Source: Thainema sp.
GTDB lineage: Bacteria; Cyanobacteriota; Cyanobacteriia; Phormidesmidales; Phormidesmidaceae
Length of the DNA: 64,000 bases
Assembly: GCA_052168235.1 (NCBI GenBank)
Contig: JBQLZK010000001.1
Coordinates: 295,791 to 359,790, forward strand
Direction of reading: 5' to 3'
Below, one piece after another: positions 1 through 64,000 of this stretch; position 1 is the first letter of the stretch, and the number at the start of each line of letters is the position of its first letter. The notes beneath the pieces were generated by a model. That model saw nothing but the letters and a program-made list of their open reading frames with translations. It was not told the origin of the DNA and ran no database searches. The translations under genes and the position numbers were made by a program.

Positions 1-9
1 CAACCCAGC

Positions 10-450
10 ATGGTGGTGCGATCGCGCAATTCGGGCGTGGTGCTAAATTCTCCAGCCGATGTCTTGCGCGAGAAGGATGATTCGCTGGTATTTACCAGTC
101 TGCGGGGCGAAGCAACTTATTATGTGACGGTTTATCCCAACACTAATACGTGTAACCTGCAAATCATGGGTGCAAGTGGGTCTGAGACCGTCAGTGAATC
201 GGGGCGGTTGGTGCCGCGTGGTGGCCCAGATGATACCAATTTAGATGCTTATCGCTTGGGCTATCAGCAGGGATTTAAGTCGGGATATGAATCTGGCTTT
301 AATTACCGCAAATATAAATATGGCTACTATCCAGATTCAGCTTATCGCCGTCCGTCCTATGGTGATGAAGGATACGCCAAGGGCCATCGGGACGGATTTT
401 ATGCTGGATTCCATCAGGGTTACTATTCCGTAGTAGAAGGAATGTGGTAA
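10..450 (+). CDS. Hypothetical protein with Gly/Tyr-rich GYxxG repeats; may be 5'-truncated by the window edge
   Basis: 146-aa ORF whose frame stays open to base 1; repeated GYQQG/GYESG/GFYAG/GFHQG motifs. Confidence 0.6.
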   Translation: MVVRSRNSGVVLNSPADVLREKDDSLVFTSLRGEATYYVTVYPNTNTCNLQIMGASGSETVSESGRLVPRGGPDDTNLDAYRLGYQQGFKSGYESGFNYRKYKYGYYPDSAYRRPSYGDEGYAKGHRDGFYAGFHQGYYSVVEGMW

Positions 451-560
451 GCAACTAGGTGCTCACTGTGAACGACATTCATTTCCCTGGGCTGATAGAG
501 TCGAGAGTGAAGTTTTGTATCATGCCTATGAACCCCATCTTGGCAACTGGATTTTGTCTC

Positions 561-652
561 TAGCTGTAATCAGCTCAGTTAGGACACGGACGTTTTGTGG
601 CGCGGCGACGCCGCGCCACAAAACGTCCTAACCAAATATGGCTATCGCTGTA
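561..652. repeat. MITE-like palindromic dispersed repeat, family A copy 1
   Basis: TAGC..GTTAGGAC, then hairpin GGACGTTTTGTGGCGCGGCG/CGCCGCGCCACAAAACGTCC, then GCTGTA; reverse-complement homolog at 27537-27634. Confidence 0.75.
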
Positions 653-746
653 TTTGAAAACTCCGGTTCCCAGTATGGGTTGATACAAGGTTCATCGCTT
701 TATATCTGTTACATACTTGTACGCTTGTGCTTAGGAAAGGAGGCTT

Positions 747-3299
747 ATGGTAGCCACAGCGTCTCGGGTTGCGATCTCACCTGAGGAAACTCAAAAATTA
801 TTGGACTGGGCGCAATCCGTCCACCAGTCTGAACAACCCCTATTTAAGAAAGCGCAAATTTTAGCTCGGCGGCTCGGTGCCCACTATCGAGACGATGGCC
901 TAACCGAGATCGGCTTTTGGACTCCAGAACTGGGAGCCGACATGGTTCAACCTAAAAATATTTACTTAGAAGTTTTAACCCCTAAAAAAAAGATAGATCC
1001 CACCCAACCGACTCAAAAAATCGTTTTTCGACGCGACTATGTGCAGCTAGAGAAGCAGGGTGAATACTTTTGGGGTGTCATCTCTGGGATGCAGGCCGGA
1101 ACTAAAGATCAGTTCGGCTCTTTTTATTGGCTGCATTACCTAGACATGAATACCAATGAAGTGAAAATCATTGGTGACTGCTTGGCCTATTCATTGCCTT
1201 ACGGCGTGTATGCGCCAGCCGAGGTTTACGACCTGAATCAGCTGCAGGCCAATCGAGCTGATTTGGACTATTTGGCTCAGGGTCAGGATGAACTAGCAGC
1301 GGCAGAGGACGGGCAAGATCCGCCGTTTGTGCAGGTTGAACCGCCTAAGAATATCCTGCAGCTCCATGTCAACACCTCGTCCCCAGACGGTACGCTGGCG
1401 GGACTGACGAAGCTTTATCAAGACATTGGCCAGAAAATTACGCAGCAGCAGACCCTGACTCCGGCGGAGCAGAACTTCATTGGCTACGATGCGGTGCAGT
1501 TAATGCCGATTGAGCCGACGGTGGAATATCGTGGCGGACACGAACTGGGGCATGGATTCTTCATCTTCAGCGAGGACGATCTGGATGAAATGGATCCCGA
1601 AACCGAGGGCATTGAACATGAACCGGGCGATATCAAGGTCACGCTGAAAAAGCCAGATACCCAAAACTGGGGCTATGACATCGTCATTTTCGGCTGCTCA
1701 GCCACCGATCCCTCGGTGCTGAAGACGCTGCGGCTCGAAGAGCTGGTTGAGTTTATCGCCACGCTGCATAATTTTCCGACTGGCCCGATTAAGGTGATCT
1801 ACGACATTGTCTATGGTCACGCCGATAATCAGGCGATTGATTTGCTCAATGGGCGCTTTTTAAAGGGGCCCAATATGTACGGTCAGGACGTAAACCATCA
1901 GAATCCTACCGTGCGGGCTATCCTGTTGGAAATGCAGCGCCGCAAGAACGAGACGGGTGTTGACGGTATCCGCATCGACGGGGCACAGGACTTCAAGTTT
2001 TTCAATCCACTGTCGGGTGAGGTGGAATTTGACGATCAGTATCTGAGCGATATGGCCGAGGTGATCCAAGAGATCAACGGCAATCGCCGTCGCCTATTCA
2101 CGATTTATGAAGATGGTCGGCCTTGGCCCAAGGAGGGCTGGGAAGAGATTTCTACCTATCGCGACATTGTTGAGTACAAGCCCGATGCGTTTCAGTGGGG
2201 GCCGCTGATTTTTGCCCACAATACGCCGAGTCTGAAAAAGTTCTGGGATCGTAAATGGCGGCGGGTTGGCGAAGTGATGCAGGTGGGAGCCAACTGGATC
2301 ACGGGCTGCGGCAACCACGATACGCTGCGGCGCGGTACCCAGGTTGATACCAGTCTCGACATCAACTGGAATCTAGGCGATTCGTTCGTCGATGTGCTGA
2401 ATACCGCCTACGATCATCCAGCGATTTTGCTGATGACCTATGGCTTTGCGCCGGGTGTGCCGATGGATTTTATCAACTGCACCATGCGGGCACCCTGGTC
2501 ATTCCTGCGCAATACCGACGATCGCCATGGCGTCAAAGTCGTTGCAGAAGAAGCGGGTGGCTTCCTGGATTGGCAAATTATTCCTGATACCTACAGCCTG
2601 CCAGAGGTCTTTCCACGGGTGAAAGCAATGGGTTTTGGCAAACTGAACGAGCTGCGGCAGTTTGTCCGTGGCCTTTACGATGCCATTGAGGAAACCAATT
2701 ACGACCTGGATGAAGTGGCCCATATCTGTCAGCGCCATTTGGGAGCCGACGGACATAAAGAAGAAGTTAAAGCAGAAGCCAAGCAGCGCAAATCGGCGGC
2801 AGAGCTGCAAAAGCTGAATTTACCGGACAAGTCAAAAGTGCTGGCTGAACTTGATGTTCAAACACTCAAGGATTTTGCCAAAGCGTTCATGGAGGACGCC
2901 CACGACATCAGCAACGTTTGGCTACAGGCCGATGTGATTGATGCGGAACAGGTGGCTTTCAATTTAGCGCTGCGACGGTTCCGGCTAGCCAATCCCTGGC
3001 TGCGAGAGAACTTGTCTAACCTCGACCGCTTCAACCGGATTCACGATGATGACTACACTCTGTTCTACGGTTTACGGTCGGCTCCCAAATCTGAAGATTC
3101 AGACCAAACCCCTTATCAAGTTGCCATGCTGTGCCACATGGGCGGCGACCCGCTAACGGTAACGCCCGGAGACTGGCTGCAAATTGACCTGGACGAATGG
3201 CAAGTTGCGATCGCATCTCCCGGTCTTACAATCGATAACCTGAAGTCGTTTGAAATGAAGGATAGTCAGGCGGTTTTGTTGGAACGGATTGGAGAGTGA
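747..3299 (+). CDS. gghA: Glucosylglycerol hydrolase (alpha-amylase-like glycoside hydrolase)
   Basis: 850 aa; ARRLGAHYRDDGLTEIGFWTPEL, YDIVYGHADNQA, DGIRIDGAQDF and GCGNHD motifs typical of cyanobacterial GghA; RBS AGGAGG upstream. Confidence 0.85.
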   Translation: MVATASRVAISPEETQKLLDWAQSVHQSEQPLFKKAQILARRLGAHYRDDGLTEIGFWTPELGADMVQPKNIYLEVLTPKKKIDPTQPTQKIVFRRDYVQLEKQGEYFWGVISGMQAGTKDQFGSFYWLHYLDMNTNEVKIIGDCLAYSLPYGVYAPAEVYDLNQLQANRADLDYLAQGQDELAAAEDGQDPPFVQVEPPKNILQLHVNTSSPDGTLAGLTKLYQDIGQKITQQQTLTPAEQNFIGYDAVQLMPIEPTVEYRGGHELGHGFFIFSEDDLDEMDPETEGIEHEPGDIKVTLKKPDTQNWGYDIVIFGCSATDPSVLKTLRLEELVEFIATLHNFPTGPIKVIYDIVYGHADNQAIDLLNGRFLKGPNMYGQDVNHQNPTVRAILLEMQRRKNETGVDGIRIDGAQDFKFFNPLSGEVEFDDQYLSDMAEVIQEINGNRRRLFTIYEDGRPWPKEGWEEISTYRDIVEYKPDAFQWGPLIFAHNTPSLKKFWDRKWRRVGEVMQVGANWITGCGNHDTLRRGTQVDTSLDINWNLGDSFVDVLNTAYDHPAILLMTYGFAPGVPMDFINCTMRAPWSFLRNTDDRHGVKVVAEEAGGFLDWQIIPDTYSLPEVFPRVKAMGFGKLNELRQFVRGLYDAIEETNYDLDEVAHICQRHLGADGHKEEVKAEAKQRKSAAELQKLNLPDKSKVLAELDVQTLKDFAKAFMEDAHDISNVWLQADVIDAEQVAFNLALRRFRLANPWLRENLSNLDRFNRIHDDDYTLFYGLRSAPKSEDSDQTPYQVAMLCHMGGDPLTVTPGDWLQIDLDEWQVAIASPGLTIDNLKSFEMKDSQAVLLERIGE

Positions 3300-3377
3300 G
3301 GGATTGGCAGGTGAGGAGTAAGGCGAGAGGCGAGAGGCGATAGAATGAAATCCGTTTCTATTGCTGCCAGAATCACT

Positions 3378-5729
3378 ATGACTGCTCTCTCGTCTGCTCC
3401 ATTTTCCGCTGAAGAAATTGCGTCGGAAGGTATCAAGCCAGAAGAATACGAAGAAATTGTGCGGCGCTTAGGTCGCCATCCCAATAAAGCAGAGCTGGGC
3501 ATGTTCGGTGTGATGTGGTCAGAACACTGCTGCTATAAGAATTCGCGTCCGCTGCTGTCCCAGTTTCCAACAAAGGGCGATCGCATTTTGGTTGGCCCCG
3601 GTGAGAACGCTGGGGTGGTGGATTTGGGCGACGGTTTGCGGCTGGCCTTTAAGGTGGAGTCACACAATCACCCGTCAGCAGTTGAGCCATTTCAAGGCGC
3701 AGCAACAGGCGTGGGCGGCATCCTGCGCGACATTTTCACGATGGGCGCACGTCCGATTGCGGCGTTGAACTCTCTTCGATTTGGTTCACTAGAAAATCCT
3801 CGCACTCGTCAGCTGTTTAGCGGCGTGGTGGCGGGGATTGCTCATTATGGCAACTGTGTGGGTGTGCCAACTGTGGGCGGCGAGGTATATTTTGATCCGG
3901 CCTATTCGGGTAATCCCCTAGTCAACGCGATGGCGCTGGGGTTGATGGAAACGCCTGAAATCATTAAATCGGGCGCAGTCGGTATCGGCAATCCGGTGCT
4001 CTACGTGGGTTCAACCACCGGACGAGACGGCATGGGTGGTGCCAGCTTTGCCAGCGCAGAATTGAGTGATGAGTCGGAAGCCGATCGGCCTGCGGTGCAG
4101 GTGGGCGATCCATTTCTGGAAAAATCGCTGATTGAAGCCTGTTTAGAAGCTTTTAAGACGGGAGCCGTGGCCGCCGCACAGGATATGGGCGCAGCGGGAC
4201 TCACTTGCTCAACCGCAGAAATGGCGGCCAAGGGCGGCGTTGGCATTGAGCTGGATTTGGATAAGATTCCGGTGCGGGAAACGGGCATGGTGCCCTACGA
4301 GTATCTGCTGTCGGAGTCGCAGGAGCGGATGCTGTTCGTGGCTCATAGCGGTCGTGAGCAAGAGCTAATCGATATTTTTCACCGCTGGGGGCTTCATGCT
4401 GTCGTGGCGGGCCGGGTGATTGAGGAGCCGATTGTTCGCATCCTATTCCAAGGCCATATTGCGGCGGATATCCCAGCTACAGCACTGTCGGACGATACGC
4501 CAATTTACCATCGTGAGCTAATGGCCGAACCGCCGGAATATGCTCAAACGGCTTGGCAGTGGACGGTTGAACAGCTTTCTGAATGCACTAGTCAAGGCAT
4601 TAATCAGAAAAGCTGGACAGAGATTCTGTCGGATCTGCTGGCGACACCGACAATCGCGTCGAAGAACTGGGTCTATCGCCAGTATGACCATCAGGTGCAG
4701 AACAACACGGTGAAATGGCCAGGAGATGCTGACGCGGCAGTGATTCGCCTGCGTCCTCAGCTAACCGAAGGTGGCGCATTTAATAAAGGCGTGGCGGCGA
4801 CAGTGGACTGCAATGCTCGCTATGTGTACTTGCATCCCTACGAAGGGGCAAAAGCGGCAGTAGCCGAGGCGGCACGTAACCTGAGCTGCGTCGGGGCTGA
4901 ACCGCTAGCCGTAACGGATAACCTCAACTTTGGCAGTCCTGAAAAGCCGATTGGCTACTGGCAACTGGCTGAAGCTTGCCGTGGTCTGTCGGAAGCCTGC
5001 TCCCAGTTTTCCACCCCCGTCACAGGCGGCAACGTGTCGCTTTACAACGAAACTTTAGATTCAGAGGGTAAACCGCAGCCGATTTATCCAACGCCCGTAG
5101 TTGGCATGGTTGGTTTGATTTCCGATTTGCAGAAAATTTGTGGTCAAGGTTGGCAGCAAACGGGCGATCGCATTTATCTGCTCGGTCTACCCGTTGACCA
5201 ATCCCAGCAGCCCCACGTCACACTGGGCGGTTCGGAATATCTGGCAGCGATTCACGATACGATTGCCGGACAGCCGCCAGTTGTAGACTTTGACCTTGAA
5301 CTGCGCGTTCAAGCCGCCTGTCGCGCAGGGATTCAGCGGGGCTGGGTTCGGTCAGCCCATGACTGCGCTGAAGGTGGTTTAGCCGTAGCGCTAGCTGAGT
5401 CCTGCATCAGCGGCCAAAAAGGAGCCGAGATCCAACTTGCGATCGCAGATAGCCAGCTCTCATCTGCTAACCTGCGCTGGGATCACATTCTTTTTGGCGA
5501 GGGTGGCGCTCGAATTATTGTCTCGGTGACATCAGATTCCGCAGCGGAGTGGGAATCCTATCTAGATAATCAGCTTGCTGGTTATTGGCAAATACTTGGC
5601 CTGGTGGGAACAGCCGATGACGAATTACGGATTTTTTCCCAAGACACGGTTGCCCTCATCAACGCTAGGATCGAGGCGATGGCCGATCATTGGCAAAATG
5701 CGATCGCGCGTTACTTCGTGGATGCGTGA
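3378..5729 (+). CDS. purL: Phosphoribosylformylglycinamidine synthase subunit PurL
   Basis: [36 protein letters not shown] and GGNVSLYN motifs. Confidence 0.97.
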
Positions 5730-5830
5730 ATCAGCGAATCGTCAGCGCCAGATTAAAAATGAAGATACAATTGTTAAGAAATAATTAACTCTTCCCTGTT
5801 GTCACCATACGTATGGAGCTTGCTCTTAGC

Positions 5831-7348
5831 ATGATGCCCTATTCTGAATCTGCTTCTTTGACCCAGACGGCTGCATCAGCAGGTTCGGTCAGTTCACAAC
5901 TGGAACGACCCGACAAACCCGAAGAAGCCTGTGGAGTATTTGGGGTGTATGCTCCAGAAGAGGAAGTCGCGAAACTGGCGTACTTCGGCCTCTATGCGCT
6001 CCAACATCGAGGACAAGAATCAGCGGGAATCACGACCTTTGACACCGATGGGCAAGTGCATACCCATAAAGACATGGGGCTGGTTTCCCAGGTGTTCAAC
6101 GAACATACGCTAGAGGAACTACCCGGTTATCTAGCGGTCGGTCATAATCGCTACTCAACAACAGGTTCAAGTCGCAAGTGCAATGCTCAACCTGCCGTGG
6201 TGGAAACCCGTCTGGGACATTTAGCGCTGGCTCACAATGGCAACTTGGTGAACGCCGCCAAACTGCGCGAAGAGTTGTCTCTTAGTGGCTTTGACATTAA
6301 TACTAGTACCGATTCTGAAATGATTGCCCTGGCGATGGCTGAGGCCGTCAATCAAGGACAGGATTGGCTGGAAGCCGCGCAAACCGCATTTCGCCGGAGT
6401 GAAGGAGCCTTTAGCTTAGTCATCGGTACGCCTGTGGGGCTAATCGCCACCCGCGACCCCCACGGCATTCGACCCTTGGTACTGGGCAAGCTTCATTTGG
6501 AAGACGACGATTCAACGATTCGCTATGCCCTAGCTTCTGAAACCTGTGGCCTCGATATCATTGGCGCAGATTTCGTCCGCGAAGTGCAGCCGGGAGAACT
6601 GGTTTGGATCACGAAAGAGGGCGTGACCTCGATTCAGTGGGCACAGGCAGAGCGCAAGCTGTGCGTCTTTGAAATGATTTACTTTGCCCGCCCTGACAGC
6701 GTTGTCAATCAGGAAAGCTTGTACAGCTATCGTCTTCGTCTTGGACAGCAACTGGCGAAAGAAGCTCCTGCCGATGTGGATTTAATTATCGCGGTGCCCG
6801 ATTCTGGTGTGCCAGCGGCAATTGGATTCTCCCAAGGTTCCGGTATTCCTTACGCAGAGGGACTGATCAAGAATCGCTATGTCGGTCGCACCTTTATTCA
6901 ACCGACTCAGGTGATGCGGGAATCGGGCATTCGCATGAAGCTGAATCCGCTGCGGGACGTGCTAGAAGGCAAGCGGGTACTGATTGTAGACGACTCCATT
7001 GTGCGGGGCACAACCAGCCGCAAGATTGTCAAAGCGCTGCGGGATGCCGGGGCAACAGAAGTCCATATGCGGATTTCATCGCCACCCGTCACGCATCCCT
7101 GCTTCTACGGCATCGATACCGACAGTCAGGAGCAACTGATTGCGGCTACCAAGTCGGTGGAAGAAATCGAGCGTCAAATTGAAGTAGATTCCCTTGCTTA
7201 CCTAAGCTGGGACGGCATGTTAGAGGCCACGCGCCAGGAGAAGAGCAGCTTCTGCTCAGCCTGCTTCACGGGTGACTATCCAATTGCCATTTCTGAGGTA
7301 ATGAAGCGCTCGAAGCTCATGCTCGAAGAAAAGCCTGTAACGGTTTAA
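5831..7348 (+). CDS. purF: Amidophosphoribosyltransferase
   Basis: EEACGVFG propeptide/catalytic Cys, LQHRGQESAGI, VDDSIVRGTTS PRPP motif, PCFYGID, FCSACF. Confidence 0.97.
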   Translation: MMPYSESASLTQTAASAGSVSSQLERPDKPEEACGVFGVYAPEEEVAKLAYFGLYALQHRGQESAGITTFDTDGQVHTHKDMGLVSQVFNEHTLEELPGYLAVGHNRYSTTGSSRKCNAQPAVVETRLGHLALAHNGNLVNAAKLREELSLSGFDINTSTDSEMIALAMAEAVNQGQDWLEAAQTAFRRSEGAFSLVIGTPVGLIATRDPHGIRPLVLGKLHLEDDDSTIRYALASETCGLDIIGADFVREVQPGELVWITKEGVTSIQWAQAERKLCVFEMIYFARPDSVVNQESLYSYRLRLGQQLAKEAPADVDLIIAVPDSGVPAAIGFSQGSGIPYAEGLIKNRYVGRTFIQPTQVMRESGIRMKLNPLRDVLEGKRVLIVDDSIVRGTTSRKIVKALRDAGATEVHMRISSPPVTHPCFYGIDTDSQEQLIAATKSVEEIERQIEVDSLAYLSWDGMLEATRQEKSSFCSACFTGDYPIAISEVMKRSKLMLEEKPVTV

Positions 7349-7369
7349 GATATTCCAACAAAATTTTGA

Positions 7370-7402
7370 AGAGGAGAGTGCGATCGCACTCTCCTCTTTT
7401 TT
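7370..7402 (+). terminator. Intrinsic terminator after purF, hairpin centred on HIP1
   Basis: AGAGGAGAGTGCGATCGCACTCTCCTCT followed by a T run. Confidence 0.7.
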
Positions 7403-7416
7403 CATGAGGCAAATAT

Positions 7417-7611
7417 TTAAGCAGGTTTACACTGTCCGGCCCGAATTAAACCAACGCGACGTGCGATCGCATCTCCTTGCGACTCAAACGGCCCCCAGGT
7501 TTTACCACGACGGCTCTCTTCAGGCGGCAACTGCACGGCAGGACAAATCTCACACTGTCCTGCTTCGGTTTGGACGATGTACCACTGATCAGAAGAATCG
7601 GCTGAAGTCAT
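7417..7611 (-). CDS. Small conserved cyanobacterial hypothetical protein (64 aa)
   Basis: WYIV..GQCEI..WGPF.SQGDAIARRVGLIRAGQCKP, a motif set I recognise from small cyanobacterial proteins. Confidence 0.7.
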   Translation of the reverse strand: MTSADSSDQWYIVQTEAGQCEICPAVQLPPEESRRGKTWGPFESQGDAIARRVGLIRAGQCKPA

Positions 7612-7813
7612 AATGTCGATGCCAAATAGGGTGCAGTAACGATTTGGGAGCGCGGCAAGTGCTGCTTGCACCCTCCCAAATCGTCGCTTTGCAGGACTAA
7701 CGATGGTTATCGCTATCATACGGCGTTAGCCAAATTGCGATTTGATGGTTAACCGTGCTGATCTTCTAAAATTGGGACAAGATCGATCTATCTCTTACCA
7801 TCAGAAAATCTCA

Positions 7814-8377
7814 ATGGTACAGTCTCCATCTAAACCCATCACGCTAGAGGAATTTCTGAAGCTGCCAGAAACTAAACCCGCCAGCGAATATATTGATGGG
7901 CAAGTTATCCAGAAACCCATGCCACAGGGAAAGCATAGTACAATCCAAACTGAATTTTCAACTACCGTCAATGCCGTGCTTAAGCCTCAACAAATTGCAC
8001 GAGCATTTTCAGAGTTGCGGTGTACCTTTGGTGGTCGCTCAACGGTTCCAGATGTGTCGGTATTTACGTGGCAAAGAATTCCGCGTGATGAAAACGGTGA
8101 AATTGCCAACATCTTCCCGATTGCTCCTGATTGGACAATCGAAATTTTGTCACCGGATCAAAGCCAGACTAAAGTAACTAAAAATATTCTGCATTGCCTC
8201 AATCATGGAACTCAAATGGGTTGGTTAATTGACCCGGATGAGCAAACCGTTTTTGTGTATCGTCCCAAACAGCAACCCGAAGTTTTTGATCAGCCAGAAC
8301 AGAGGCTTTCTGTACCTTCTTTCGCTAGTGAATTAAATCTGAGTATAGGTGTAATATTCGGCTGGTTATTAGAGTGA
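7814..8377 (+). CDS. Uma2 family (DUF820) PD-(D/E)xK endonuclease-like protein
   Basis: TLEEFLKLPETKPASEYIDG, PQGKHS, VPDVSVF, APDWTIEILSPDQS, GWLIDP. Confidence 0.9.
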   Translation: MVQSPSKPITLEEFLKLPETKPASEYIDGQVIQKPMPQGKHSTIQTEFSTTVNAVLKPQQIARAFSELRCTFGGRSTVPDVSVFTWQRIPRDENGEIANIFPIAPDWTIEILSPDQSQTKVTKNILHCLNHGTQMGWLIDPDEQTVFVYRPKQQPEVFDQPEQRLSVPSFASELNLSIGVIFGWLLE

Positions 8378-8426
8378 AGTGCCGAGCTCGACTATGCGTA
8401 TTTCGTTCTTCTAAAGAGAATCAAAT

Positions 8427-8903
8427 ATGAAATTTGAAATTGTAGAGATCAGCGTATTGAAGGTTTGCAAATTCCCAATTCGAAAACTTATTGGTGTTGC
8501 CGATCACTATTATCTTTCTGAAAATTAGGATTTTTATACCTCTTTAGGTTGGGGGCCAAGCGGACTTGAAGTAAAGGGATTAGTCAAAGTCACAGCGCAA
8601 GAACTGGAACGGGTAGAACAATTTATGCAAGCTGTAAAATATAGTATTACTGTTAATAACTGTGAGCACTTTGCTAACTACATTCTCTACGGCATTAACC
8701 TTTCGTCTCAGCAGCATACCTGGTGGAAAAGCTTGGGTGCGGAAGTTATTAGTCTCTTACAACCCGTACAAGGAGTAAGAGATAACTACAGCAGTTTTAT
8801 TGGTCAGCAAGCTGCGGAAATATTAAATGAAAATTTGAGACAAGCAAAAATTGAGCAAGCTAATCGGGAACGAACTGAGTTTTGGAAGTCTAGAGAAGAC
8901 TAA
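8427..8903 (+). pseudogene. LRAT-like / permuted NlpC-P60 (NC domain) gene with an in-frame TAG at 8526-8528
   Basis: One frame reads MKFEI..ADHYYLSEN*DFYTSLGWG..YSITVNNCEHFANY; His motif upstream and NCEHF downstream of the single stop. Confidence 0.7.
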
Positions 8904-8936
8904 TCAAACGGGGGAGGGAGAACTGATATTCTCATC

Positions 8937-9230
8937 ATGCGTATCATATCTCGCAGCACCTTACGCGACTTTTGGAAATCTCATCCAGATGCTGAGGGAG
9001 CTTTGAAAACCTGGTATTACGATGCGTCACATGCTGACTGGAAGAGCCCAACAGATGTCAAAGCTGTTTATGGTAGTGCTAGCATTATTGCGAATAACCG
9101 TGTTGTTTTTAATATTAAAGGAAATACCTATCGGCTAATTGTGGCGATCCGCTATGACATTGGCATAATCTTTATTCGATTTATTGGTACTCATGCTGAG
9201 TATGACAAGGTGGATGCAGAAACTATTTGA
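8937..9230 (+). CDS. higB: Type II toxin HigB
   Basis: MRIISRSTLRDFW..HPDAE..W, NRVVFNIKGNTYRLIV, FIRFIGTHAEYDK. Confidence 0.92.
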   Translation: MRIISRSTLRDFWKSHPDAEGALKTWYYDASHADWKSPTDVKAVYGSASIIANNRVVFNIKGNTYRLIVAIRYDIGIIFIRFIGTHAEYDKVDAETI

Positions 9231-9244
9231 GCTGAGGTTGAGAT

Positions 9245-9622
9245 ATGGAGATACATCCAATTAGAACCCAAACTGACTATCAAGAAGCTCTTCGAGAAAT
9301 TGAATTACTATTTGATGCAGTTCCAAACACATCTGAACACGATCGATTAGATGTATTGAGTACTTTAGTGGAAGCTTATGAGACAAAACACTTCCCAATT
9401 GATTTACCTGATCCAATTGAAGCGATTCATCATTACATGGATGTCCGAGGATGGTCTGATCGGGATTTGGAATCCTGCCTTGGAGGAAAAGTAGCGGTAT
9501 CAGAGATACTATCTCGTAAACAGCCTTTGACACTGGAAATAATTCGAAAGTTAAATCAGGAGTTAAAGATTCCGGCTGAGATCCTTATTCGGCCTTATGG
9601 ATTAACACAGATTTCTGCCTGA
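9245..9622 (+). CDS. higA: Type II antitoxin HigA (HTH)
   Basis: PIRTQTDYQEAL..LDVLSTLVEAYE..PDPIEAI..SEILSRKQPLTLEIIRKL; directly follows higB. Confidence 0.9.
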   Translation: MEIHPIRTQTDYQEALREIELLFDAVPNTSEHDRLDVLSTLVEAYETKHFPIDLPDPIEAIHHYMDVRGWSDRDLESCLGGKVAVSEILSRKQPLTLEIIRKLNQELKIPAEILIRPYGLTQISA

Positions 9623-9686
9623 AAACGCCTATGCTGTTAGTCTTTGAGAACCCATATGATGAGTACTCCAAAACAGTTAAATTCCT

Positions 9687-10742
9687 ATGAGAATTGCGAT
9701 CGCACCTTTCACGGTTCATAAACTTGTCCCGTTAACGATTAGCCGAGGCACCAGTGCCGGATCGACAAACCTGTGGGTACGGGTGATTCAGGATGAGATT
9801 GAAGGCTGGGGGGAAGCGTCACCGTTTTCGGTGGGGGACTATCGCCGCGATCCGGAGGAATTGCAGCAGGAATTAGAGGGAATTGCGCCGCTGCTAGAAC
9901 CATTTAGTCCGTTTGACTATCAGCAGATTGAGCGAGTGTTGCTGAATGAGCCGATTTCGTCGGCGACGCGGGCTGGCATTGATTTGGCGATTCAGGATTG
10001 GCTGGGCAAGCGAGTGGAGCTGCCGCTTTGGAAACTTTGGGGTTTTGATCGAGCCGCGATTACGCCCACGTCGGTCACGATTGGCATTAGCACGCCGGAA
10101 AAAGCGCAGGAGCGGTTAAAGCGTTGGCAGGAAGTTATCGATGTTCGATCTGTAAAGGTCAAACTCGGTAATCCAGAGGGGATTGAGGCCGATCAGGCGA
10201 TGCTGTTGGAGCTGCTGCCGCTGGTGCCTGCTGGGGCAAAGGTGAGCGTTGATGCCAATGGTGGCTGGAGTCTCAAATCTGCGATCGCAATGAGTCACTG
10301 GTTAGCGGAACAGGGTGTGACTTACATTGAGCAGCCATTGGATCGCGGTCAGGAAGTCGACTTGCCGAAGCTGTATGAAAAGTCGCCGCTGCCGCTGTTT
10401 GTCGATGAAAGCTGTTTCACGAGTCATGACATTCCGCTACTGCGCGATCGCGTACATGGCATTAACATCAAACTAATGAAATCCGGTGGGTTGACCGAAG
10501 CGCGACGGATGATTGCGACGGCTCGTGCCTGTGGTTTGCAGGTGATGTTTGGCTGTTATGGTGACAGTGCGATCGCAAATACGGCCTTGGCGCATCTCTC
10601 ACCGCTGGCGGATCATTTAGATTTAGATAGTCATCTGAATCTGAAAGACGATCCGTTTCAGGGAGCCGAGGTGACAAACGGCTGCCTGATTCCCACCGAC
10701 CGACCTGGACTAGGAGTGATCCAACATGCGTCTCAATCCTGA
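9687..10742 (+). CDS. Enolase-superfamily dipeptide epimerase / DgcA-like racemase
   Basis: LTISRGT, KVKLG, VDANGGW, YIEQP, FVDES, INIKLMKSGG, DLDSHL. Confidence 0.88.
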   Translation: MRIAIAPFTVHKLVPLTISRGTSAGSTNLWVRVIQDEIEGWGEASPFSVGDYRRDPEELQQELEGIAPLLEPFSPFDYQQIERVLLNEPISSATRAGIDLAIQDWLGKRVELPLWKLWGFDRAAITPTSVTIGISTPEKAQERLKRWQEVIDVRSVKVKLGNPEGIEADQAMLLELLPLVPAGAKVSVDANGGWSLKSAIAMSHWLAEQGVTYIEQPLDRGQEVDLPKLYEKSPLPLFVDESCFTSHDIPLLRDRVHGINIKLMKSGGLTEARRMIATARACGLQVMFGCYGDSAIANTALAHLSPLADHLDLDSHLNLKDDPFQGAEVTNGCLIPTDRPGLGVIQHASQS

Positions 10743-11772
10743 GCAACACCGCATCGCAATTTTGATGCACCAAGGCTTGACCAGCGGCAAAGGCAAGACG
10801 GGCCATTCGGTCTTGCGCTACAGCGAAATTCCGGTGGTGGCCGTGGTTGATCAGGAGCATCCGGGCGGTTCAGTGCCAGAATTAACCGGAATCAAAGCCG
10901 ATGTGCCGATTGTTGGCTCTGTGAAAGAAGCGATGGTTCATAACCCGAATGTGCTGCTGATTGGCATTGCGCCGTCGGGGGGAGCGCTGCCGGATGAATG
11001 GTTTGCGGAAGTGCGGCAGGCGGTTGAACTCGGTTTATCAATCGTCAATGGTCTGCATACGCCGATGGCTGAACATCCCGACCTGGCTCCGCTGGTGAAA
11101 GACAAATGGATTTGGGACGTGCGGAAAGAGCCGGGTGGCCTGCGGGTCGGTTCCGGTATGGCCAGTAAGCTGCCCTGTTCGCGAGTGCTGACGGTGGGCA
11201 CCGACATGAGCATCGGCAAGATGTCCACGGGCATTGAGCTGCACCGAGCCGCTGTGCAACGGGGCATTTCGTCCTACATGATTGCGACGGGACAAACGGG
11301 GCTGATGCTGGGCTACGACGGCATTCCGCTGGATTCGATTCGGGTAGACTTTGCCGCTGGTGCGGTCGAGCAGCTGATGATGCGCTACGGCTATGATTAC
11401 GAACTTTTGTTTGTCGAAGGCCAAGGTTCGTTTATGAATCCGGCTTCCACGGCCACACTGCCGCTGATGCGCGGTTCCCAGCCGACTCACCTGATTCTGG
11501 TTCACAAAGCTGGACAAACTCACATCGAGAATTTCCCTGAATTTGCCATTCCGCCGCTCAAGAAGGCGATTGAAGTTTACGAAACCGTCGCCACCGCTGG
11601 CGGCACGTTCCAGCCGCCGGAAGTGGAAGCGATCGCACTTAATACCCATCACCTGTCCGAAGGAGATGCGATCGCAGCTATTCAACAGGTGCAAATTGAA
11701 ACAGGCTTGCCCTGCACCGACGTGATTCGCTTTGGCGCAGAGCCGATTCTAGACGCGATTTTGCGGGATTAG
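10726..11772 (+). CDS. DUF1611 (DgcN-like) P-loop protein
   Basis: GKTGHSVLRY, GIAPSGG, VNGLH, VGTDMSIGKM, ATGQTG, VEGQGS; overlaps the epimerase stop. Confidence 0.88.
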   Translation: MRLNPEQHRIAILMHQGLTSGKGKTGHSVLRYSEIPVVAVVDQEHPGGSVPELTGIKADVPIVGSVKEAMVHNPNVLLIGIAPSGGALPDEWFAEVRQAVELGLSIVNGLHTPMAEHPDLAPLVKDKWIWDVRKEPGGLRVGSGMASKLPCSRVLTVGTDMSIGKMSTGIELHRAAVQRGISSYMIATGQTGLMLGYDGIPLDSIRVDFAAGAVEQLMMRYGYDYELLFVEGQGSFMNPASTATLPLMRGSQPTHLILVHKAGQTHIENFPEFAIPPLKKAIEVYETVATAGGTFQPPEVEAIALNTHHLSEGDAIAAIQQVQIETGLPCTDVIRFGAEPILDAILRD

Positions 11773-11793
11773 TCGGGCTTAGCTCTAGCCGGA

Positions 11794-12237
11794 TTAGCCG
11801 ACCCAGTTCACACCACCGTCAGATGGAATGGAAGGCAGCGGTTTGCTCACAGGCGCACGCCGCGCATCATGGGTCGAGGTAGGCTGAGTTGACTTTTGCT
11901 GCTGCTGTTTCTGCTGTCCTGAGCCGTTTCCGGTGGAGCGCTCATCGGCGGGCTTGGCCACTCCTTTCAGCTCATATCTGGGTTCTGGCTTCAGCGCTTC
12001 CCGTTCTGGGATCACAATCTTACGCATGAAGTACTCAATCGTTTTCTGCTTCACCCAGCCACGGGTGGCCAAAACTTCGCCGAACTTCATGCCAGTGGCT
12101 TGCTGATCATTTAGTGCCACATCAATTTGAGCCTGCGTTAGTAATCCAGCATCGACCAGGTAGCTGCCCAGTCGTTTACGACCCGTCATCGATGTTGAGA
12201 CGGTTTGGACTTGATATCGCTCGCTGCTGTCTCGCAT
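11794..12237 (-). CDS. Small protein with an MshEN-like putative c-di-GMP-binding motif
   Basis: RLGSYLVDAGLLTQAQIDVALNDQ followed by KFGEVLATRGWV. Confidence 0.7.
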   Translation of the reverse strand: MRDSSERYQVQTVSTSMTGRKRLGSYLVDAGLLTQAQIDVALNDQQATGMKFGEVLATRGWVKQKTIEYFMRKIVIPEREALKPEPRYELKGVAKPADERSTGNGSGQQKQQQQKSTQPTSTHDARRAPVSKPLPSIPSDGGVNWVG

Positions 12238-12584
12238 GATATCCTCCGAACGTATCGCTTTCGTGATGCAGTCTTCAGGCCGATAATGATTGGCTATGTA
12301 GGCACGATCTACAGCCTGCTGTCTACCGTTTGCTTAAACCTTCATACCGTTTCCACCAAAACGGCAATTTTCTTCATTCGTAATTGATATTCTATCCACT
12401 ATAACAACTTGTTCCGAGAGTCCCCACCCCCGGCAGGGTGAACTACGGCTTTTTTGCTTGCCCTGAAAACCAGATGTCCTGCTAGGGTGGAATCAGGTAC
12501 CAACCCTTGGCCAATTGTCATCGTTAAGCAACTTTTTAAGCAACGTTTAAGATTCACCATTCACATCAACTACCGACAACCTCA

Positions 12585-13994
12585 ATGGCTGCTGATTCAT
12601 CTGCTCAGACTCCCTGGTGGAGCGCTCCCAAACGCTATTTTCAGAAAGAAGTTTTACCCTTACTGGCTGATCTCCGACTTGCGATCGCACTTTTACTTGC
12701 GATCGCGGTGTTCAGCATCTCCGGCACGGTGATTGAACAAGGGCAATCCCTGGCGTTTTATCAAGCCAACTATCCCGAAGATCCCGCGCTGTTCGGCTTT
12801 CTCAGTTGGAAAGTTCTGCTGACAATTGGCCTCGACCATGTGTATCGCACCTGGTGGTTTCTGGCGCTGCTGATTCTGTTTGGCTCTAGCTTGACCGCCT
12901 GCACGTTTACGCGACAGTTTCCGGCTCTCAAAGCCGCCCGCCGCTGGAAGTTCTACGAGAAACCCCGCCAGTTCGAGAAACTCGCCCTCAGCACTGAGTT
13001 CAGTACCTCCTCGCCTGCCTCCCTCGATACTCTCGACCATTTACTGAAAGCTAAGCGGTATAAGGTATTTCAGGAGGGCAATACCCTCTACGCCCGCAAA
13101 GGCATCGCCGGACGCATTGGCCCAATCATCGTTCACGCCAGTATGCTGCTGATTTTGGCAGGCGCAATCTGGGGCGCGATGACCGGATTTTTTGCTCAGG
13201 AGATGGTACCCAGTGGCGAAACGTTTCAGGTGAAGCACATCTTTGATGCCGGCCCGTGGGCCGAGCGGCAGGTGCCCACCGATTGGAGCGTGAAGGTGAA
13301 TCGCTTCTGGATTGACTACACGCCAGAGGGCGACATCGACCAGTTTTATTCGGATCTGTCGGTGATTGATCAGGACGGGAATGAGCGCGATCGCAAAACG
13401 ATCCACGTCAATCAGCCGCTCACCTATGATCATGTGACGTTCTATCAGGCCGATTGGGGCATTTCCGGCGTTCAGGTCAAGCTCAACAACAGTCCCATTT
13501 TCCAGCTACCAATGGGTCAGCTAGAAGTGGGCGGAGCGGGTCGCCTCTGGGGAACCTGGGTGCCGACCAGCACGGACTTGTCCTCTGGTGTGTCGCTGGT
13601 GGCGAAGGATTTGCAGGGAATGCTGCTGGTCTATGACCAAACGGGCAAGCTGATTTCGACGGTACGCGAGGGAATGTCTACGGAAGTAAATGGCATCACG
13701 CTGTCGGTCGTCAAGATTATTGGCAGTACGGGGCTGCAAATCAAAGCCGATCCGGGGATTCCGATTGTCTATGCGGGCTTTGGGCTGCTGATGATTGGGG
13801 TGGTGATGAGCTATGTGTCGCACTCGCAGGTGTGGGCACTGCGGCAGGATGATCGGCTCTATGTCGGTGGCCGCACGAATCGCGCCCAGGTGACATTTGA
13901 GCGTGAGCTAATCGGTATTTTTGATCAGCTTAGTGAAACCGAATTGGATACTGAAGCGAGTTCTTCGACTCCAAAGCCAACGTTAGTTACCTAA
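12585..13994 (+). CDS. ccs1: Cytochrome c biogenesis protein Ccs1/ResB
   Basis: [67 protein letters not shown]. Confidence 0.93.
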
Positions 13995-14043
13995 CAATTT
14001 TAGTGGTTTGCTTGTTGCAATTTTGTTCTGGAGAATTTGTGAT

Positions 14044-14148
14044 CTCTAACGTCCAGGATGAGATGCAGGCGAAAGCGATGCGGCCTTTCCCCTTCCTCTT
14101 GCAAAAGGCGTGTCGCTTTTGACTGTCAGTTCCATCCATTGGTTAGGC
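14044..14148 (-). mobile_element. attC-like integron cassette recombination site (105 bp)
   Basis: Minus strand reads GCCTAAC-CAATGGATGGAACTGAC...GCATCTCATCCTGGAC-GTTAGAG: RYYYAAC start, GTTAGAG end, paired inner L-box-like arms, palindromic core. Confidence 0.75.
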
Positions 14149-14255
14149 GGCAACGCGCATACCTCGGCGCGCTGATGTTCGATCATGTATCAGCCACCTC
14201 TCGCTTTGCTAATGATTCCCACAAACGTCCGAAGAACCTCGCAAGGCTCGTCTTA

Positions 14256-14495
14256 TCAGCTAGCCGCTGTGCCACTACCGCCGAGCGAGCTAGAAGCCCC
14301 AAGGATAAAACCGAAGTCATACAACAGTCCGTTGTTGTTCGTCTCGTAGATGCGGACACCATCCACAAAGAGACTTACGAAAAATACAATCGGACTGATC
14401 AGGCCGTGCCAAAGGCCAGCCAAGAACCCAGCGGGTCTTCCACCAGGAAGAGAGTATTTTGAATTGGGACCTGCTACGGCTAGAACGTTTGCCAT
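14256..14495 (-). CDS. Small membrane protein, gene cassette 2
   Basis: 79 aa with RBS GGAGGA; PAGFLAGLWHGLISP..IYETNNNG..YDFGFILG; lies between two attC-like sites. Confidence 0.75.
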   Translation of the reverse strand: MANVLAVAGPNSKYSLPGGRPAGFLAGLWHGLISPIVFFVSLFVDGVRIYETNNNGLLYDFGFILGASSSLGGSGTAAS

Positions 14496-14615
14496 CGATT
14501 CCTCCCAATAAGATTTGGTGCCTTGGCGTTCGAAAAACGTGACTCTTAAGGTTGACGGATACAGCTTAAAGGCGAACCCCGTTCGTCAGCAGTCTACATG
14601 TGCCCCACCATTGCC

Positions 14616-14713
14616 GCCTAACACCACAAACTCGGCGACCCAGCGCACGGAACCCAGCGAAGCGATTACAGCCGCGAAGCTTCCGCCAGATTTGCAGCAG
14701 CACATTGTTAGGC
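14616..14713 (-). mobile_element. attC-like integron cassette recombination site (98 bp)
   Basis: Minus strand reads GCCTAAC-AATGTGCTGCTGC...GTCGCCGAGTTTGTGGT-GTTAGGC, with perfectly complementary R boxes, 13 bp after the upstream gene's stop. Confidence 0.75.
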
Positions 14714-14726
14714 TAACGTCTTATCA

Positions 14727-14993
14727 TTATCTTTGTAGTCGGTCAATGACTCTCAAGAATCTTAAATTCCACCCAAAATCGAAAACCAGCATCCACTGCA
14801 TAGCAGCGCAAAATGCCAATGTTCCATCTGTAGGCTGGCCACTACTTAAGCGGGACACGATGAGCACAATAGAAGCTATGCACGCACACCAAAACACAAT
14901 CGTCTGGCGACGGGCCAAGTCATTAATGGCGGCGGCTCGCCGTGTAGTGTCTGTTGCCACCTCTGCGAACTTCTTATCGTATTTGGTGAACAT
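14727..14993 (-). CDS. Small two-TM hypothetical protein, gene cassette 1
   Basis: 88 aa with two hydrophobic segments; ATG about 23 nt after a GTTAGGC core site; followed by attC. Confidence 0.65.
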   Translation of the reverse strand: MFTKYDKKFAEVATDTTRRAAAINDLARRQTIVFWCACIASIVLIVSRLSSGQPTDGTLAFCAAMQWMLVFDFGWNLRFLRVIDRLQR

Positions 14994-15016
14994 AATGAAG
15001 TATGTGTAGTGAAGTG

Positions 15017-15045
15017 GCCTAACGATGAAGTTGAGCTGCGGGGAA
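15017..15045 (-). mobile_element. Right half of a degenerate attC-like site
   Basis: Minus strand CCCCGCAGCTCAACTTCATC-GTTAGGC just before the cassette 1 gene; no clean left half found. Confidence 0.55.
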
Positions 15046-15184
15046 AATCGCTTAGGCTAATGGATTCAGTATAAACATCTTGAATTTGCAATTTAGGCTG
15101 TTTGAACTGCATGTATTATTTGGCAACACATCTTTATCTTAATTTCCTGATCCTGGTAGAGATGGTGTGGTTTCACTGTGAATG

Positions 15185-15345
15185 GGAGGAAAAGTGCGAT
15201 CGCATGTGAACAAGATTGAGGAAAAAGTGCGATTGTTCTGCGAAGCAAATGGGATTGCGGGGAAAGTGCGATCGCACTGTAAAAGTAATGGTGTTAGTTC
15301 TGCGATCGCACTGTAAACAGGATCGTGAAAAGAGTGCGATCGCTA
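15185..15345. repeat. Cluster of extended-HIP1 repeats (AAAGTGCGATCGCA type)
   Basis: Four perfect HIP1 sites (15196, 15268, 15302, 15336) plus a degenerate one within 160 bp, with shared flanks. Confidence 0.75.
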
Positions 15346-15373
15346 ATCAAAACACTCAACGAAGAGAACAGAG

Positions 15374-15766
15374 CTAAGGAATATAAATCCGATCTACACC
15401 CATGTAATTCTCAATATCAAATAAAATCTCGACTAATCAGCTCGCGCATCGTTCCCGATAAATCTGCTCATCGAGCCGCTCTTTATTGCCAATCGTTACA
15501 ACAGGCAGCGATTGTAGATTATTTTCTTCCCGGATTACTTGTTCTAGTGAATCATCTCCCTTCATATTACGATTTGCCGTCAGAATGATCATCTGATTGC
15601 TTTGAACCACCTGCCACACCAAGCGATCAGGACTATTTTCAAGTAAGCTGACTTCTTCAAATCCAACGAAGCGAATTGGCATCAGTTCAAGCCATCCTTC
15701 AGCCGCGATCGTCCCCCACAATAAAGCTGCTTGTCCTCTCAAGTTGTAATCAACCAGGAAATTCAT
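15374..15766 (-). pseudogene. DUF5615 PIN-like toxin with a premature TGA at 15437-15439
   Basis: MNFLVDYNL..SPDRLVW..ILTANR..RERCAS*LVEILFDIENYMGVDRIYIP*; family-like C-terminus continues in frame after the stop. Confidence 0.75.
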
Positions 15767-16137
15767 ACCTTGGATTCAAGCCGATCTTTCCAAGCTTGAA
15801 GTTTTGCACGGATAGCCTCATGTTCTAGGTTTGGAGGCATTGCAGCAAGACGGGCAAAATGTTCTCGATTACGTGCTTCCCAGAATTGTCGGTTCTCTTC
15901 TGCAATTTGTAAAACCTGTTGATATTCGGCTTCGGCTTCAGCCTGATGAGCCTCAATGTAACAGAGAGCAGCATCGACTTGAGCATCTGTGAGACAGAGC
16001 TTTTCACGAATGAGTTTCGCAGGATAGCCAGCCGTGAAATAATCCATCACATCATACAGAGTAATGCGGGTGCCTGCGATGGTTAGTCCTCGCTCTGTCC
16101 GTACAATATTGGCTTGTTCATTCGGTGCTGAAGCCAT
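15763..16137 (-). CDS. DUF433 family antitoxin
   Basis: IVRTERGLTIAGTRITLYDVMDY..LTDAQVDAALCYI; ATGA overlap with the PIN-like gene. Confidence 0.85.
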   Translation of the reverse strand: MASAPNEQANIVRTERGLTIAGTRITLYDVMDYFTAGYPAKLIREKLCLTDAQVDAALCYIEAHQAEAEAEYQQVLQIAEENRQFWEARNREHFARLAAMPPNLEHEAIRAKLQAWKDRLESKV

Positions 16138-16313
16138 AGCCCAATTTTTGTAAAAGCTGCTTTCAGCATATCGCGTTGTAAATGGGATGTGAGAGAAGTG
16201 CGATCGCATTCATGACCTCAATCACTGGACACCATAACGCTTTGCAAATCGCCATTGCTTCAGTGCCGAAAGCCTTGCTCTGTAATAAATCGGGTCAATT
16301 GCGCCAGTTTTGG

Positions 16314-17210
16314 TTAGTCCCATCGATGTTGTCGAGCTTCATAGACAATCTCTTGAGCCTCTTCGAGTGAAATATCATAGCGGGCGCTCAAAAGATAAGG
16401 AATGCGATCGCAGTCGCGATTCGGATCCACATCTGGTTTGCTGGAATAAGCAGGCAGGGCAACATTGCATAAAAAAGGCGCAGCTTTCGCCTCTAGTTGA
16501 AGCGGTTCAAGATTTTGAGCGTCTCGCGAATTTGTAAAAAATAGCAAGGCACCGCTGAGGTTAGCATTGCTCAAGTTGGCATCAGTGAGCAGGGTACAGT
16601 TGAGGTCAGTCCCGCTGAGGTTGGCATATCGAAGATCGGCCCTACTGAGATTGGTATATCTGAGGTTAGCCCCGCTGAGGTTGGCATATCGAAGATCAGC
16701 CCTGCTGAGGTTAGCCCCGCTGAGGTTGGCACTGATGAGGTTGGCTCCGCTAAGATTGGCCCCGTTAAGGTTGGCTCCGTTAAGCCCAGCATAGTTAAGG
16801 TCAGCCCCGCTCAAGTCGACACCGCTGAGATTGGCATCACTCAGATTAGCCTCGTTAAGCTCAGCATTGTTAAGATTAGCCCCACTCAAATCAGCCCCGC
16901 TGAGATCGACGCCGCTCAGGTTAGCTGTCTCTGGATGTCTGTTGGTCGTGCGGGAATTGAGCACTAGGAAGATGCCACCAGCAACTATCGTGATTGCCCC
17001 AATCCCGCCGATGAGAGTTTCACGATCTGAATGAGCAAGAGCTGCTGTTTCGTTGTCGGGTAGGTGACTATAATCCGGCTGGAGTCTCCGATTGGGAAGT
17101 AACCCAAGCCACCACACCATCCCAAGAAAGGCTGGAGTTGCGATCGCTCCCATCACCCACCACTTGTTAATCCTGATCTTTGGCTGCCACTGCTTAAATT
17201 GCTCCCGCAT
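16314..17210 (-). CDS. Membrane-anchored pentapeptide repeat protein
   Basis: Two N-terminal hydrophobic segments followed by a long A(N/D)L(S/R)x repeat tract. Confidence 0.88.
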
Positions 17211-17688
17211 GCTTGAGACTCCCTCAATATAATGGGCTCAGCGCTGAGCCTATTATTACGCCCCCTATTTCGGGAAAGCTCTAATCTTTATGCACGCTTA
17301 ACCCCACCCCATTCACCCCAAAGTAAACGGGCCTCTCTCGACATATTCGGGGAGGCGACTCCGATGCGATTGCTTATACCCTTTGCTAGATGTTTAGTGA
17401 TGCATCTTTTGCTATGTGTTGTAGATTAAGCCATTTGTCCTATACCTTGCCAACCTGAAACTCGAAATAGACATTTTGCGATCGCAAGGTGGCGGTAAAA
17501 TATCCCTTCTGGTTTTGGTAGATAACATAAACCTGGTTGCCCACCCCTGATTGCTATCGCTGCCCAGTTGATGGCGATGATGAACCGGATTGCTTGCAGC
17601 TTTATGGGTTTAATACTATTTGACGCTGTCAGCATCTACTTGCCCGATCTCTCAAGTCTGCTTCTTCCTGTCGATTGCTATCCAACCT

Positions 17689-20600
17689 ATGTTCGACGAC
17701 GCATCCTCTAAACCTCTCTCGTCGGTTCCTTTACCCAGTCCCGAAACGGAACAAGTAGACGCACTGCAACATGAACAAGAAATGTTGAAGGTGCTATTGG
17801 ATAATGTACAGACTGGAATTGTGGCTTGTAATGCTCAAGGGATTTTGACGCTGTTCAACCAGGTTGCCCGCGAGTTTCATGGCCTGCCAGAACAGCCTTT
17901 ACCACCTGAGCAATGGGCAGAATATTACGACCTCTATCGGGCTGATGGCAAAACGCGGATGTCTCAACATGAGATTCCGCTATTTCGCGCTTTACAAGGA
18001 GAAACAGTTCACAACGTTGAAATGGTGATTGCGCCGAAGGGAAAAATGGCGCGGACACTGTTGGCTAGCGGACAAGCCATCATTGATGCTCAGGGGAACA
18101 AGCAGGGCGCGGTGGTAGTGATGCACGACATCACAGAGCGTAAGCAGATGGAAAATGTGCTGCGAGAAAGTGAAGCTCGGCTGTTTAGCATTTTTCAGAC
18201 GATTCCCGATGGCGTCATTATTCTGGATCAACATGGACAGATTGCAGCAGCCAATTCAGCCGCAGAACAAATTCTAGGATTGGCTAGTGGCGTCTTAGCC
18301 CAGCGCGTATATAACGATCCAAATTGGTCAATTACAACCCTGGATGGGCAACCCTTCCCTGAAGAAGAACTACCGTTTACCCGCGTGATGCAGACTCGCA
18401 AGCCTGTTTACGCTGTTGAACATGCCATTAGCCACGCTGACGGGACAAGAAAGCTCCTTTCGATCAACGCTTCTCCTTTGTTTGATACAGAAGGACATCT
18501 AATTAATGTAGTTGCATCCGTCAGCGACATTACCGCTCGCAAACAGGCCGAAGTGACGCTGCAAGAATCAGAAGAACGCTATCGTTCGGTCATTGAAACA
18601 GCGGCTGAGGGCATTGTGCTGCAGTATGCAGACGGCACTATCTTTACCTGTAATGTCAGTGCTGAGCAAATTTTAGGACTGACCGCGGCTCAAATGATGG
18701 GACGCACCTCCCTTGATCCTCGCTGGTCTGCCATCCATGAAGATGGTTCACCGTTTCCGGGTGAACAGCATCCGGCGATGATTACGCTGCAAACGGGGGA
18801 ACCCCAATCCAATCAGGTGATGGGGGTTTGCAAACCTGATGGGACGCTGACTTGGATCTCAATTAATACCCGTCCACTCTTTCAAGCCCATGATCCAAAG
18901 CCATTTGCTGTGGTGGCTTCTTTTTTTGATATCACTGATCGCAAACAGGCCGAGACGGAACGAGATCAGTTAATTCGCGAACAGGCAGCTCGATTGGAAG
19001 CGGAAGCGGATCAGCGGCGATCGGCCTTCCTGGTAGAAGTCAGCACGGCTTTGGCGTCGTCTTTGGATTATGAACAAACGCTGCAAAGTGTTGCCCAGTT
19101 AGCTGTCCCCTATTTTGCTGATTGGTGTTCGGTAGATCTATTAAACGATGACGGCAGCATCAGCCGTGTGGCCGTGGCCCATTCTGATCCGGAGAAGGTG
19201 CAGTTTGGTTGGGAGCTTGCCCAACGCTTTTCTCGACATCTGGATGATGGATACGGTGTTTCTGAGGTGATGAAAACGGGTCGTAGCGAAATTGCGATCG
19301 CAATTACCGATGAGCAACTGGCAACCATTCCGAATCCTGAATATTTGGAAATCTTACGCGGCATCGGTTTAAAATCCTGTATCGTCTCGCCTCTCCAGGC
19401 TCGGGGCCGGGTCATGGGCGGCATTTCGTTTGCCTTTGCCGAATCAAATCGCCACTACAGTCCTGCTGATTTGACGTTGGCGGAAGACTTAGCCCGGCGT
19501 GCTGCGATCGCAATTGATAATGCTCGCTTGTACTACACAGCACAGCAGGCCAAGCAAGCGGCTGAAACCGCTGCTGACCGCACAGCTCGTCTACAGGCTG
19601 TGACAGCCGCTCTGGCTGAATCGTTAACGCCTGAACAGGTTGCCAATGTGGTGGTGGAGCAGAGTGTCGCAGCACTTGGCGCAAAAGCCGCTCTGGTGGC
19701 GCTGGTCAGTCCCGACAGAACCGAACTTGAAATTGTCCAATCAATTGACTGTCGCCCAGAGTTAATAGAGTCCTGGCACAAATTTCCAATTGATGCCGAT
19801 GCGCCACTGGCAAAAGCCGTTCGGACTGGTCAACCCCAATGGCTAGAAACCCTGGCCGATCGAGTTGCCCGCTATCCTCATCTAGCCACCGCCTATAGCC
19901 ATTACAATTTTGAATCTTGGATGTCACTACCGCTGATCGTAGAAGGCGTCTCAATTGGCGGCATCGCGCTTGGCTTTGCGAGTTATCGACATCTGAGCCA
20001 AGCTGACCGCGAATTTATTTTGGCTCTCAGTCGTCAATGTGCCCAGGCCATCTCACGCGCCCAACTATATGAGGCCGAACGTCAGGCCAGAGCCGAAGCT
20101 GAACAGGCGAATCAGGTGAAAGATGAATTCTTAGCGGTGCTCTCCCATGAGTTGCGATCGCCACTAAATCCGATTTTGGGCTGGTCTAGACTGCTACAAA
20201 CTAAGCATGACAATTTGGATACCTTACTGCGCGGTTTGCAAACAATTGAACGCAACGCCAAACTGCAAACTCAATTAATTGAAGACTTACTAGATGTTTC
20301 TCGAATTTTGCGCGGCAAACTCAGCCTCACCGTTGCACCCGTCGATCTCAAGTCCACCATCGACGCCGCAATCGAAACTGTCCGGCTAGCGGCAGAGGCC
20401 AAAAAAATTGATTTGCAATTTACGGTTGTGGATTTTGACTCGAATGATCATGCATTAGATGCTCTAGACTTCAAAATTTCAAATCCTCACTACCACGTTT
20501 CTGGAGACGCGGCTCGCTTACAGCAGGTCGTGTGGAATTTGCTGTCCAATGCCGTTAAATTTACGCCCGATGGTGGTCGAGTCGAGGTGAAGCTGGAACA

Positions 20601-21333
20601 GGCTTTCTCACCGACTCAGCGAGCCATTGCTCTGTCCTCTCATTACGCCTATGCCCAAATCACCGTCACCGATACTGGGCAAGGCATCAAAACCGAGTTT
20701 CTGCCGTATATTTTTGAGCGCTTTCGCCAAGCTGACAGTAAAACCACCCGTAAATTTGGCGGGTTGGGCTTGGGTTTAGCCATTGTGCGTCAATTGGTTG
20801 AACTACACGGAGGAACGGTTCAGGTAGATAGCCCTGGTGAAGGACAGGGAGCCACCTTTACGGTGCGGCTACCGCTGCTGAGCAAACAGATCGCTCGCCC
20901 CATCGAAGAACCTTATCCCCTCACGCCGCTATCATCTTATCCGCTCCTAGGCGTGCGAATTCTGGTTGTGGATGATGCCCCCGACACCCGTGAACTGCTG
21001 ATGTTTGTGTTGGAAGAAGCAGGAGCCAGCGTTTCATCGGTTTCATCGGCGATCGAAGCGCTACAGTGGTTAGCCACGTCAAACGGCAAAATTGACGTAC
21101 TGATCAGCGATATTGGAATGCCTGAGATGGACGGCTATATGTTGATGCGACACCTTAAAGCTCAATTTGCTGAACAGGACAATTCAACTCCACCCTTCCA
21201 TGCGATCGCACTAACTGCCTACGCAGAAGAAGCCAACCAGAAACAGGCTCTAGCCGCCGGATTCCAGCGCTATTTGAGCAAGCCAGTTGACCCCAATGAA
21301 TTAATCGATGAGATCGCAAGTTTAGTCAATTAA
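17689..21333 (+). CDS. Hybrid histidine kinase (3 PAS, 2 GAF, HisKA, HATPase, REC)
   Basis: DITERKQ-type PAS ends, GAF ends AIAIDNARLY and AQAISRAQLY, LSHELRSPL, NLLSNAVKFT, GGLGLGL, ILVVDD..ISDIGMP..SKP. Confidence 0.92.
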   Translation: MFDDASSKPLSSVPLPSPETEQVDALQHEQEMLKVLLDNVQTGIVACNAQGILTLFNQVAREFHGLPEQPLPPEQWAEYYDLYRADGKTRMSQHEIPLFRALQGETVHNVEMVIAPKGKMARTLLASGQAIIDAQGNKQGAVVVMHDITERKQMENVLRESEARLFSIFQTIPDGVIILDQHGQIAAANSAAEQILGLASGVLAQRVYNDPNWSITTLDGQPFPEEELPFTRVMQTRKPVYAVEHAISHADGTRKLLSINASPLFDTEGHLINVVASVSDITARKQAEVTLQESEERYRSVIETAAEGIVLQYADGTIFTCNVSAEQILGLTAAQMMGRTSLDPRWSAIHEDGSPFPGEQHPAMITLQTGEPQSNQVMGVCKPDGTLTWISINTRPLFQAHDPKPFAVVASFFDITDRKQAETERDQLIREQAARLEAEADQRRSAFLVEVSTALASSLDYEQTLQSVAQLAVPYFADWCSVDLLNDDGSISRVAVAHSDPEKVQFGWELAQRFSRHLDDGYGVSEVMKTGRSEIAIAITDEQLATIPNPEYLEILRGIGLKSCIVSPLQARGRVMGGISFAFAESNRHYSPADLTLAEDLARRAAIAIDNARLYYTAQQAKQAAETAADRTARLQAVTAALAESLTPEQVANVVVEQSVAALGAKAALVALVSPDRTELEIVQSIDCRPELIESWHKFPIDADAPLAKAVRTGQPQWLETLADRVARYPHLATAYSHYNFESWMSLPLIVEGVSIGGIALGFASYRHLSQADREFILALSRQCAQAISRAQLYEAERQARAEAEQANQVKDEFLAVLSHELRSPLNPILGWSRLLQTKHDNLDTLLRGLQTIERNAKLQTQLIEDLLDVSRILRGKLSLTVAPVDLKSTIDAAIETVRLAAEAKKIDLQFTVVDFDSNDHALDALDFKISNPHYHVSGDAARLQQVVWNLLSNAVKFTPDGGRVEVKLEQAFSPTQRAIALSSHYAYAQITVTDTGQGIKTEFLPYIFERFRQADSKTTRKFGGLGLGLAIVRQLVELHGGTVQVDSPGEGQGATFTVRLPLLSKQIARPIEEPYPLTPLSSYPLLGVRILVVDDAPDTRELLMFVLEEAGASVSSVSSAIEALQWLATSNGKIDVLISDIGMPEMDGYMLMRHLKAQFAEQDNSTPPFHAIALTAYAEEANQKQALAAGFQRYLSKPVDPNELIDEIASLVN

Positions 21334-21538
21334 CGCCTTTCTCATAACCGTTGCACCTCTCTTATCAAATTTATTCCAACAATTTTCATCACGGCCTCTA
21401 CCGTCGCTTACCACGCTCTACAGCCCTTTACAGCCTTTTCCTTCACCCCAATTTCATAAAACGTTGCGGATCTTTTCGTTTTTTTTACATTCCACCTGTA
21501 GATTACAGAGTCGAAGTGCTTATTCAGGAGCAACGCAC

Positions 21539-22834
21539 ATGTTGAACACGCCGAACTCTGCTCACTGGTTAAAGGTTTTGTCCGGTGCAGCCAGTCTGAT
21601 GGGAGCTAGCTTGTTCCTAAGCTTGCCTGCACTAGCAGAGTTAGAAGATTCTAAAACGCGGCCTCTATCGTCTGGTGCTGCCGCTGAAATAGATATGGTA
21701 GAGACCGAGGCGGTTGAGGCTGACGTAGAGGAAGTTGCTGAAGACGCAGCCGTAACTGACGTAGAAGAAATTGCTGAAACCGAGGCAGTGGACGCTGAAG
21801 CCGAGGTAACTGGAGTTGAACCAGTTGGTGCTGAAACTGACCTAGAAGCCAACTCAGAGCAGCCGATGGCGGAAGAAAATACGGCTGAACTGGGTTCCCT
21901 AGAATCCGAGCTGTCGCCTGAAGCAGACGCTGGCATGGAAACCGAGGTTGAGCTAGATGCGGCTGAAACCTCGATGCCGGAAGCCATGCCTGAACTGTCG
22001 GGCACGGAGCCTGAAGCCGTTGATGCTGAAGAAGACGCCACTGAAACCGAGGCCATTTCTGAGGAAACCGTAGAAGAAACCGATGAACTCAGCGCTGAGG
22101 ATCTAACCGATACAACCGATACTGAAGCTGCCGTTGAAGAGGTAGAAACCGAGGTTGAAGCTGGACTCGAAACCACTCCGACTGATTCAGAAGCCGTCGC
22201 TCCTGTCGAAGAAGCGCCGCTAGAAACCAGCGACACGCTGTCGAATGAAGGTGCGATCGCAGAAGAAATTAGCGACACCACCATGCCTGAGGCGATGCCG
22301 GAAACAATGGAGCCAGCAGCCCCAGCTCCAATGGGTTCGGACATGGAATCTGACGTTGAGCCTGGCGCAGACGTACTCACAGAACCCGCTGAGGAATCAA
22401 CTGAGCTAGACACCTCGGTTGAGCCTCAAGAGCTACAGCAGTTTGCCAGTGCAATTCCCGTACTGCAAAACCTAGAGCAGTCTGCGCGTGAAGAAGTTGA
22501 TGCCATCATTGCTCAATCTGATTTAACCCCGCAGCGATTTAATGAGCTCTATCTGGCCCAAGCTGAAGGGTCATCTCCTACCACCGCAGCAACTCCCGAA
22601 GAACAGGCTTCTTTCGAGGACTTGGTTAGCCAAATCGAATCCATCGAAAGCGAAACACTATCTCAGCAAGATGCTGCCATCCGCGCTGAAGGATTAGAGC
22701 CTGCCCGGTTCACCGAAATCATGGCAATGGTGCAGCAGAATCCTACGCTCCAAGAGCAAGTGATTCAAATGATGCAGCCTGCTGCTCCTGAACAGCCTGC
22801 TGCTCCTGAACAGCCTGCTCCTGGTGTTCAGTAG
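21539..22834 (+). CDS. Exported acidic low-complexity protein with a C-terminal DUF4168-like domain
   Basis: Signal peptide ending LPALA, E/D/A/T-rich region, ELQQFASA..LTPQRFNEL..EGLEPARFTEI..NPTLQEQV, PAAPEQ repeats. Confidence 0.75.
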   Translation: MLNTPNSAHWLKVLSGAASLMGASLFLSLPALAELEDSKTRPLSSGAAAEIDMVETEAVEADVEEVAEDAAVTDVEEIAETEAVDAEAEVTGVEPVGAETDLEANSEQPMAEENTAELGSLESELSPEADAGMETEVELDAAETSMPEAMPELSGTEPEAVDAEEDATETEAISEETVEETDELSAEDLTDTTDTEAAVEEVETEVEAGLETTPTDSEAVAPVEEAPLETSDTLSNEGAIAEEISDTTMPEAMPETMEPAAPAPMGSDMESDVEPGADVLTEPAEESTELDTSVEPQELQQFASAIPVLQNLEQSAREEVDAIIAQSDLTPQRFNELYLAQAEGSSPTTAATPEEQASFEDLVSQIESIESETLSQQDAAIRAEGLEPARFTEIMAMVQQNPTLQEQVIQMMQPAAPEQPAAPEQPAPGVQ

Positions 22835-22856
22835 ACGCAATTAACTAAACCAAAAC

Positions 22857-22910
22857 GTCTAAATCCAAAATCCAAAGTCTAAAATCCAAAACCAAAACCA
22901 AACAACCCAA
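22857..22910. repeat. STRR-type heptamer tandem repeat (AAAATCC-like)
   Basis: TCTAAATCCAAAATCCAAAGTCTAAAATCCAAAACCAAAACC. Confidence 0.7.
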
Positions 22911-22991
22911 TCATCCTTGTCAGCCGTGATACCACAACGGCTAGCACCGCTGACAAGGCTCCGGTTCCGCCCCCCTGATTTGTTAACCAAG

Positions 22992-23426
22992 TCAGGGGCT
23001 TTTTGGTCGGCGTTCGCTGCGGTAATTTTCTTTATCAATGGTGTAAGAGATTGGGGGTGAGTTTTTTGGGGGTTGATTAGTCGTCGATTGAATGCGGATT
23101 TGAGGGGCTGAGGTGGCGGCAATAGAATGGGATTCTGAGGTTGAAGAGTCTGGATGTGGAGCGGTTGGTTTGGCAGAGCCTTCAGAGGTTGGGGGAGCTG
23201 AGGAAGAAGCGGACGTTGAATCTTGGAACGGCAGACTGTTCTGTTTGGAATAGTTGGATGCGATCGCAAGTGCTACCCCAGCCAGGATGAACACAGGTAG
23301 CGGCAGTTCAGCCAGCTCAAAACCAGTCATATCAATACCAATCAGGTGAATCAGCCAGCGATAAAACTCGGTAGCTCCAAACAGCACCACGAAGCAAATA
23401 AGCCAAAAAACAAGCATGAAGTCCAT
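22992..23426 (-). CDS. Hypothetical membrane protein
   Basis: FWLICFVVLFGATEFYRW..LPLPVFILAGVALAIASNY followed by a Ser/Pro-rich tail. Confidence 0.7.
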   Translation of the reverse strand: MDFMLVFWLICFVVLFGATEFYRWLIHLIGIDMTGFELAELPLPVFILAGVALAIASNYSKQNSLPFQDSTSASSSAPPTSEGSAKPTAPHPDSSTSESHSIAATSAPQIRIQSTTNQPPKNSPPISYTIDKENYRSERRPKSP

Positions 23427-23617
23427 AGGGTAATGGTATTCAAATGATGTTTCGTCAAGTGTGAGCTGAGCGCCCGCAACAAAACATCATTATCCTCTGA
23501 GGACTACCGTCTCAGTAGCTGAGCATACTAAATATAAAGCCTCAAACCCTGCACTGCCTGCTGCGCGGGCGGCGCAGGGTTTGAGATCAGTTTTTTAATT
23601 ACTTACACCCAGGTACT

Positions 23618-23721
23618 TAGGAGCGTGAATTAAATAGCCTGTCAATCATTCCATCCGTAGGGACACGGCAATGCCGTGTCCCTACCCCAAAGATTTCACC
23701 TTATTTAATTCACGCTCCTTA
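23618..23721. mobile_element. MITE-like element with 18-bp terminal inverted repeats and an internal GTAG-type REP palindrome
   Basis: AGGAGCGTGAATTAAATA...TATTTAATTCACGCTCCT; GTAGGGACACGGCAATGCCGTGTCCCTAC at 23657-23685. Confidence 0.75.
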
Positions 23722-23734
23722 TCAGAAGGCAATT

Positions 23735-24520
23735 CTACAGTGCAAACCGCATCAGCAAACCTGCTAAGCCCTGAATCAGATTTGCAAAACTGCCGCGAGC
23801 GCGAGGAGGCTTGCTAGCCGCTTCTTCAATTGCATGCACTTCCTCAACAAACCGCTGCGCAGCGGCCTGACTCTGCAAATCTCCCTGCTGACCAAACAAA
23901 TCTGCCGCTAAAGTTGAATCTGCGATCGCGCCTTCTGCATCGATCATCTTATAGCGTGCTACCGCCCGTGCTAGATAAGCTGGAGCAAATTCAGGCTGAA
24001 GCTGAATCGCTTGGCTAAAGTAATCCACCGCAACCGGATAGTTAGATTGCTGCCCTGCTTCAATCCCCCAGCGATAGTAGTCGTTAAAGCTAAAAACACC
24101 GTCTGGCAAACCAATACTTTGCTGAATATAGGTGCTGCTGAGGTCAACCCCCTCCATATTGGCTCCATATAAATAAGCACGGCGCAAATCGGTGCCATTC
24201 AAAATAGCGCCTTGCAAATTCGCACCACTAAGATTCGCTCCTTGTAGCATTGCCCCCGTCAAGTTTGCTCCCTGCAAATTTGCGCCGACCAAGTTGGCCT
24301 GACTCAGATTGGCAAACGTTAGATCAGCACCACTTAAATCCACACCTGTTAAATCAGCGTGAACTAGCCCAGCTTGCTGTAGTTGACATCCTTGACAAGC
24401 TCGCGTCGATAGCAACTGCTGAAGTTGGGCAATATCCTCTGCTCGCACAGGTGAAACTGCGGAGAGTCCAAGAACAACGGTGGCGCTGGCCAGGGAGAAC
24501 AAACGCATAGTGAACCTCAT
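23735..24520 (-). CDS. Pentapeptide repeat plus TPR protein, exported
   Basis: Signal peptide ending PVRA, QLLSTRACQGCQL, ANL repeats, AVDYFSQAIQLQPEFAPAYLARA TPR. Confidence 0.85.
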   Translation of the reverse strand: MRFTMRLFSLASATVVLGLSAVSPVRAEDIAQLQQLLSTRACQGCQLQQAGLVHADLTGVDLSGADLTFANLSQANLVGANLQGANLTGAMLQGANLSGANLQGAILNGTDLRRAYLYGANMEGVDLSSTYIQQSIGLPDGVFSFNDYYRWGIEAGQQSNYPVAVDYFSQAIQLQPEFAPAYLARAVARYKMIDAEGAIADSTLAADLFGQQGDLQSQAAAQRFVEEVHAIEEAASKPPRARGSFANLIQGLAGLLMRFAL

Positions 24521-24599
24521 CTGCTGCATTAACCCGTCTAGTGTCTCTAAAAAAAACCGAGATGCCCACAATCTTACATAGAGTGTAATAGTGTTTCTG

Positions 24600-24812
24600 A
24601 ACAAAGAGTCAAGAGTGAAAATCTGTCTTTGATTTAGACTTTCAGCGATGGCTACCAAAGATGCGTCTACTAGATCCATTGGCAAATCTCGTATTGTGCC
24701 ATCAATGCCCGCATCCTTGTTTGTTATTCACTATTGTTGAAATGCAAGACAAGCATTTGATCGGCCAAATCGCTTCATAGTTCTTGCTGTGCTGGCCAAC
24801 CACGTACTGGCT
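24600..24812 (-). pseudogene. Degenerate VapC/PIN toxin remnant
   Basis: GWPAQQEL*..RMRALMAQY, frameshift, RDLPMDLVDASLVAIAESLNQRQIFTLDS: PIN C-terminal motif with stops and a frameshift. Confidence 0.7.
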
Positions 24813-25024
24813 GAAGAAGGCGGATGGAGAAATTTTGAAAAAGTCAGCTAATATTCTTGGTGCTCTTTTTCAATAGAACGCGATCGCACTTTAGGTTCCA
24901 ATACAATCTGAAGTGCTTCTAAAGCATTGCGAATTCTATAACCTCTGGGAAGAGTGATATCACTCTTTATGGACAGGGAACTCTACATCTGTAGATTACC
25001 CTCCCAATAGCGTAGGATCTAAGT

Positions 25025-25680
25025 ATGCAGTCTAATCTAGAGCCGCAGTTTGAGTTTGTAGATTTACCCAAGTTTCCAAAAACACTATTTGCTTTTAAGC
25101 AGTATGATGGCGCTAAAACAATATCTATATTTCTTCTTATTCTTGCAACCATATACCTCCTTTCCGGTTTCTGGGGATTCTTATTAGACCATAATGCTTG
25201 GCTACATGACTGGATATATCCACCTCAACCAGTTACAGCAGAACCTATAAATCCGTGGTGGGATCCATTAGGTTTATTCCACAAAAACTTGATTACTAAT
25301 GTTCTGACTAGCGCCATTAGCTATATTGATCTGGCGTTTAGAACATCTATTTTCCTTTGTACGTATTGCTTCGCATGGGCAATGTTTGATCCGAGAAATA
25401 TTGAAGGGTAAGTAATGGGACTTCTAAACACACTTCTAGGTGCTGCTTACGTAATATCTCCTATTGATTTTATTCCTGATAGTGTACCTCTTGCAGGAAC
25501 TGTTGATGACACATTCCTTGGTATTGGAATGGTCATTTTAGGTATTCAGGTTGGTGTCGAACTTACATGAGGAACGACAAAGCACAAGTGGTAAAGGACT
25601 TGATCAATCATGGAAATACTGAAAGAGCTTTGCAGATTTTACTTAAAGACAAAGGTATCTCAATCAAGTCACATCAATAG
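25025..25680 (+). pseudogene. DUF1232/YkvA-family membrane protein gene, interrupted
   Basis: In-frame TAA at 25409-25411, then VMGLLNTLLGAAYVISPIDFIPDSVPLAGTVDD; apparent frameshift near 25545; C-terminus runs to TAG at 25680; AT-rich. Confidence 0.65.
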
Positions 25681-25798
25681 TTGACACTAATGCAATTGTG
25701 CTTAATCGCAAATCTCGCAGCTTGGGTTGAGTAGCGAACATAAGCTAACCTGGCAATTAAATCAGCATCTTGACCTTGCGATTTGAACTCGTTTAAAC

Positions 25799-25835
25799 GC
25801 AATGGAGGGACGAGATATTCTCGTCCCTCCATTGC
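25799..25835. terminator. Hairpin between convergent genes, probable ccsA terminator
   Basis: GCAATGGAGGGACGAGA-tat-TCTCGTCCCTCCATTGC. Confidence 0.65.
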
Positions 25836-25859
25836 TAGAAATGTGCAATCTCTGAATGG

Positions 25860-26864
25860 TTAAAAGAACCAGCCGTAGCTATGCAGCCCTTTGCCGAGCA
25901 GATTTACACCTAAATAGCAAACCCAGACCACAACAAATCCCGATGCCGCGAGAATTGCAGGCTTGCGACCTTGCCAACCTTTTGTAATCCGTGCATGGAG
26001 ATAAGCCGCAAAGACCAGCCAGGTGATCAGCGCCCAGGTTTCCTTCGGATCCCAGCTCCAGTAGGAACCCCAAGCTTCATTTGCCCAGACCGCTCCAGCG
26101 ATAATTCCAATCGTTAACAGCGGAAAGCCTAAGCCAATGATGCGATAGCTGATGTTATCCAACGTATCCGCTAAGCTGAGGCGCTGCGGTGACAAAGGTT
26201 CAGCAGACGTAACGGTGTTTGTCCGCTCGATCACAGCCGTACCGCCGCCATCGGCAAACGTCAACGGCTCAGCAACAGGTTCACCCTGACGCTTGAGCTG
26301 ATAGCGCTGGCTAGTGGAACGGAAGGAACCTGTACCGACGGAGCTGCCCTTGAGTTCAATATCCTGACCACGAGTGACGACGAGAAATGCGATCGCCAGT
26401 AGCGAGCCCACCATCAGCGCCGCATAGCTAAGCAGCATGACACTAACGTGCATCATCAGCCAGTTAGACTTGAGCGCAGGTACCAGCGGTTCCGAGTGCT
26501 GCATGGCATCGGGTAGCGACAGTGCCGCAAAAGCCGTAATTGCCATCGTTACAGGAGCGGTTACGGCTCCGACCAGGCGACTTTGGCTCATCTGCTCCGC
26601 TAGCAAGTGCATGGCCGTAATGCCCCAGGCCACGAAAAACAGCGATTCATACAGATTACTCAGCGGAAAATAACCCGCCTCAATCCAACGGGCCGCCAAT
26701 AGTGCGGCGATGCACAAATTTGCGATCGCCATGCCAGCGGTGCCCATTTGCGCCAATGCTGGAATGCGCGGAAAGGCCACTCCAGCCCAGTACATCAACA
26801 TGGTGATAAACAGCACAGCAAACGATGCGTTATCGAGCCAGCCCTGTAGCGTAACTAAATCCAT
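25860..26864 (-). CDS. ccsA: Cytochrome c biogenesis protein CcsA (ResC-type)
   Basis: [45 protein letters not shown] (WWD motif), GLHSYG. Confidence 0.96.
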
Positions 26865-26956
26865 TCCGGATCTCTCCGAATAAAGCTTTTTGTAAATACT
26901 GTTACTTATTCTAAACGTTTCTCAGACGCGATACAGCCACAATAGCGAGCTAATCG

Positions 26957-27310
26957 CTAATCAGAAAACCACGTTGCATAGGAAACTCGCCCATCCTGAT
27001 CAACCGTCAGGTAGCGTCTCTTTTGCAGTTCATGCACAATCGCTTCTTTATCCGTATCAGAAATTCCCCCTTGAAACTGAAACATCGTACCAATAAAATT
27101 TAACAACTTGGCTCGTTTGGTGGGTTTGGATTTCATTAGCCGCTCAGCCACATATTCAATCGTCTCGAAATCTGTAATTATCGCCCGCCTGCTGTCTGGA
27201 TTTCTCTCTTCCTCTTCTTGCCGAGCTAGTTGAATCAGATACTGAGCTAGGCGGAATTTATCTCGGTAAGAAAGCTGTTCACACAGTTTCGCTAGTTCGC
27301 CATAATCCAT
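26957..27310 (-). CDS. Hypothetical protein
   Basis: 117-aa ORF with helical, protein-like composition and no competing ORF. Confidence 0.6.
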   Translation of the reverse strand: MDYGELAKLCEQLSYRDKFRLAQYLIQLARQEEEERNPDSRRAIITDFETIEYVAERLMKSKPTKRAKLLNFIGTMFQFQGGISDTDKEAIVHELQKRRYLTVDQDGRVSYATWFSD

Positions 27311-27421
27311 GCTGAGCCTCGATCCGTTAGAACGGTTTAATACAATGCCGGTTAAAAACCAAGGCTTTAGGCTGTGTGGACTAGCTGAGCCAGCTCACAC
27401 AACCTAAATTGGGTCTGATAC

Positions 27422-27524
27422 TTGGCTGATTGACAAAAGTTCCCTACGTAGGTTGGGTAGAGCGCTAGCGCTCTACCCAACCTACGAAAGAACAGGGGGA
27501 GCAAGAGTTTTGTCAGTCAACCAG
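27422..27524. mobile_element. MITE-like element with terminal inverted repeats and an internal REP-like palindrome
   Basis: TGGCTGATTGACAAAA...TTTTGTCAGTCAACCA; GTAGGTTGGGTAGAGCGCTAGCGCTCTACCCAACCTAC at 27448-27485. Confidence 0.7.
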
Positions 27525-27536
27525 ACGGATTTGGAT

Positions 27537-27634
27537 ATATAGCCATAGCCATATTGGTTAGGGCGTTTTTGTGGTGCAGCTTTGCCACGCCATAAAAACG
27601 TTCGTGTCCTAGTACAGAGCTGACTACAGCGATA
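27537..27634. repeat. MITE-like palindromic repeat, family A copy 2
   Basis: Aligns with the reverse complement of 561-652 (ATAGCCATATT..GGTTAGG..hairpin..CGTGTCCTA..GAGCTGA.TACAGC). Confidence 0.75.
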
Positions 27635-27765
27635 ACCAAAATATTTAAATGAATAGATTACCGGAACGAAGGCGTTTTGGAGACATAAGTTTTTTAGGCA
27701 TAAATCATGGTGATATCACACCACGATTCATGCCCCAAAATCCTGATAGCGGATGGTTGCGAAGA

Positions 27766-29649
27766 TTACTCTGGGGGCTGCTCCGCTGGCGTCTCCACTG
27801 GAGATTCTTCCGGGGTAGGTTCAACGGGTTCCGGACTGGGCAAGGCACCAGGGCGCTCACCCTTTGCCAGCGAAACGTTGACATCGTAGCGGATGGTGCG
27901 AGGGTTCAAGATGGATGCCGTTACGCCAATCGCTTCAATTGAGTTGGCCACCTCTTGGCTTTGAGGCGGGAAGGGCGGCAGTGGAATGCCATCGGTATTC
28001 AAAAATCGGTTCAAATCAATATAGAAATGACCATTATTAGAATCCGGGCTGTCCAGCATCACTGTCCTGTACGGCTGGCTTTCGGCCAACGAAGGAGAGG
28101 GCTGCGCCAGAATCCGCTGGGCGGCAGTGGGGCCAATCGCCAAAAAGACCTGATTACCTTCTAGCCAGCCGCGAGTTAGCGTCAATGCGCCAAAGGGAGA
28201 CACCCAGTTCACGACGGGTTGACCGCCCATTTCTGCTGACTCCACCTGGAAACGATACCGACTCGACAGCACTTCATCTAGCTTCTCAAAGGTTTGTTCC
28301 GCCAAAGCGCGATCGCTGGGCTGCACGACAATCACTGGTGCTACCGTTGCTAGGGGTTGGGTATTAGGATCGTCTAATTCAGGAGCCGCGATGGGTAGCA
28401 GCGAAAGGGAAAACTCGCCATCCATCCAGTCCAGCAAATCGGTTTCCAGGTTTAGACCCGTAGTCGATTCAAAGCCAGCGCGGATATTTTCCGGATGCAG
28501 TGGCGTTAATGGCCGACCAGCCCCATTTTGGGCATAGTCCTGCCAGAGCTGTTTTAGGTTGCTGCCCGATACCATCGCTAGCGTATCTGAAGGTAGCAGA
28601 TCAGGAATTTGTCCAACCGCATTGGTCACTTGGTAAGTAAACTCGCTGTCCTGCGGTAGCCAGGCAACGCCAGCAAACTGCACGCCATTCGGCTTTAGCC
28701 CAACTGAGATAGCTAAACCCTGGTTGTTTTGGAACGTGGACAGGCTTTCCGGCGACACGGGCTGATTGGAGTTCTGGGCTGCGATCGCAGTTGCGGCAGG
28801 GACATTGACGTACAGCCGCGCAACTAAGTTATCAGTTTTAATCTGGTTGAAGGCGTTGCGATAGCCAGCAATCTGAGCGATGGACTCTTCTCCCTTGAAG
28901 GTATCGATTGTGGAATCAAGGGCGCTGCCATCCGTGGCTAACACAATATAGTTGGTGTCGAAAACGGCTGCCGAATAGTCAGTTGAATCTTCAGCCGTAA
29001 ACTCTTTAACTTCGACCCCTTTATATTCGCGAGTGGTACTGTCTTTCGTTAACTCTGAGTCGGCCAGAATTGCCTGCGCTTTGAGCGGATCAGCAATCGG
29101 CAACACGATGACCAAAGGCTGAGAGTCGTCGAATTCACCAAAATTTCCCTCACCAAAGTTCTCTGAAGCAGACGGCTCCTCCGTTTCAGTTTCAGCATCC
29201 TCGGTTTCGGTATCCGCCGCTTCGTCTTCAACTCCTAAGTCGGTATTTGGATCCGTGGCTTCAGGTTCAGCGTCCGGTGCAGTCCCCTCTGCTGCGCCAT
29301 CCGTCGGCATGAAGGCAATCGTGACTTCGTCTCCGACCCAAGGCTCGATGTCCTGCTCATAGTTCAATCCATTGGCCGTCAAAATGCGATCTCGCAGGTT
29401 GGCCAAGTTCTGATCAAACGAGGCTTGAGTTGTGGGTGTACCAAAGGAGCGAAGCGCTCTCCATTGCCCTTCATCGGTCGAGATGGAAATCGCCATCAGA
29501 GCCTCATCTGGCACAACGTTTGCTCCAGTCGGCAGATCTTTCGGCAGCACGCCGCGACGGGTCAATACCCAGTAAGCTCCGGCCCCGACTCCGATTAGAA
29601 GAGCCACAGCACCAATGGTTAGCAGTAAGGGAGATTTTTTCACTGGCAT
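27766..29649 (-). CDS. DUF3352 domain protein
   Basis: N-terminal TM anchor, GANVVPDEALM, GLNYEQDIEPWVGDEVTIA, GLNLETDLLDWMDGEF, NNGHFYID. Confidence 0.82.
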   Translation of the reverse strand: MPVKKSPLLLTIGAVALLIGVGAGAYWVLTRRGVLPKDLPTGANVVPDEALMAISISTDEGQWRALRSFGTPTTQASFDQNLANLRDRILTANGLNYEQDIEPWVGDEVTIAFMPTDGAAEGTAPDAEPEATDPNTDLGVEDEAADTETEDAETETEEPSASENFGEGNFGEFDDSQPLVIVLPIADPLKAQAILADSELTKDSTTREYKGVEVKEFTAEDSTDYSAAVFDTNYIVLATDGSALDSTIDTFKGEESIAQIAGYRNAFNQIKTDNLVARLYVNVPAATAIAAQNSNQPVSPESLSTFQNNQGLAISVGLKPNGVQFAGVAWLPQDSEFTYQVTNAVGQIPDLLPSDTLAMVSGSNLKQLWQDYAQNGAGRPLTPLHPENIRAGFESTTGLNLETDLLDWMDGEFSLSLLPIAAPELDDPNTQPLATVAPVIVVQPSDRALAEQTFEKLDEVLSSRYRFQVESAEMGGQPVVNWVSPFGALTLTRGWLEGNQVFLAIGPTAAQRILAQPSPSLAESQPYRTVMLDSPDSNNGHFYIDLNRFLNTDGIPLPPFPPQSQEVANSIEAIGVTASILNPRTIRYDVNVSLAKGERPGALPSPEPVEPTPEESPVETPAEQPPE

Positions 29650-29996
29650 GATGTATGAAGCCGCTTCAGGAAGCAACGACGCAAAACTGCCCTGCTAATC
29701 TAGCAAAGATCATCCACTTCGGAACAAACTTCACAAACCTGCAAACTAACGATTTCCGGCAACCATTTTCCCTAAACCGTTGTCCAGATTAAGGCTGACC
29801 TGATGGCTCACGCCGCTTTGACTGCGATCGCAAATGCTTTTAGCCTAAACAATGCCTACTACTTCAAATTAGACAGGAATCTCAATAATTGCCCCAACTC
29901 TTCAAACACTATTCATATAATTGAGTTGCCAATTAAAGCGTTGGCTTATCTGGCTTCCTGATCCGTCGTTATCACATCCACAAGGACGTTTAAATT

Positions 29997-30719
29997 ATGT
30001 TAAAGCGCATTGCTACTCCACTTGCGATCGCAACCACAACCTGCGCTGTGCTCCTGGGTTTGCCCAATATTGCTCAAGCCGCTGATTTACGATTCGCGGA
30101 TTTAGAAGGTGACGACGCCGAAGGAGTCTTTACTCCGCTGGTTCCGCGCAGTCCAGGCATCTATGGTCTAGAAGCGCGCGGTGGGCGTCCTGGCAACCGC
30201 GATTGGGAAATTGGCGTTGGCATCTGGACGAGTCAGCCCAATCCAGGTGGCCCTCGCAACTTCAATGAAGCCAATTTTGACTGGTCCGTACCGGGGCTGT
30301 TCGATTTTGAGATGAGCTGGCTAGACGACATCCTGTCCGTCACCATCGGCGGCAAAACGGTGCAATACGCGGCAGACTGGCTGATTGGTAACACTATCAA
30401 AATTTCAGCCGTTGGCGATGCTGTCTTCAACCTCGAGACGATTGACGATCAATCTTTACCCAGTAGTATCGCAGGCATTCCCGGCAATGGCACACTGCAA
30501 ACGTCCTATGTGACGGGCAATTTAGTTACCGATGGCTGGCTGATGACGGGCACAATTGATATCGCAAACGGCGGCGGTTCGCGCAATGAAGTGCTGATTA
30601 CAATGGGCAATTTTGAACCGGATGTGGCTGTCCCCGAACCCTCATCGGTCTTGGGCCTGTTGACGGTGGGAAGTGCGATAGCAGGTGGTAAGTTGATTCA
30701 ACGCAGAAAACTTGGTTAA
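29997..30719 (+). CDS. PEP-CTERM sorting domain protein
   Basis: Signal peptide ending AQA; C-terminal VPEPSSVLGLL, TM segment and RRK. Confidence 0.88.
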   Translation: MLKRIATPLAIATTTCAVLLGLPNIAQAADLRFADLEGDDAEGVFTPLVPRSPGIYGLEARGGRPGNRDWEIGVGIWTSQPNPGGPRNFNEANFDWSVPGLFDFEMSWLDDILSVTIGGKTVQYAADWLIGNTIKISAVGDAVFNLETIDDQSLPSSIAGIPGNGTLQTSYVTGNLVTDGWLMTGTIDIANGGGSRNEVLITMGNFEPDVAVPEPSSVLGLLTVGSAIAGGKLIQRRKLG

Positions 30720-30814
30720 AGGCTGTAGGAGGCTGTAGAGGGTGAAAAAACATAGTCGCTAGGCGGCTTGTAGAGGGCTGCTGAGTCGTACAACACGCAT
30801 CGCAAAGGTATGAA

Positions 30815-31432
30815 ATGAATGTACAGATTATCTTATTCGACGGATTTGATGAGCTAGATGCGATCGCACCCTTTGAAGTTCTGCGACATGCGGCAGCATT
30901 GGGTGCGGATCTGCAAGTTGATCTGGTGACGCTAGATGGCTTAGCTGTTACAGCCTCGCATGGCCTACAGGTGCAGCCCCACGCCAAGCTGGACGTTAAT
31001 CAAGACATTGATCTTTTGATCGTACCGGGTGGCGGTTGGGGCGATCGGGCTGAGCGAGGCGCATGGGCCGAGACGCAGAAAGGGGATATTCCTGGCGTCA
31101 TTGCTCATCTGCATCACAAGGGAGTTACCATTGCCTCCGTCTGTACAGGCGCGATGCTAGTGGCTACGGCAGGCTTACTCAAGCATCGCTCAGCGACAAC
31201 CCATCATGTTGCCAAAGCCGATTTAGCGAACGCAGGCGCTAATTTAGTGAATACTCGTGTAGTTGATGATGGCAATATTGTTACCGCTGGCGGCGTTACG
31301 TCTGGTTTGGACTTGGCGCTGTGGCTGCTGGAGCGGTTTTTTGATCCGCAGTTAGCCCATGCAGTTGAGCTAGAACTAGAGTATGAGCGTCGCGGCACCG
31401 TTTGGCGCTCAGTTTTGCGATCGCAAACTTAA
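30815..31432 (+). CDS. DJ-1/PfpI family protein
   Basis: FDGFDELDAIAPFEV, LIVPGGGW, ASVCTGA, TAGGVTSGLDL. Confidence 0.9.
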   Translation: MNVQIILFDGFDELDAIAPFEVLRHAAALGADLQVDLVTLDGLAVTASHGLQVQPHAKLDVNQDIDLLIVPGGGWGDRAERGAWAETQKGDIPGVIAHLHHKGVTIASVCTGAMLVATAGLLKHRSATTHHVAKADLANAGANLVNTRVVDDGNIVTAGGVTSGLDLALWLLERFFDPQLAHAVELELEYERRGTVWRSVLRSQT

Positions 31433-31536
31433 ATTTCTATCCTTGCAGATTGTGAACACTCTACAAATGCAGGGCTTGAGGACGAGCGCAAAATGATAGA
31501 TTGATCCTTTGGAAGACACCTCAAAGGGAATCATTC

Positions 31537-33474
31537 ATGTCAGCAGATGAGGCGATGCAACCTGAGTCAACGGCAGATGAGTTGGAAAATGTGGCTCCGC
31601 CTGATGATTTAGAAGATGCAGCAGAACAGCAAGATTCAGATGCCGATCCGGATTCAGCATCTGAGCCTGATCGCGTGTCAGAAGATGTTGCAGAGCCTCT
31701 GGTAGAGGATGTCTCAGAGGAAGATGCTGACTTAGCAGAAGATATTACGGCGGCTGACGCAGAAGCGGATTTAGAAGAGTCGGCAGAGAATATTGCTGTA
31801 GTGTCAGGAGACGTTTCAGGCGCAGACACCTCAGACATGTCCGATACATCAACCCCAATTGATACTTTTATTGATACTTCTGATGAGGTTTTAGACTATG
31901 CCGCTGAATCTGAGGGCGTAAATTATGAGCCTGAACCAACCAATCCAGACCAGGACATCTCAGATCAAGTAACCGCTACAGACATATCAGATGTATTGAC
32001 TACCGAAGCTGATACCGACGCAAATCCAGAAGCTCCAGAAACCTCAGAAGTTTCAGAAGTTTCAGACGCTTCAGATGCCCCAGAAGTATCCTATGAATCG
32101 CTAGCTGAGTCGTCAGCCACGCTGGCTGAAAATGAAGCGGCGGGTGCTGAAGAAGTCACTGAGGCAGCGGAAACGGCAGATGCATCGGCAGCAAAATCAG
32201 GTACAGAATCTGACACCGCTGCTCAAGATTCAGAACCAGAAAACATAGCGGCACCACCCGTCACGCCGTCGATTCCGGTTCAAATTTTGGAAACTTTGCA
32301 GACGATTTTGGGCGTTGTCCTACCGATTCTGCGCGCTGTCACTGTATTGGTACTTAAAATCACCATTCGAGTGCTGCAATTTGTGGTGGATTTATTGGAT
32401 GAACCTAAATCCGAGCCTTCCACCGCTAGCCAGTCTCCAACTAACGCCGCCAATATGCCAAGCGATGCACAGGATTTGACCTGGAATCAAGAAAGTCGGA
32501 CAGGTGCGATCGCATATTCAATGGCCGATTTGACTAATGCTGAAACGGATGACGAGGACGCTGAAGTCAAGCGGGTGCGGTTCACGATTGATGATATCTA
32601 CCAAGACGATGGGTCTCTGCGACCCTTGCCGGAGCGGCTGAAGGAAATTTGGCAAGACCTGATTCGAGTCATGCGAGCGCCCCTGCCCACCGCCATGAAT
32701 CAGCAAATTCCAGACAAGGTCTTTTCAGTCATCCTGGCAGCTGTACTGGCAATTGTAATTTGGAATCTGGCGGCGTTTATCCTGCCGTCTAAGTCCTCAC
32801 CGCGCAAGGTTCAAGTTACGAAACCTCAGCCGACTGAAGTCGGCCAACCGTCTGCGACCGAGCAGCCTAGAGCAGAGGAGCCTGCAACCGATACGACCAC
32901 TGAACCAACTTCGGCCCCCGATATTGCCCAACCGGCTCCTACTCCTACCCCAACTGTCCAACCCACTCCAGCGCCTACAGCGACCCCGCAGCTTGAGCTT
33001 GAGCCGCGAGATACGGTCATTGAGGCTATTCAACAGCAGGTGTCAGAAGTGACGCAGCGCTATGCCGATAACCTGATTCAATCGGTACAGGCCAACTTCC
33101 GCGACGGACGGTTAACGGTGCGGGTGAGCGACGATTGGTATCGCCTGGAGGCCAGTCGGCAAGATCAAGTGGTAACTGATTTATTGAAACGCACGAAAAA
33201 CCTAGATTTTGGCAAGCTGGAACTGCTCGATAGCCAGGACAACCGCGTCGCCCGCAACCCGATTGTGGGCAACAAAGTGCTGATTCTACAGCGCGATCGC
33301 ACTGACGTAACTGGCCCCATCGAAACCCCAATCAACCCCCCAGCCCCTGCAACCGAGCAAGCAGACCAGGTCGATCAAGTCGATCATTCTGCAGCCAATC
33401 ATCCTGAAGTCAATGCGGCGGAATCCCAGAATTCGACAGATGCGATTCCCGCAGCATCCACAGACAAGGCTTAA
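31537..33474 (+). CDS. Hypothetical membrane protein with a long acidic N-terminus and a conserved-looking C-terminal domain
   Basis: Acidic disordered region, TM segments, Pro/Thr linker, IEAIQQQV..YADNLIQSVQANF..WY.L..VARNPIVG. Confidence 0.75.
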   Translation: MSADEAMQPESTADELENVAPPDDLEDAAEQQDSDADPDSASEPDRVSEDVAEPLVEDVSEEDADLAEDITAADAEADLEESAENIAVVSGDVSGADTSDMSDTSTPIDTFIDTSDEVLDYAAESEGVNYEPEPTNPDQDISDQVTATDISDVLTTEADTDANPEAPETSEVSEVSDASDAPEVSYESLAESSATLAENEAAGAEEVTEAAETADASAAKSGTESDTAAQDSEPENIAAPPVTPSIPVQILETLQTILGVVLPILRAVTVLVLKITIRVLQFVVDLLDEPKSEPSTASQSPTNAANMPSDAQDLTWNQESRTGAIAYSMADLTNAETDDEDAEVKRVRFTIDDIYQDDGSLRPLPERLKEIWQDLIRVMRAPLPTAMNQQIPDKVFSVILAAVLAIVIWNLAAFILPSKSSPRKVQVTKPQPTEVGQPSATEQPRAEEPATDTTTEPTSAPDIAQPAPTPTPTVQPTPAPTATPQLELEPRDTVIEAIQQQVSEVTQRYADNLIQSVQANFRDGRLTVRVSDDWYRLEASRQDQVVTDLLKRTKNLDFGKLELLDSQDNRVARNPIVGNKVLILQRDRTDVTGPIETPINPPAPATEQADQVDQVDHSAANHPEVNAAESQNSTDAIPAASTDKA

Positions 33475-34319
33475 TGGCCACTGATTCTGCCCAATGGGCT
33501 AGCTGGTTAGCGTTGATGATTGGCAACTCACGGCTGCACTGGGCACTTTTCCAGGAAGACACGCTGGCCGCAGCTTGGAACACACCCCATTTAAGTTCAA
33601 ATCAGGTTGAACAGTTGACGGCTCAGCGGTTTGCGCCATCGGCATGGCAAGGTTTGGCCGAACTATCTCCAGCGATCACCCAGGCCATCCAGTCAGCCAC
33701 TTCTGCTGAAGCAATACCGCTCTGGCTCGCCTCCGTTGTCCCATCGCAAACCCAGCTCTGGCAGCCATATCTGGCAGTGCGAATCGTCCAGGCCCATCAG
33801 CTACCGATTACGGGCCTCTATCCCACAATGGGCTGCGATCGCATTTTAGCCCTCTGGGGAGCCGGACAAACCTATGGTTGGCCTGTGCTAGTTATTGACG
33901 GCGGTACTGCCCTGACGTTTACCACAGCCACTGCGGAACAGGAACTGTTAGGAGGTGCGATCGCACCCGGACTCCGCCTTCAGTTTCAAGCCCTCGCCCA
34001 ACAAACAGCCGCCTTACCCGATGCCTTTGAGTCACTTCCAGGAGATGCAGCAAAATCTCTCCCGCCTCGATGGGCGACCGATACGCCCACGGCAATTCAG
34101 AGCGGCATTTTACACATTGTGCTAGCCGGGGTGCAGGATTACCTGCAAACCTGGTGGGCGCAGTATTCTGATGCGGCTGTCGTGTTTACTGGTGGCGATG
34201 GAGAGTGGTTATGGAGACAAGTGCGATCGCGCTTTCCCTCCCATCACGCCCAGCTCCATCACAATCCTGATTTAATCTTCAACGGCATCCAGGCTTACCG
34301 CGCCTGGAGCCAAGCCTGA
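33474..34319 (+). CDS. coaX: Type III pantothenate kinase
   Basis: LMIGNSRLHW, ASVVP, YPTMGCDR, VIDGGTALT, GGAIAPG, T..AIQSG, TGGDG. Confidence 0.9.
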   Translation: MATDSAQWASWLALMIGNSRLHWALFQEDTLAAAWNTPHLSSNQVEQLTAQRFAPSAWQGLAELSPAITQAIQSATSAEAIPLWLASVVPSQTQLWQPYLAVRIVQAHQLPITGLYPTMGCDRILALWGAGQTYGWPVLVIDGGTALTFTTATAEQELLGGAIAPGLRLQFQALAQQTAALPDAFESLPGDAAKSLPPRWATDTPTAIQSGILHIVLAGVQDYLQTWWAQYSDAAVVFTGGDGEWLWRQVRSRFPSHHAQLHHNPDLIFNGIQAYRAWSQA

Positions 34320-35146
34320 AGCTGATTGATCAGGGGTTGCAGTCTCTCAGAGTCTGGAGAAGTCAGAGAATCCGATAAAACCGTCAGCTTGGCCTGCGGC
34401 AGCAACCGCCCATAGGTTTGACTCAGTTCCGCCTCAATTTGGGCATCATCCTCGCCGTAGCAGACCAGCACAGGCTTTTGCAGATGCGGCAAAGCTTCAT
34501 TCAATAACTCCGACTGAATCTCAGATCGACGCCGCCGAAACAGGATTTGGCAAGCCGTTTGGGATGTTTTCAACTGGCGTCGCCAAGCCAAAGATTTCTG
34601 CACAGATTTCCGCTGCCCCAGTCCCCGCGCAATCGGCTGAATCAAGCGCAGCAAACCCGCAAACCAGGAGATGCGACCGGATAGCAGCTTGAATTTCCAC
34701 CAGCGCTTGGCCAACGCCTTCGACGTCACCCCTTCCGGCACAATCAGCGCCAAACTCCGCACGCGATCGGGATACTTCAGCGCTAGCTGGGCACCAATCC
34801 AGCCACCCAGCGAGTGGGCCACAATATCAACCTGCTCCACGCGCAGCGCATCAAGATACTCATTCAGACACTCAACTTCTAGCGCCACAGAATAGTGATG
34901 CTGCGATCGCTCCGAGTCGCCAAAGCCCAGTAAATCCGGTGCCAAGCAGTGAAAGTTCTGCCCCAGTTGCTCCAAGAACGGCTGCCACTGTTCGCCATCT
35001 TGCCAAGACCCATGCAAAAACAGCAGAGTTGAGCCATTGCCATTGCCCACTTCCCGCCAGAACAGTTGCCCTTGGGATAAGCGCAAACGCAGGGTGCGAA
35101 TCGGCTGTGAAGAGGATAAATCAACTGCTGTAGGTGGTCGCACCAC
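34295..35146 (-). CDS. Alpha/beta fold hydrolase
   Basis: LFLHGSW, APDLLGFGDS, AHSLGG nucleophile elbow. Confidence 0.87.
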   Translation of the reverse strand: MVRPPTAVDLSSSQPIRTLRLRLSQGQLFWREVGNGNGSTLLFLHGSWQDGEQWQPFLEQLGQNFHCLAPDLLGFGDSERSQHHYSVALEVECLNEYLDALRVEQVDIVAHSLGGWIGAQLALKYPDRVRSLALIVPEGVTSKALAKRWWKFKLLSGRISWFAGLLRLIQPIARGLGQRKSVQKSLAWRRQLKTSQTACQILFRRRRSEIQSELLNEALPHLQKPVLVCYGEDDAQIEAELSQTYGRLLPQAKLTVLSDSLTSPDSERLQPLINQLQAWLQAR

Positions 35147-35244
35147 TAGTGTCTCCCTGATTCAATGCGTCATTCGGAAGCCAGTTCAAAACAAGCTTCA
35201 ATATGGTTAACAATACGATACTTTTCAAAAAGTTTCGATCATCA

Positions 35245-35312
35245 CTCATCCAGCCATCCACTCATCCACTCATCCACCCATTCACCCATCTACTCATCTC
35301 CCCATCCACCCT
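35245..35312. repeat. 8-bp short tandem repeat (CYCATCCA-like)
   Basis: CATCCAGCCATCCACTCATCCACTCATCCACCCATTCACCCATCTACTCATC. Confidence 0.75.
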
Positions 35313-35326
35313 GTCACTCAACACTG

Positions 35327-35800
35327 CTAAACCAGTCCAATTTGCCCAGTCAAATAATCCTGAAGCTGACGGGCGTGGTCGTGGGAGAGGGGTTCATTCG
35401 GTAAACCGTCGCTTGGGAAGGCTTGGATCTCGGAGATTTCTTGGATATCGTGAATAGCAAATTCACCTGTCACATCGACTGCGATCGCAACGCTGATGGA
35501 ATGAAAGCGGGGGTCGCGTTTGGGATGGGAATAGACACCAACTAAGCGCTGGACTTGTAGAACGGTCAAACCTGTTTCTTCCGCCAATTCTCGCGCTGCC
35601 GCTGTGATCACGTCTTCTCCCCAGTCAATCAGACCACCGGGTAGTGACCAGCGACCATTATCCCGTCGTCGCACCATGACGATGCGACCATCCGGTAATA
35701 CCGGAATCACAGTCGTTCCTAAGATAGGTCGTCGGAGAAAAAGCCCTAGAAGTGCCCTCGCGTAGCGCCGTACTTGCCCCATGCGAATATGAGTCTCCAC
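35327..35800 (-). CDS. NUDIX hydrolase
   Basis: Nudix box PGGLIDWGEDVITAAARELAEETGL; GVYS.P.RDPRFH. Confidence 0.9.
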   Translation of the reverse strand: METHIRMGQVRRYARALLGLFLRRPILGTTVIPVLPDGRIVMVRRRDNGRWSLPGGLIDWGEDVITAAARELAEETGLTVLQVQRLVGVYSHPKRDPRFHSISVAIAVDVTGEFAIHDIQEISEIQAFPSDGLPNEPLSHDHARQLQDYLTGQIGLV

Positions 35801-35818
35801 TTTGGATTTTCGGATTTT

Positions 35819-35920
35819 GTAGCCTTACGTAATCAAGTTAGGACAGATAGTTTTTGAGAAGCCGCGCCCCGTGCGGCTTCTCAAAAACTATCTGCTTGGT
35901 TCCAAGCGCATAGCGCTATA
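35819..35920. repeat. MITE-like palindromic repeat, family A-related copy 3
   Basis: TAGC..GTTAGGAC, hairpin CAGATAGTTTTTGAGAAGCCGC/GCGGCTTCTCAAAAACTATCTG, then GCGCATAGCGCTATA. Confidence 0.7.
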
Positions 35921-36032
35921 GATTCGGTATTGGTCATGAGGTCAGGATTGCGGTTTTCATAAAATGTCCACACAACCCAAAATCATTACCTTCGATCAAA
36001 CGTTTTTGCTTATCCAGATTGTGGCTGATGGC

Positions 36033-36503
36033 TTAGCTTAGTTCATCAAGAATCTGTGCAGGATGAACGTCTGGCTTAACCTTTCGGTAAATTTTTTCGA
36101 TGTTGCCCTCTGGATCAATCACAAACGTATGGCGAAACACACCCATAAACTCTTTGCCCATGAATTTCTTTAAGCCGTAGCTGCCGTAGGATTCAGCAAC
36201 TTTGCCACCTTCATCAATGAGCAGCGGAAACGGCAAACTGTGCTTGGTGATGAACTTGTTATGAGATTTGGCATCATCGGCACTTACACCCAAAACGACC
36301 ATGTCCTTTGCCTGAAAATCGGGGTAAACATCCCGAAAAGCACAGGCTTCTTTCGTGCAGCCAGGCGTATTGTCGCGGGGATAAAAGTACAGCACGACTC
36401 GCTTGCCCCGCAGGTCAGAAAGCGACACCGAATTGCCCTCTGCATCCGGCAGCGTAAAATCAGGAGCTGGATCACCAATGGATAGCTCAACACTAGTTGT
36501 CAT
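36033..36503 (-). CDS. bcp: Thioredoxin-dependent thiol peroxidase BCP/PrxQ
   Basis: VLYFYPRDNTPGCTKEACAFRD. Confidence 0.93.
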   Translation of the reverse strand: MTTSVELSIGDPAPDFTLPDAEGNSVSLSDLRGKRVVLYFYPRDNTPGCTKEACAFRDVYPDFQAKDMVVLGVSADDAKSHNKFITKHSLPFPLLIDEGGKVAESYGSYGLKKFMGKEFMGVFRHTFVIDPEGNIEKIYRKVKPDVHPAQILDELS

Positions 36504-36622
36504 AAGCCCAAATTTCTCACTCCTCACAAAAATGGCTTAACGGTTAAAATGACCGATTAGCAATGACCAACCGACCGTTGTTGACCAACAACTATATAAC
36601 CAACAGCTCCATTAACTAACAA

Positions 36623-37192
36623 CTATCGATTAACCAAACGCAGCAGATACAGCGCAATTGCGATCGCAGCAAAATGAGCCACTGCCGTATGGGTAGATGC
36701 CTGAACAATGAAGATATCAAGGGGCTGAATGTACTGGGTTCGATCTAGAGCGATGCCTGCCCCTAGCTGAGACAGCGATTTGACAAACAGCGAGCCGACA
36801 ATGATTTCTGCCCCCAATAGCGTGAGCAACATCCCCAGCAGGCTAATCAACAGCCCGATCTGTATTGCTTGTAAGACATCTTTCGGTTTGGGCCGACTGT
36901 TAGAGTCACCGAAGCGCAACTGTCGAGCCAGTCGGGAATAGCGGAAGGCCCACAGCGCACCCGCAAACAGCGCTAAAATGCCCCCAGTCGCTAGAAAAAG
37001 CCCCGCTCCTGTCCCTGGACTATTCGCTCCAGTGTTGGGTGCTGGACTAATGGTCAAGAGCAACAAAATGCCAGCGGCCACCACACCTAAAACGAGCTGA
37101 ATCCAAAAGCTAATCCAGCCGAATAGGCGAAAAGCTCCGGCGATGCGACGGACAGCAGGCGGCAGCGAACGAGGTTCAGATCGACCAGTCAT
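36623..37192 (-). CDS. DUF3611 family membrane protein (Tic21/PIC1-like)
   Basis: GWISFWIQLVLGVVA, four TM segments, LDIFIVQA..AHF. Confidence 0.82.
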   Translation of the reverse strand: MTGRSEPRSLPPAVRRIAGAFRLFGWISFWIQLVLGVVAAGILLLLTISPAPNTGANSPGTGAGLFLATGGILALFAGALWAFRYSRLARQLRFGDSNSRPKPKDVLQAIQIGLLISLLGMLLTLLGAEIIVGSLFVKSLSQLGAGIALDRTQYIQPLDIFIVQASTHTAVAHFAAIAIALYLLRLVNR

Positions 37193-37519
37193 TAGTTCTA
37201 AGGTTCAAATAGTGAGAGTTGAGAGAGTTGAGATGAACGGTGTGATGTAAAGCTCGAAACAACGCAACTATAGGGTTTAACGATAGCGTTTTAGTAGATC
37301 ATCATCAAGCGTTGCCGCGCAGCGATTCATGCAGACCGTCCAGAAGTGCGATCGCAGTAGAGCCTAAAGCTCACATTCTATCGCTGTAGGACAATACGAA
37401 CACCCTGCCTGAGACGCGATGCGTTATGTTTAACACAGGTGATGAGTGTTTGTACCTAAAGGCCAATTGACCAACAGAGATATCCCCGTTAAAGTCCAAA
37501 AGAAGACTCTATCGCTCCC

Positions 37520-38713
37520 ATGACAACATACGACTGGATTGTAATTGGCAATGGTTTGGCGGGGGCTGCTCTAAGCTACGAACTCGCAAAGCAAGGATTA
37601 TCCGTGCTGGTAATTGAGCAGCAGCCTGAGGCCGACAATGCAACACGCTGTAGCTACGGTGGAATTGCCTACTGGTCGGGAAAAACGGATTTGATGCGAC
37701 AGTTGGCCCAGGAAGGCATCGACCGCCATCATCAGTTGCCAGATGAACTGGATCATGCAACCGAGCTGCGGGAGCTTGATTTACTGCTGACCATTTCGCC
37801 AGAGAGCGATACCGAATTACTGGCGCTAAGCTACGCGGAATGCGTTAATCCGCCGATTTTGCTGGATAGAGGGCAAGCCTGTGAGATGGAGCCACTGCTC
37901 AATCCGGCAGCTATCTCGGGTGCGTTCACTGTCCAACATGGCCATGTGCGACCCACGGCGATTGTGGAAGCCTACAATCACGGATTTCAGCGACTGGGTG
38001 GCCAGATCCGATTTGAGCGGGTGATTCGCTGTACGCGCACGGGCAACCGGGTGACGGGTGTTGAAACCACCAGAGGTCTAGTCTCTGCCGATCGAGTTGC
38101 GATCGCAGCCGGAGGACTGAGCCGCAGCCTCCTCCAGCAGGTTGGTATCACCGTCCCTGTCTACTTCACCCATGCCGAGGTGATTAAAACTCCACCCGTT
38201 GATTTAACCCTGCAAACCTTGGTCATGCCTGCCCAGTTGCAGCGCTTCCAGCTTGAGAAAAAAGCTGGAGACATTGCTCACGACCAGCAGTGGAACCAGG
38301 CAGAATCGGCAATCAACAATACAATTTTGGATGCGGGCGTGGTGCAGTTCGCTGCTGGCGATTTGTGCATAGGCCAGATCAGCCGCATCTTGACCAATCC
38401 GCAGGCTGAAATTGATCCTGCCGCCAGCGAAGCCCATCTGCGTCAGGCAATTGGCCACGTTTTGCCCACGCTCCAGTCTCTAGCCGGAACCTGGCATCAC
38501 TGTCTAGTTGCCTTCAGCGGCGACGGAGTGCCGCTGGTCGGCCATATCCCCAATCTCGAAGGCGCTTATCTATTTTCTGGCTTTAGTAATCCCTTCGCGA
38601 TCGTACCTGCGATCGCACCTCGCTTCGTGCAGTGGACGGCAACCCAAACCGATCCGCTCATTGAGCAAATGCAGCCGACCCGGTTTGCTTCAGCATTGGC
38701 GGCTCAGTATTAG
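37520..38713 (+). CDS. FAD-dependent oxidoreductase (DAO family)
   Basis: YDWIVIGNGLAG, ATRCSYGG, AFSGDGVPLVG, FSGFSNP. Confidence 0.87.
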   Translation: MTTYDWIVIGNGLAGAALSYELAKQGLSVLVIEQQPEADNATRCSYGGIAYWSGKTDLMRQLAQEGIDRHHQLPDELDHATELRELDLLLTISPESDTELLALSYAECVNPPILLDRGQACEMEPLLNPAAISGAFTVQHGHVRPTAIVEAYNHGFQRLGGQIRFERVIRCTRTGNRVTGVETTRGLVSADRVAIAAGGLSRSLLQQVGITVPVYFTHAEVIKTPPVDLTLQTLVMPAQLQRFQLEKKAGDIAHDQQWNQAESAINNTILDAGVVQFAAGDLCIGQISRILTNPQAEIDPAASEAHLRQAIGHVLPTLQSLAGTWHHCLVAFSGDGVPLVGHIPNLEGAYLFSGFSNPFAIVPAIAPRFVQWTATQTDPLIEQMQPTRFASALAAQY

Positions 38714-38759
38714 TGAGAGCTTGAGGAGAAGGCTGTAGAGGGCTTGTAAAGACTCAGCT

Positions 38760-38825
38760 CCCATCCATCCAAACCTAACACCCAGCAGCCAAAACCTAGA
38801 ACCCAGCACCTAGCACTCAGCACTT
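38760..38825. repeat. STRR-type heptamer repeats
   Basis: AACCTAACACCCAGCAGCCAAAACCTAGAACCCAGCACCTAGCACTCAGCAC. Confidence 0.6.
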
Positions 38826-38884
38826 TTCACCCTATCCGAACTTATATTGCGCCATAGAGAACAGCGTGAATTGGCGGGCACTCT

Positions 38885-41800
38885 ATGAGTGTGTTTTCTC
38901 TAGTCAAATTAGGGCTGAGTATGAGTTGGGTGCGATCGCAGCAGATGTCGCTGTTTTTATCAGGCTGTCAACTATTGCGCTATAAACAGGATGCAAAACA
39001 ACGAGCCAACCCCAGACAGCGTCATTGGTGTTGGCTGGGGTTGTTCAGCGTGGGACTGGTACTCAGTGGCCTATACGGTTTACTGTTAGTGAGCGTGTTT
39101 CCAGGAATTGAACCATCCGTCGCTCACGCTTTGGCTACGCATCAGACGACACCGTCCGTCGTTCCAACGCCTCAGGCTCAAGCACCTCTCGCTGTTACCG
39201 CAGTAATTCCAGCCAACTTTCCGCCGCAGTACGCAGTGTCTGATGATGGCGTGCCAACGGGATTCGCCATTGATGTAATGGATGAAATTGCCGATTTGGC
39301 GAGTCTCAACGTCACCTATCAAGTGGAATCCAATTGGCCAACAGTCCAAGCGGCATTTTTAGCGGGTGAAGCTGACTTGATTCCCAATTTTGGCATTTTG
39401 GCGGAGCGCCAGGCTCAGATGGCGTTTACATCACCGATAGAAACCTGTTCCGTTGCCATTGCCGTCCGTCGCGCTACCCCCAATATTGCAACACTAGATG
39501 ATTTGGTCAATCATCCCGTTGCTGTCGTGCAGACCAATGTGGCTCAGTCCATCTTGGCGGACTACAACCAAGCGCACGGTGCTAACGGCAGAATCGAGAT
39601 GATTACCGTCGATACGCCAGAAGCCGCGCTGCTGCATCTGCTGGCGGGTGAAGTCGATGCTGTCATTTATCCAGAACCCGTCTTTCTGAAATTGGCGCGG
39701 CAGGCGCGGGTTGAGCAACGGATTAAGATTGTGGGTGCACCGCTGCAAGAAGTTAAACGTGCGATCGCAGTTCAGCCTGATCAACCAGCACTCCTGCAAC
39801 GGCTCGATCAGGCAGTGCAGCAGTTTATTGACACCGCGCAGTACCGGGCCATTTATCAGCAGTGGTACGGCACACCCACGCCGTTTTGGACAATCCACCG
39901 CATTACTTGGGTCATGATGACCCTATTTTTGGTATTGCTAGCTAGCTGTACAGTTTGGCGCGATCTAACGCTGGCGCGCTTTAATCGGAAACTGCGCCGT
40001 GAGGTTGAACAGCGCCAGCAGTCTGAAGCCCAACTGCGGGACAGTGAAGAACGCTTTCGCGCCACGTTTGAGCAAGTTGCCGTTGGCGTAGCGGAAGTGG
40101 CATTGAGCGGCCAACTTCTACAGGTCAATCAAAAAATCTGTCACATTTTGGGTTACGAACTGGACAAGTTGCTCCAGCTCACATTTCACGAAATTACTCA
40201 TTCGGACGATCTCGCATGCGATCAGCAACACATACAGGCTTTGCTGGTCGAGCCGCAAAAGCCCGATTATTTAACCGAAAAGCGCTGTATCCGCCGAGAT
40301 GGCTCCAGTGTCTGGACACATTTGACGCTTAGCCTGGTGCGCTCAGCCGCAGGAGAGCCAAAGTATTTTGTTGCGGTGATTGAGGACATCAGCGATCGCA
40401 AACGGTTGCAAGAAGAACGCGATCGCTTTTTTACAATGCCAATTGAAATGCTGTGCGTGGTCAGTATGGACGGCTACTTCAAGCAGGTTAATCCGGCCTT
40501 CCAACGCATTTTAGGTTACGACGATGCCGAGTTGCTCGCGCACCTTTTTCTGGATTTTGTTCATCCAGACGACCAAGGCAAAACGCTGGCTGAACTCGAA
40601 AAATTGGCCCGTGGACAAAAAACATATCACTTTGAGAATCGCTATCGCCATCAAGACGGCTCCTATCGCTGGCTGGCCTGGATCGCTATGCCAGAACCAG
40701 AAAATGGCTATATTTATGGGGCCGCCCGAGACATCACTGAGCAAAAACAGCGCCAAGATGCCATTCGGCGACAGGTTGAACGAGATCAGCTCCTCAGCAC
40801 AGTTGCGCAGCGAATTCGCCACTCGTTAGATCTGAATCAAGTGTTGAATACGACGGTGGCGGAAGTGCGCAGCTTCCTCAAGACCGATCGCGTGATTCTA
40901 TACCGCTTTGATGCCAACTGGAGCGGTACGGTAGCGGTTGAATCGGTACAGGCAGGCTGGACATCAATTCGGCATCAGCCGTTTCGGGGCGACTGGTTTG
41001 CGACTCAGCAAGCGCAGTACAGTCAGCAGGGCATGATTCAAGCGATCGCAAATGTGGAAACGGCTCCCCTGCCGATGGCCTATCGCCAGTTTCTCACCCG
41101 TTGCCAAACTAAAGCGTGCCTCGTGATCCCAGTTCTACAGGAAGATCAGCATCAGCGAGATCGCCTCTGGGGCATGCTCGTGGCTCAGCACTGTTCTGCC
41201 CCACGTTCCTGGCGCAGCGAAGAAATCGAGTTTCTCCAGCAGCTTGCTCTACAAGTCAGCATCGCCATCCAGCAGTCTGAACTCTATCAGCAGGTGCAGC
41301 AGCTCAATGCCAATTTAGAGCAGCAGGTGCAGCAGCGTACCCAACAGCTTGAGCAAGCCCTGTTGTTTGAAGCATTACTTAAGCGAATTACCGACAAAGT
41401 CCGCGATAGCCTAGACGAGCAGCAAATCCTCCACAGCGCCGTTTGGGAACTGGCTGAAGCGCTCCAGGTTGTGGCCTGTAACACCGCGCTTTACCAGTTA
41501 CCGGAATTACCAGATGCAGCCATCCAACATTCGGCCCCTCAAGCTGCATCGGTTAGTATCCCCCAGCGGCCTGTGCCGCTCGCAGTTCAAGTATTAGATG
41601 AATATCAAGGCAATCTCAGCTTGCAGGAATATCATGTTGTTTTACCTGTGGAGCGATATCCCGAAATCTATCAGCAGCTCAGCGACGGCCAGGCCTTTCA
41701 GTTCTGCACCTTACTCACCGATCAGCCGCGCGAATGGATGTGCATTGTCGTCTGTCCCATTGTGGACAATAACCAAACCATTGGCGATCTGCTGCTGATG

Positions 41801-42721
41801 CGGCCCGTGGATGCTCCATTTGATGCAGTTGAGATTCGACTGATCCAGCAAATCGCCAACCAATGTGCGATCGCAATTCGCCAAGCACGACTTTATCAAG
41901 CCGCTCAAGCTCAGGTTAAAGCGCTTGAAAAGCTCAACCAGCTCAAGGATGACTTCCTCAGCACCGTATCCCATGAGCTGCGGACACCAATGGCCAATAT
42001 TAAAATGGCAACTCACATGCTGGCCATCATGCTGCATCAACTCAGCAGCATTACCCGCACCAATCGAATTGAACAGTATCTCAGAATTTTAAAGGATGAG
42101 TGCGATCGCGAACTGAGCCTAATCAATGATCTGCTTGACCTTTCGCGGCTGCAGTCCAACCAAAAGCAGCCCAACCCAACCACCTTTGATCTCGGCATTT
42201 GGCTGTCCTATGTCGTTCCACCCTTCGTTGAGCGAGCGGAGTCGCAGCAGCAAACCTTCCAGCTTGAACTGCCGTCCCAAGCCATCGTGCTTACCACAGA
42301 CGCAGCCGATCTAGACCGGATTGTGGCCGAACTGCTGAATAACGCCTGCAAATATACGCCCGCTCAGGAAACGATCACTGTTCATTTAGCGTTAACGACC
42401 GACTCAAACCAGGTTGAGTTGACCATCAGCAACACAGGCACCGAAATTGCCGCCGCTGAGCGAGAGCGCATTTTTGATAAGTTCTATCGAGTGCCCAACA
42501 ATGACCCCTGGAAGCACGGCGGCACAGGTTTAGGTTTAGCTCTGGTTAAACAATTAGTCGAACACCTATCCGGCACCATCCATGTCAGCAGTCCGCCCCA
42601 GCAGGTGATCTTCACCATTCGCTTACCCCGTGCGATCTCACCCCCTGAAACTGACCTGCCTAAGCCTACTCAATTACTCAATTCGAAATATTGTTCTGCG
42701 AAAAACGTTGGAACGTTCTAA
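38885..42721 (+). CDS. Membrane sensor histidine kinase (periplasmic amino-acid-binding domain, 2 PAS, 2 GAF, HisKA, HATPase); start uncertain
   Basis: FPPQY..PTGFAIDVM solute-binding domain, TM, PAS ends DISDRKR/DITEQKQ, DRVILYRF GAF, VSHELRTPM, ELLNNACKYT, GGTGLGL. Confidence 0.9.
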   Translation: MSVFSLVKLGLSMSWVRSQQMSLFLSGCQLLRYKQDAKQRANPRQRHWCWLGLFSVGLVLSGLYGLLLVSVFPGIEPSVAHALATHQTTPSVVPTPQAQAPLAVTAVIPANFPPQYAVSDDGVPTGFAIDVMDEIADLASLNVTYQVESNWPTVQAAFLAGEADLIPNFGILAERQAQMAFTSPIETCSVAIAVRRATPNIATLDDLVNHPVAVVQTNVAQSILADYNQAHGANGRIEMITVDTPEAALLHLLAGEVDAVIYPEPVFLKLARQARVEQRIKIVGAPLQEVKRAIAVQPDQPALLQRLDQAVQQFIDTAQYRAIYQQWYGTPTPFWTIHRITWVMMTLFLVLLASCTVWRDLTLARFNRKLRREVEQRQQSEAQLRDSEERFRATFEQVAVGVAEVALSGQLLQVNQKICHILGYELDKLLQLTFHEITHSDDLACDQQHIQALLVEPQKPDYLTEKRCIRRDGSSVWTHLTLSLVRSAAGEPKYFVAVIEDISDRKRLQEERDRFFTMPIEMLCVVSMDGYFKQVNPAFQRILGYDDAELLAHLFLDFVHPDDQGKTLAELEKLARGQKTYHFENRYRHQDGSYRWLAWIAMPEPENGYIYGAARDITEQKQRQDAIRRQVERDQLLSTVAQRIRHSLDLNQVLNTTVAEVRSFLKTDRVILYRFDANWSGTVAVESVQAGWTSIRHQPFRGDWFATQQAQYSQQGMIQAIANVETAPLPMAYRQFLTRCQTKACLVIPVLQEDQHQRDRLWGMLVAQHCSAPRSWRSEEIEFLQQLALQVSIAIQQSELYQQVQQLNANLEQQVQQRTQQLEQALLFEALLKRITDKVRDSLDEQQILHSAVWELAEALQVVACNTALYQLPELPDAAIQHSAPQAASVSIPQRPVPLAVQVLDEYQGNLSLQEYHVVLPVERYPEIYQQLSDGQAFQFCTLLTDQPREWMCIVVCPIVDNNQTIGDLLLMRPVDAPFDAVEIRLIQQIANQCAIAIRQARLYQAAQAQVKALEKLNQLKDDFLSTVSHELRTPMANIKMATHMLAIMLHQLSSITRTNRIEQYLRILKDECDRELSLINDLLDLSRLQSNQKQPNPTTFDLGIWLSYVVPPFVERAESQQQTFQLELPSQAIVLTTDAADLDRIVAELLNNACKYTPAQETITVHLALTTDSNQVELTISNTGTEIAAAERERIFDKFYRVPNNDPWKHGGTGLGLALVKQLVEHLSGTIHVSSPPQQVIFTIRLPRAISPPETDLPKPTQLLNSKYCSAKNVGTF

Positions 42722-42727
42722 CGTTTT

Positions 42728-43273
42728 CTAAAAATACGGTTTCGCCAACAAAAAACTTGAAATTGATTTCGAATCTACAGGTTCACCTGCCAAAATTGCC
42801 TTCTCTAGTTCTTCCGGTGTCATCAGCACCACTTCAATATCCTCGTCCGCATCCTGATCCGGTGGCGTTTCCAGCTCCTCTAAATCTTGGGCCAAAAACG
42901 CATAAATTAGCTCATCAGAGTAACCAGGAGCCAGGGCAAACTCGCCTAGCTTTTGCCACTTGCCCGCCCGATAGCCCGTTTCTTCTTCAATTTCACGCCG
43001 AATCGTTTCAGCCGGATCTTCATCTGGCTCAACCGTGCCTGCCGGAAACTCCAGCAGTCGCCCCTGCAACGCAAAGCGATACTGCCGCACCAGCACCAGC
43101 CGCCCGTCTGATAACACAGGCACCGCTAACGCCCCACCGGGATGGCGAATACATTCCCAGTCGCCCTCCACCTGATTCGGCAACCGCAGGCGATTCACTT
43201 CAAAGCTAAACTTGCGGCCTGCATAATACAATCGCTGCTGCAAAACCTTGGCAGGCTCTTGTCCCAGGGGCAT
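42728..43273 (-). CDS. NUDIX hydrolase, ADP-ribose pyrophosphatase-like
   Basis: HPGGALAVP, LVRQYR, EFPAGTVEPDEDPAETIRREIEEETGY, PGYSDE. Confidence 0.9.
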   Translation of the reverse strand: MPLGQEPAKVLQQRLYYAGRKFSFEVNRLRLPNQVEGDWECIRHPGGALAVPVLSDGRLVLVRQYRFALQGRLLEFPAGTVEPDEDPAETIRREIEEETGYRAGKWQKLGEFALAPGYSDELIYAFLAQDLEELETPPDQDADEDIEVVLMTPEELEKAILAGEPVDSKSISSFLLAKPYF

Positions 43274-43282
43274 TGATTGACC

Positions 43283-43780
43283 TCATAGACGATAAACACC
43301 AGAACAGTCTACCGCTTTCACGAGATCTGCGATCGCATGTCCCGTCACCGGATCGAGCCAGTCTGCTGCCACATCGGATAGCGGCACCAGCACAAAGGCG
43401 CGCTCTCGAAACCGAGGATGCGGCACGTACAGCGTTTCGGTTTGAATGATCTGATCGCCGTACAGCAGCAAATCCAAATCTAGATGTCGCGCTCCCCAAC
43501 GCTCTCGCCGCACCCGCCCAAACTGAGCCTCAATCGCCAGCAGTCGCTGCATTAAATCTGGCGCTGGTAGCGTTGTGCGAATGACGGCACAAGCATTGAG
43601 ATAGTCGGGTTGGGGTGGGCCGACAGGGGCCGTGCGATACAGTGATGACTGTTCCACCAGCTCAATCTCTGCCTGTTGATTGAGAGTGGTCAGCGCCCCC
43701 GACAGAATCGCCACTGAATCTCCCAGGTTGCTGCCCATTGCGATCGCGCATCGAACTCCGTTCGTTGTCCCTTGAGTCAT
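43283..43780 (-). CDS. folK: 2-amino-4-hydroxy-6-hydroxymethyldihydropteridine diphosphokinase
   Basis: IAMGSNLGD, QPDYLNAC, IEAQFGRVR..RWGARHLDLDLL, VPHPR..RAFVLVPL. Confidence 0.95.
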   Translation of the reverse strand: MTQGTTNGVRCAIAMGSNLGDSVAILSGALTTLNQQAEIELVEQSSLYRTAPVGPPQPDYLNACAVIRTTLPAPDLMQRLLAIEAQFGRVRRERWGARHLDLDLLLYGDQIIQTETLYVPHPRFRERAFVLVPLSDVAADWLDPVTGHAIADLVKAVDCSGVYRL

Positions 43781-43798
43781 ACCCTACATCTCAAAAAA

Positions 43799-43834
43799 TC
43801 AAAGAGGGGCACAGTACGCTGTGCCCCTCTTTGA
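43799..43834 (-). terminator. Intrinsic terminator after tRNA-Gln
   Basis: TCAAAGAGGGGCACAG-tacg-CTGTGCCCCTCTTTGA with a T run on the minus strand. Confidence 0.75.
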
Positions 43835-43848
43835 TAGTAGAACCTTAA

Positions 43849-43920
43849 CTGGGGTGCTAGGATTCGAACCTAGGAATGGCGGGACCAAAACCCGCTGCCT
43901 TACCACTTGGCGACACCCCA
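43849..43920 (-). tRNA. trnQ: tRNA-Gln(TTG)
   Basis: Minus strand TGGGGTGTCGCCAAGTGGTAAGGCAGCGGGTTTTGGTCCCGCCATTCCTAGGTTCGAATCCTAGCACCCCAG folds as a cloverleaf; anticodon TTG; CCA not encoded. Confidence 0.96.
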
Positions 43921-44102
43921 TTGATGTCAGCTTATGTATATTAACAGCAGTATGACCGATAGTGTCAAGTGTTTTTACCCTCTTTTTTGCAGAAAGATTT
44001 AACCTTTATCCACGTATCCTCTGAAAGTCTCATGCCACAAAGCTTTGCGCATGTTTTGCTTTGCTCGCTTCCTCTGCTAGGCAACCGATTTAGCCCACTC
44101 AG

Positions 44103-44450
44103 CTAAACAACAATCTGTCGATAGCGCTCTTGCTCAGGACTATCGTCACCGTAAACGCCTTCTATCTGCTCTTCACAACATGCGATCGCAAAGTCATTAA
44201 AATCTTCCGGTGCAATGTCATACATCTCCTGAAAGATATCGGGCTTCACCCGACAGAAGCGAGGCCGCTCATCGTAAATGGTGCAGAGTCGTGAATCGTG
44301 ATCAAAATGGATGCACCAGCCTCCTTCACCCACCATACTGAGGTACTGGGCTAACTCCGCCTCACTCAGATACTGATCTAAATCGGGCCGATCATCCGGT
44401 TCAAGATTGCAGCATGCACCACACTGCTTCACGCACTGCCAAGTTGCCAT
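44103..44450 (-). CDS. YkgJ family cysteine cluster protein
   Basis: WQCVKQCGACC..GWCIHFD..LCTIYDERPRFCR..CC. Confidence 0.88.
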   Translation of the reverse strand: MATWQCVKQCGACCNLEPDDRPDLDQYLSEAELAQYLSMVGEGGWCIHFDHDSRLCTIYDERPRFCRVKPDIFQEMYDIAPEDFNDFAIACCEEQIEGVYGDDSPEQERYRQIVV

Positions 44451-44545
44451 AGGGTTTCGTTCAGTATTGGGATTTCTATCCTATGTCAATTCAGGTTGCG
44501 ATCGCAGAAACTCAATTCTTCGATGGATCTTTCAATTGATCTTAT

Positions 44546-44573
44546 GTAAGGGCGAATGGCCATTCGCCCTTAC
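44546..44573. repeat. GTAG-type REP-like palindrome
   Basis: GTAAGGGCGAATGGCCATTCGCCCTTAC, near-identical to 50154-50181. Confidence 0.8.
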
Positions 44574-44587
44574 TCCGACGTTAAACC

Positions 44588-45691
<1,104 letters not shown>

Positions 45692-45923
45692 TCAAATTTG
45701 CAGCCCAAACTGCTGTGAACCGAACAACTGCAAATTTGATGTTTATTCAATTTCCATCTAGCGTTATCAACACAAACCGATGCAAATTTCGAATCATCCG
45801 GATGTGTGCTGACCACGGCACTCACGTCACCATTTATATTGGCGACGAATTGTGGGGATCGCGGGATTAATTATGTTTTCTTTGGTTTGTGCTCGGCTAT
45901 GTTAGGGAATCAGGATAACAAAC

Positions 45924-46053
45924 GAATCGACCCGTGCTGCATGAGCATAGAACAAGCAGCACGGGTCGATTCGGGGTGATAGTAGTTTGATTTGGATCTG
46001 GAGAAAGAGCTGGATCTGGAGCTGCGATCGCAGCTCCAGATCCAAATCAAACT
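45924..46053. repeat. Two adjacent palindromes downstream of ychF
   Basis: GAATCGACCCGTGCTGC..GCAGCACGGGTCGATTC, and a 34-bp perfect palindrome at 46011-46044 centred on HIP1. Confidence 0.7.
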
Positions 46054-46102
46054 TCGAGACGGATGCTCACCGCATCTGTAACGCTAATTTGTAGAACTGA
46101 TA

Positions 46103-47194
46103 TTACACATTGAAACGGAACAGGAGAACGTCGCCTTCTTGGACAACATACTCTTTGCCTTCACTGCGAACCAATCCCTTATCTTTAGCCGCATTCATTG
46201 AGCCATTTTCAACCAGGTCGTTGTAAGCAACCGTTTCTGCCCGGATGAATCCTCGCTCAAAGTCGGTATGAATCACGCCTGCGGCTTGGGGAGCCAACAT
46301 ACCGGCCCGGATGGTCCAAGCCCGCGTTTCCTTAGGGCCAGTTGTGAAATAGGTGCGTAACCCAAGCAGCTCGTAGGTGGCGCGAATCAGCGATTTCAGG
46401 CCACCTTCTTCAACGCCGAGCGATTCTAAAAACTCGCCCCGCTCTTCTTCTGGCAGCTCAATCAGTTCGGCTTCAACCTGAGCTGAGATGATTACCACTT
46501 CAGCGTTTTCATTCGCCGCCAGCGCTCTGACTTTTTCCACGTACTCGTTACCCGTCGCCAGATCATCTTCAGACACATTGGCGGCGTAAATAATCGGCTT
46601 GCGAGTTAGCAGGCCCAGCGGTTTGATCAGTAATTCTTCTTCTTCAGTTAGCTCAACTAAACGAGCGGGTTGGCCTTCGTTGAGGACAGGCAGAATTTTT
46701 TCAATCGCTTCCACTTCGGCCTGAATGTTTTTATCGGTACGGGCCTGTTTGCGAGCGCGCTCAATTCGCTTTTCGAGCTGAGCTAGGTCGGATAGAGCCA
46801 ATTCCAGCGTAATCACTTCGATGTCGCGAATGGGGTCAATTGAACCCGAAACGTGAATGATGTCGTCATTTTCAAAGCAGCGGACGACATGGACAATCGC
46901 ATCCACTTCACGAATATTGGCCAGAAACTGGTTGCCGAGACCTTCGCCTTTGCTGGCACCTTTGACTAGGCCAGCGATATCGACAAACTCCACGCGAGCC
47001 GGAACAATCTCCGCTGATTCCGAAATTTTGGCCAGGACATTCAGCCGCTCATCCGGAACGGCGACTACGCCGACATTCGGTTCAATTGTGCAAAAGGGAA
47101 AATTGGCAGCTTGAGCCTTGGCATTGGCGACGAGCGCATTGAAAAGAGTAGATTTGCCAACGTTGGGCAGTCCGACGATTCCGGCTCTGAGCAT
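46103..47194 (-). CDS. ychF: Redox-regulated ATPase YchF
   Basis: [58 protein letters not shown]. Confidence 0.97.
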
Positions 47195-47257
47195 GATGAA
47201 TTCCGCAGATTTGTGAACGGCACAGTAAAAGGCACAGTTTTACAGTATAGCGGAAGT

Positions 47258-47360
47258 GGTCGGGGGTGTTGGGGTGGGTAAATGAGTGGATGGGTAGGAG
47301 GGTAGATGGGTGGGGTATTTAGGCAGGGGGGCCAAGGGAGATGGGGGGCTTTGGGGGCAG
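47258..47360. repeat. G-rich 8-bp STRR-type repeats
   Basis: GGGTAAATGAGTGGATGGGTAGGAGGGTAGATGGGTGGGG. Confidence 0.6.
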
Positions 47361-47363
47361 CTT

Positions 47364-47942
47364 TTAAGATTGGTGGTGGCGCAAACGGCGCAGATATCGA
47401 TAGATGTGGGGGGCGAGTAGGTAGGTGATGAAGAATAGATTGGTGGATTGTTCAAATATGGCGAAGGTTTGGGCGTGGTGGCGGTCGTCCCAGTAGCTGA
47501 TGGCGCTTTGAAAGCGGGTCTGCCAATCGAGAGGGAAGAAGATCAGGGGGCCATCGTCTACGTGGGTCACAATATCAACACCGCTGTGTAGCAGACAGGC
47601 GAGAAAGAACCAGAAGAACCAGCGCGATCGCGACCCAATGTTGCGCCGCGATCGCCAAACGATGGCAATTCCTGTCAACAGAATTATGGGTGAATGCAAA
47701 AAATTGTGCAGCGTCATCCACACCGGATCATGAAAAAACAGCGTATCGAACATGTGGTTAAACGTATCCGCTGCGCTCCAGCCGAGAACGTATTGGTAGT
47801 AAACCATGCCGCCAATCGACAGCAACCAGAGCGGAATATCCGGCGCAACTGATCCCAATAAGAACGCACTTTTGACAATCGGAACGCGCGGCAGCGTCTT
47901 ATCTAGTGCCACAGTCATCAAAAAATGGGACGGAGTATTCAT
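47364..47942 (-). CDS. Membrane metal-dependent hydrolase (YdjM-like)
   Basis: MNTPSH, GSVAPD, HNFLHS, LLHSGVDIVTH..GP..FFP. Confidence 0.82.
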   Translation of the reverse strand: MNTPSHFLMTVALDKTLPRVPIVKSAFLLGSVAPDIPLWLLSIGGMVYYQYVLGWSAADTFNHMFDTLFFHDPVWMTLHNFLHSPIILLTGIAIVWRSRRNIGSRSRWFFWFFLACLLHSGVDIVTHVDDGPLIFFPLDWQTRFQSAISYWDDRHHAQTFAIFEQSTNLFFITYLLAPHIYRYLRRLRHHQS

Positions 47943-48222
47943 AAGCCTGGATAGAGTGCTAATCCTGCTGTTGCCATGAAGCTAGAGTCAGGTGATTGGA
48001 GCAGGGGGCAGGGGAGTAGGGGAGTAGGGGGAAGAAATGGGGCTTTATTTAGAGTTGTAGTTAAAGCATCAATAGCATCAATATAAGCTGAATGGACTTA
48101 ACATCTTCTTACAGCGAATTACCAACCGAATTTTAGCCATTACCATACACGCTAAGGTAAATACAAAAGCAATCCCAAACCCATCCACCCTCCTACCCAT
48201 CCACCCTTACTCCCTCACCCCC

Positions 48223-50121
48223 ATGTCTGACTCTGCCCCATCCAACACTCCATCCATGCGCGATCGCAGTTTGGCTTTAATCGACGAAATCATTCAAATG
48301 ACGCTGAAAGGCAACATTCGCTCGACCGCACAGGTGAATCAACTGCTTCAGGCAGGTGTACCGAAAGGTGGCGGTGAGATTTTTGACCGCTGTTTGGGGG
48401 ATCGACGGACAGCTTTAGATAAGGAAAAGGAAACGCAAACTGATGAGCTGAAGCTTGCTAAGGTGGAGCGCAAGCTGCGGGCGCTGAAGACGATTCAGGC
48501 CGAATGGGAAAAGTGGCAGGCCGAGAATGCGGCCAATACCCAGATTGATGACGCGACGGAGCGGATTCTGAATGCTGAACCTGCCGAACAGCTTACAGTA
48601 CTGGTGCAGGAACTGGATCCAAACCGCGATCGCAGTTTCACGTTGAGCCAGTGGCGTGAGCTGGCTAAGTCTCTGCAACAGTCGGCTCAGACACTCCATC
48701 CCGAAATGCGCGAAGGCGTGGAAGCACTGACTGCTGGTATTCAGCAGGGGCTGCAATCTTGGCAGGAACTGGAAACCGATCTCGTCAGTTGGCTGTACGA
48801 CCAAGCGCGGGGATCAATTGGCTTTGCCGGATCGCCAGGACAGTATGGGCCTTGGGCAACCTGGGAGAAAAAGGTCAGCCATGCCGCGCCCAAGCAGCTC
48901 TTTCACACGCTGGCTTTGGAGGAATCAGCGGTCGAATATGCCGCCAAGCATGGGCTTTCCAATCAGGACTGGGTCGGCTTGATGATTACGCTGCGCTGTT
49001 TGCAGCAGGGACTGGTCAACTGGTTCGACAAGCTAGTTTATGACTCAAAAGTTGGCTCTAAACTCTCGATTTCAACCTACTTGGCCTTTGCGGTGCTGTG
49101 GTCGCAGTTGGCCAGTGGCTTTAATCAGGCTGCGACGTTGAATGCCACCAGCCGCGATCGCATGATGCAGGCTTGCTTTCAAATGACGCGGCAAATCCTA
49201 CGTTCCTTTGCGCTGCGGGACTATTTTCCACTGTATGGTGGTCTGTTTGCCTCGTTCTCCGGTCGCTACCTGCGAGATACGCTGGATTACCTGGATCAGC
49301 CGCTGAAACAGGCAGAAGGAACGGCAGAGAAGGCGCGAATTCTGACGCTCTTAGGATCGTCGCAGCGGGCGCTCGGTCGCTACGAGAACGCCATCCAGTT
49401 TCATGAGCAGGCGCTGGAAATTGCTCAGAAAGCGGAGGATATGACCTGCCAAATTGCCAATTTGAATCACCTCAGCCGCACGTATGTGGCCCAGCAGCAG
49501 TACGACCAAGCCGTCAGCTACAGCCAGCGCGCTTTGATTTTGGCGCGGCAGGCAGGCGATCGCACTGGAGAAGCCAATGCCTTAGCCAATCTCGGCTTCA
49601 GCGAAGTCTTCCGGATGCAGCAGCAGGGCAGTGTGGATACTGACACCAGCGAAATGGCAATTCAGTATCTGCAGCAGGGCTTGAAGCTAGTGGAACGGCT
49701 GGGAGATCGGCAAAGCCAGGCCCTCTGTCTCAGCAGTTTAGGCATTGCTCAAGTGATGAATCAAAAGCCCCAAGCCGCCATTCCCTACCTAGAAGGCGGC
49801 ATTCAAGCCGCCCAGTTTGCCGGGGATTTATACCTGCAAGCAACCAATATGGCCTATTTAGCCGAAGCGCAATACCAGCTAGATCAATCCGCATCTGCGA
49901 TCGCAACTGGCAGCCTAGCTATGTACTTACTTGAACAAATGGCCTCGGAAGAATGGCGCTATCCGGCCAAAGTCCTCACAATTTTGCGGGGACAAATCGG
50001 TGATGAGGCATTTCAAAATTTGCTGGCTGAACAGCGATCGCGCATTATCGCCGCCATCGGCGTAGACGGGTATGACCATCTGCCGGAATTACTCAAGCGT
50101 TATCAACAAAACAACGATTGA
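48223..50121 (+). CDS. Tetratricopeptide repeat protein
   Basis: C-terminal TPRs (AIQFHEQALEIA, ANLNHLSR, GEANALANLG, ALCLSSLG). Confidence 0.85.
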   Translation: MSDSAPSNTPSMRDRSLALIDEIIQMTLKGNIRSTAQVNQLLQAGVPKGGGEIFDRCLGDRRTALDKEKETQTDELKLAKVERKLRALKTIQAEWEKWQAENAANTQIDDATERILNAEPAEQLTVLVQELDPNRDRSFTLSQWRELAKSLQQSAQTLHPEMREGVEALTAGIQQGLQSWQELETDLVSWLYDQARGSIGFAGSPGQYGPWATWEKKVSHAAPKQLFHTLALEESAVEYAAKHGLSNQDWVGLMITLRCLQQGLVNWFDKLVYDSKVGSKLSISTYLAFAVLWSQLASGFNQAATLNATSRDRMMQACFQMTRQILRSFALRDYFPLYGGLFASFSGRYLRDTLDYLDQPLKQAEGTAEKARILTLLGSSQRALGRYENAIQFHEQALEIAQKAEDMTCQIANLNHLSRTYVAQQQYDQAVSYSQRALILARQAGDRTGEANALANLGFSEVFRMQQQGSVDTDTSEMAIQYLQQGLKLVERLGDRQSQALCLSSLGIAQVMNQKPQAAIPYLEGGIQAAQFAGDLYLQATNMAYLAEAQYQLDQSASAIATGSLAMYLLEQMASEEWRYPAKVLTILRGQIGDEAFQNLLAEQRSRIIAAIGVDGYDHLPELLKRYQQNND

Positions 50122-50153
50122 TGGTTAGTCGGATGCAAATGGCCAATACAACA

Positions 50154-50181
50154 GTAGGGGCGAATGGCCATTCGCCCCTAC
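50154..50181. repeat. GTAG-type REP-like palindrome
   Basis: GTAGGGGCGAATGGCCATTCGCCCCTAC between convergent genes. Confidence 0.8.
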
Positions 50182-50208
50182 GTTTAGATTAGGTAAAAAC
50201 TGCGATCG

Positions 50209-51549
50209 CTACAGTTGAACTTGGTCAACCGTCTCGATCTTGCCTTCGGTATTGACCTTCCAGATATCGTATGGGCCAACAACGTCGCCATACTCATCGA
50301 TATCAACGGCACCGCTCGCGCCCTGATAATCAATATCTTCGCCGTTGCGAATCAGTTCTAGAGCTTCGCAAACATCCGTTACAGGCGTACCACCGCTGGC
50401 TACCTCCCGCAGTTGAGCTGCGATCGCTTCACCATTATTTTCACCAGCCGCCTCAGCTGCCAGCATCAATAACACAGCCGCATCCCAGGTGTGAGGCACA
50501 AATGCGCCAGGAGCGGAGCCAGTTTGCTCTTCCCACAGTGCCGTGAAGTCAGACAGACCTTCGCCACCTGCACCAGGCACAGTACCGAGTGCATCAGACA
50601 AAATAAAGCCACCATCAGAGGTCTTACCAACATCTTCTGGGAAGGTTTCCGTCTGTACACCATCGGTCAGTAGAATCTGAACGCCATCGGTCAAACCCTG
50701 CTCATAGGCAGACCGCAGCAGTAGCGAACCCGTTTCAGCGTAGAGTACACCCAGCACGGCATCGGGCTTGCTGCCAAATGCTGCTGATGCTTCTGACTCA
50801 AATGTAGTCGCCTTGGGGTCATAGCGAACGGGATTGTCTTTATTGACAACGGTGCCGCCTCGTTCTTCAAAGGCTGTAACAAACGCCTGTTCAAAGCCAA
50901 CACCGTAGTCGTTGTTGATTACGGCAGTAGCGACATTGGTCAAGCCTTCGTCGATTGCCAACTGAGCCAGCGCTTCGGCCTGATAGGTATCTGGGGGAGC
51001 CGTCCGCGCCCAGTATCCCTCAAATGCACCTTCCCTGGCTTGTTCGGTAAAGACAGGGCTGGTGCTACCGGGAGACACCATTGGAACCTGATTGCGGACA
51101 GCGACATCAACAGCTGCACTGGATACGCTACTTGCAAATGAACCTACAACGGCATGAACCTGATCGGCCTCAACCAATTTGGTCATGGCGCTAGCGCCTG
51201 CCGTCGGATCGGTTTGGTCGTCTTCAATCACGAGCGTGACATCTGCGCCGTTAATACCACCACAGGCATTTACGGTATCCACAGCCAACGGAATCGCATC
51301 TAGCATCGGTTGGCCGATGGAGGACAGGTCACCCGTTGCGGGCAACAGTGCTCCCAATTTAAGACCATCACCACTGGCTGCTGCGGTTTCTTCAGTTGCT
51401 TCTGTTTCAGCACCCTCAGTTGCCGTGTCATTATCAGACGGAGCCTGACAAGCTGCCGCAAACATTCCGCCAGCTAAAGCTGCTACGGTTATTGTTGCAA
51501 TGGAGCGCAGTTTGAGAGTTCCTGCCAGATTCGAAAAAGACTTCTTCAT
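50209..51549 (-). CDS. Branched-chain/neutral amino acid ABC transporter substrate-binding lipoprotein (NatB-like)
   Basis: Lipobox AAAC, LGALLPATGDLS, VNACGGING, SPGSTSP, RTAPPD, NNDYG, IDYQGASG. Confidence 0.88.
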   Translation of the reverse strand: MKKSFSNLAGTLKLRSIATITVAALAGGMFAAACQAPSDNDTATEGAETEATEETAAASGDGLKLGALLPATGDLSSIGQPMLDAIPLAVDTVNACGGINGADVTLVIEDDQTDPTAGASAMTKLVEADQVHAVVGSFASSVSSAAVDVAVRNQVPMVSPGSTSPVFTEQAREGAFEGYWARTAPPDTYQAEALAQLAIDEGLTNVATAVINNDYGVGFEQAFVTAFEERGGTVVNKDNPVRYDPKATTFESEASAAFGSKPDAVLGVLYAETGSLLLRSAYEQGLTDGVQILLTDGVQTETFPEDVGKTSDGGFILSDALGTVPGAGGEGLSDFTALWEEQTGSAPGAFVPHTWDAAVLLMLAAEAAGENNGEAIAAQLREVASGGTPVTDVCEALELIRNGEDIDYQGASGAVDIDEYGDVVGPYDIWKVNTEGKIETVDQVQL

Positions 51550-51791
51550 GATTGGATCAAACTCCTCAATGTAGTGCCACGAAGGTTAACCTAGTTCAAT
51601 CCTCATTGAAATTGAGGCGTAACCGTGTGACTGTATTCAAACGTGCTTTGTGAAAAATTCATCCAGATTGTTCTCTGCATGACTGTAGCCTGAATCACTT
51701 AATAAAGTTGCATGTTTATGAAGGAGTTGCAACAAAAAACGATTTTTCTATCGTCATAATTTATTTCAATTTATCCCTTGTTCAACGCGTG

Positions 51792-53354
51792 ATGTTCTTT
51801 CTACTTCCGACTCTTACTTTGGCGCAGACAACTCCTGCGGTAGTGGCACCCGAACCACCCGAAGCTGTTCCAGAGGTTTATGTGCAACCTCAGCAGGTTC
51901 GACCCTTGCAGGGATCGCTAGACGATACACCTGTCTTCAACAGCAATAGCCCTGAACTGGTACAAACGCCTGGCATCTTGTTGTCTACCTTTCCACCCGA
52001 TGGCATGGCTGTTCCTGCAGCTCACTTAAACTTTCCAATAACTGGGCGCTTTGACATTTTTGCCCATCACGTTGCTAAGGCTCCAACACCAGAAGATCTG
52101 CGATCGCTCTATCTCGGTATCCTCGTTCACAATCCTGGTACTCAGCCAGTTACGCTAGATATTCTGACCGCCGCTAGCTATTTGAGTCAGCCCGATGCCC
52201 CGTTTATTGACTTGCCGAGTCAGGTAAATAATCCAGATGGTTCCGTCTATGCCGGCCCCGGTAGCCGCGTCATGAGCGATATCCTCAGAGGTCGCCGTCA
52301 GTCAGATTTTCCGGCCCAAATTATCATCCCTCCCGGTGAAAGCCGCATGGTGCTTAATGCACCAATTCCAGTGCGGGAGTTAGACCCACCATTGAACGGT
52401 CGCTCAACCTTGTTACAGGTTCGCAGTAGTGCTCCTGTCTATGTCGCAAGTTTGGCTCAGTACGCACCACCCGCTGCCACAGATTCAGCAGATTCAACAG
52501 ATTTCATAGACGAATCCCAAGGTAATGCCCAAACTTTTCCTATTGAAAATGAAGCGACTAAAGACAGTCGATATTGGCCAAATGAGGAAGATGATGACGA
52601 AGGTGATGAACCCGAGCGCGATTCTAATAATCCTGATATAGATGCCGATGAAGATCCAGAGGCATTGGAGGAACGAGCACCGACCTTAGCGGAGTGGGAA
52701 GCGTTACTTACTCAATCTGGATTGGCTAGTCCCCGCGATCGCACTCCCACTCCACCCAATCAACAGGGACAGATTATCTACGGTCGGGTTGCAGGTGTCG
52801 CGCAGGGTGCGCAATGGAATGCTTTCCTAGCAGACTTACCCAGCGGCAGAAGTTTGAGAATCCCAAATCCCGGTGAGTCCTATTCTTACGGCATCAGCCT
52901 GCTGCGAGGTGGCGAACTCGGCACCAACCAAAACCAGAGCGCTCCCATGCTGGTGCGATATGCCGACACGGCTTATGAGCATCACGGCAACTACGGCGTA
53001 GAGTACAGCCTCACCCTGCCGCTACATAATCCAACCGCTCAAACTCAAACGGTTGAGATTCTCTGGCAAACGCCGCTGAAGGAGTCTGAGCTATCAACCG
53101 CAGGCTTACAGTTTTACGAGGAACCGCCCACACAAACCTTCTTTCGCGGCACCGTTGGCGTTCGCTACATCGATGCTCAAGGCAATCCTCAAACCCACTA
53201 CACGCACCTCGTTCAGCAGCGGGGTGAATCCAGAGCAAGACTGCTCAAGCTCAAGCTACAGCCAGAAACGTCCACCACTGTTCAAGTCAATTTGCTCTAT
53301 CCACCCGATGCAACTCCGCCTCAGGTGCTCACCCTTTCCACTCGTCAGCAGTAG
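51792..53354 (+). CDS. DUF3370 domain protein
   Basis: VRPLQGSLD..VFNSNSPE..GILLSTFP, FDIFAHH, YGRVAGV, HGNYGVEY, YPPDATPPQVLT. Confidence 0.87.
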   Translation: MFFLLPTLTLAQTTPAVVAPEPPEAVPEVYVQPQQVRPLQGSLDDTPVFNSNSPELVQTPGILLSTFPPDGMAVPAAHLNFPITGRFDIFAHHVAKAPTPEDLRSLYLGILVHNPGTQPVTLDILTAASYLSQPDAPFIDLPSQVNNPDGSVYAGPGSRVMSDILRGRRQSDFPAQIIIPPGESRMVLNAPIPVRELDPPLNGRSTLLQVRSSAPVYVASLAQYAPPAATDSADSTDFIDESQGNAQTFPIENEATKDSRYWPNEEDDDEGDEPERDSNNPDIDADEDPEALEERAPTLAEWEALLTQSGLASPRDRTPTPPNQQGQIIYGRVAGVAQGAQWNAFLADLPSGRSLRIPNPGESYSYGISLLRGGELGTNQNQSAPMLVRYADTAYEHHGNYGVEYSLTLPLHNPTAQTQTVEILWQTPLKESELSTAGLQFYEEPPTQTFFRGTVGVRYIDAQGNPQTHYTHLVQQRGESRARLLKLKLQPETSTTVQVNLLYPPDATPPQVLTLSTRQQ

Positions 53355-53634
53355 TCCAGCCAGCTCTATTTCGTTGGTTTTCATGGTTGATGTGGCGCTG
53401 AGCGCCGCACATCAACCATGAAATCGGTTAGATTCAGTGGTTTTGTAACTCGCGGTGTTTTACGTCGGCATGGCAACGCCATGCTTTTGTCTCAATACTT
53501 TATTTTTGGGATTGCCGATTGTAAGTATGAATTGAGATGTGGGGGCAGTGCCCCCACATCTCATATCCAGATTAAGCAATACTTCATTTTGTCAGTCGTT
53601 CCTGACAATGAATTGATCAATCCAAATGCAAACT

Positions 53635-53648
53635 GTAAGATTAGATAC
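53635..53648 (+). promoter_or_regulatory. NtcA binding site overlapping a putative -10 element
   Basis: tGTA-AGATTAGA-TACa (GTA-N8-TAC) containing TAAGAT, about 10 nt before the riboswitch. Confidence 0.65.
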
Positions 53649-53658
53649 AGAAAAACAA

Positions 53659-53715
53659 ACCGTTCATTTCTCAAGCTGAGAAACGGAAGTAGGGAATTTC
53701 CCGAAGGAACGCGCC
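53659..53715 (+). ncRNA. Glutamine riboswitch (glnA RNA motif, type I)
   Basis: CGTTCA, stem TTTCTCA/TGAGAAA, CGGAAGTA, stem GGGAA/TTCCC, GAAGGAACGCGCC; matches the glnA motif architecture and lies upstream of a DUF4278 gene. Confidence 0.9.
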
Positions 53716-53747
53716 CCAAACATCGATTCATACATTTGGAGGCGAAT

Positions 53748-53942
53748 ATGCAACTGACCTATCGTGGCGTAACATACAACTACAACCCACCTCATATCGA
53801 CATCAGTGATTTGGAAACGGTAGGAACCTATCGTGGTCGTCCTGTTCATTTCCATCACTCCATTCGGTTACCCAACTTTAAACGCACGATTGAGTTGATC
53901 TATCGCGGCGCACATTTCCGCGCTGGTCTACCCACAGCATAG
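53748..53942 (+). CDS. DUF4278 small protein (64 aa)
   Basis: RBS GGAGG; MQLTYRGVTY..GTYRGRP..LIYRGAHF with three YRG motifs. Confidence 0.88.
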   Translation: MQLTYRGVTYNYNPPHIDISDLETVGTYRGRPVHFHHSIRLPNFKRTIELIYRGAHFRAGLPTA

Positions 53943-54423
53943 AATGCAACAGCATCTCCAATGTGCGATCGCACGATTTATCATGTAGCCGCCTGTCACA
54001 CAGCCATCTGCATAAAACCAGTGCGTTGGTAACAGGCAGAACACAGTCCAAACAGCATGACTATGGTCAAGCACAACATAGAGCACTCTTGTTCAACAGG
54101 AGTGCTTTTTCATTGCTCCAGATCGCTAAGACTGCAAATGTTTGTTTCGGAAACAAAAGGGGCATGATCAACAATGAGGCTGGTGAAGCTCGATTCAGAC
54201 TGAACTTCACTGAGTTTTTAGCGGACAAATGGTTACTTGACCCCCCAAGTCTCGCTCCTCGATCGACTCTTATCCAGTCCACCCCACCGGGTGAACAATT
54301 TGAGTCCAAGTAGTTCAGCTTACGTTGACCTCAATCAAAAATTTTGGCAGCGCCCAGTTTTTGAGCTGGAGATAACTGATGCTGACCTACTTCTGCAGTC
54401 ATACATAACCAAGGACACTGAGG

Positions 54424-55506
54424 ATGACACAGGCAAAATGCGCCCTTATCACGGGTATTACAGGGCAAGACGGCTCCTATCTAGCTGAATTGCTGTTGCA
54501 GAAAGGATATGAGGTGCATGGCATTATCCGCCGAACATCAACATTTAATACCGATCGCCTAGATCATATTTACGTTGACCCCCATAACGAAAACGCTCGT
54601 CTGTTCTTGCACTATGGTGATTTAACCGACGGTACAACGCTGCGGCGAATTTTAGAAGAAGTTAAACCAGTCGAAATCTATAACTTAGGAGCGCAGTCCC
54701 ATGTGCGGGTCAGCTTTGACTCACCGGAATACACCGTCGATACGGTTGGCATGGGATCGCTGCGTTTACTAGAAGCCATTCGCGACTACCAGCACCGCAC
54801 AGGCATCGAAGTGCGCTTCTATCAGGCGGGATCGTCTGAAATGTTCGGCAAAGTTCAGGATGTTCCTCAGAAAGAAACCACGCCGTTTTATCCTCGCAGT
54901 CCCTACGCCTGCGCTAAGGTGTATGCCCACTGGCAAACCGTCAACTATCGTGAGTCTTACAACCTATTTGCCTGCAACGGCATTTTGTTCAACCATGAGT
55001 CTCCCCGCCGTGGTGAAACCTTTGTCACCCGCAAAATCACCCGTGCAGTGGCGCGAATTGCGGCTGGCCAGCAGAAAAAGCTCTACATGGGCAACCTAGA
55101 CGCCAAACGAGACTGGGGATATGCCAAAGATTACGTTCGGGCTATGTGGCTGATGCTGCAACAGGATGTGGCGGATGACTATGTGGTAGCTACAGGTGAA
55201 ACCCATTCTGTCCGAGAGTTTTTAGAGGCCGCCTTTGGCTATGTCAACCTGAACTGGGAGCAGTACGTAGAGTTCGATGAGCGTTATCTACGTCCAGCAG
55301 AAGTTGATTTGCTGATCGGCGACCCAGCTAAGGCCAAAACACAGCTCGGTTGGGAACCTAGCGTCACCTTTGAAGGGCTGGTGAAGCTAATGGTTGAAGC
55401 CGATCTCCATGCTCTTGGTTTTGGGAACTCTGGTCAGGGCGAAGATTCCGTTAATCCCTTAGATATGGCAACCATCCGTCAAAGTCTGGGTTCTTTAATT
55501 TCCTAA
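54424..55506 (+). CDS. gmd: GDP-mannose 4,6-dehydratase
   Basis: [51 protein letters not shown]. Confidence 0.97.
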
Positions 55507-55579
55507 TTGCGGCTAAATGAACCCTCTCTAACATGCAAAACAACCGCTGAAAACGTTCTAAAAAGACAGGTGGATAGTC

Positions 55580-56533
55580 ATGACCATCTTGCCCCTAGCT
55601 GGTAAACGCATTCTGGTCACTGGCGGTGCAGGTTTCTTAGGTCAACAAGTTGTTGACCAGCTTTGCCAAGCCGGTGCGGAATTAGAGAAGATTACCATTC
55701 CGCGATCGCACAATACCGATCTGCGATCGCTGGAAAGCTGCCAACGAGCTGTTGATCAACAAGACATTGTGGTTCACCTTGCTGCCCATGTTGGCGGCAT
55801 CGGCCTCAACCGCGAAAAACCAGCCGAACTGTTCTACGACAATCTGATGATGGGTGCTCAGCTCATCCACGCGGCCTACGAAGCAGGGGTCGAAAAATTT
55901 GTTTGTGTCGGCACCATTTGCGCCTACCCCAAATTTACTCCTGTCCCCTTCAAAGAGGACGACCTGTGGAACGGCTATCCTGAGGAAACCAACGCGCCCT
56001 ACGGTATTGCCAAAAAGGCGCTCTTGGTTCAACTGGAGGCCTATCGCCAGCAGTATGGGTTCAACGGCATCTACCTATTACCTGTAAACCTGTATGGCCT
56101 CAACGATAACTTTGATCCCGGCAGCTCCCACGTTATTCCAGCATTGATCCATAAGGTTCATCAAGCCCAACTGAGAGGTGAGCAGCAGATCCCCGTTTGG
56201 GGCGACGGCAGCCCGACTCGCGAGTTTTTATATTCCGAAGATGCGGCTCGTGGAATCGTCATGGCTACCCAAACATACAGTGCTGCTGATCCGGTTAATC
56301 TGGGCACAGGTGAAGAAATTTCGATTCGCGATCTTGCTAACTTGATTTGTGAACTGATGGATTTCAACGGGGAACTCGTCTGGCAAACGGACAAGCCCAA
56401 TGGCCAACCCCGGCGCTGTTTAGATACCGAACGCGCCAAGCAGGCATTTGGGTTTACCGCTCAGGTTGATTTCCGAGAAGGGCTAAGACGCACAATTGAC
56501 TGGTATCGTCAGCACGACCAGGCGGCTAAATGA
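55580..56533 (+). CDS. fcl: GDP-L-fucose synthase
   Basis: [51 protein letters not shown]. Confidence 0.95.
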
Positions 56534-56859
56534 TGTTTCTCATAATTTCTTCGGGCTTAAAACTAGTCAGATCGGCTACAACAGAGATATAGGCAAAGTT
56601 GACCTAGTAAAACCCCGACTTCGAAACTAACTGGTATCAATTGTTAACAAGTGTTTTCTACCAGCAAGTCGGCTTAGTTTCGGTATTGGTCATCAAATAC
56701 TTACATTTACTCACATTAGCGGGTCACATTGACTGGTACTAGATTACAGCTAGGCTTTACCTAACTCAGTTCTATAACGCTCTCATCGGCTTAGCTAGCA
56801 ATTGTATTAGCTAGTGGCGATGAATATGCCCCTAATTTCACTGTATGAGGTAAGGCTCG

Positions 56860-57189
56860 GTGTTACCTGAAATTGTTGATGAGGCCAAAATTCATTCGTT
56901 CAAATTTTGGTTTAGCGATCGCATCCAAGAAGGAATGAATTACCGGGGAGAATTATTCTGTCGGCTCTACACAGCCGATGTCTCTGAACGAGCGAAAGTC
57001 TTTCAAACGGCCTGTCGTCTCGGTCAGCGTGGAGCGTCGCTGGTTCTCACTCTATCGGATAAACAGTGCAGCCTATGGGGAAATCTGCGCAGCTCAAGCG
57101 TTGCAGCTCTAGCTTTAGACAACCTCACCGCCTCATCGGAACTCGATCTAGCCTCCTGGGTAGATGCTGTCTCAACAGAAGACACATAA
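56860..57189 (+). CDS. Conserved cyanobacterial hypothetical protein
   Basis: MLPEIVDE..FKFW..IQEGM.YRGELF..CSLW..LRS; GTG start preceded by GAGG. Confidence 0.7.
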   Translation: MLPEIVDEAKIHSFKFWFSDRIQEGMNYRGELFCRLYTADVSERAKVFQTACRLGQRGASLVLTLSDKQCSLWGNLRSSSVAALALDNLTASSELDLASWVDAVSTEDT

Positions 57190-57797
57190 ATCAAATTGAA
57201 AGACCCTGGCAATTTCAATTAGAAATTGTGATTTACGTCTGAAATTTTCTAGATTTAGACTTAGTAAATGAGCTAGATAGCGTAGCCCCTTCCGCAATTC
57301 ACTCGATTTCTGGGCGTTTGATGGGTGGGTGATCTAAGCTAGAGTGGCATCAGTATATTTTCCAGAATCAACACTGAGTCAATTTCGAGATCGCTGAGTG
57401 GTAGTGGTGACCATAGTGTGCTCTCGGTTAAGATCGTCTCTGTCAGAAGGGAAACTCTATCATTTCACTGGTGAATACTTCAGCAGTGTGAATACTGAGT
57501 TAAGCAAACTTCTGACTTAAGACATGCAACTTTTGTCAGAGAGGCTACAATCGGAAAGACCCCGTCAATTTCAGTGGGAATCCAAAATTATTTACTGCTC
57601 AGAATATAGGAATGTATTGCCAAGCAGCTAATAGGGATAGACCACTCTGACAACTGACCCAAGCAAATTTTGTTTGGATTCGATCACGCAAAAATTTAGG
57701 CAGCATTAGCTTAATTTCGAGCTTGAATTGTTGCCAACATGACTATTCCAGTTACAGCTGGATCCCGTAATGACTGAAGGAGCATGAGGAACGCGGC

Positions 57798-58907
57798 ATG
57801 ACCCAGGCCAAAGAAGTACTCGAAACCATCGCAAAACCTCAAAACGAACTTGAAGTTTTATTAGATGATGGTAGCGATAGTGGCGAACAGCCTCAAGTTG
57901 AGGATGGTAAGGGTTCGAAAGGACGTGCAACTCGACGTCGGACTCAAACAAAAAAGAAGCACTACACTGAAGATTCAATTCGTCTTTATCTGCAAGAGAT
58001 TGGTCGAATTCGGCTTCTCAGAGCTGACGAAGAGATTGAACTCGCACGCAAAATCGCAGATTTGCTTGAGCTGGAACGTATTCGAGAACAGCTCATGGAA
58101 GATTTGGATCGAGAACCAAATGACGCAGAGTGGGCTGAAGCTGTTGACATGCCGCTCCATGATTTCCGCCGTCGCCTCTACATTGGGCGTCGGGCTAAGG
58201 ATAAGATGGTGCAGTCTAACCTCCGGCTAGTTGTTTCGATCGCGAAAAAGTACATGAATCGCGGCCTGTCTTTCCAAGATTTGATTCAGGAAGGCAGTCT
58301 AGGTTTGATTCGGGCGGCTGAAAAGTTCGACCACGAAAAGGGCTATAAGTTCTCAACCTACGCAACCTGGTGGATTCGTCAGGCAATTACCCGTGCGATC
58401 GCAGACCAGTCTCGTACGATTCGTCTGCCGGTTCACCTGTACGAAACGATTTCTCGGATTAAGAAAACCACCAAGCTGCTTTCTCAGGAATTGGGCCGCA
58501 AGCCGACTGAGGAAGAAATCGCTGACCGGATGGAGATGACCATTGAGAAGCTGCGGTTTATTGCAAAGTCAGCTCAACTGCCAATCTCGCTGGAAACCCC
58601 CATCGGTAAAGAAGAAGATTCTCGTCTGGGTGACTTCATTGAATCCGATGGTGAAACACCTGAGGATCAAGTCTCCAAGAGCCTGTTGCGGGAAGATTTG
58701 GAAGGGGTTCTGGGTACCCTCAGCCCGCGTGAGCGCGATGTATTGCGTTTGCGCTACGGTTTGGACGATGGCCGCATGAAGACACTGGAAGAAATCGGCC
58801 AGATCTTCAACGTGACCCGTGAGCGAATTCGCCAAATTGAAGCTAAGGCACTGCGGAAACTGCGTCATCCGAATCGCAACAGCGTGCTGAAAGAATACAT
58901 TCGCTAA
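57798..58907 (+). CDS. sigA: Principal RNA polymerase sigma factor SigA/RpoD
   Basis: [75 protein letters not shown]. Confidence 0.97.
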
Positions 58908-58947
58908 CAGCTACAGGTAACTACACAATCAGTTACACAATTTCCAG

Positions 58948-58982
58948 AAGGGTTTGGCTCCGGTCAAGCCCTTTTGTTTTTG
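58948..58982 (+). terminator. Intrinsic terminator of sigA
   Basis: AAGGGTTTGGC..GTCAAGCCCTT followed by TTGTTTTT. Confidence 0.7.
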
Positions 58983-58994
58983 ATAATTCTTTAA

Positions 58995-59095
58995 TACAGC
59001 GCTATGCGTTCAAGTAAAACTGATACTTTTAGGAAAGCCACGCGGAGCGCAGCTTTCCTAAAAATGTAAGTCCTAACCTGCGGGCGTAGTGCCAC
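58995..59095. repeat. MITE-like palindromic repeat, family A-related copy 4
   Basis: TACAGCGCTATGCG..hairpin TTTTAGGAAAGC/GCTTTCCTAAAA..GTCCTAAC; reverse-complement relative of 35819-35920. Confidence 0.65.
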
Positions 59096-59104
59096 GCTAG
59101 ACGT

Positions 59105-59491
59105 ATGAACCTACAGCAAATCCATCACGTTGCCATCATTTGCTCCGACTATGCCACGTCCAAACGCTTTTACACCGAAATTTTAGGAATGCCGATTATT
59201 CGCGAAACCTATCGCCAAGACCGCGATTCATACAAACTCGATCTCAAAGTCGGCGATCAGGCTCAGATTGAACTCTTCTCATTTCCACAGCCACCAGAGC
59301 GACCATCCCGACCCGAAGCCTGTGGACTGCGCCATTTATCCTTTGCAGTGGAAAAGCTAGAAGCTGCGATCGCAGAATTAGAAGCGCATGGCGTTGCGGT
59401 TGAACCGATGCGGCTGGATGAGCTAACCAATAAGCGCTTTACGTTCTTTAAAGATCCGGATGATTTGCCGCTAGAACTTTATGAGCAGTAA
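59105..59491 (+). CDS. VOC/glyoxalase family protein (YaeR-like)
   Basis: IHHVAIICSDY..SKRFY, SYKLDL, IELFSFP, PEACGLRHL, FFKDPDDLPLELYE. Confidence 0.92.
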   Translation: MNLQQIHHVAIICSDYATSKRFYTEILGMPIIRETYRQDRDSYKLDLKVGDQAQIELFSFPQPPERPSRPEACGLRHLSFAVEKLEAAIAELEAHGVAVEPMRLDELTNKRFTFFKDPDDLPLELYEQ

Positions 59492-59504
59492 TGTTTCAGT
59501 TTCC

Positions 59505-59816
59505 TTAACTAGGACGGGGAAATCGGCGCACCTGATACTCCTGCGATTCCACCATGTCGTAATCAAAACCAAGGGCTTGATCAAACTCCTGGCCAACTTG
59601 TTTAAGGTCTTTTGCTGAAATTGACTTCCACTCTTCTCGACTATGCCAGCGGATCATCATCACGACTTCCTGTGGCCGATCCGGCTGAATCCAGACCTCT
59701 TTCGTCAGGAAACCAGGGCACTGTTCAAGAAAAGGCGTCCAGATTTCTAGATCGCACTGAATAAACCGCTCTCGCTTGTCTTCAGGAACTCGAAACTTTA
59801 ACCACTCAATAACCAT
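59505..59816 (-). CDS. Cyanobacterial ABM-like protein (TIGR03792-type)
   Basis: MVIEWLKFRV..FIQCD.EIWT..GFLTKEVW..IRW.SREEWK. Confidence 0.82.
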   Translation of the reverse strand: MVIEWLKFRVPEDKRERFIQCDLEIWTPFLEQCPGFLTKEVWIQPDRPQEVVMMIRWHSREEWKSISAKDLKQVGQEFDQALGFDYDMVESQEYQVRRFPRPS

Positions 59817-59866
59817 TCAAAAATCAACTTCTCTACTGGGCAACTCTCTATCTAGGCTAATGGCGT

Positions 59867-61642
59867 TTACCGACGTTTGACCAGCTTAAGAATGGTTTTA
59901 ACCAGACGGTTAACTTCAAGTGGTTTTGGCAGATGCGCTTGGAATCCGACGGCTAAAGCTCGGGTTTGATTCGCTTGACCGACATGGGACGTAAGTGCGA
60001 TCGCAGGAATGTGGCGAGTTTGAGGATCGTTACGAATGGCCTGCATCAGCATATAGCCATCCATTTCCGGCATGCCGATATCACTAATCACAATATCTGG
60101 ATCGGATTGCCGCAGGGCATCAAGCGCATTCGTTGCTGACGATACCGTTGTGACAGTGGCACCATACATTTCGAGTGTAAAGGTAATCAACTCACGGCTG
60201 TCATCGTCATCTTCAATGACAAATACATGGATATTGGTCAGTGCGTAATCACCAGCCACAATCCTATCGGATTCCGGTGTCGGAACAAGATCAGCAACCA
60301 GTGGTAATTGAACGGTAAATGTTGAGCCTTGACCGTCACCTGGGCTTGCCGCTTCGATCGTGCCGCCATGTAAATCGACGATCTGTTTTGCGATCGCTAA
60401 TCCTAAACCCAGGCCGCCAAAGCTTTTGGTCGTCGTGCTATCTCCCTGCTGAAAGCGATCAAAGACATATGGCAGAAACTCAGCCGCGATGCCTTTTCCC
60501 GTATCGCTAACGGTGATTTGAGCATAGGTAGATGAACGGATAGATGGGTTGGTTGATTGGCGGATGGATGGGGACTTTCCCACTTCCTCACTCTCCCACG
60601 CTTCCGCTCTCCTACTCATATCTCCACTAACCTCTTCTAATCTCACCTCTACCCGGCCTCCATCTGGCGTAAACTTTACCGCATTCGATAGTAAGTTCCA
60701 AAAGACTTGTTTCAGCCGGGTCGCATCTCCTAAAACCTGTGCTGGAGTCTGATTTGCTTCAATTTGAATTACAATCCCTTTTGTTTCTGCGGCTGTTTGG
60801 ACAGTGGACATCGCGTCCTTAATAATCGGGATCAGGGGAACTGGCCCCATGTTGAGGATGAGCTTATTTTCGAGAATCCGAGAAATATCCAACAAGTCAT
60901 CAATCATTTGAGCTTGTGACTTGGCGTTCCGCTCAATGGTCTCTAGCGCCCGTTGAGTCGTCTTCTCATCAAACTGGCGCGACAGCAGCAGTTTCGACCA
61001 GCCTAAAATGGGATTCAGTGGCGATCGCAGTTCATGGGACAAAACAGCTAAAAACTGATCCTTAAGCTGGTTAGCTCGTTCTGCAACTTCCTTAGCAGCT
61101 TGGGTTTCAATTCGGAGTTCACGTTCGCGGCGTTCACTGATAATTTTTTCGGTTGTTTCATTGACGGCAATAAAAATGCCGCCAACGGTGCCAGGACTTT
61201 CCCAAATGGGTGTGTAAGAAAAGGTAAAGTAGCCTTCTTCCGGCTGGCCATATCGATCTAACATCAAAAGCTGATCTTCCGACCATGTGGCTGTACCCGT
61301 TTCTACCACTCGATCTAGCATCGGCCCCACCAGATGCCACACTTCCTGCCAGCAATCTTGCCCCCGTTGCCCTAGTGCGGTTGGATGCTTATCGCCTGCG
61401 ATCGCAATATAGGCATCGTTATAAAACTGGACGTACTCTCTACCCCACAAAATCTGCATGGGAAACTTAGACAGCAGCAAAATTTGCAGCGCGACTTTGA
61501 GGCTTTGAGGCCAGGCATCAATTGAACCAATTGCGGTGGATGTCCAATCAAATGCTTGAATTCGGGCACCCATCTCTCCACCATGCGCAAAGAGATGTGC
61601 TAACAGATCGGTTTCGGGCAGCTTAATTGGGCCATCTTCCAT
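59867..61642 (-). CDS. Hybrid histidine kinase (PAS-like, HisKA, HATPase, REC)
   Basis: GGEMGARIQAFDW..WPQSL sensor, LSHELRSPL, NLLSNAVKFT, GGLGLGL, IEDD..ISDIGMP..PKP. Confidence 0.92.
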   Translation of the reverse strand: MEDGPIKLPETDLLAHLFAHGGEMGARIQAFDWTSTAIGSIDAWPQSLKVALQILLLSKFPMQILWGREYVQFYNDAYIAIAGDKHPTALGQRGQDCWQEVWHLVGPMLDRVVETGTATWSEDQLLMLDRYGQPEEGYFTFSYTPIWESPGTVGGIFIAVNETTEKIISERRERELRIETQAAKEVAERANQLKDQFLAVLSHELRSPLNPILGWSKLLLSRQFDEKTTQRALETIERNAKSQAQMIDDLLDISRILENKLILNMGPVPLIPIIKDAMSTVQTAAETKGIVIQIEANQTPAQVLGDATRLKQVFWNLLSNAVKFTPDGGRVEVRLEEVSGDMSRRAEAWESEEVGKSPSIRQSTNPSIRSSTYAQITVSDTGKGIAAEFLPYVFDRFQQGDSTTTKSFGGLGLGLAIAKQIVDLHGGTIEAASPGDGQGSTFTVQLPLVADLVPTPESDRIVAGDYALTNIHVFVIEDDDDSRELITFTLEMYGATVTTVSSATNALDALRQSDPDIVISDIGMPEMDGYMLMQAIRNDPQTRHIPAIALTSHVGQANQTRALAVGFQAHLPKPLEVNRLVKTILKLVKRR

Positions 61643-61747
61643 CAGTATGAGACCAAATAGGGTTTCCGATGCGATCGCATCATCTTTATCTATGGTATCG
61701 TCACGATTTTGCTATTTTCCTCAATTCAACTGAATCTGTCTAATCTG

Positions 61748-61985
61748 CAAAACTGCGATCGCACTTTCACTTCTCTACCAAAACCGCGATCGCACTTCTA
61801 ACCCTCTATCGCACTTTCACTGAATGCCATCGCAGTTACCCGCAATCACCGAGATTTTTCGCAAATTCCAGGCTTGCAGCTAGAAAATTGGGCTGAATAG
61901 GTCTATGGCGATTGGGAAGTGCGATCGCGCTTTCACTTCTTTACCAAAACTGAGATCGCACTTTCTCTAGGTGCGATCTCAGTAC
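61748..61985. repeat. HIP1-based composite repeat: unit A, unit B, then a second unit A
   Basis: A = GCGATCGCACTTTCACTTCTYTACCAAAACYGCGATCGCAC at 61755 and 61921; B = GATCGCACTTCTAACCCTCTATCGCACTTTCACTGAATG..CGCAGTTACCCG.. at 61788-61900. Confidence 0.85.
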
Positions 61986-62046
61986 CTTGCCCTTTCTAGG
62001 ATTGCTACAATTTGGTGCATAGGTTCTATGAAACAGGACTCACAAT

Positions 62047-62301
62047 ATGGCAATCGTCATTACCCTTAGCCCTGAATTAGAGGCGCTGTTGCTTGATAAA
62101 GCTGCTCAGCGAGGAGAAGACGTTAATTCTGTTGCTTCTGAGTTATTAGCGAGTGCTTTAGAGTGGGAAACTCAGGACTCAGCAGAGGCTGTTAAAGGCA
62201 TTCAGCAGGGGCTGGATGCCTTTGAAGCTGGTCGATTTCGTTCGTTTGACGAATTTGCACAAGAACAGCGTCATAAGTACGATTTGCCAGCAGACACATG
62301 A
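62047..62301 (+). CDS. Putative antitoxin (ParD/CopG-like)
   Basis: ITLSPELEALL..AAQRG..GIQQGLDAFEAGRFRSFDEF; ATGA overlap with the toxin. Confidence 0.8.
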   Translation: MAIVITLSPELEALLLDKAAQRGEDVNSVASELLASALEWETQDSAEAVKGIQQGLDAFEAGRFRSFDEFAQEQRHKYDLPADT

Positions 62302-62639
62302 AATATCGGATTGAGATTTCGAGCGTAGCAGAAGCTGAGGCAGATCGAGCTTTCCTGCGATTGTCCCAAATCGCATCTCCAGCAACGGCTAAGCATTGGT
62401 ACGCGGGCTTGATACAGGCTATTGAATCGTTGTCTCAGATGCCTAAACGCTGTCCACTAGCGAGAGAAAATTCGTATTTCAGCCAAGAGATCCGTCAGCT
62501 AGTTTATGGCAAAGGACGGAGTTCATACCGTGTTCTTTTCACGATTCTTGAAGAACAGGAAAGAGCAACGGTTCGTATTTTGCATATTCGTCATGGTTCT
62601 CAGCAGGCGCTTGGCGAAAGTTTGGATGAGGACGAATGA
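62298..62639 (+). CDS. RelE/ParE family toxin
   Basis: MKYRIEISSVAEAE..W..AIESLSQMPKRCPLARE..IRQL.YG..YRVLFTI..VRILHIRH. Confidence 0.88.
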   Translation: MKYRIEISSVAEAEADRAFLRLSQIASPATAKHWYAGLIQAIESLSQMPKRCPLARENSYFSQEIRQLVYGKGRSSYRVLFTILEEQERATVRILHIRHGSQQALGESLDEDE

Positions 62640-62679
62640 TCGCACTTTCACTTCTTTACCAAAACTGCGATCGCACTTT
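62638..62679. repeat. HIP1-based repeat unit A, copy between TA modules
   Basis: GATCGCACTTTCACTTCTTTACCAAAACTGCGATCGCACTTT, overlapping the toxin stop codon. Confidence 0.85.
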
Positions 62680-62688
62680 GGCTATCCG

Positions 62689-62973
62689 TTAGCGTTGGGT
62701 TACTTCACCTAATGCTTCCTGTAGCACTTCTTCGCTGACACCATGACGTTTTAGGCTATCGATTAGCGCAGTAACCGTATCACTTTCTAGACGTTCTAAA
62801 TCGGCACGCAGTCCTTGTCCGATGTACGCACGGGCTAAGGGTTGATAACCTGAAAAGCCAAGTAGGGGTGCAAGTCGCTTGAGATCTTCAATCACATCCT
62901 CGGGCATCCGAATGGTGACTGTCGTCATAGGCCGATTTTTATCGAGTCGTTTTTTGAATGCTTCAATTTTCAT
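62689..62973 (-). CDS. Ribbon-helix-helix antitoxin (BrnA/CopG-like)
   Basis: RPMTTVTIRMPEDVIEDLKRLA..GYQPLARAYI; overlaps the brnT stop. Confidence 0.8.
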   Translation of the reverse strand: MKIEAFKKRLDKNRPMTTVTIRMPEDVIEDLKRLAPLLGFSGYQPLARAYIGQGLRADLERLESDTVTALIDSLKRHGVSEEVLQEALGEVTQR

Positions 62974-63259
62974 AGAGGTTACGCTCCTGACGAGTCGCTT
63001 TGCGAGCTGAGATAATGCGAATGATGTCGTTTTTGCGCTCAATGTAGACGACGTATAGCAGGTTCCATTGTCGGTCTAATCCAATAACAGCATCTCGTGC
63101 TTCATTATTACGACTGGCATCAACAACAATGAGAAACGGATCGAAAAAGGCTTCCGCAGCTTGCTGAAACGTGACACCATCATGATTTACGGGATTGATC
63201 CTGGCTTTTTCGTCGTCCCAAACGAAAGTGATGTCATTGAGAACGAAATGCACGTCCAT
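62963..63259 (-). CDS. brnT: BrnT family toxin
   Basis: FVWDDEKARIN..HDGVTFQQAAEAFFDP..EAR..IG..IRIISARKAT.QER..Y. Confidence 0.88.
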   Translation of the reverse strand: MDVHFVLNDITFVWDDEKARINPVNHDGVTFQQAAEAFFDPFLIVVDASRNNEARDAVIGLDRQWNLLYVVYIERKNDIIRIISARKATRQERNLYEN

Positions 63260-63323
63260 GTTTTTAGTGTAATGAGAACGTATTTACAACGTCAATACAC
63301 TATATCGTTAGTAGATGTTGAGA

Positions 63324-63433
63324 GATCGCACTTCTAACCCTCTATCGCACTTTCACTGAATGCGATCGCAGTTACCCGTAACCACCAAGATTTTTCCAAT
63401 TTCAGGTTGACAACTAAAAGACTGGGTTGAGTA
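63324..63433. repeat. HIP1-based repeat unit B, second copy
   Basis: About 110-bp direct repeat of 61788-61900, near-identical over the first 55 bp or so. Confidence 0.85.
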
Positions 63434-63482
63434 ATGATTGTGGCTGCTAGAATGACGGCACATCTGTCACCATTGCATTAGT

Positions 63483-63812
63483 ATGGCTGTTGTGTCGTCC
63501 TTGGCGAAAACGTTGAACTTCCACATCCTTTTAGAACCTACGGAAACAGGGCAAATTTCAGCGTCAATTGCTGAGTTGGTAAATTGTCGTGTAGAAGCGA
63601 ATACTCGCCAGGAAGCACTGGTCAACATTCAAAAATTGGTTCAGCAAAGATTAAGTCAGGTTGAAGTACTGCCGCTAGATATTGCGCTAGAAGAACCCAG
63701 TCAAGAGAATCCTTGGACTGAGTTCATCGGTATGTTTGAAGAGGATGAGGATTTTGCAGAAATTTCGGCACAAATGCGGACAGAGCGTGAACAGGATACG
63801 GATTTGGTGTGA
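63483..63812 (+). CDS. HicB-like antitoxin
   Basis: FHILLE..ISASIAEL..VEANTRQEAL..ENPWTEFIGMFEEDEDFAEI. Confidence 0.75.
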   Translation: MAVVSSLAKTLNFHILLEPTETGQISASIAELVNCRVEANTRQEALVNIQKLVQQRLSQVEVLPLDIALEEPSQENPWTEFIGMFEEDEDFAEISAQMRTEREQDTDLV

Positions 63813-63985
63813 GTCGCTGGATTTTAGATACGGATCACGTTTCGCTGTTGCTGGCAGGGCATCCACAGGTTAGTCGTCGGGTAGCAGCGGTTGGTGCAGA
63901 TGTTGCTATCACAATTGTGACGGTTCAAGAGCTTTTTAACGGTTGGGTTGGGAGCACGTCATCCGCTGAGGAGATGAAAATATAA
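63809..63985 (+). pseudogene. VapC/PIN toxin truncated after about 48 codons
   Basis: GTG start in a GTGA overlap; WILDTDHVSL..VAITIVTVQELFNGWVG, then unrelated-looking sequence and TAA. Confidence 0.7.
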
Positions 63986-64000
63986 TGGAGTGAGTGCCCT

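Follow-up and report, generated by a model that had tools for sequence, protein, structure and literature searches.

Positions 14044-15057 of the window (the whole 64-kb stretch of cyanobacterial chromosomal DNA analysed) probably hold a small, partly decayed, CALIN-like relic of two integron cassettes beside ccs1, a reading to which we give a probability of about 65%. Only one of the sites still resembles a working integron site, and the cluster would be a commonplace trace of gene capture that has partly worn away. Cassette 2 would be nearly intact, with a TTAGGC core half, a gene for a 79-residue membrane protein and a 105-nt attC whose bottom strand would fold into a hairpin of the kind that an integron integrase recognises. 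Cassette 1 would have kept both core heptamers tightly around a gene for an 88-residue protein, and the interior of its site has probably lost its L box and hairpin, or may never have formed them. The cassettes would have been inserted by an IntI encoded elsewhere or since lost, site 1 would have decayed, and any expression of the genes would come from read-through, as no promoter is conspicuous (a promoter and terminator scan gave counts no higher than in shuffled sequence). The analysis met no integrase and no relative with an empty site, so that the insertion itself is an inference.

The core motifs and their clustering are directly visible in the DNA. The exact heptamers GCCTAAC and GTTAGGC occur five times in the 64 kb, counting both strands, a total that equals chance (mean 5.18). 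Four of them are gathered within 882 bp, at 14142-15023, with strictly alternating strands, and frame two small minus-strand genes. A simulation placing five random positions reproduced this clustering in 106 of 2,000,000 trials, a probability of about 5e-5 before counting orientation or position relative to genes. Both genes had been called correctly by the sequence-only reading, ORF1 at 14993-14727 (88 aa) and ORF2 at 14495-14256 (79 aa), and the cores it had reported beside them are at the minus-strand positions claimed: GTTAGGC at 15023-15017 and 14622-14616, and GCCTAAC at 14713-14707 and 14148-14142. A further core, GTTAGAG, lies on the same strand at 14050-14044. Judged from core positions only, cassette 1 would occupy 14622-15022 on the minus strand, running from TTAGGC through ORF1 to a degenerate attC; with boundaries likewise taken from the core sites, cassette 2 would occupy 14050-14621 on the minus strand, from TTAGGC through ORF2 to the G of R' of its attC.

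The two genes are packed differently. ORF1 has a core 23 nt before its ATG and an R'' that starts 13 nt after its stop codon; for ORF2 the distances are 120 and 107 nt. A perfect inverted repeat of 12 nt (14611-14622 / 14142-14153) flanks ORF2, the 5' end of cassette 2 being perfectly complementary over 12 nt to the sequence around its own R''. Extended complementarity of a like kind is present in the ORF2 cassettes of two of the other loci, L007 and L031. The two genes of the window also have a 10-mer in common after their stop codons, with a local score reached by 49 of 2000 shuffles. The rest of the two post-gene segments is similar only at chance level (1084 of 2000 shuffles), and we rejected homology of the segments, in which nothing is conspicuous but the block immediately downstream of the stop codons.

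The cluster lies between ccs1 and a DUF433/DUF5615 gene pair. The ccs1 gene, which serves cytochrome assembly (12585-13994, plus strand; Pfam ResB, E 1.9e-84), is convergent with the cassettes, and 49 nt separate its stop codon from the end of site 2. The degenerate core GTTRRRY occurs 157 times within the window, which also holds 92 copies of HIP1. A HIP1-free gap at 13395-15195 was considered as a sign of foreign origin; the window has comparably long gaps in other places, so this one does not point to such an origin. In an Rfam search of the whole window at gathering thresholds, the only matches were a tRNA and the glutamine riboswitch, with none in the cluster region.

We searched for attC sites with R1, a proxy covariance model made from 15 environmental attCs of three attC types, scanning both strands of the 64 kb with filters off. 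The best match in the entire window was site 2 (14044-14148), over its full length and on the predicted minus strand, at 20.9 bits and with an E-value of 0.0026 (0.00024 in a local search), R1 E-values being rough. The next unrelated match in the window reached 15.8 bits. As a control, attC_aadA1 of plasmid R100, which is outside the training set, scored 26.3 bits on the correct strand, more than anything else in 50 kb, where the next match had 12.0 bits. Six array-free ORF2 loci (54 kb) gave a maximum of 12.4 bits, and background maxima elsewhere ranged from 12.0 to 15.8 bits. The score of site 2 is at the level of the reverse strands of true attCs (21.9 and 19.9 bits). Across 80 loci with an ORF2 relative, 46 of the 56 matches listed scored at least 27 bits, and all 46 were on the ORF2-sense strand.

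Other candidates were set aside. The DUF433/DUF5615 pair was rejected as a further cassette: 16210-16313 contains no core, and R1 matches on that side of the cluster did not exceed 7.1 bits. An attC directly after the ORF2 stop codon (14149-14250) was rejected for lack of structure, with z +0.6 on both strands. A heuristic scan for xxxxAAC...GTTxxxx combined with fold energy returned 182 candidates in the window and was too unspecific, so the covariance model was used in its place; the strongest candidates of the heuristic scan are plain hairpins at 541-672, 25792-25865 and 45917-45991. A motif rule requiring three sites was tried on the 80 loci; it was noisy and was left out of the counts.

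The fold of site 2 agrees with its model score, and both are direct observations. Its bottom strand, the plus strand of the window, folds at -21.4 kcal/mol (z -3.54), which none of 200 shuffles equalled, so the earlier description of 14044-14148 as an imperfect palindrome is accurate. The top strand is less stable (-16.7 kcal/mol, z -1.83) and has fewer G:T pairs, one against four. The hairpin consists of an R box, a spacer, an L box, an extrahelical T23, a long stem and a 15-nt loop. R'' (GCCTAAC) fits the consensus exactly and R' (GTTAGAG) at six of seven positions, the last base being G rather than Y; the AAC and GTT triplets are in place, and the two boxes pair over 5-6 bp. The '' arm of an attC usually carries an extrahelical G at position 16, which a 6-bp stem separates from a conserved extrahelical T at 23/24. 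In site 2, T23 is unpaired, and extrahelical, with a probability of 0.95 and G20 is unpaired with a probability of 0.98. Position 16 is C, not G, and is paired in the optimal fold, which has an unpaired A (probability 0.74) on the opposite arm; bulging both C16 and T23 gives a register that is 1.7 kcal/mol less stable than the optimum. The central spacer is unpaired in the optimal fold and has 5 nt in the ' arm and 4 nt in the '' arm, where 5-6 is usual. PMC5027507 gives the consensus RYYYAAC / GTTRRRY and a length range of 57-141 bp, within which the 105 nt of site 2 falls, and describes attC recognition by the integrase as made possible by their conserved folded structure. The bottom-strand features of site 2 largely match the description given there, and we consider the site a convincing attC.

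The attC_aadA1 site of the class 1 integron on R100 (locus L083, 13475-13534) and site 2 have in common the R box, the unpaired spacer, the L box and the bottom-strand extrahelical T23. With the same proxy model the former scores 26.3 bits against 20.9 for site 2. It is 60 nt long, with G16/T23 and a 3-nt loop; site 2, unlike it, has 105 nt, a long stem, a 15-nt loop, C16 and, in the arm facing it, one additional unpaired base.

Site 1 (14616-14713, minus strand) is a different matter. Its R boxes, GCCTAACA and TGTTAGGC, pair perfectly over 8 bp, and between them lies an 82-nt interior in which neither the R1 alignment nor folding finds an L box, extrahelical bases or a hairpin. R1 gave 11.8 bits (E 0.7; local E 0.066), which is at background level, aligning the R boxes only and treating the 82 nt as a local end. 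The fold is within the shuffle range, with z -0.53 on the plus strand and -1.10 on the minus strand (57 and 30 of 200 shuffles as good). The sequence-only reading had taken this stretch as an imperfect palindrome and as the attC following ORF1. Only the 8-bp ends pair, and as an attC it fails the structural tests. An attC covariance model, here the proxy R1, and the folding of bottom strands, of the kind that had been proposed as checks, divide the two sites: site 2 scores 20.9 bits and has an unpaired T23, whereas site 1 shows no bulge at 16 or 23. The gene-plus-attC architecture that had been claimed for both genes is supported for ORF2, with core, gene and attC on one strand, but not for ORF1. 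The sites had also been called dissimilar, and beyond the cores their interiors indeed have nothing in common. The two cassettes may, as had been proposed, have had different donors.

What had been described as a third half site at 15017-15045 does contain a GTTAGGC core, but is actually a 41-nt mini inverted repeat at 15017-15057 on the minus strand, GCCTAAG...GTTAGGC, the last 7 nt of which are the core that opens cassette 1. Its fold is weak (-5.4 to -5.8 kcal/mol, z -1.6 to -1.95), R1 gives 9.1 bits (E 3.8; local E 0.36), and it is shorter than the 57-141 bp given for attCs in PMC5027507. The palindrome, upstream of cassette 1, may be a collapsed site.

Both genes encode proteins that match no named family in Pfam, NCBIfam or the protein atlas, as the description of them as uncharacterised had implied. 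ORF1 is a real small gene of a rare family: 71 representatives were found at E<=1e-3, and three close metagenome relatives have identical starts and ends and give 47 invariant columns. The family is known solely from metagenome proteins. Searching 83 loci with a profile built from ORF1 and 66 of its relatives gave no copy, and a plasmid collection gave no ORF1 match. ORF2 encodes a conserved small membrane protein with two predicted helices. Its relatives comprise 470 of 471 candidates at E<=1e-3, an alignment of 26 sequences has 26 invariant columns, and 355 genome stretches encode a relative. Five weak ORF2 matches in the plasmid collection were on Vibrio and Pseudoalteromonas megaplasmids, and the two of these that were inspected had no integron context around the match.

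The proposal to look for homologs in cassettes proved fruitful for ORF2, as relatives are seen directly in true arrays. An attC-model match follows the relative immediately in five of 80 loci (L006, L007, L031, L051 and L058), and at a threshold of at least 27 bits R1 counts 20 sites in L007, nine in L051, eight in L006 and six in L031. L031 and L058 are two copies in one genome whose alignment spans GTTAGGC to GTTAGA and nowhere outside, directly showing a mobile gene-plus-attC unit bounded by cores, at the junction of G and TTRRRY. In the other 75 loci no attC-model match comes right after the gene, and most relatives are outside cassettes; in Acidobacteriota the family looks vertically inherited. 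Conservation of ORF2 in its present context, which would have spoken against a cassette origin, was looked for: ccs1 is adjacent to the ORF2 relative in none of the 80 loci, and DNA similarity between the window and these loci ends at the ORF2 coding region. In the ORF2 tree the window copy sits in a mixed-phylum polytomy; two cyanobacterial loci lie apart, and the window copy groups with neither. As the tree is too unresolved (43 of 77 inner branches are open), we name no donor.

The cluster resembles the sedentary chromosomal arrays at L007 (a Thermoanaerobaculia MAG), L051 (a Gemmatimonadales MAG), L006 and L031 in its GCCTAAC...GTTAGGC cores, its ORF2-family cargo and a cassette start complementary to its own R''. 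The extrahelical pattern C16/T23 occurs in L007a, L007b and L051a. Those arrays have 6-20 near-identical attCs spaced at about 0.4-0.7 kb, with genes 4 nt from R'', whereas in the window the two sites are dissimilar, ORF2 is surrounded by long untranslated stretches, and the array does not extend past 1 kb. The core lies about 31-48 nt before the gene and R'' 4 nt after it in L006, L007, L031 and L058, and the spacing around ORF2 is loose by comparison.

A lack of tyrosine recombinases in the window had been noted from the sequence, and we agree. None (PF00589) was found among the 59 window ORFs scanned, and a tblastn search of the window with IntI1 of R100 gave a best E-value of 0.5, with no integrase remnant. 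The window reaches 14 kb from the cluster on one side and 49 kb on the other, and within it no integrase is nearby. The cluster had been labelled CALIN-like. As defined by Cury et al. 2016 (PMC4889954), a CALIN is a cluster of attC sites lacking an integron-integrase, with two or more such sites on the same strand, separated by less than 4 kb; with one convincing attC here, the cluster is a candidate for strict membership. It is like a CALIN in having gene-plus-attC units on one strand within 1 kb, no integrase nearby, genes without an assigned function and a small size (in 83% of CALINs the attC sites number fewer than six, according to PMC4889954). The difference is that one site passes the structural attC test and the other one or two keep core heptamers only.

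Could ORF2 and site 2 be the only cassette, with a lone attC, and ORF1 an ordinary host or island gene to which the heptamers are incidental? Site 1 is without attC structure, ORF1 relatives occur in none of the arrays examined, and lone attC sites are common in genomes, with 431 reported in PMC4889954. Such a reading must contend with a 10-mer after both stop codons, a cluster of four heptamers far beyond chance and the framing of ORF1, as tight as in a textbook cassette (23 and 13 nt), by the exact heptamer of ORF2, and we think it unlikely. We find it distinctly improbable that the cluster has no link with integrons, the heptamers being ends of small inverted-repeat mobile elements or host palindromes and site 2 a terminator hairpin of the convergent ccs1 and ORF2. 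The perfect 12-nt repeat around ORF2 fits that origin, as does the position of site 2 between convergent genes, 49 nt past the ccs1 stop, and short repeats abound in cyanobacterial genomes, the 92 HIP1 copies here being an example. Yet neither site has another copy within the 64 kb, site 2 is not followed by a T run and is absent from the terminator-scan list, and its strand asymmetry and T23 fit an attC better than a plain terminator. In other phyla, moreover, ORF2 relatives are bounded by the same heptamers, in arrays with as many as 20 attCs. That short motifs merely happen to be grouped around two small genes with no relation to each other is scarcely credible: the degenerate core is common, with its 157 occurrences, and the exact-heptamer total is that of chance, but the clustering of the exact heptamers has a probability of about 5e-5 before orientation and gene-relative position are counted, and the best covariance-model match in the window coincides exactly with the prediction in position and strand.

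The opposite view, in which both sites, the unstructured site 1 included, are still recombined by an integrase elsewhere in the genome, draws on the intact R boxes at all sites and the perfect 8-bp pairing at site 1. According to PMC4889954, about half of CALINs are in genomes that encode IntI, and Cyanobacteria are among the clades with integrons. We hold a live cluster to be very unlikely, as site 1 has no L box or extrahelical bases, the folded structure is the basis of recognition according to PMC5027507, and the window has neither an integrase nor a remnant of one (best tblastn E 0.5 with IntI1). Also very unlikely is that site 1 and the 41-nt repeat are, instead of wreckage, working minimal attCs, with R boxes and no L box, for a divergent cyanobacterial integrase; if they were, the cluster beside ccs1 would still be mobile, and that integrase would read its sites differently from IntI1 or VchIntIA.

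A partly decayed relic of two cassettes is the reading that we prefer, and under it the cluster is an element of a familiar kind, in a phylum from which integrons had been reported before. It adds one further example of cassette remnants outside Proteobacteria and leaves the understanding of integrons unchanged, as both CALINs and integrons of cyanobacteria have been in the literature since 2016 (PMC4889954). More widely, the 79-residue membrane proteins, a very widespread family, move across phyla as the cargo of integron cassettes, and the family is for that reason a reasonable target for functional work. The AF2 model of ORF2 (pLDDT 72.3) places its two helices at residues 24-43 and 57-71.

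Two small genes on the minus strand, ORF1 (14993-14727, 88 aa) and ORF2 (14495-14256, 79 aa), are framed by GTTAGGC and GCCTAAC cores, just as the sequence-only reading had described. Read on that strand, the cluster opens with GCCTAAG at 15057-15051 and GTTAGGC at 15023-15017 ahead of ORF1, continues with GCCTAAC at 14713-14707 past ORF1, GTTAGGC at 14622-14616 ahead of ORF2 and GCCTAAC at 14148-14142 past ORF2, and closes with GTTAGAG at 14050-14044. The convergent ccs1/ResB gene (12585-13994, plus strand; Pfam ResB, E 1.9e-84) has its stop 49 nt beyond this last core. The two cores bracketing ORF2 are part of a longer inverted repeat, perfect over 12 nt (14611-14622 and 14142-14153). The best reading of the locus, to which we give a probability of about 0.65, is that it is what remains, small and partly eroded, of two integron cassettes next to ccs1. 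It builds on the clustered heptamer motifs, on site 2 (14044-14148, behind ORF2) having the features of an attC, and on the cassette-borne relatives of ORF2. An integrase would have inserted the cassettes, and site 1 (14616-14713, behind ORF1) would have decayed.

The recombination site of an integron cassette, the attC, carries R and L boxes and folds from its bottom strand into an imperfect hairpin (Nivina et al. 2016, PMC5027507). As described there, attCs range from 57 to 141 bp, have an unpaired spacer of 5-6 nt and are stabilised on the bottom strand by extra G:T pairs, and their '' arm carries extrahelical bases, usually G16 and a conserved T23/24, with a 6-bp stem between. For site 2 the fold energy is -21.4 kcal/mol on the bottom strand (window plus strand; z -3.54, equalled by 0 of 200 shuffles) and -16.7 kcal/mol on the top strand (z -1.83), with four G:T pairs versus one. 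Counted from the 3' end, T23 is unpaired with P 0.95 and G20 with P 0.98. An alternative register, in which C16 and T23 bulge on either side of a stem of six positions, lies only 1.7 kcal/mol above the optimum, and five of the six stem positions pair when the sequence is read in that register. The same script gave G16/T23 for the aadA1 control and C16/T23 for three attCs from loci with an ORF2 relative (L007a, L007b and L051a), so C at position 16 does occur in genuine environmental attCs. The irregularities of site 2 are an unpaired A on the opposite arm (P 0.74), an R' that ends in G and a spacer of 5 x 4 nt, one side just 4 nt. We conclude that site 2 is probably an attC, perhaps with slight wear.

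In place of IntegronFinder's covariance model we used a proxy, R1, trained on 15 environmental attCs beside ORF2 relatives and structured as R box, spacer, L box, bulge and next helix. In 50 kb of R100, attC_aadA1, left out of the training set, was the top match on the correct strand at 26.3 bits, with the runner-up at 12.0 bits. Across all 80 loci, 46 of the 56 listed matches reached at least 27 bits, all 46 on the ORF2-sense strand; the reverse strands of true sites scored at most 21.9 bits, and six array-free ORF2 loci (54 kb) gave a best score of 12.4 bits. In the window, with both strands searched and filters off, the best match is site 2 on the minus strand at full length (20.9 bits, E 0.0026), the orientation originally proposed for it as an attC. 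The next unrelated match (15.8 bits) is without AAC/GTT. Site 1 reached 11.8 bits (E 0.7), through its R boxes only and with an 82-nt local end, and the repeat at 15017-15057 reached 9.1 bits; both scores derive from core sequence alone. In 6 kb around the cluster, E was 0.00024 for site 2, 0.066 for site 1 and 0.36 for the repeat.

Both genes are real. Of 471 candidate relatives of ORF2, 470 reach E<=1e-3, and an alignment of 26 sequences has 26 invariant columns. Its AlphaFold2 model (pLDDT 72.3) has two helices, 24-43 and 57-71, and we read the product as a putative small membrane protein. ORF1 belongs to a rare family: it has three metagenome relatives, with 47 invariant columns and identical first and last residues, and a full HMMER scan gave 71 cluster representatives. 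Neither protein matches Pfam, NCBIfam or any named atlas cluster, and both are, as had been claimed, uncharacterised.

Genome stretches encoding an ORF2 relative number 355, from many phyla, and we examined the best 80. The relative carried by the Thermoanaerobaculia MAG L007 is part of an array in which a 76-nt GCCTAAC...GTTAGGC palindrome recurs at intervals of about 0.5 kb, and comparable arrays exist in L051 (Gemmatimonadales), L006 and L031. L031 and L058 are two ORF2 copies in one Gammaproteobacteria MAG. They align from GTTAGGC, 31 nt ahead of the ATG, to GTTAGA past the downstream palindrome, and nowhere outside that span, as is characteristic of a gene and its attC moving together as one unit, here in the normal orientation. 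These cassettes also start with bases that are complementary to the surroundings of their own R'', for 11 nt, and the 12-nt repeat in the window is another instance of this. An attC-model match lies directly 3' of the relative in 5 of the 80 loci; homologs of ORF2 thus do sit in cassettes, in part, and the family is cassette-borne in a minority of loci. Behind both stop codons of the window's genes (14717-14726 and 14249-14258, minus strand) there is an identical 10-mer, then AGCCT..C, with a score reached by 49 of 2000 shuffles; the copy behind ORF2 may be a decayed R'', at the place where other ORF2 cassettes carry theirs.

Neither ccs1 nor ORF1 adjoins the ORF2 relative in any of the 80 loci, and DNA similarity to the window ends at the ORF2 coding region. 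In the tree, which has too few columns for naming a donor, the window's ORF2 falls in an unresolved mixed-phylum group that includes cassette-borne copies. The two cyanobacterial loci, L029 being one of them, fall apart in the tree, and the window copy joins neither. Within Acidobacteriota the family clusters as if vertically inherited. The relative in the cyanobacterial MAG L029 (5880-6300) is sister to the cassette-borne Acidobacteriota copies of L006/L007 (96% SH-aLRT); it retains their upstream boundary in worn form and has, behind the stop, a core-like mini repeat of 23 nt and no attC-model match.

Other explanations seem to us less probable than a remnant of two cassettes. Chance would explain the number of exact heptamers, five on both strands of the 64 kb and equal to the chance mean of 5.18; four of the five are packed into 882 bp with strands alternating, a clustering that five random positions reproduced in 106 of 2,000,000 simulations. 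Another alternative is non-integron palindromic elements, or a terminator; neither inter-gene site has a second copy elsewhere in the window. At the supposed third half site the core is present and the whole is a 41-nt inverted repeat, shorter than any attC in the range described in PMC5027507.

A single cassette plus an unrelated gene draws on site 1, for which an attC-like imperfect palindrome had been claimed. That claim fails: pairing is confined to the 8-bp ends, the fold does not stand out from those of shuffled sequences (z -0.53 and -1.10; 57 of 200 and 30 of 200 as good), and neither orientation accommodates an L box, in agreement with the R1 alignment. ORF1 is still framed by cores. 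Right behind it (14708-14718, minus strand), GTTAG abuts CCTAAC, a core-like GTTAG directly against the R'' of site 1. The remaining alternative is a still-active cluster. The 59 window ORFs scanned (11 + 48) gave no match to a tyrosine recombinase domain, and tblastn of R100 IntI1 against the window gave nothing better than E 0.5, confirming the absence noted earlier. Across the 80 loci, IntI1 showed a single similarity, over 48 aa (E 4e-5), at 7819-7962 of L024, a Latescibacterota MAG, about 1.6 kb downstream of the ORF2 relative.

The putative remnant of two cassettes would belong to an already known kind of element and is of modest interest. For Cury et al. 2016 (PMC4889954), a CALIN needs two or more attC sites and no integrase close by; they count 279 of them, half in genomes without IntI, and name Cyanobacteria among the clades with integrons. 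The window locus works like a CALIN and reaches two sites only if core-only sites are counted. Of the proposed CALIN-like array, the lack of an integrase in the window is confirmed; site 2 is the one attC with model support, site 1 having core sequence only.

The window is cyanobacterial in character, with 92 HIP1 octamers where 1.5 are expected, ccs1, a gene of the Cytochrom_C_asm family, a glutamine riboswitch (53659-53715, plus strand, 56.5 bits, upstream of a DUF4278 protein gene) and the DUF3352, DUF3370 and DUF3611 families, which are typical of cyanobacteria. HIP1 is absent from 13395-15195, a 1.8 kb stretch that spans the cluster; this is not significant, because gaps of like length exist elsewhere in the window. 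Upstream of the cluster (15437-16209, minus strand), overlapping genes for DUF433 (148 aa) and DUF5615 (109 aa, weak, under the Pfam cut-off) look like a toxin-antitoxin module; no core site or attC-model match flanks them to tie the pair to the cluster. The gap from the DUF5615 gene to the 41-nt palindrome (15180-15345) is filled by direct repeats, four copies of about 34-39 nt with a HIP1 octamer in each. Three strong near-perfect hairpins, 541-672 (-40.9 kcal/mol), 25792-25865 (-21.1) and 45917-45991 (-25.7), look like terminators, and R1 accepted none as attC. A small protein with an MshE-like c-di-GMP-binding domain adjoins ccs1 (11794-12237, minus strand), and the window also has a tRNA gene (43849-43920, minus strand), a ParE toxin gene (62298-62639, plus strand) and a Uma2-family endonuclease gene (7742-8377, plus strand).

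Follow-up and report, generated by a model that had tools for sequence, protein, structure and literature searches.

Three toxin-antitoxin operons within a mosaic of HIP1-delimited spacer units on a cyanobacterial chromosome

Gene content and order of the array

At the right-hand end of the 64-kb window, by which we mean the whole stretch of DNA that was analysed, three type II toxin-antitoxin (TA) operons are separated by copies of two short repeat units, unit A (three copies) and unit B (two copies). The order is A1, B1, A2, ParD-like/ParE, A3, BrnT/BrnA on the opposite strand, B2, HicB-like/VapC; it had been put forward in an initial annotation of this DNA and is confirmed by a repeat search together with gene calls. 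All three pairs consist of small adjacent or overlapping genes with one recognised toxin family per pair, as is characteristic of type II TA operons, and the overlaps are 4 nt for ParD-like/ParE, 11 nt for BrnT/BrnA and 4 nt for HicB-like/VapC. The antitoxins are assigned tentatively, by their position and by weak matches, and PDB sequence searches with all three gave nothing useful. The islet is chromosomal and adjoins a gene for a hybrid histidine kinase, and the host is a HIP1-rich cyanobacterium, with 92 HIP1 sites in the 64-kb window.

The first operon lies on the forward strand. Its ParD/RHH-like antitoxin candidate (62047..62301, 84 aa) is recognised by its position in front of the toxin gene; the NCBIfam match is RelB-like (E 0.042), the leading Atlas matches are ParD/RHH/Arc (0.88-0.89), and there was no match in the PDB. 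The ParE-family toxin (62298..62639, 113 aa, Pfam PF05016, E 5.8e-8) is intact, ends with a TGA stop codon inside the left edge of A3, and has relatives of 110-116 aa with 74-86% identity, while plasmid-borne relatives reach at most 42%. The second operon lies on the reverse strand and encodes the BrnT toxin (62963..63259, 98 aa), which matches Pfam PF04365 with E 4.4e-23 over profile positions 1-77 of 77 and is separated by 64 nt of upstream DNA from the right junction described below. Downstream of it follows the BrnA-like antitoxin (62689..62973, 94 aa; Pfam CopG_antitoxin E 0.037, BrnA E 0.059), whose stop codon is 10 nt away from the left junction repeat GATCGCACTT. Among the records of BrnT relatives on plasmids, 529 of 710 are from Acinetobacter. 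The third operon, again on the forward strand, begins with a HicB-family-like antitoxin candidate (63483..63812, 109 aa), named after automatic cluster names and an Atlas match (0.93), and continues with a fragment of a VapC (PIN) toxin (63809..63985) that has 326 homologues. In this fragment, 47 codons are identical to an intact 142-aa relative, the sequence is unrelated from 63950 onwards, and a stop codon follows 11 codons later at 63983; the gene is thus interrupted by DNA that runs past the right edge of the window. The HicB-like/VapC pair is conserved on Tolypothrix plasmids, with 47% and 63% identity. The annotation of three TA modules therefore stands for ParE, which is full length, and for BrnT, which is complete with respect to its profile, but VapC is broken after codon 47.

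The TA operons are compact, each has a promoter of its own, and the module boundaries lie only 0-12 nt from the stop codons. A promoter and terminator scan found no more sites than in shuffled sequences (3 versus 3.3). The TA genes contain no HIP1 site where 4.1 are expected (p 0.016), and their G+C content is 0.40-0.47 as compared to 0.504 for the window; this HIP1 depletion and the G+C content fit acquired DNA, and the TA genes thus look acquired.

Repeat units A and B

All copies of both units lie on the forward strand. A1 (61744..61803) has its core at 61757-61795, between HIP1 sites at 61755 and 61786, and Tandem Repeats Finder (TRF) reports a 31-nt period for it at 61748-61808. In A2 (61910..61969, core 61923-61961), the left HIP1 site is at 61921 and the right site, at 61952, has one mismatch. 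In A3 (62625..62684, core 62638-62676), the right HIP1 site is at 62667, and of the left site only GATCGC has been left (two mismatches to HIP1), which supplies the stop codon of ParE. The three proposed copies are confirmed by their cores, which differ from the 39-mer entered for the search by 2, 2 and 0 mismatches (A1, A2 and A3), as well as by the shuffle test, in which 100 shuffled sequences gave no match. The 31-nt spacing of HIP1 sites, which had likewise been pointed out, holds at 61755/61786, with the right site of A2 and the left site of A3 being mismatched. As 60-nt copies, the units are 72-83% alike and follow each other at spacings of 166 and 715 nt, and the ParD-like/ParE operon is bracketed by the two direct copies that are 715 nt apart. 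A profile search found no further full copy in the 64 kb, the next match (E 0.005) being driven by HIP1. Unit A can be described as a 21-nt segment flanked by two copies of GCGATCGCAC, a HIP1-containing 10-mer, and for each of the three copies the alignment places both the beginning and the end of the homology inside HIP1-type sites. When the protein collection was searched for spurious ORFs that span unit A, there was no candidate, which is weak evidence. Upstream of the ParD-like gene lies a perfect 13-bp inverted repeat with a 9-nt loop (61949..61985), formed by the right end of A2 together with its inverted copy; the RNA fold of 61910-61990 has -36.6 kcal/mol (z -6.5), and the inverted repeat may possibly serve as an operator.

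Unit B occurs as B1 (61788..61905) and B2 (63324..63443). Identity is 95% over the 73 nt from 61788-61860 versus 63324-63396; the first 40 nt are identical, and thereafter the similarity decays, with a 2-nt indel, to about 61905/63443. Both copies had been recognised before at a length of some 110 bp, and the total now measures about 118-120 nt. The remaining 62 kb of the window contain no further full copy detectable by profile search. The left edge of unit B lies inside a HIP1-type site. B1 is bounded by an 18-nt inverted pair of 94% identity (61781-61798 and 61916-61933), B2 is without the right-hand repeat, and no ORF follows B1. It may be mentioned that the contrast between an identical start and a diverged remainder of unit B could also mean that this start is a selected functional element and not a recombination scar.

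The A/B junction around the BrnT/BrnA operon

Units A and B are contiguous once, where B1 abuts A1 via a single GATCGCACTT (61788-61797). The second time, they are split by the 645-nt BrnT/BrnA segment (62679-63323), and GATCGCACTT is present on both sides: the left 10-bp copy (62669..62678, forward strand) was read from the sequence and the alignments, and the right copy (63324-63333), with which B2 starts, lies inside a one-mismatch HIP1 site at 63322. A single versus a paired GATCGCACTT at the A/B junction is, as far as can be judged from sequence, the signature of recombination between short direct repeats. The breakpoints lie within HIP1 direct repeats and one copy is left where the segment is absent, which is the pattern of HIP1-mediated deletion or illegitimate recombination. 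These breakpoints, like the anatomy of the array, are observed directly. The initial annotation had suggested that the BrnT/BrnA module was inserted at the A/B junction; the split itself is borne out by the 10-bp GATCGCACTT on both sides, but insertion into one arrangement and deletion from the other are indistinguishable.

A second locus and the distribution of HIP1

An independent TA locus of the same architecture lies on the reverse strand at 15-16 kb. Here, a TA-like operon (15437..16209) consists of a DUF433 gene (15763-16209, Pfam E 1.6e-7) and a PIN-like DUF5615-type gene (15437-15766, E 0.0024) that overlap by 4 nt. Just 3' of this operon, four to five units, each about 33-39 nt long and ending in a HIP1 or near-HIP1 site, follow each other in tandem (15175..15343), and opposite them, across the operon, an extra HIP1-terminated unit (16173..16208) is 81-88% identical to 15240-15276, so that the operon is bracketed by HIP1-terminated units 864 nt apart. 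The window contains 13 families of direct repeats, and the only three that are both intergenic and gene-bracketing all belong to these two TA loci. Of 45 intergenic regions, 2 contain at least two HIP1 sites, namely in 2 of the 7 that are adjacent to TA genes versus 0 of the 38 others (hypergeometric p = 21/990 = 0.021, computed by hand), the sample being two loci within one 64-kb window of one genome. The idea of an association between TA genes and HIP1 arrays thus gains from this second TA locus; against it, a HigBA operon in the same window (8937-9622) is without such repeats, and the edges of a homologous HicB-like/VapC pair on a Tolypothrix plasmid are free of HIP1 repeats. On 50 kb of the Tolypothrix plasmid, there are 20 HIP1 sites, none of which are paired within 60 nt or near the RelE/XRE pair, and this plasmid is a poor test because its HIP1 density is lower.

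All sharp repeat edges lie in HIP1 or HIP1-derived sites. As 2.5% of the window is no more than 2 nt away from a HIP1 site, exact or with one mismatch, the probability that three boundaries are in HIP1-type sites is about 1.6e-5 if they are independent, which the unit A edges are not, because the A copies share one origin. At both loci together, ACTT is found on one flank in 11 of 12 junction sites. The motif ATCGCRC, followed after 0-3 nt by TTYYMC, has 10 of its 12 matches at the TA loci, a result that carries little weight because the motif was designed after these loci had been seen, and extended sites of the GCGATCGCACTT type are found outside the TA loci too. A common family of the 15-kb units and units A and B was considered and is not claimed: z is about 8 against plain shuffles, but the similarity is not significant when extended HIP1 is preserved, as 98 of 1000 shuffles then reach it.

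Recombination at HIP1-type sites as the likely origin of the array

HIP1-bounded deletion is known from the metallothionein locus. In the passages cited here, Robinson et al. 1997 are credited with excision between HIP1 copies and Akiyama et al. 1998 with plasmid recombination in Synechococcus PCC 7002 (both cited in PMC4390886, PMC5861425, PMC9239245), and HIP1 is associated with increased homologous integration as well as with excision and site-specific recombination of plasmids (PMC4390886, PMC5861425, PMC9239245, bioRxiv 10.1101/2024.09.10.611283). The passages that tie HIP1 to recombination, transformation and horizontal transfer draw mostly on laboratory constructs and statistics (PMC5861425, PMC4390886, bioRxiv 10.1101/2024.09.10.611283). 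The array had been singled out as a candidate for an undescribed system. Illegitimate and site-specific recombination at HIP1 is already described in parts of this literature (PMC9239245, PMC5861425, PMC4390886), and the locus therefore more probably arose as a by-product of what HIP1 is known to do than through a dedicated system of an undescribed kind. Our literature searches turned up no description of TA operons set between repeats built on HIP1.

The explanation that we favour, and to which we give an about even chance of being correct, is that TA operons were inserted or deleted by host recombination at HIP1 microhomology in HIP1-punctuated short tandem arrays. The starting point would be a spacer mosaic of units that begin and end at HIP1-type sites and contain three unrelated type II TA operons. 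The host replication and recombination machinery would act on HIP1-based homologies of 10 to 39 nt: circular or transformed DNA could integrate Campbell-style, and deletion or unequal exchange between chromosome copies would be the reverse route. In this way, whole operons could enter or leave at unit boundaries, the units themselves could become duplicated, and a dedicated recombinase or cassette site would not be needed. Breakpoints of module presence and absence would then be expected inside GATCGCAC sites. The direction of the events, the machinery and any present-day mobility are what we infer from the array. Recombination at extended HIP1 sites had been proposed from the outset, and the positions of the repeat edges and of the BrnT/BrnA junction on HIP1-type sites agree with it; for the inversion of modules that was part of the same proposal there is no evidence, the repeats on either side being direct.

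The question of what HIP1 does is about thirty years old, and this locus offers natural junctions: at two sites, HIP1-delimited units exactly enclose a total of three segments, each of the size of a gene pair, and the A1|B1 junction serves as an internal "empty site" for comparison with the BrnT/BrnA junction. Should the arrangement recur throughout the genome or in other strains, the gain and loss of accessory genes via HIP1 could be tested directly; if it fails elsewhere, the locus is a TA islet of the usual kind whose spacer DNA was duplicated locally.

Alternative explanations

Could units A and B simply be small dispersed repeats of the MITE, REP or SDR kind, or HIP1 minisatellites, that occur genome-wide, accumulate wherever spacer DNA is dispensable and are next to TA genes by coincidence? 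The inverted ends of B1 (18 nt, 94%) are indeed MITE-like, the position of unit A between two GCGATCGCAC copies recalls SDR5 inside HIP1 as described in passages of PMC5861425 and PMC4390886, related HIP1-terminated units exist 46 kb away, and GCGATCGCACTT-type sites are not confined to the TA loci. We nevertheless consider this unlikely, since the remaining 62 kb contain no other full A or B copy, the other 38 intergenic regions of the window have no such arrays, B2 is without the right-hand inverted repeat, and, according to the passage cited from PMC5861425, SDR-like repeats are not found outside Nostocaceae. Beyond the window, neither 185,579 species genomes (the source genome not being among them) nor plasmids gave a match: a degenerate A+B pattern had 6 chance matches in these genomes, none of them cyanobacterial, and megablast and blastn searches of plasmids with the locus, with A1-B1-A2 and with the last 56 nt found nothing. 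If the repeats were instead regulatory DNA, copied by local segmental duplication and kept by selection, with HIP1 edges that merely reflect HIP1 abundance, one could understand why B2 is directly upstream of HicB-like/VapC and A2 upstream of ParD-like/ParE, why the 13-bp inverted repeat at 61949-61985 resembles an operator, and why the first 40 nt of unit B are perfectly kept and the rest has diverged. Such an origin appears quite improbable, as A3 comes after ParE and adjoins the 3' end of BrnA, where it is not placed as a promoter would be, there is no gene that B1 could regulate, the promoter scan did not exceed the shuffles, three unrelated antitoxin families would not share operators, and a coincidence of all edges with HIP1 is improbable by chance.

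The chances are slimmer still that a dedicated cassette system exists, in which a recombinase encoded elsewhere recognises extended HIP1 of the GCGATCGCACTT type and moves TA modules. The compactness of the modules, with bounds 0-12 nt from stop codons, and the ACTT on one flank of 11 of 12 junction sites would agree with it, as would the gene-free B1, which resembles empty dif modules, the fact that TA pairs are the commonest cargo of such modules (both according to passages of PMC13141974), and the predominance of Acinetobacter among plasmid records of BrnT relatives. However, no recombinase was found among the 59 scanned ORFs and the hybrid kinase, which together account for the 61.7 kb upstream, and the earlier statement that no integrase is nearby therefore holds for this side, the only one in view. 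Moreover, the repeats are direct and unequal (10, 39 and 120 nt) with no single defined site, attC-type structures are absent, and the 92 HIP1 sites of the window have no cassettes associated with them. In its broadest form, GCGATCGCACTT-type sites would be cyanobacterial module-exchange sites at which a host enzyme captures, excises and shuffles self-contained TA operons and maybe other small defence genes between HIP1-terminated units. This is speculative and just as doubtful, but if true, it would provide a chromosomal counterpart of Xer-dependent dif modules and a concrete function for HIP1.

Relation to known systems

As judged by its sequence features, the array appears to be neither an integron nor a MITE nor a Xer-type module. 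Chromosomal integrons also consist of compact modules arrayed between repeats, with TA cassettes among them, and their cassette ends carry the attC core motifs RYYYAAC and GTTRRRY, 50-160 nt apart. The array shares the compact modules between repeats, TA pairs included, but there are no attC-type core pairs in 61600-64000, no integrase is in view, the modules have their own promoters, and one of them is on the opposite strand. The folds of units A and B are dominated by HIP1 self-pairing. A MITE or transposon was rejected, as the ends of the BrnT/BrnA and ParD-like/ParE segments are not similar in inverted orientation (their scores are reached by 325 of 500 and 398 of 500 shuffles, respectively), and so were CRISPR and type III TA repeat RNA, as the repeats follow at irregular spacings (166, 715 and 1536 nt) and Rfam gave no match for 58000-64000 at E up to 1. 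A dif/Xer origin was rejected, as the flanking repeats are direct and the sole common core is the 8-bp HIP1 palindrome with its ACTT flank. In the cited passages of PMC13141974, dif (pdif) modules on Acinetobacter plasmids have TA pairs as their commonest cargo and some modules are empty; small discrete modules, often TA, are arrayed between short recombination sites and the recombinase is not encoded alongside, both as in the array. Those plasmid-borne modules, however, have 28-bp XerC/XerD sites of alternating inverse orientation (PMC13141974), whereas the repeats described here are direct, 10-120 nt long, built on an 8-bp palindrome, and chromosomal.

With HIP1-associated recombination, the array has in common that the breakpoints are in HIP1 or HIP1-derived direct repeats, that sites lacking the segment retain a single copy of the short repeat, and that no recombinase is encoded by the element. 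What differs is that whole TA operons are inside HIP1-terminated tandem arrays at two loci, and that the recombination is deduced from sequence, nothing having been seen to move. SDR5 small dispersed repeats are inserted within HIP1 in Nostocaceae (Elhai et al. 2008; cited in PMC5861425 and PMC4390886, in the passages considered here), and outside this family SDR-like repeats were not found according to the cited passage of PMC5861425. The 21-nt segment of unit A between HIP1-containing 10-mers likewise looks as if it had been inserted or duplicated at HIP1, a likeness by description, but it has three local copies only. In enterobacteria and Neisseria, BIMEs and NIMEs, respectively, are spacer mosaics of short palindromic units that are dispersed genome-wide. 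The spacer described here is similarly built of short segments that are delimited by an abundant palindrome and occur in varying combinations, but within the 64 kb, its units are located only at TA loci.

HIP1-built direct repeats and their junctions

At the right end of the window, toxin-antitoxin (TA) operons alternate with short direct repeats, units A and B, in the order A1-B1-A2-[ParD-like/ParE]-A3-[BrnT/BrnA, opposite strand]-B2-[HicB-like/VapC]. The three A and two B repeats of the initial annotation are real. The unit A cores (n = 3; 61757-61795, 61923-61961 and 62638-62676, which differ from the A3 core at 2, 2 and 0 positions) were matched in 0 of 100 shuffles, and as 60-nt copies the units are 72-83% alike. 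Unit A consists of a 21-nt segment flanked by two copies of GCGATCGCAC, with a period of 31 nt in TRF, and in all three copies the similarity starts inside the left HIP1-type site (an exact or derived copy of the HIP1 palindrome) and stops just past the right one. In A3, the left site is reduced to GATCGC, and the altered bases there form the ParE stop codon. Unit B (n = 2; 61788-61860 and 63324-63396) is 95% identical over 73 nt, with the initial 40 nt identical and a weaker similarity, including one 2-nt indel, that continues to about 61905/63443; its left start is the same HIP1-type site in which A ends on the right. Profile searches of the whole 64 kb gave no further full copy of A or B, and the next best matches (E 0.005-0.007) were HIP1-driven.

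At the A1/B1 junction, a single GATCGCACTT is common to both units (61788-61797), and this sequence recurs in the second copy at 62669-62678 and at 63324-63333, separated by 645 nt. This segment comprises BrnA, BrnT and the 64 nt upstream of BrnT, and the BrnA stop codon is 10 nt away from the left repeat. Between A2 and A3 there are 676 nt in all, made up of the ParD-like/ParE genes and 85 nt of upstream DNA. The proposal that HIP1 sites served as breakpoints is supported, as the repeat edges and the BrnTA junction fall into HIP1-type sites, which cover just 2.5% of the window (exact or one-mismatch sites ±2 nt). For three independent boundaries, p is about 1.6e-5, few boundaries being counted as independent because the A copies share ancestry.

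Upstream of the ParD-like gene, the right end of A2 and an inverted copy of this end form a perfect 13-bp inverted repeat (61949-61985) that may be an operator. It is the sole notable single-strand fold; folds are otherwise dominated by HIP1 self-pairing. The sequence just left of A1 (61715-61743) resembles the B1 tail just left of A2 (61881-61909; AATT..CTGAAT..GTCTA). The B tail and A may together form a higher-order repeat of about 166 nt, of which one more copy, now degenerate, would lie upstream.

Toxin and antitoxin genes of the array

The genes are as initially described, with Pfam matches for ParE (E 5.8e-8) and BrnT (E 4.4e-23), except that VapC is interrupted after residue 47. ParE is full length, as 11 relatives picked among the 120 matches listed have 110-116 aa and are 74-86% identical. 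With a single member in its cluster at 90% identity, ParE has few close relatives in the protein collection. The candidate antitoxin partners are assigned from position, overlaps of 4, 11 and 4 nt, and weak matches; PDB sequence searches with the antitoxins gave no useful match. In case of VapC, 47 residues are identical to an intact 142-aa relative, while the ORF is unrelated from nt 63950 and stops at 63983, so that the third toxin gene is cut short by DNA extending past the window edge. The 51 nt after codon 47 (63950-64000) gave no match elsewhere in the window or among plasmids; possibly, 63950 is where an insertion starts, e.g. an IS or another module, the remainder of which would lie outside the window.

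A second locus with the same architecture

On the minus strand, a DUF433 gene and a PIN-like (DUF5615-type) gene form a TA-type operon (15437-16209). One side of it has four to five HIP1-terminated units of about 33-39 nt in tandem (15175-15343; 34-nt period in TRF), and the other a single such unit (16173-16208; 81-88% identical to 15240-15276), the operon with its bracketing units lying within 14994-16313. As the annotated DUF433 start runs through the upstream unit, translation probably begins at the Met near 16137. Because this locus has the same architecture, the observation is now better supported than it was initially. That its units and those of the array belong to one family is not demonstrable, as 98 of 1000 shuffles with the extended HIP1 fixed reach the observed score.

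A scan of the whole window for direct repeats (at least 24 nt, at most 2 kb apart) gave 13 families, among which only A, B and the second-locus family are intergenic and bracket genes. The others are intragenic or simple tandem repeats, except D13, a 24-nt HIP1-containing pair 1,950 nt apart that we take as a chance match. At least two HIP1 sites occur in just 2 of 45 intergenic regions, both adjoining TA operons (2/7 TA-adjacent vs 0/38 others; hypergeometric p 0.021, hand calculation). The five TA operons of the window contain no HIP1 in 3057 nt vs 4.1 expected (p 0.016), and are lower in G+C than the window as a whole. Repeats of this HIP1-built kind are missing at HigBA (8937-9622), which speaks against a general rule. 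HigBA lies in a 2.2-kb stretch (7464-9695) of low G+C (spacers 0.38) and without HIP1 that also holds a Uma2-family gene and a 92-aa LRAT-like fragment beside HigB (E 2.6e-33) and a HigA-like gene, and that probably is acquired DNA.

Proposed mechanism and alternatives

A junction without a segment has a single copy of the repeat and one with a segment has two copies, and homologous units flank each operon, which points to recombination between short direct repeats, a process that could run in either direction. Most likely, the host's own machinery would act at HIP1-based homology of 10-39 nt, thereby inserting or deleting self-contained TA operons, and the same recombination would also duplicate the units. 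While the anatomy and the breakpoints are seen in the sequence, the direction of the events, the enzymes and any present-day movement at the array are inferred. According to PMC4390886, PMC5861425 and PMC9239245, site-specific recombination of plasmids, excision between cloned copies and a chromosomal inversion have been linked to HIP1; a preprint reports up to 7-fold better integration with a homologous HIP1 site in the homology arm (bioRxiv 10.1101/2024.09.10.611283), and in a 2026 paper it is proposed that HIP1 is an adaptation that serves horizontal transfer. We rate the locus as a case of known phenomena, namely HIP1-linked rearrangement and TA islets. A description of TA operons between HIP1-built repeats was not found in the literature covered, mostly outside subscription journals.

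What else could explain the array? A dedicated module-exchange system using an extended HIP1 site would be akin to the dif modules of Acinetobacter plasmids. According to PMC13141974, TA pairs are frequent in these and some modules are empty. Acinetobacter accounts for 529 of the 710 plasmid records with a BrnT relative. However, the array repeats are direct and unequal in length and no recombinase is in view, which makes such a system distinctly improbable and leaves the proposed cassette system without support. Integrase, transposase and other recombinase families were not found in the 59 ORFs and the hybrid kinase of the upstream 61.7 kb, for which the initial statement on a missing integrase thus holds. 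An integron can be set aside, as 61600-64000 contains no attC-type core pairs, and so can a MITE or transposon, as the ends of the BrnTA and ParDE segments have no terminal inverted repeats; Rfam gave no match at the array. That the units are regulatory DNA copied by plain duplication is quite improbable, given the positions of A3 and of the gene-less B1.

It is also conceivable, though unlikely, that A and B belong to a genome-wide dispersed repeat family and lie beside TA operons incidentally. A pattern scan of the genome collection gave six chance matches to A/B, none of them cyanobacterial, so the source species is unrepresented there. On annotated DNA, a single homologous HicB-like/VapC pair was found (47% and 63% identity), on Tolypothrix plasmids, where it lies beside parAB and its edges have no HIP1 repeats; a 50-kb portion of one such plasmid has 20 HIP1 sites and no close pairs.

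HIP1 in its chromosomal setting

The window is ordinary cyanobacterial chromosome, with 50.4% G+C, 92 copies of HIP1 (GCGATCGC) vs 1.5 expected, and housekeeping genes that include purL, purF, cytochrome c assembly genes, GAPDH and a sigma factor. A hybrid histidine-kinase gene (59867-61642, minus strand) adjoins the array, and the only tRNA gene (43849-43920) is distant from it. About 13 of the 92 HIP1 sites are flanked by ACTT, or AAGT on the other side, where random flanks would give less than one; this excess seems to reflect an extended HIP1 variant in the source genome, and 6 of these sites are outside TA loci. Two long perfect palindromes have HIP1 at their centre, one just after purF and followed by a T run (7368-7400), the other between convergent genes near ychF (46008-46040), and HIP1 appears to have been incorporated here into terminator-like hairpins. 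A 657-aa ORF at 31501-33474 has no Pfam match at E 0.001. Intergenic short tandem repeats at 35240-35320 (period 8 nt, 8.6 copies) and 22847-22902 (period 7 nt, 6.3 copies) recall the short tandemly repeated sequences of filamentous cyanobacteria.
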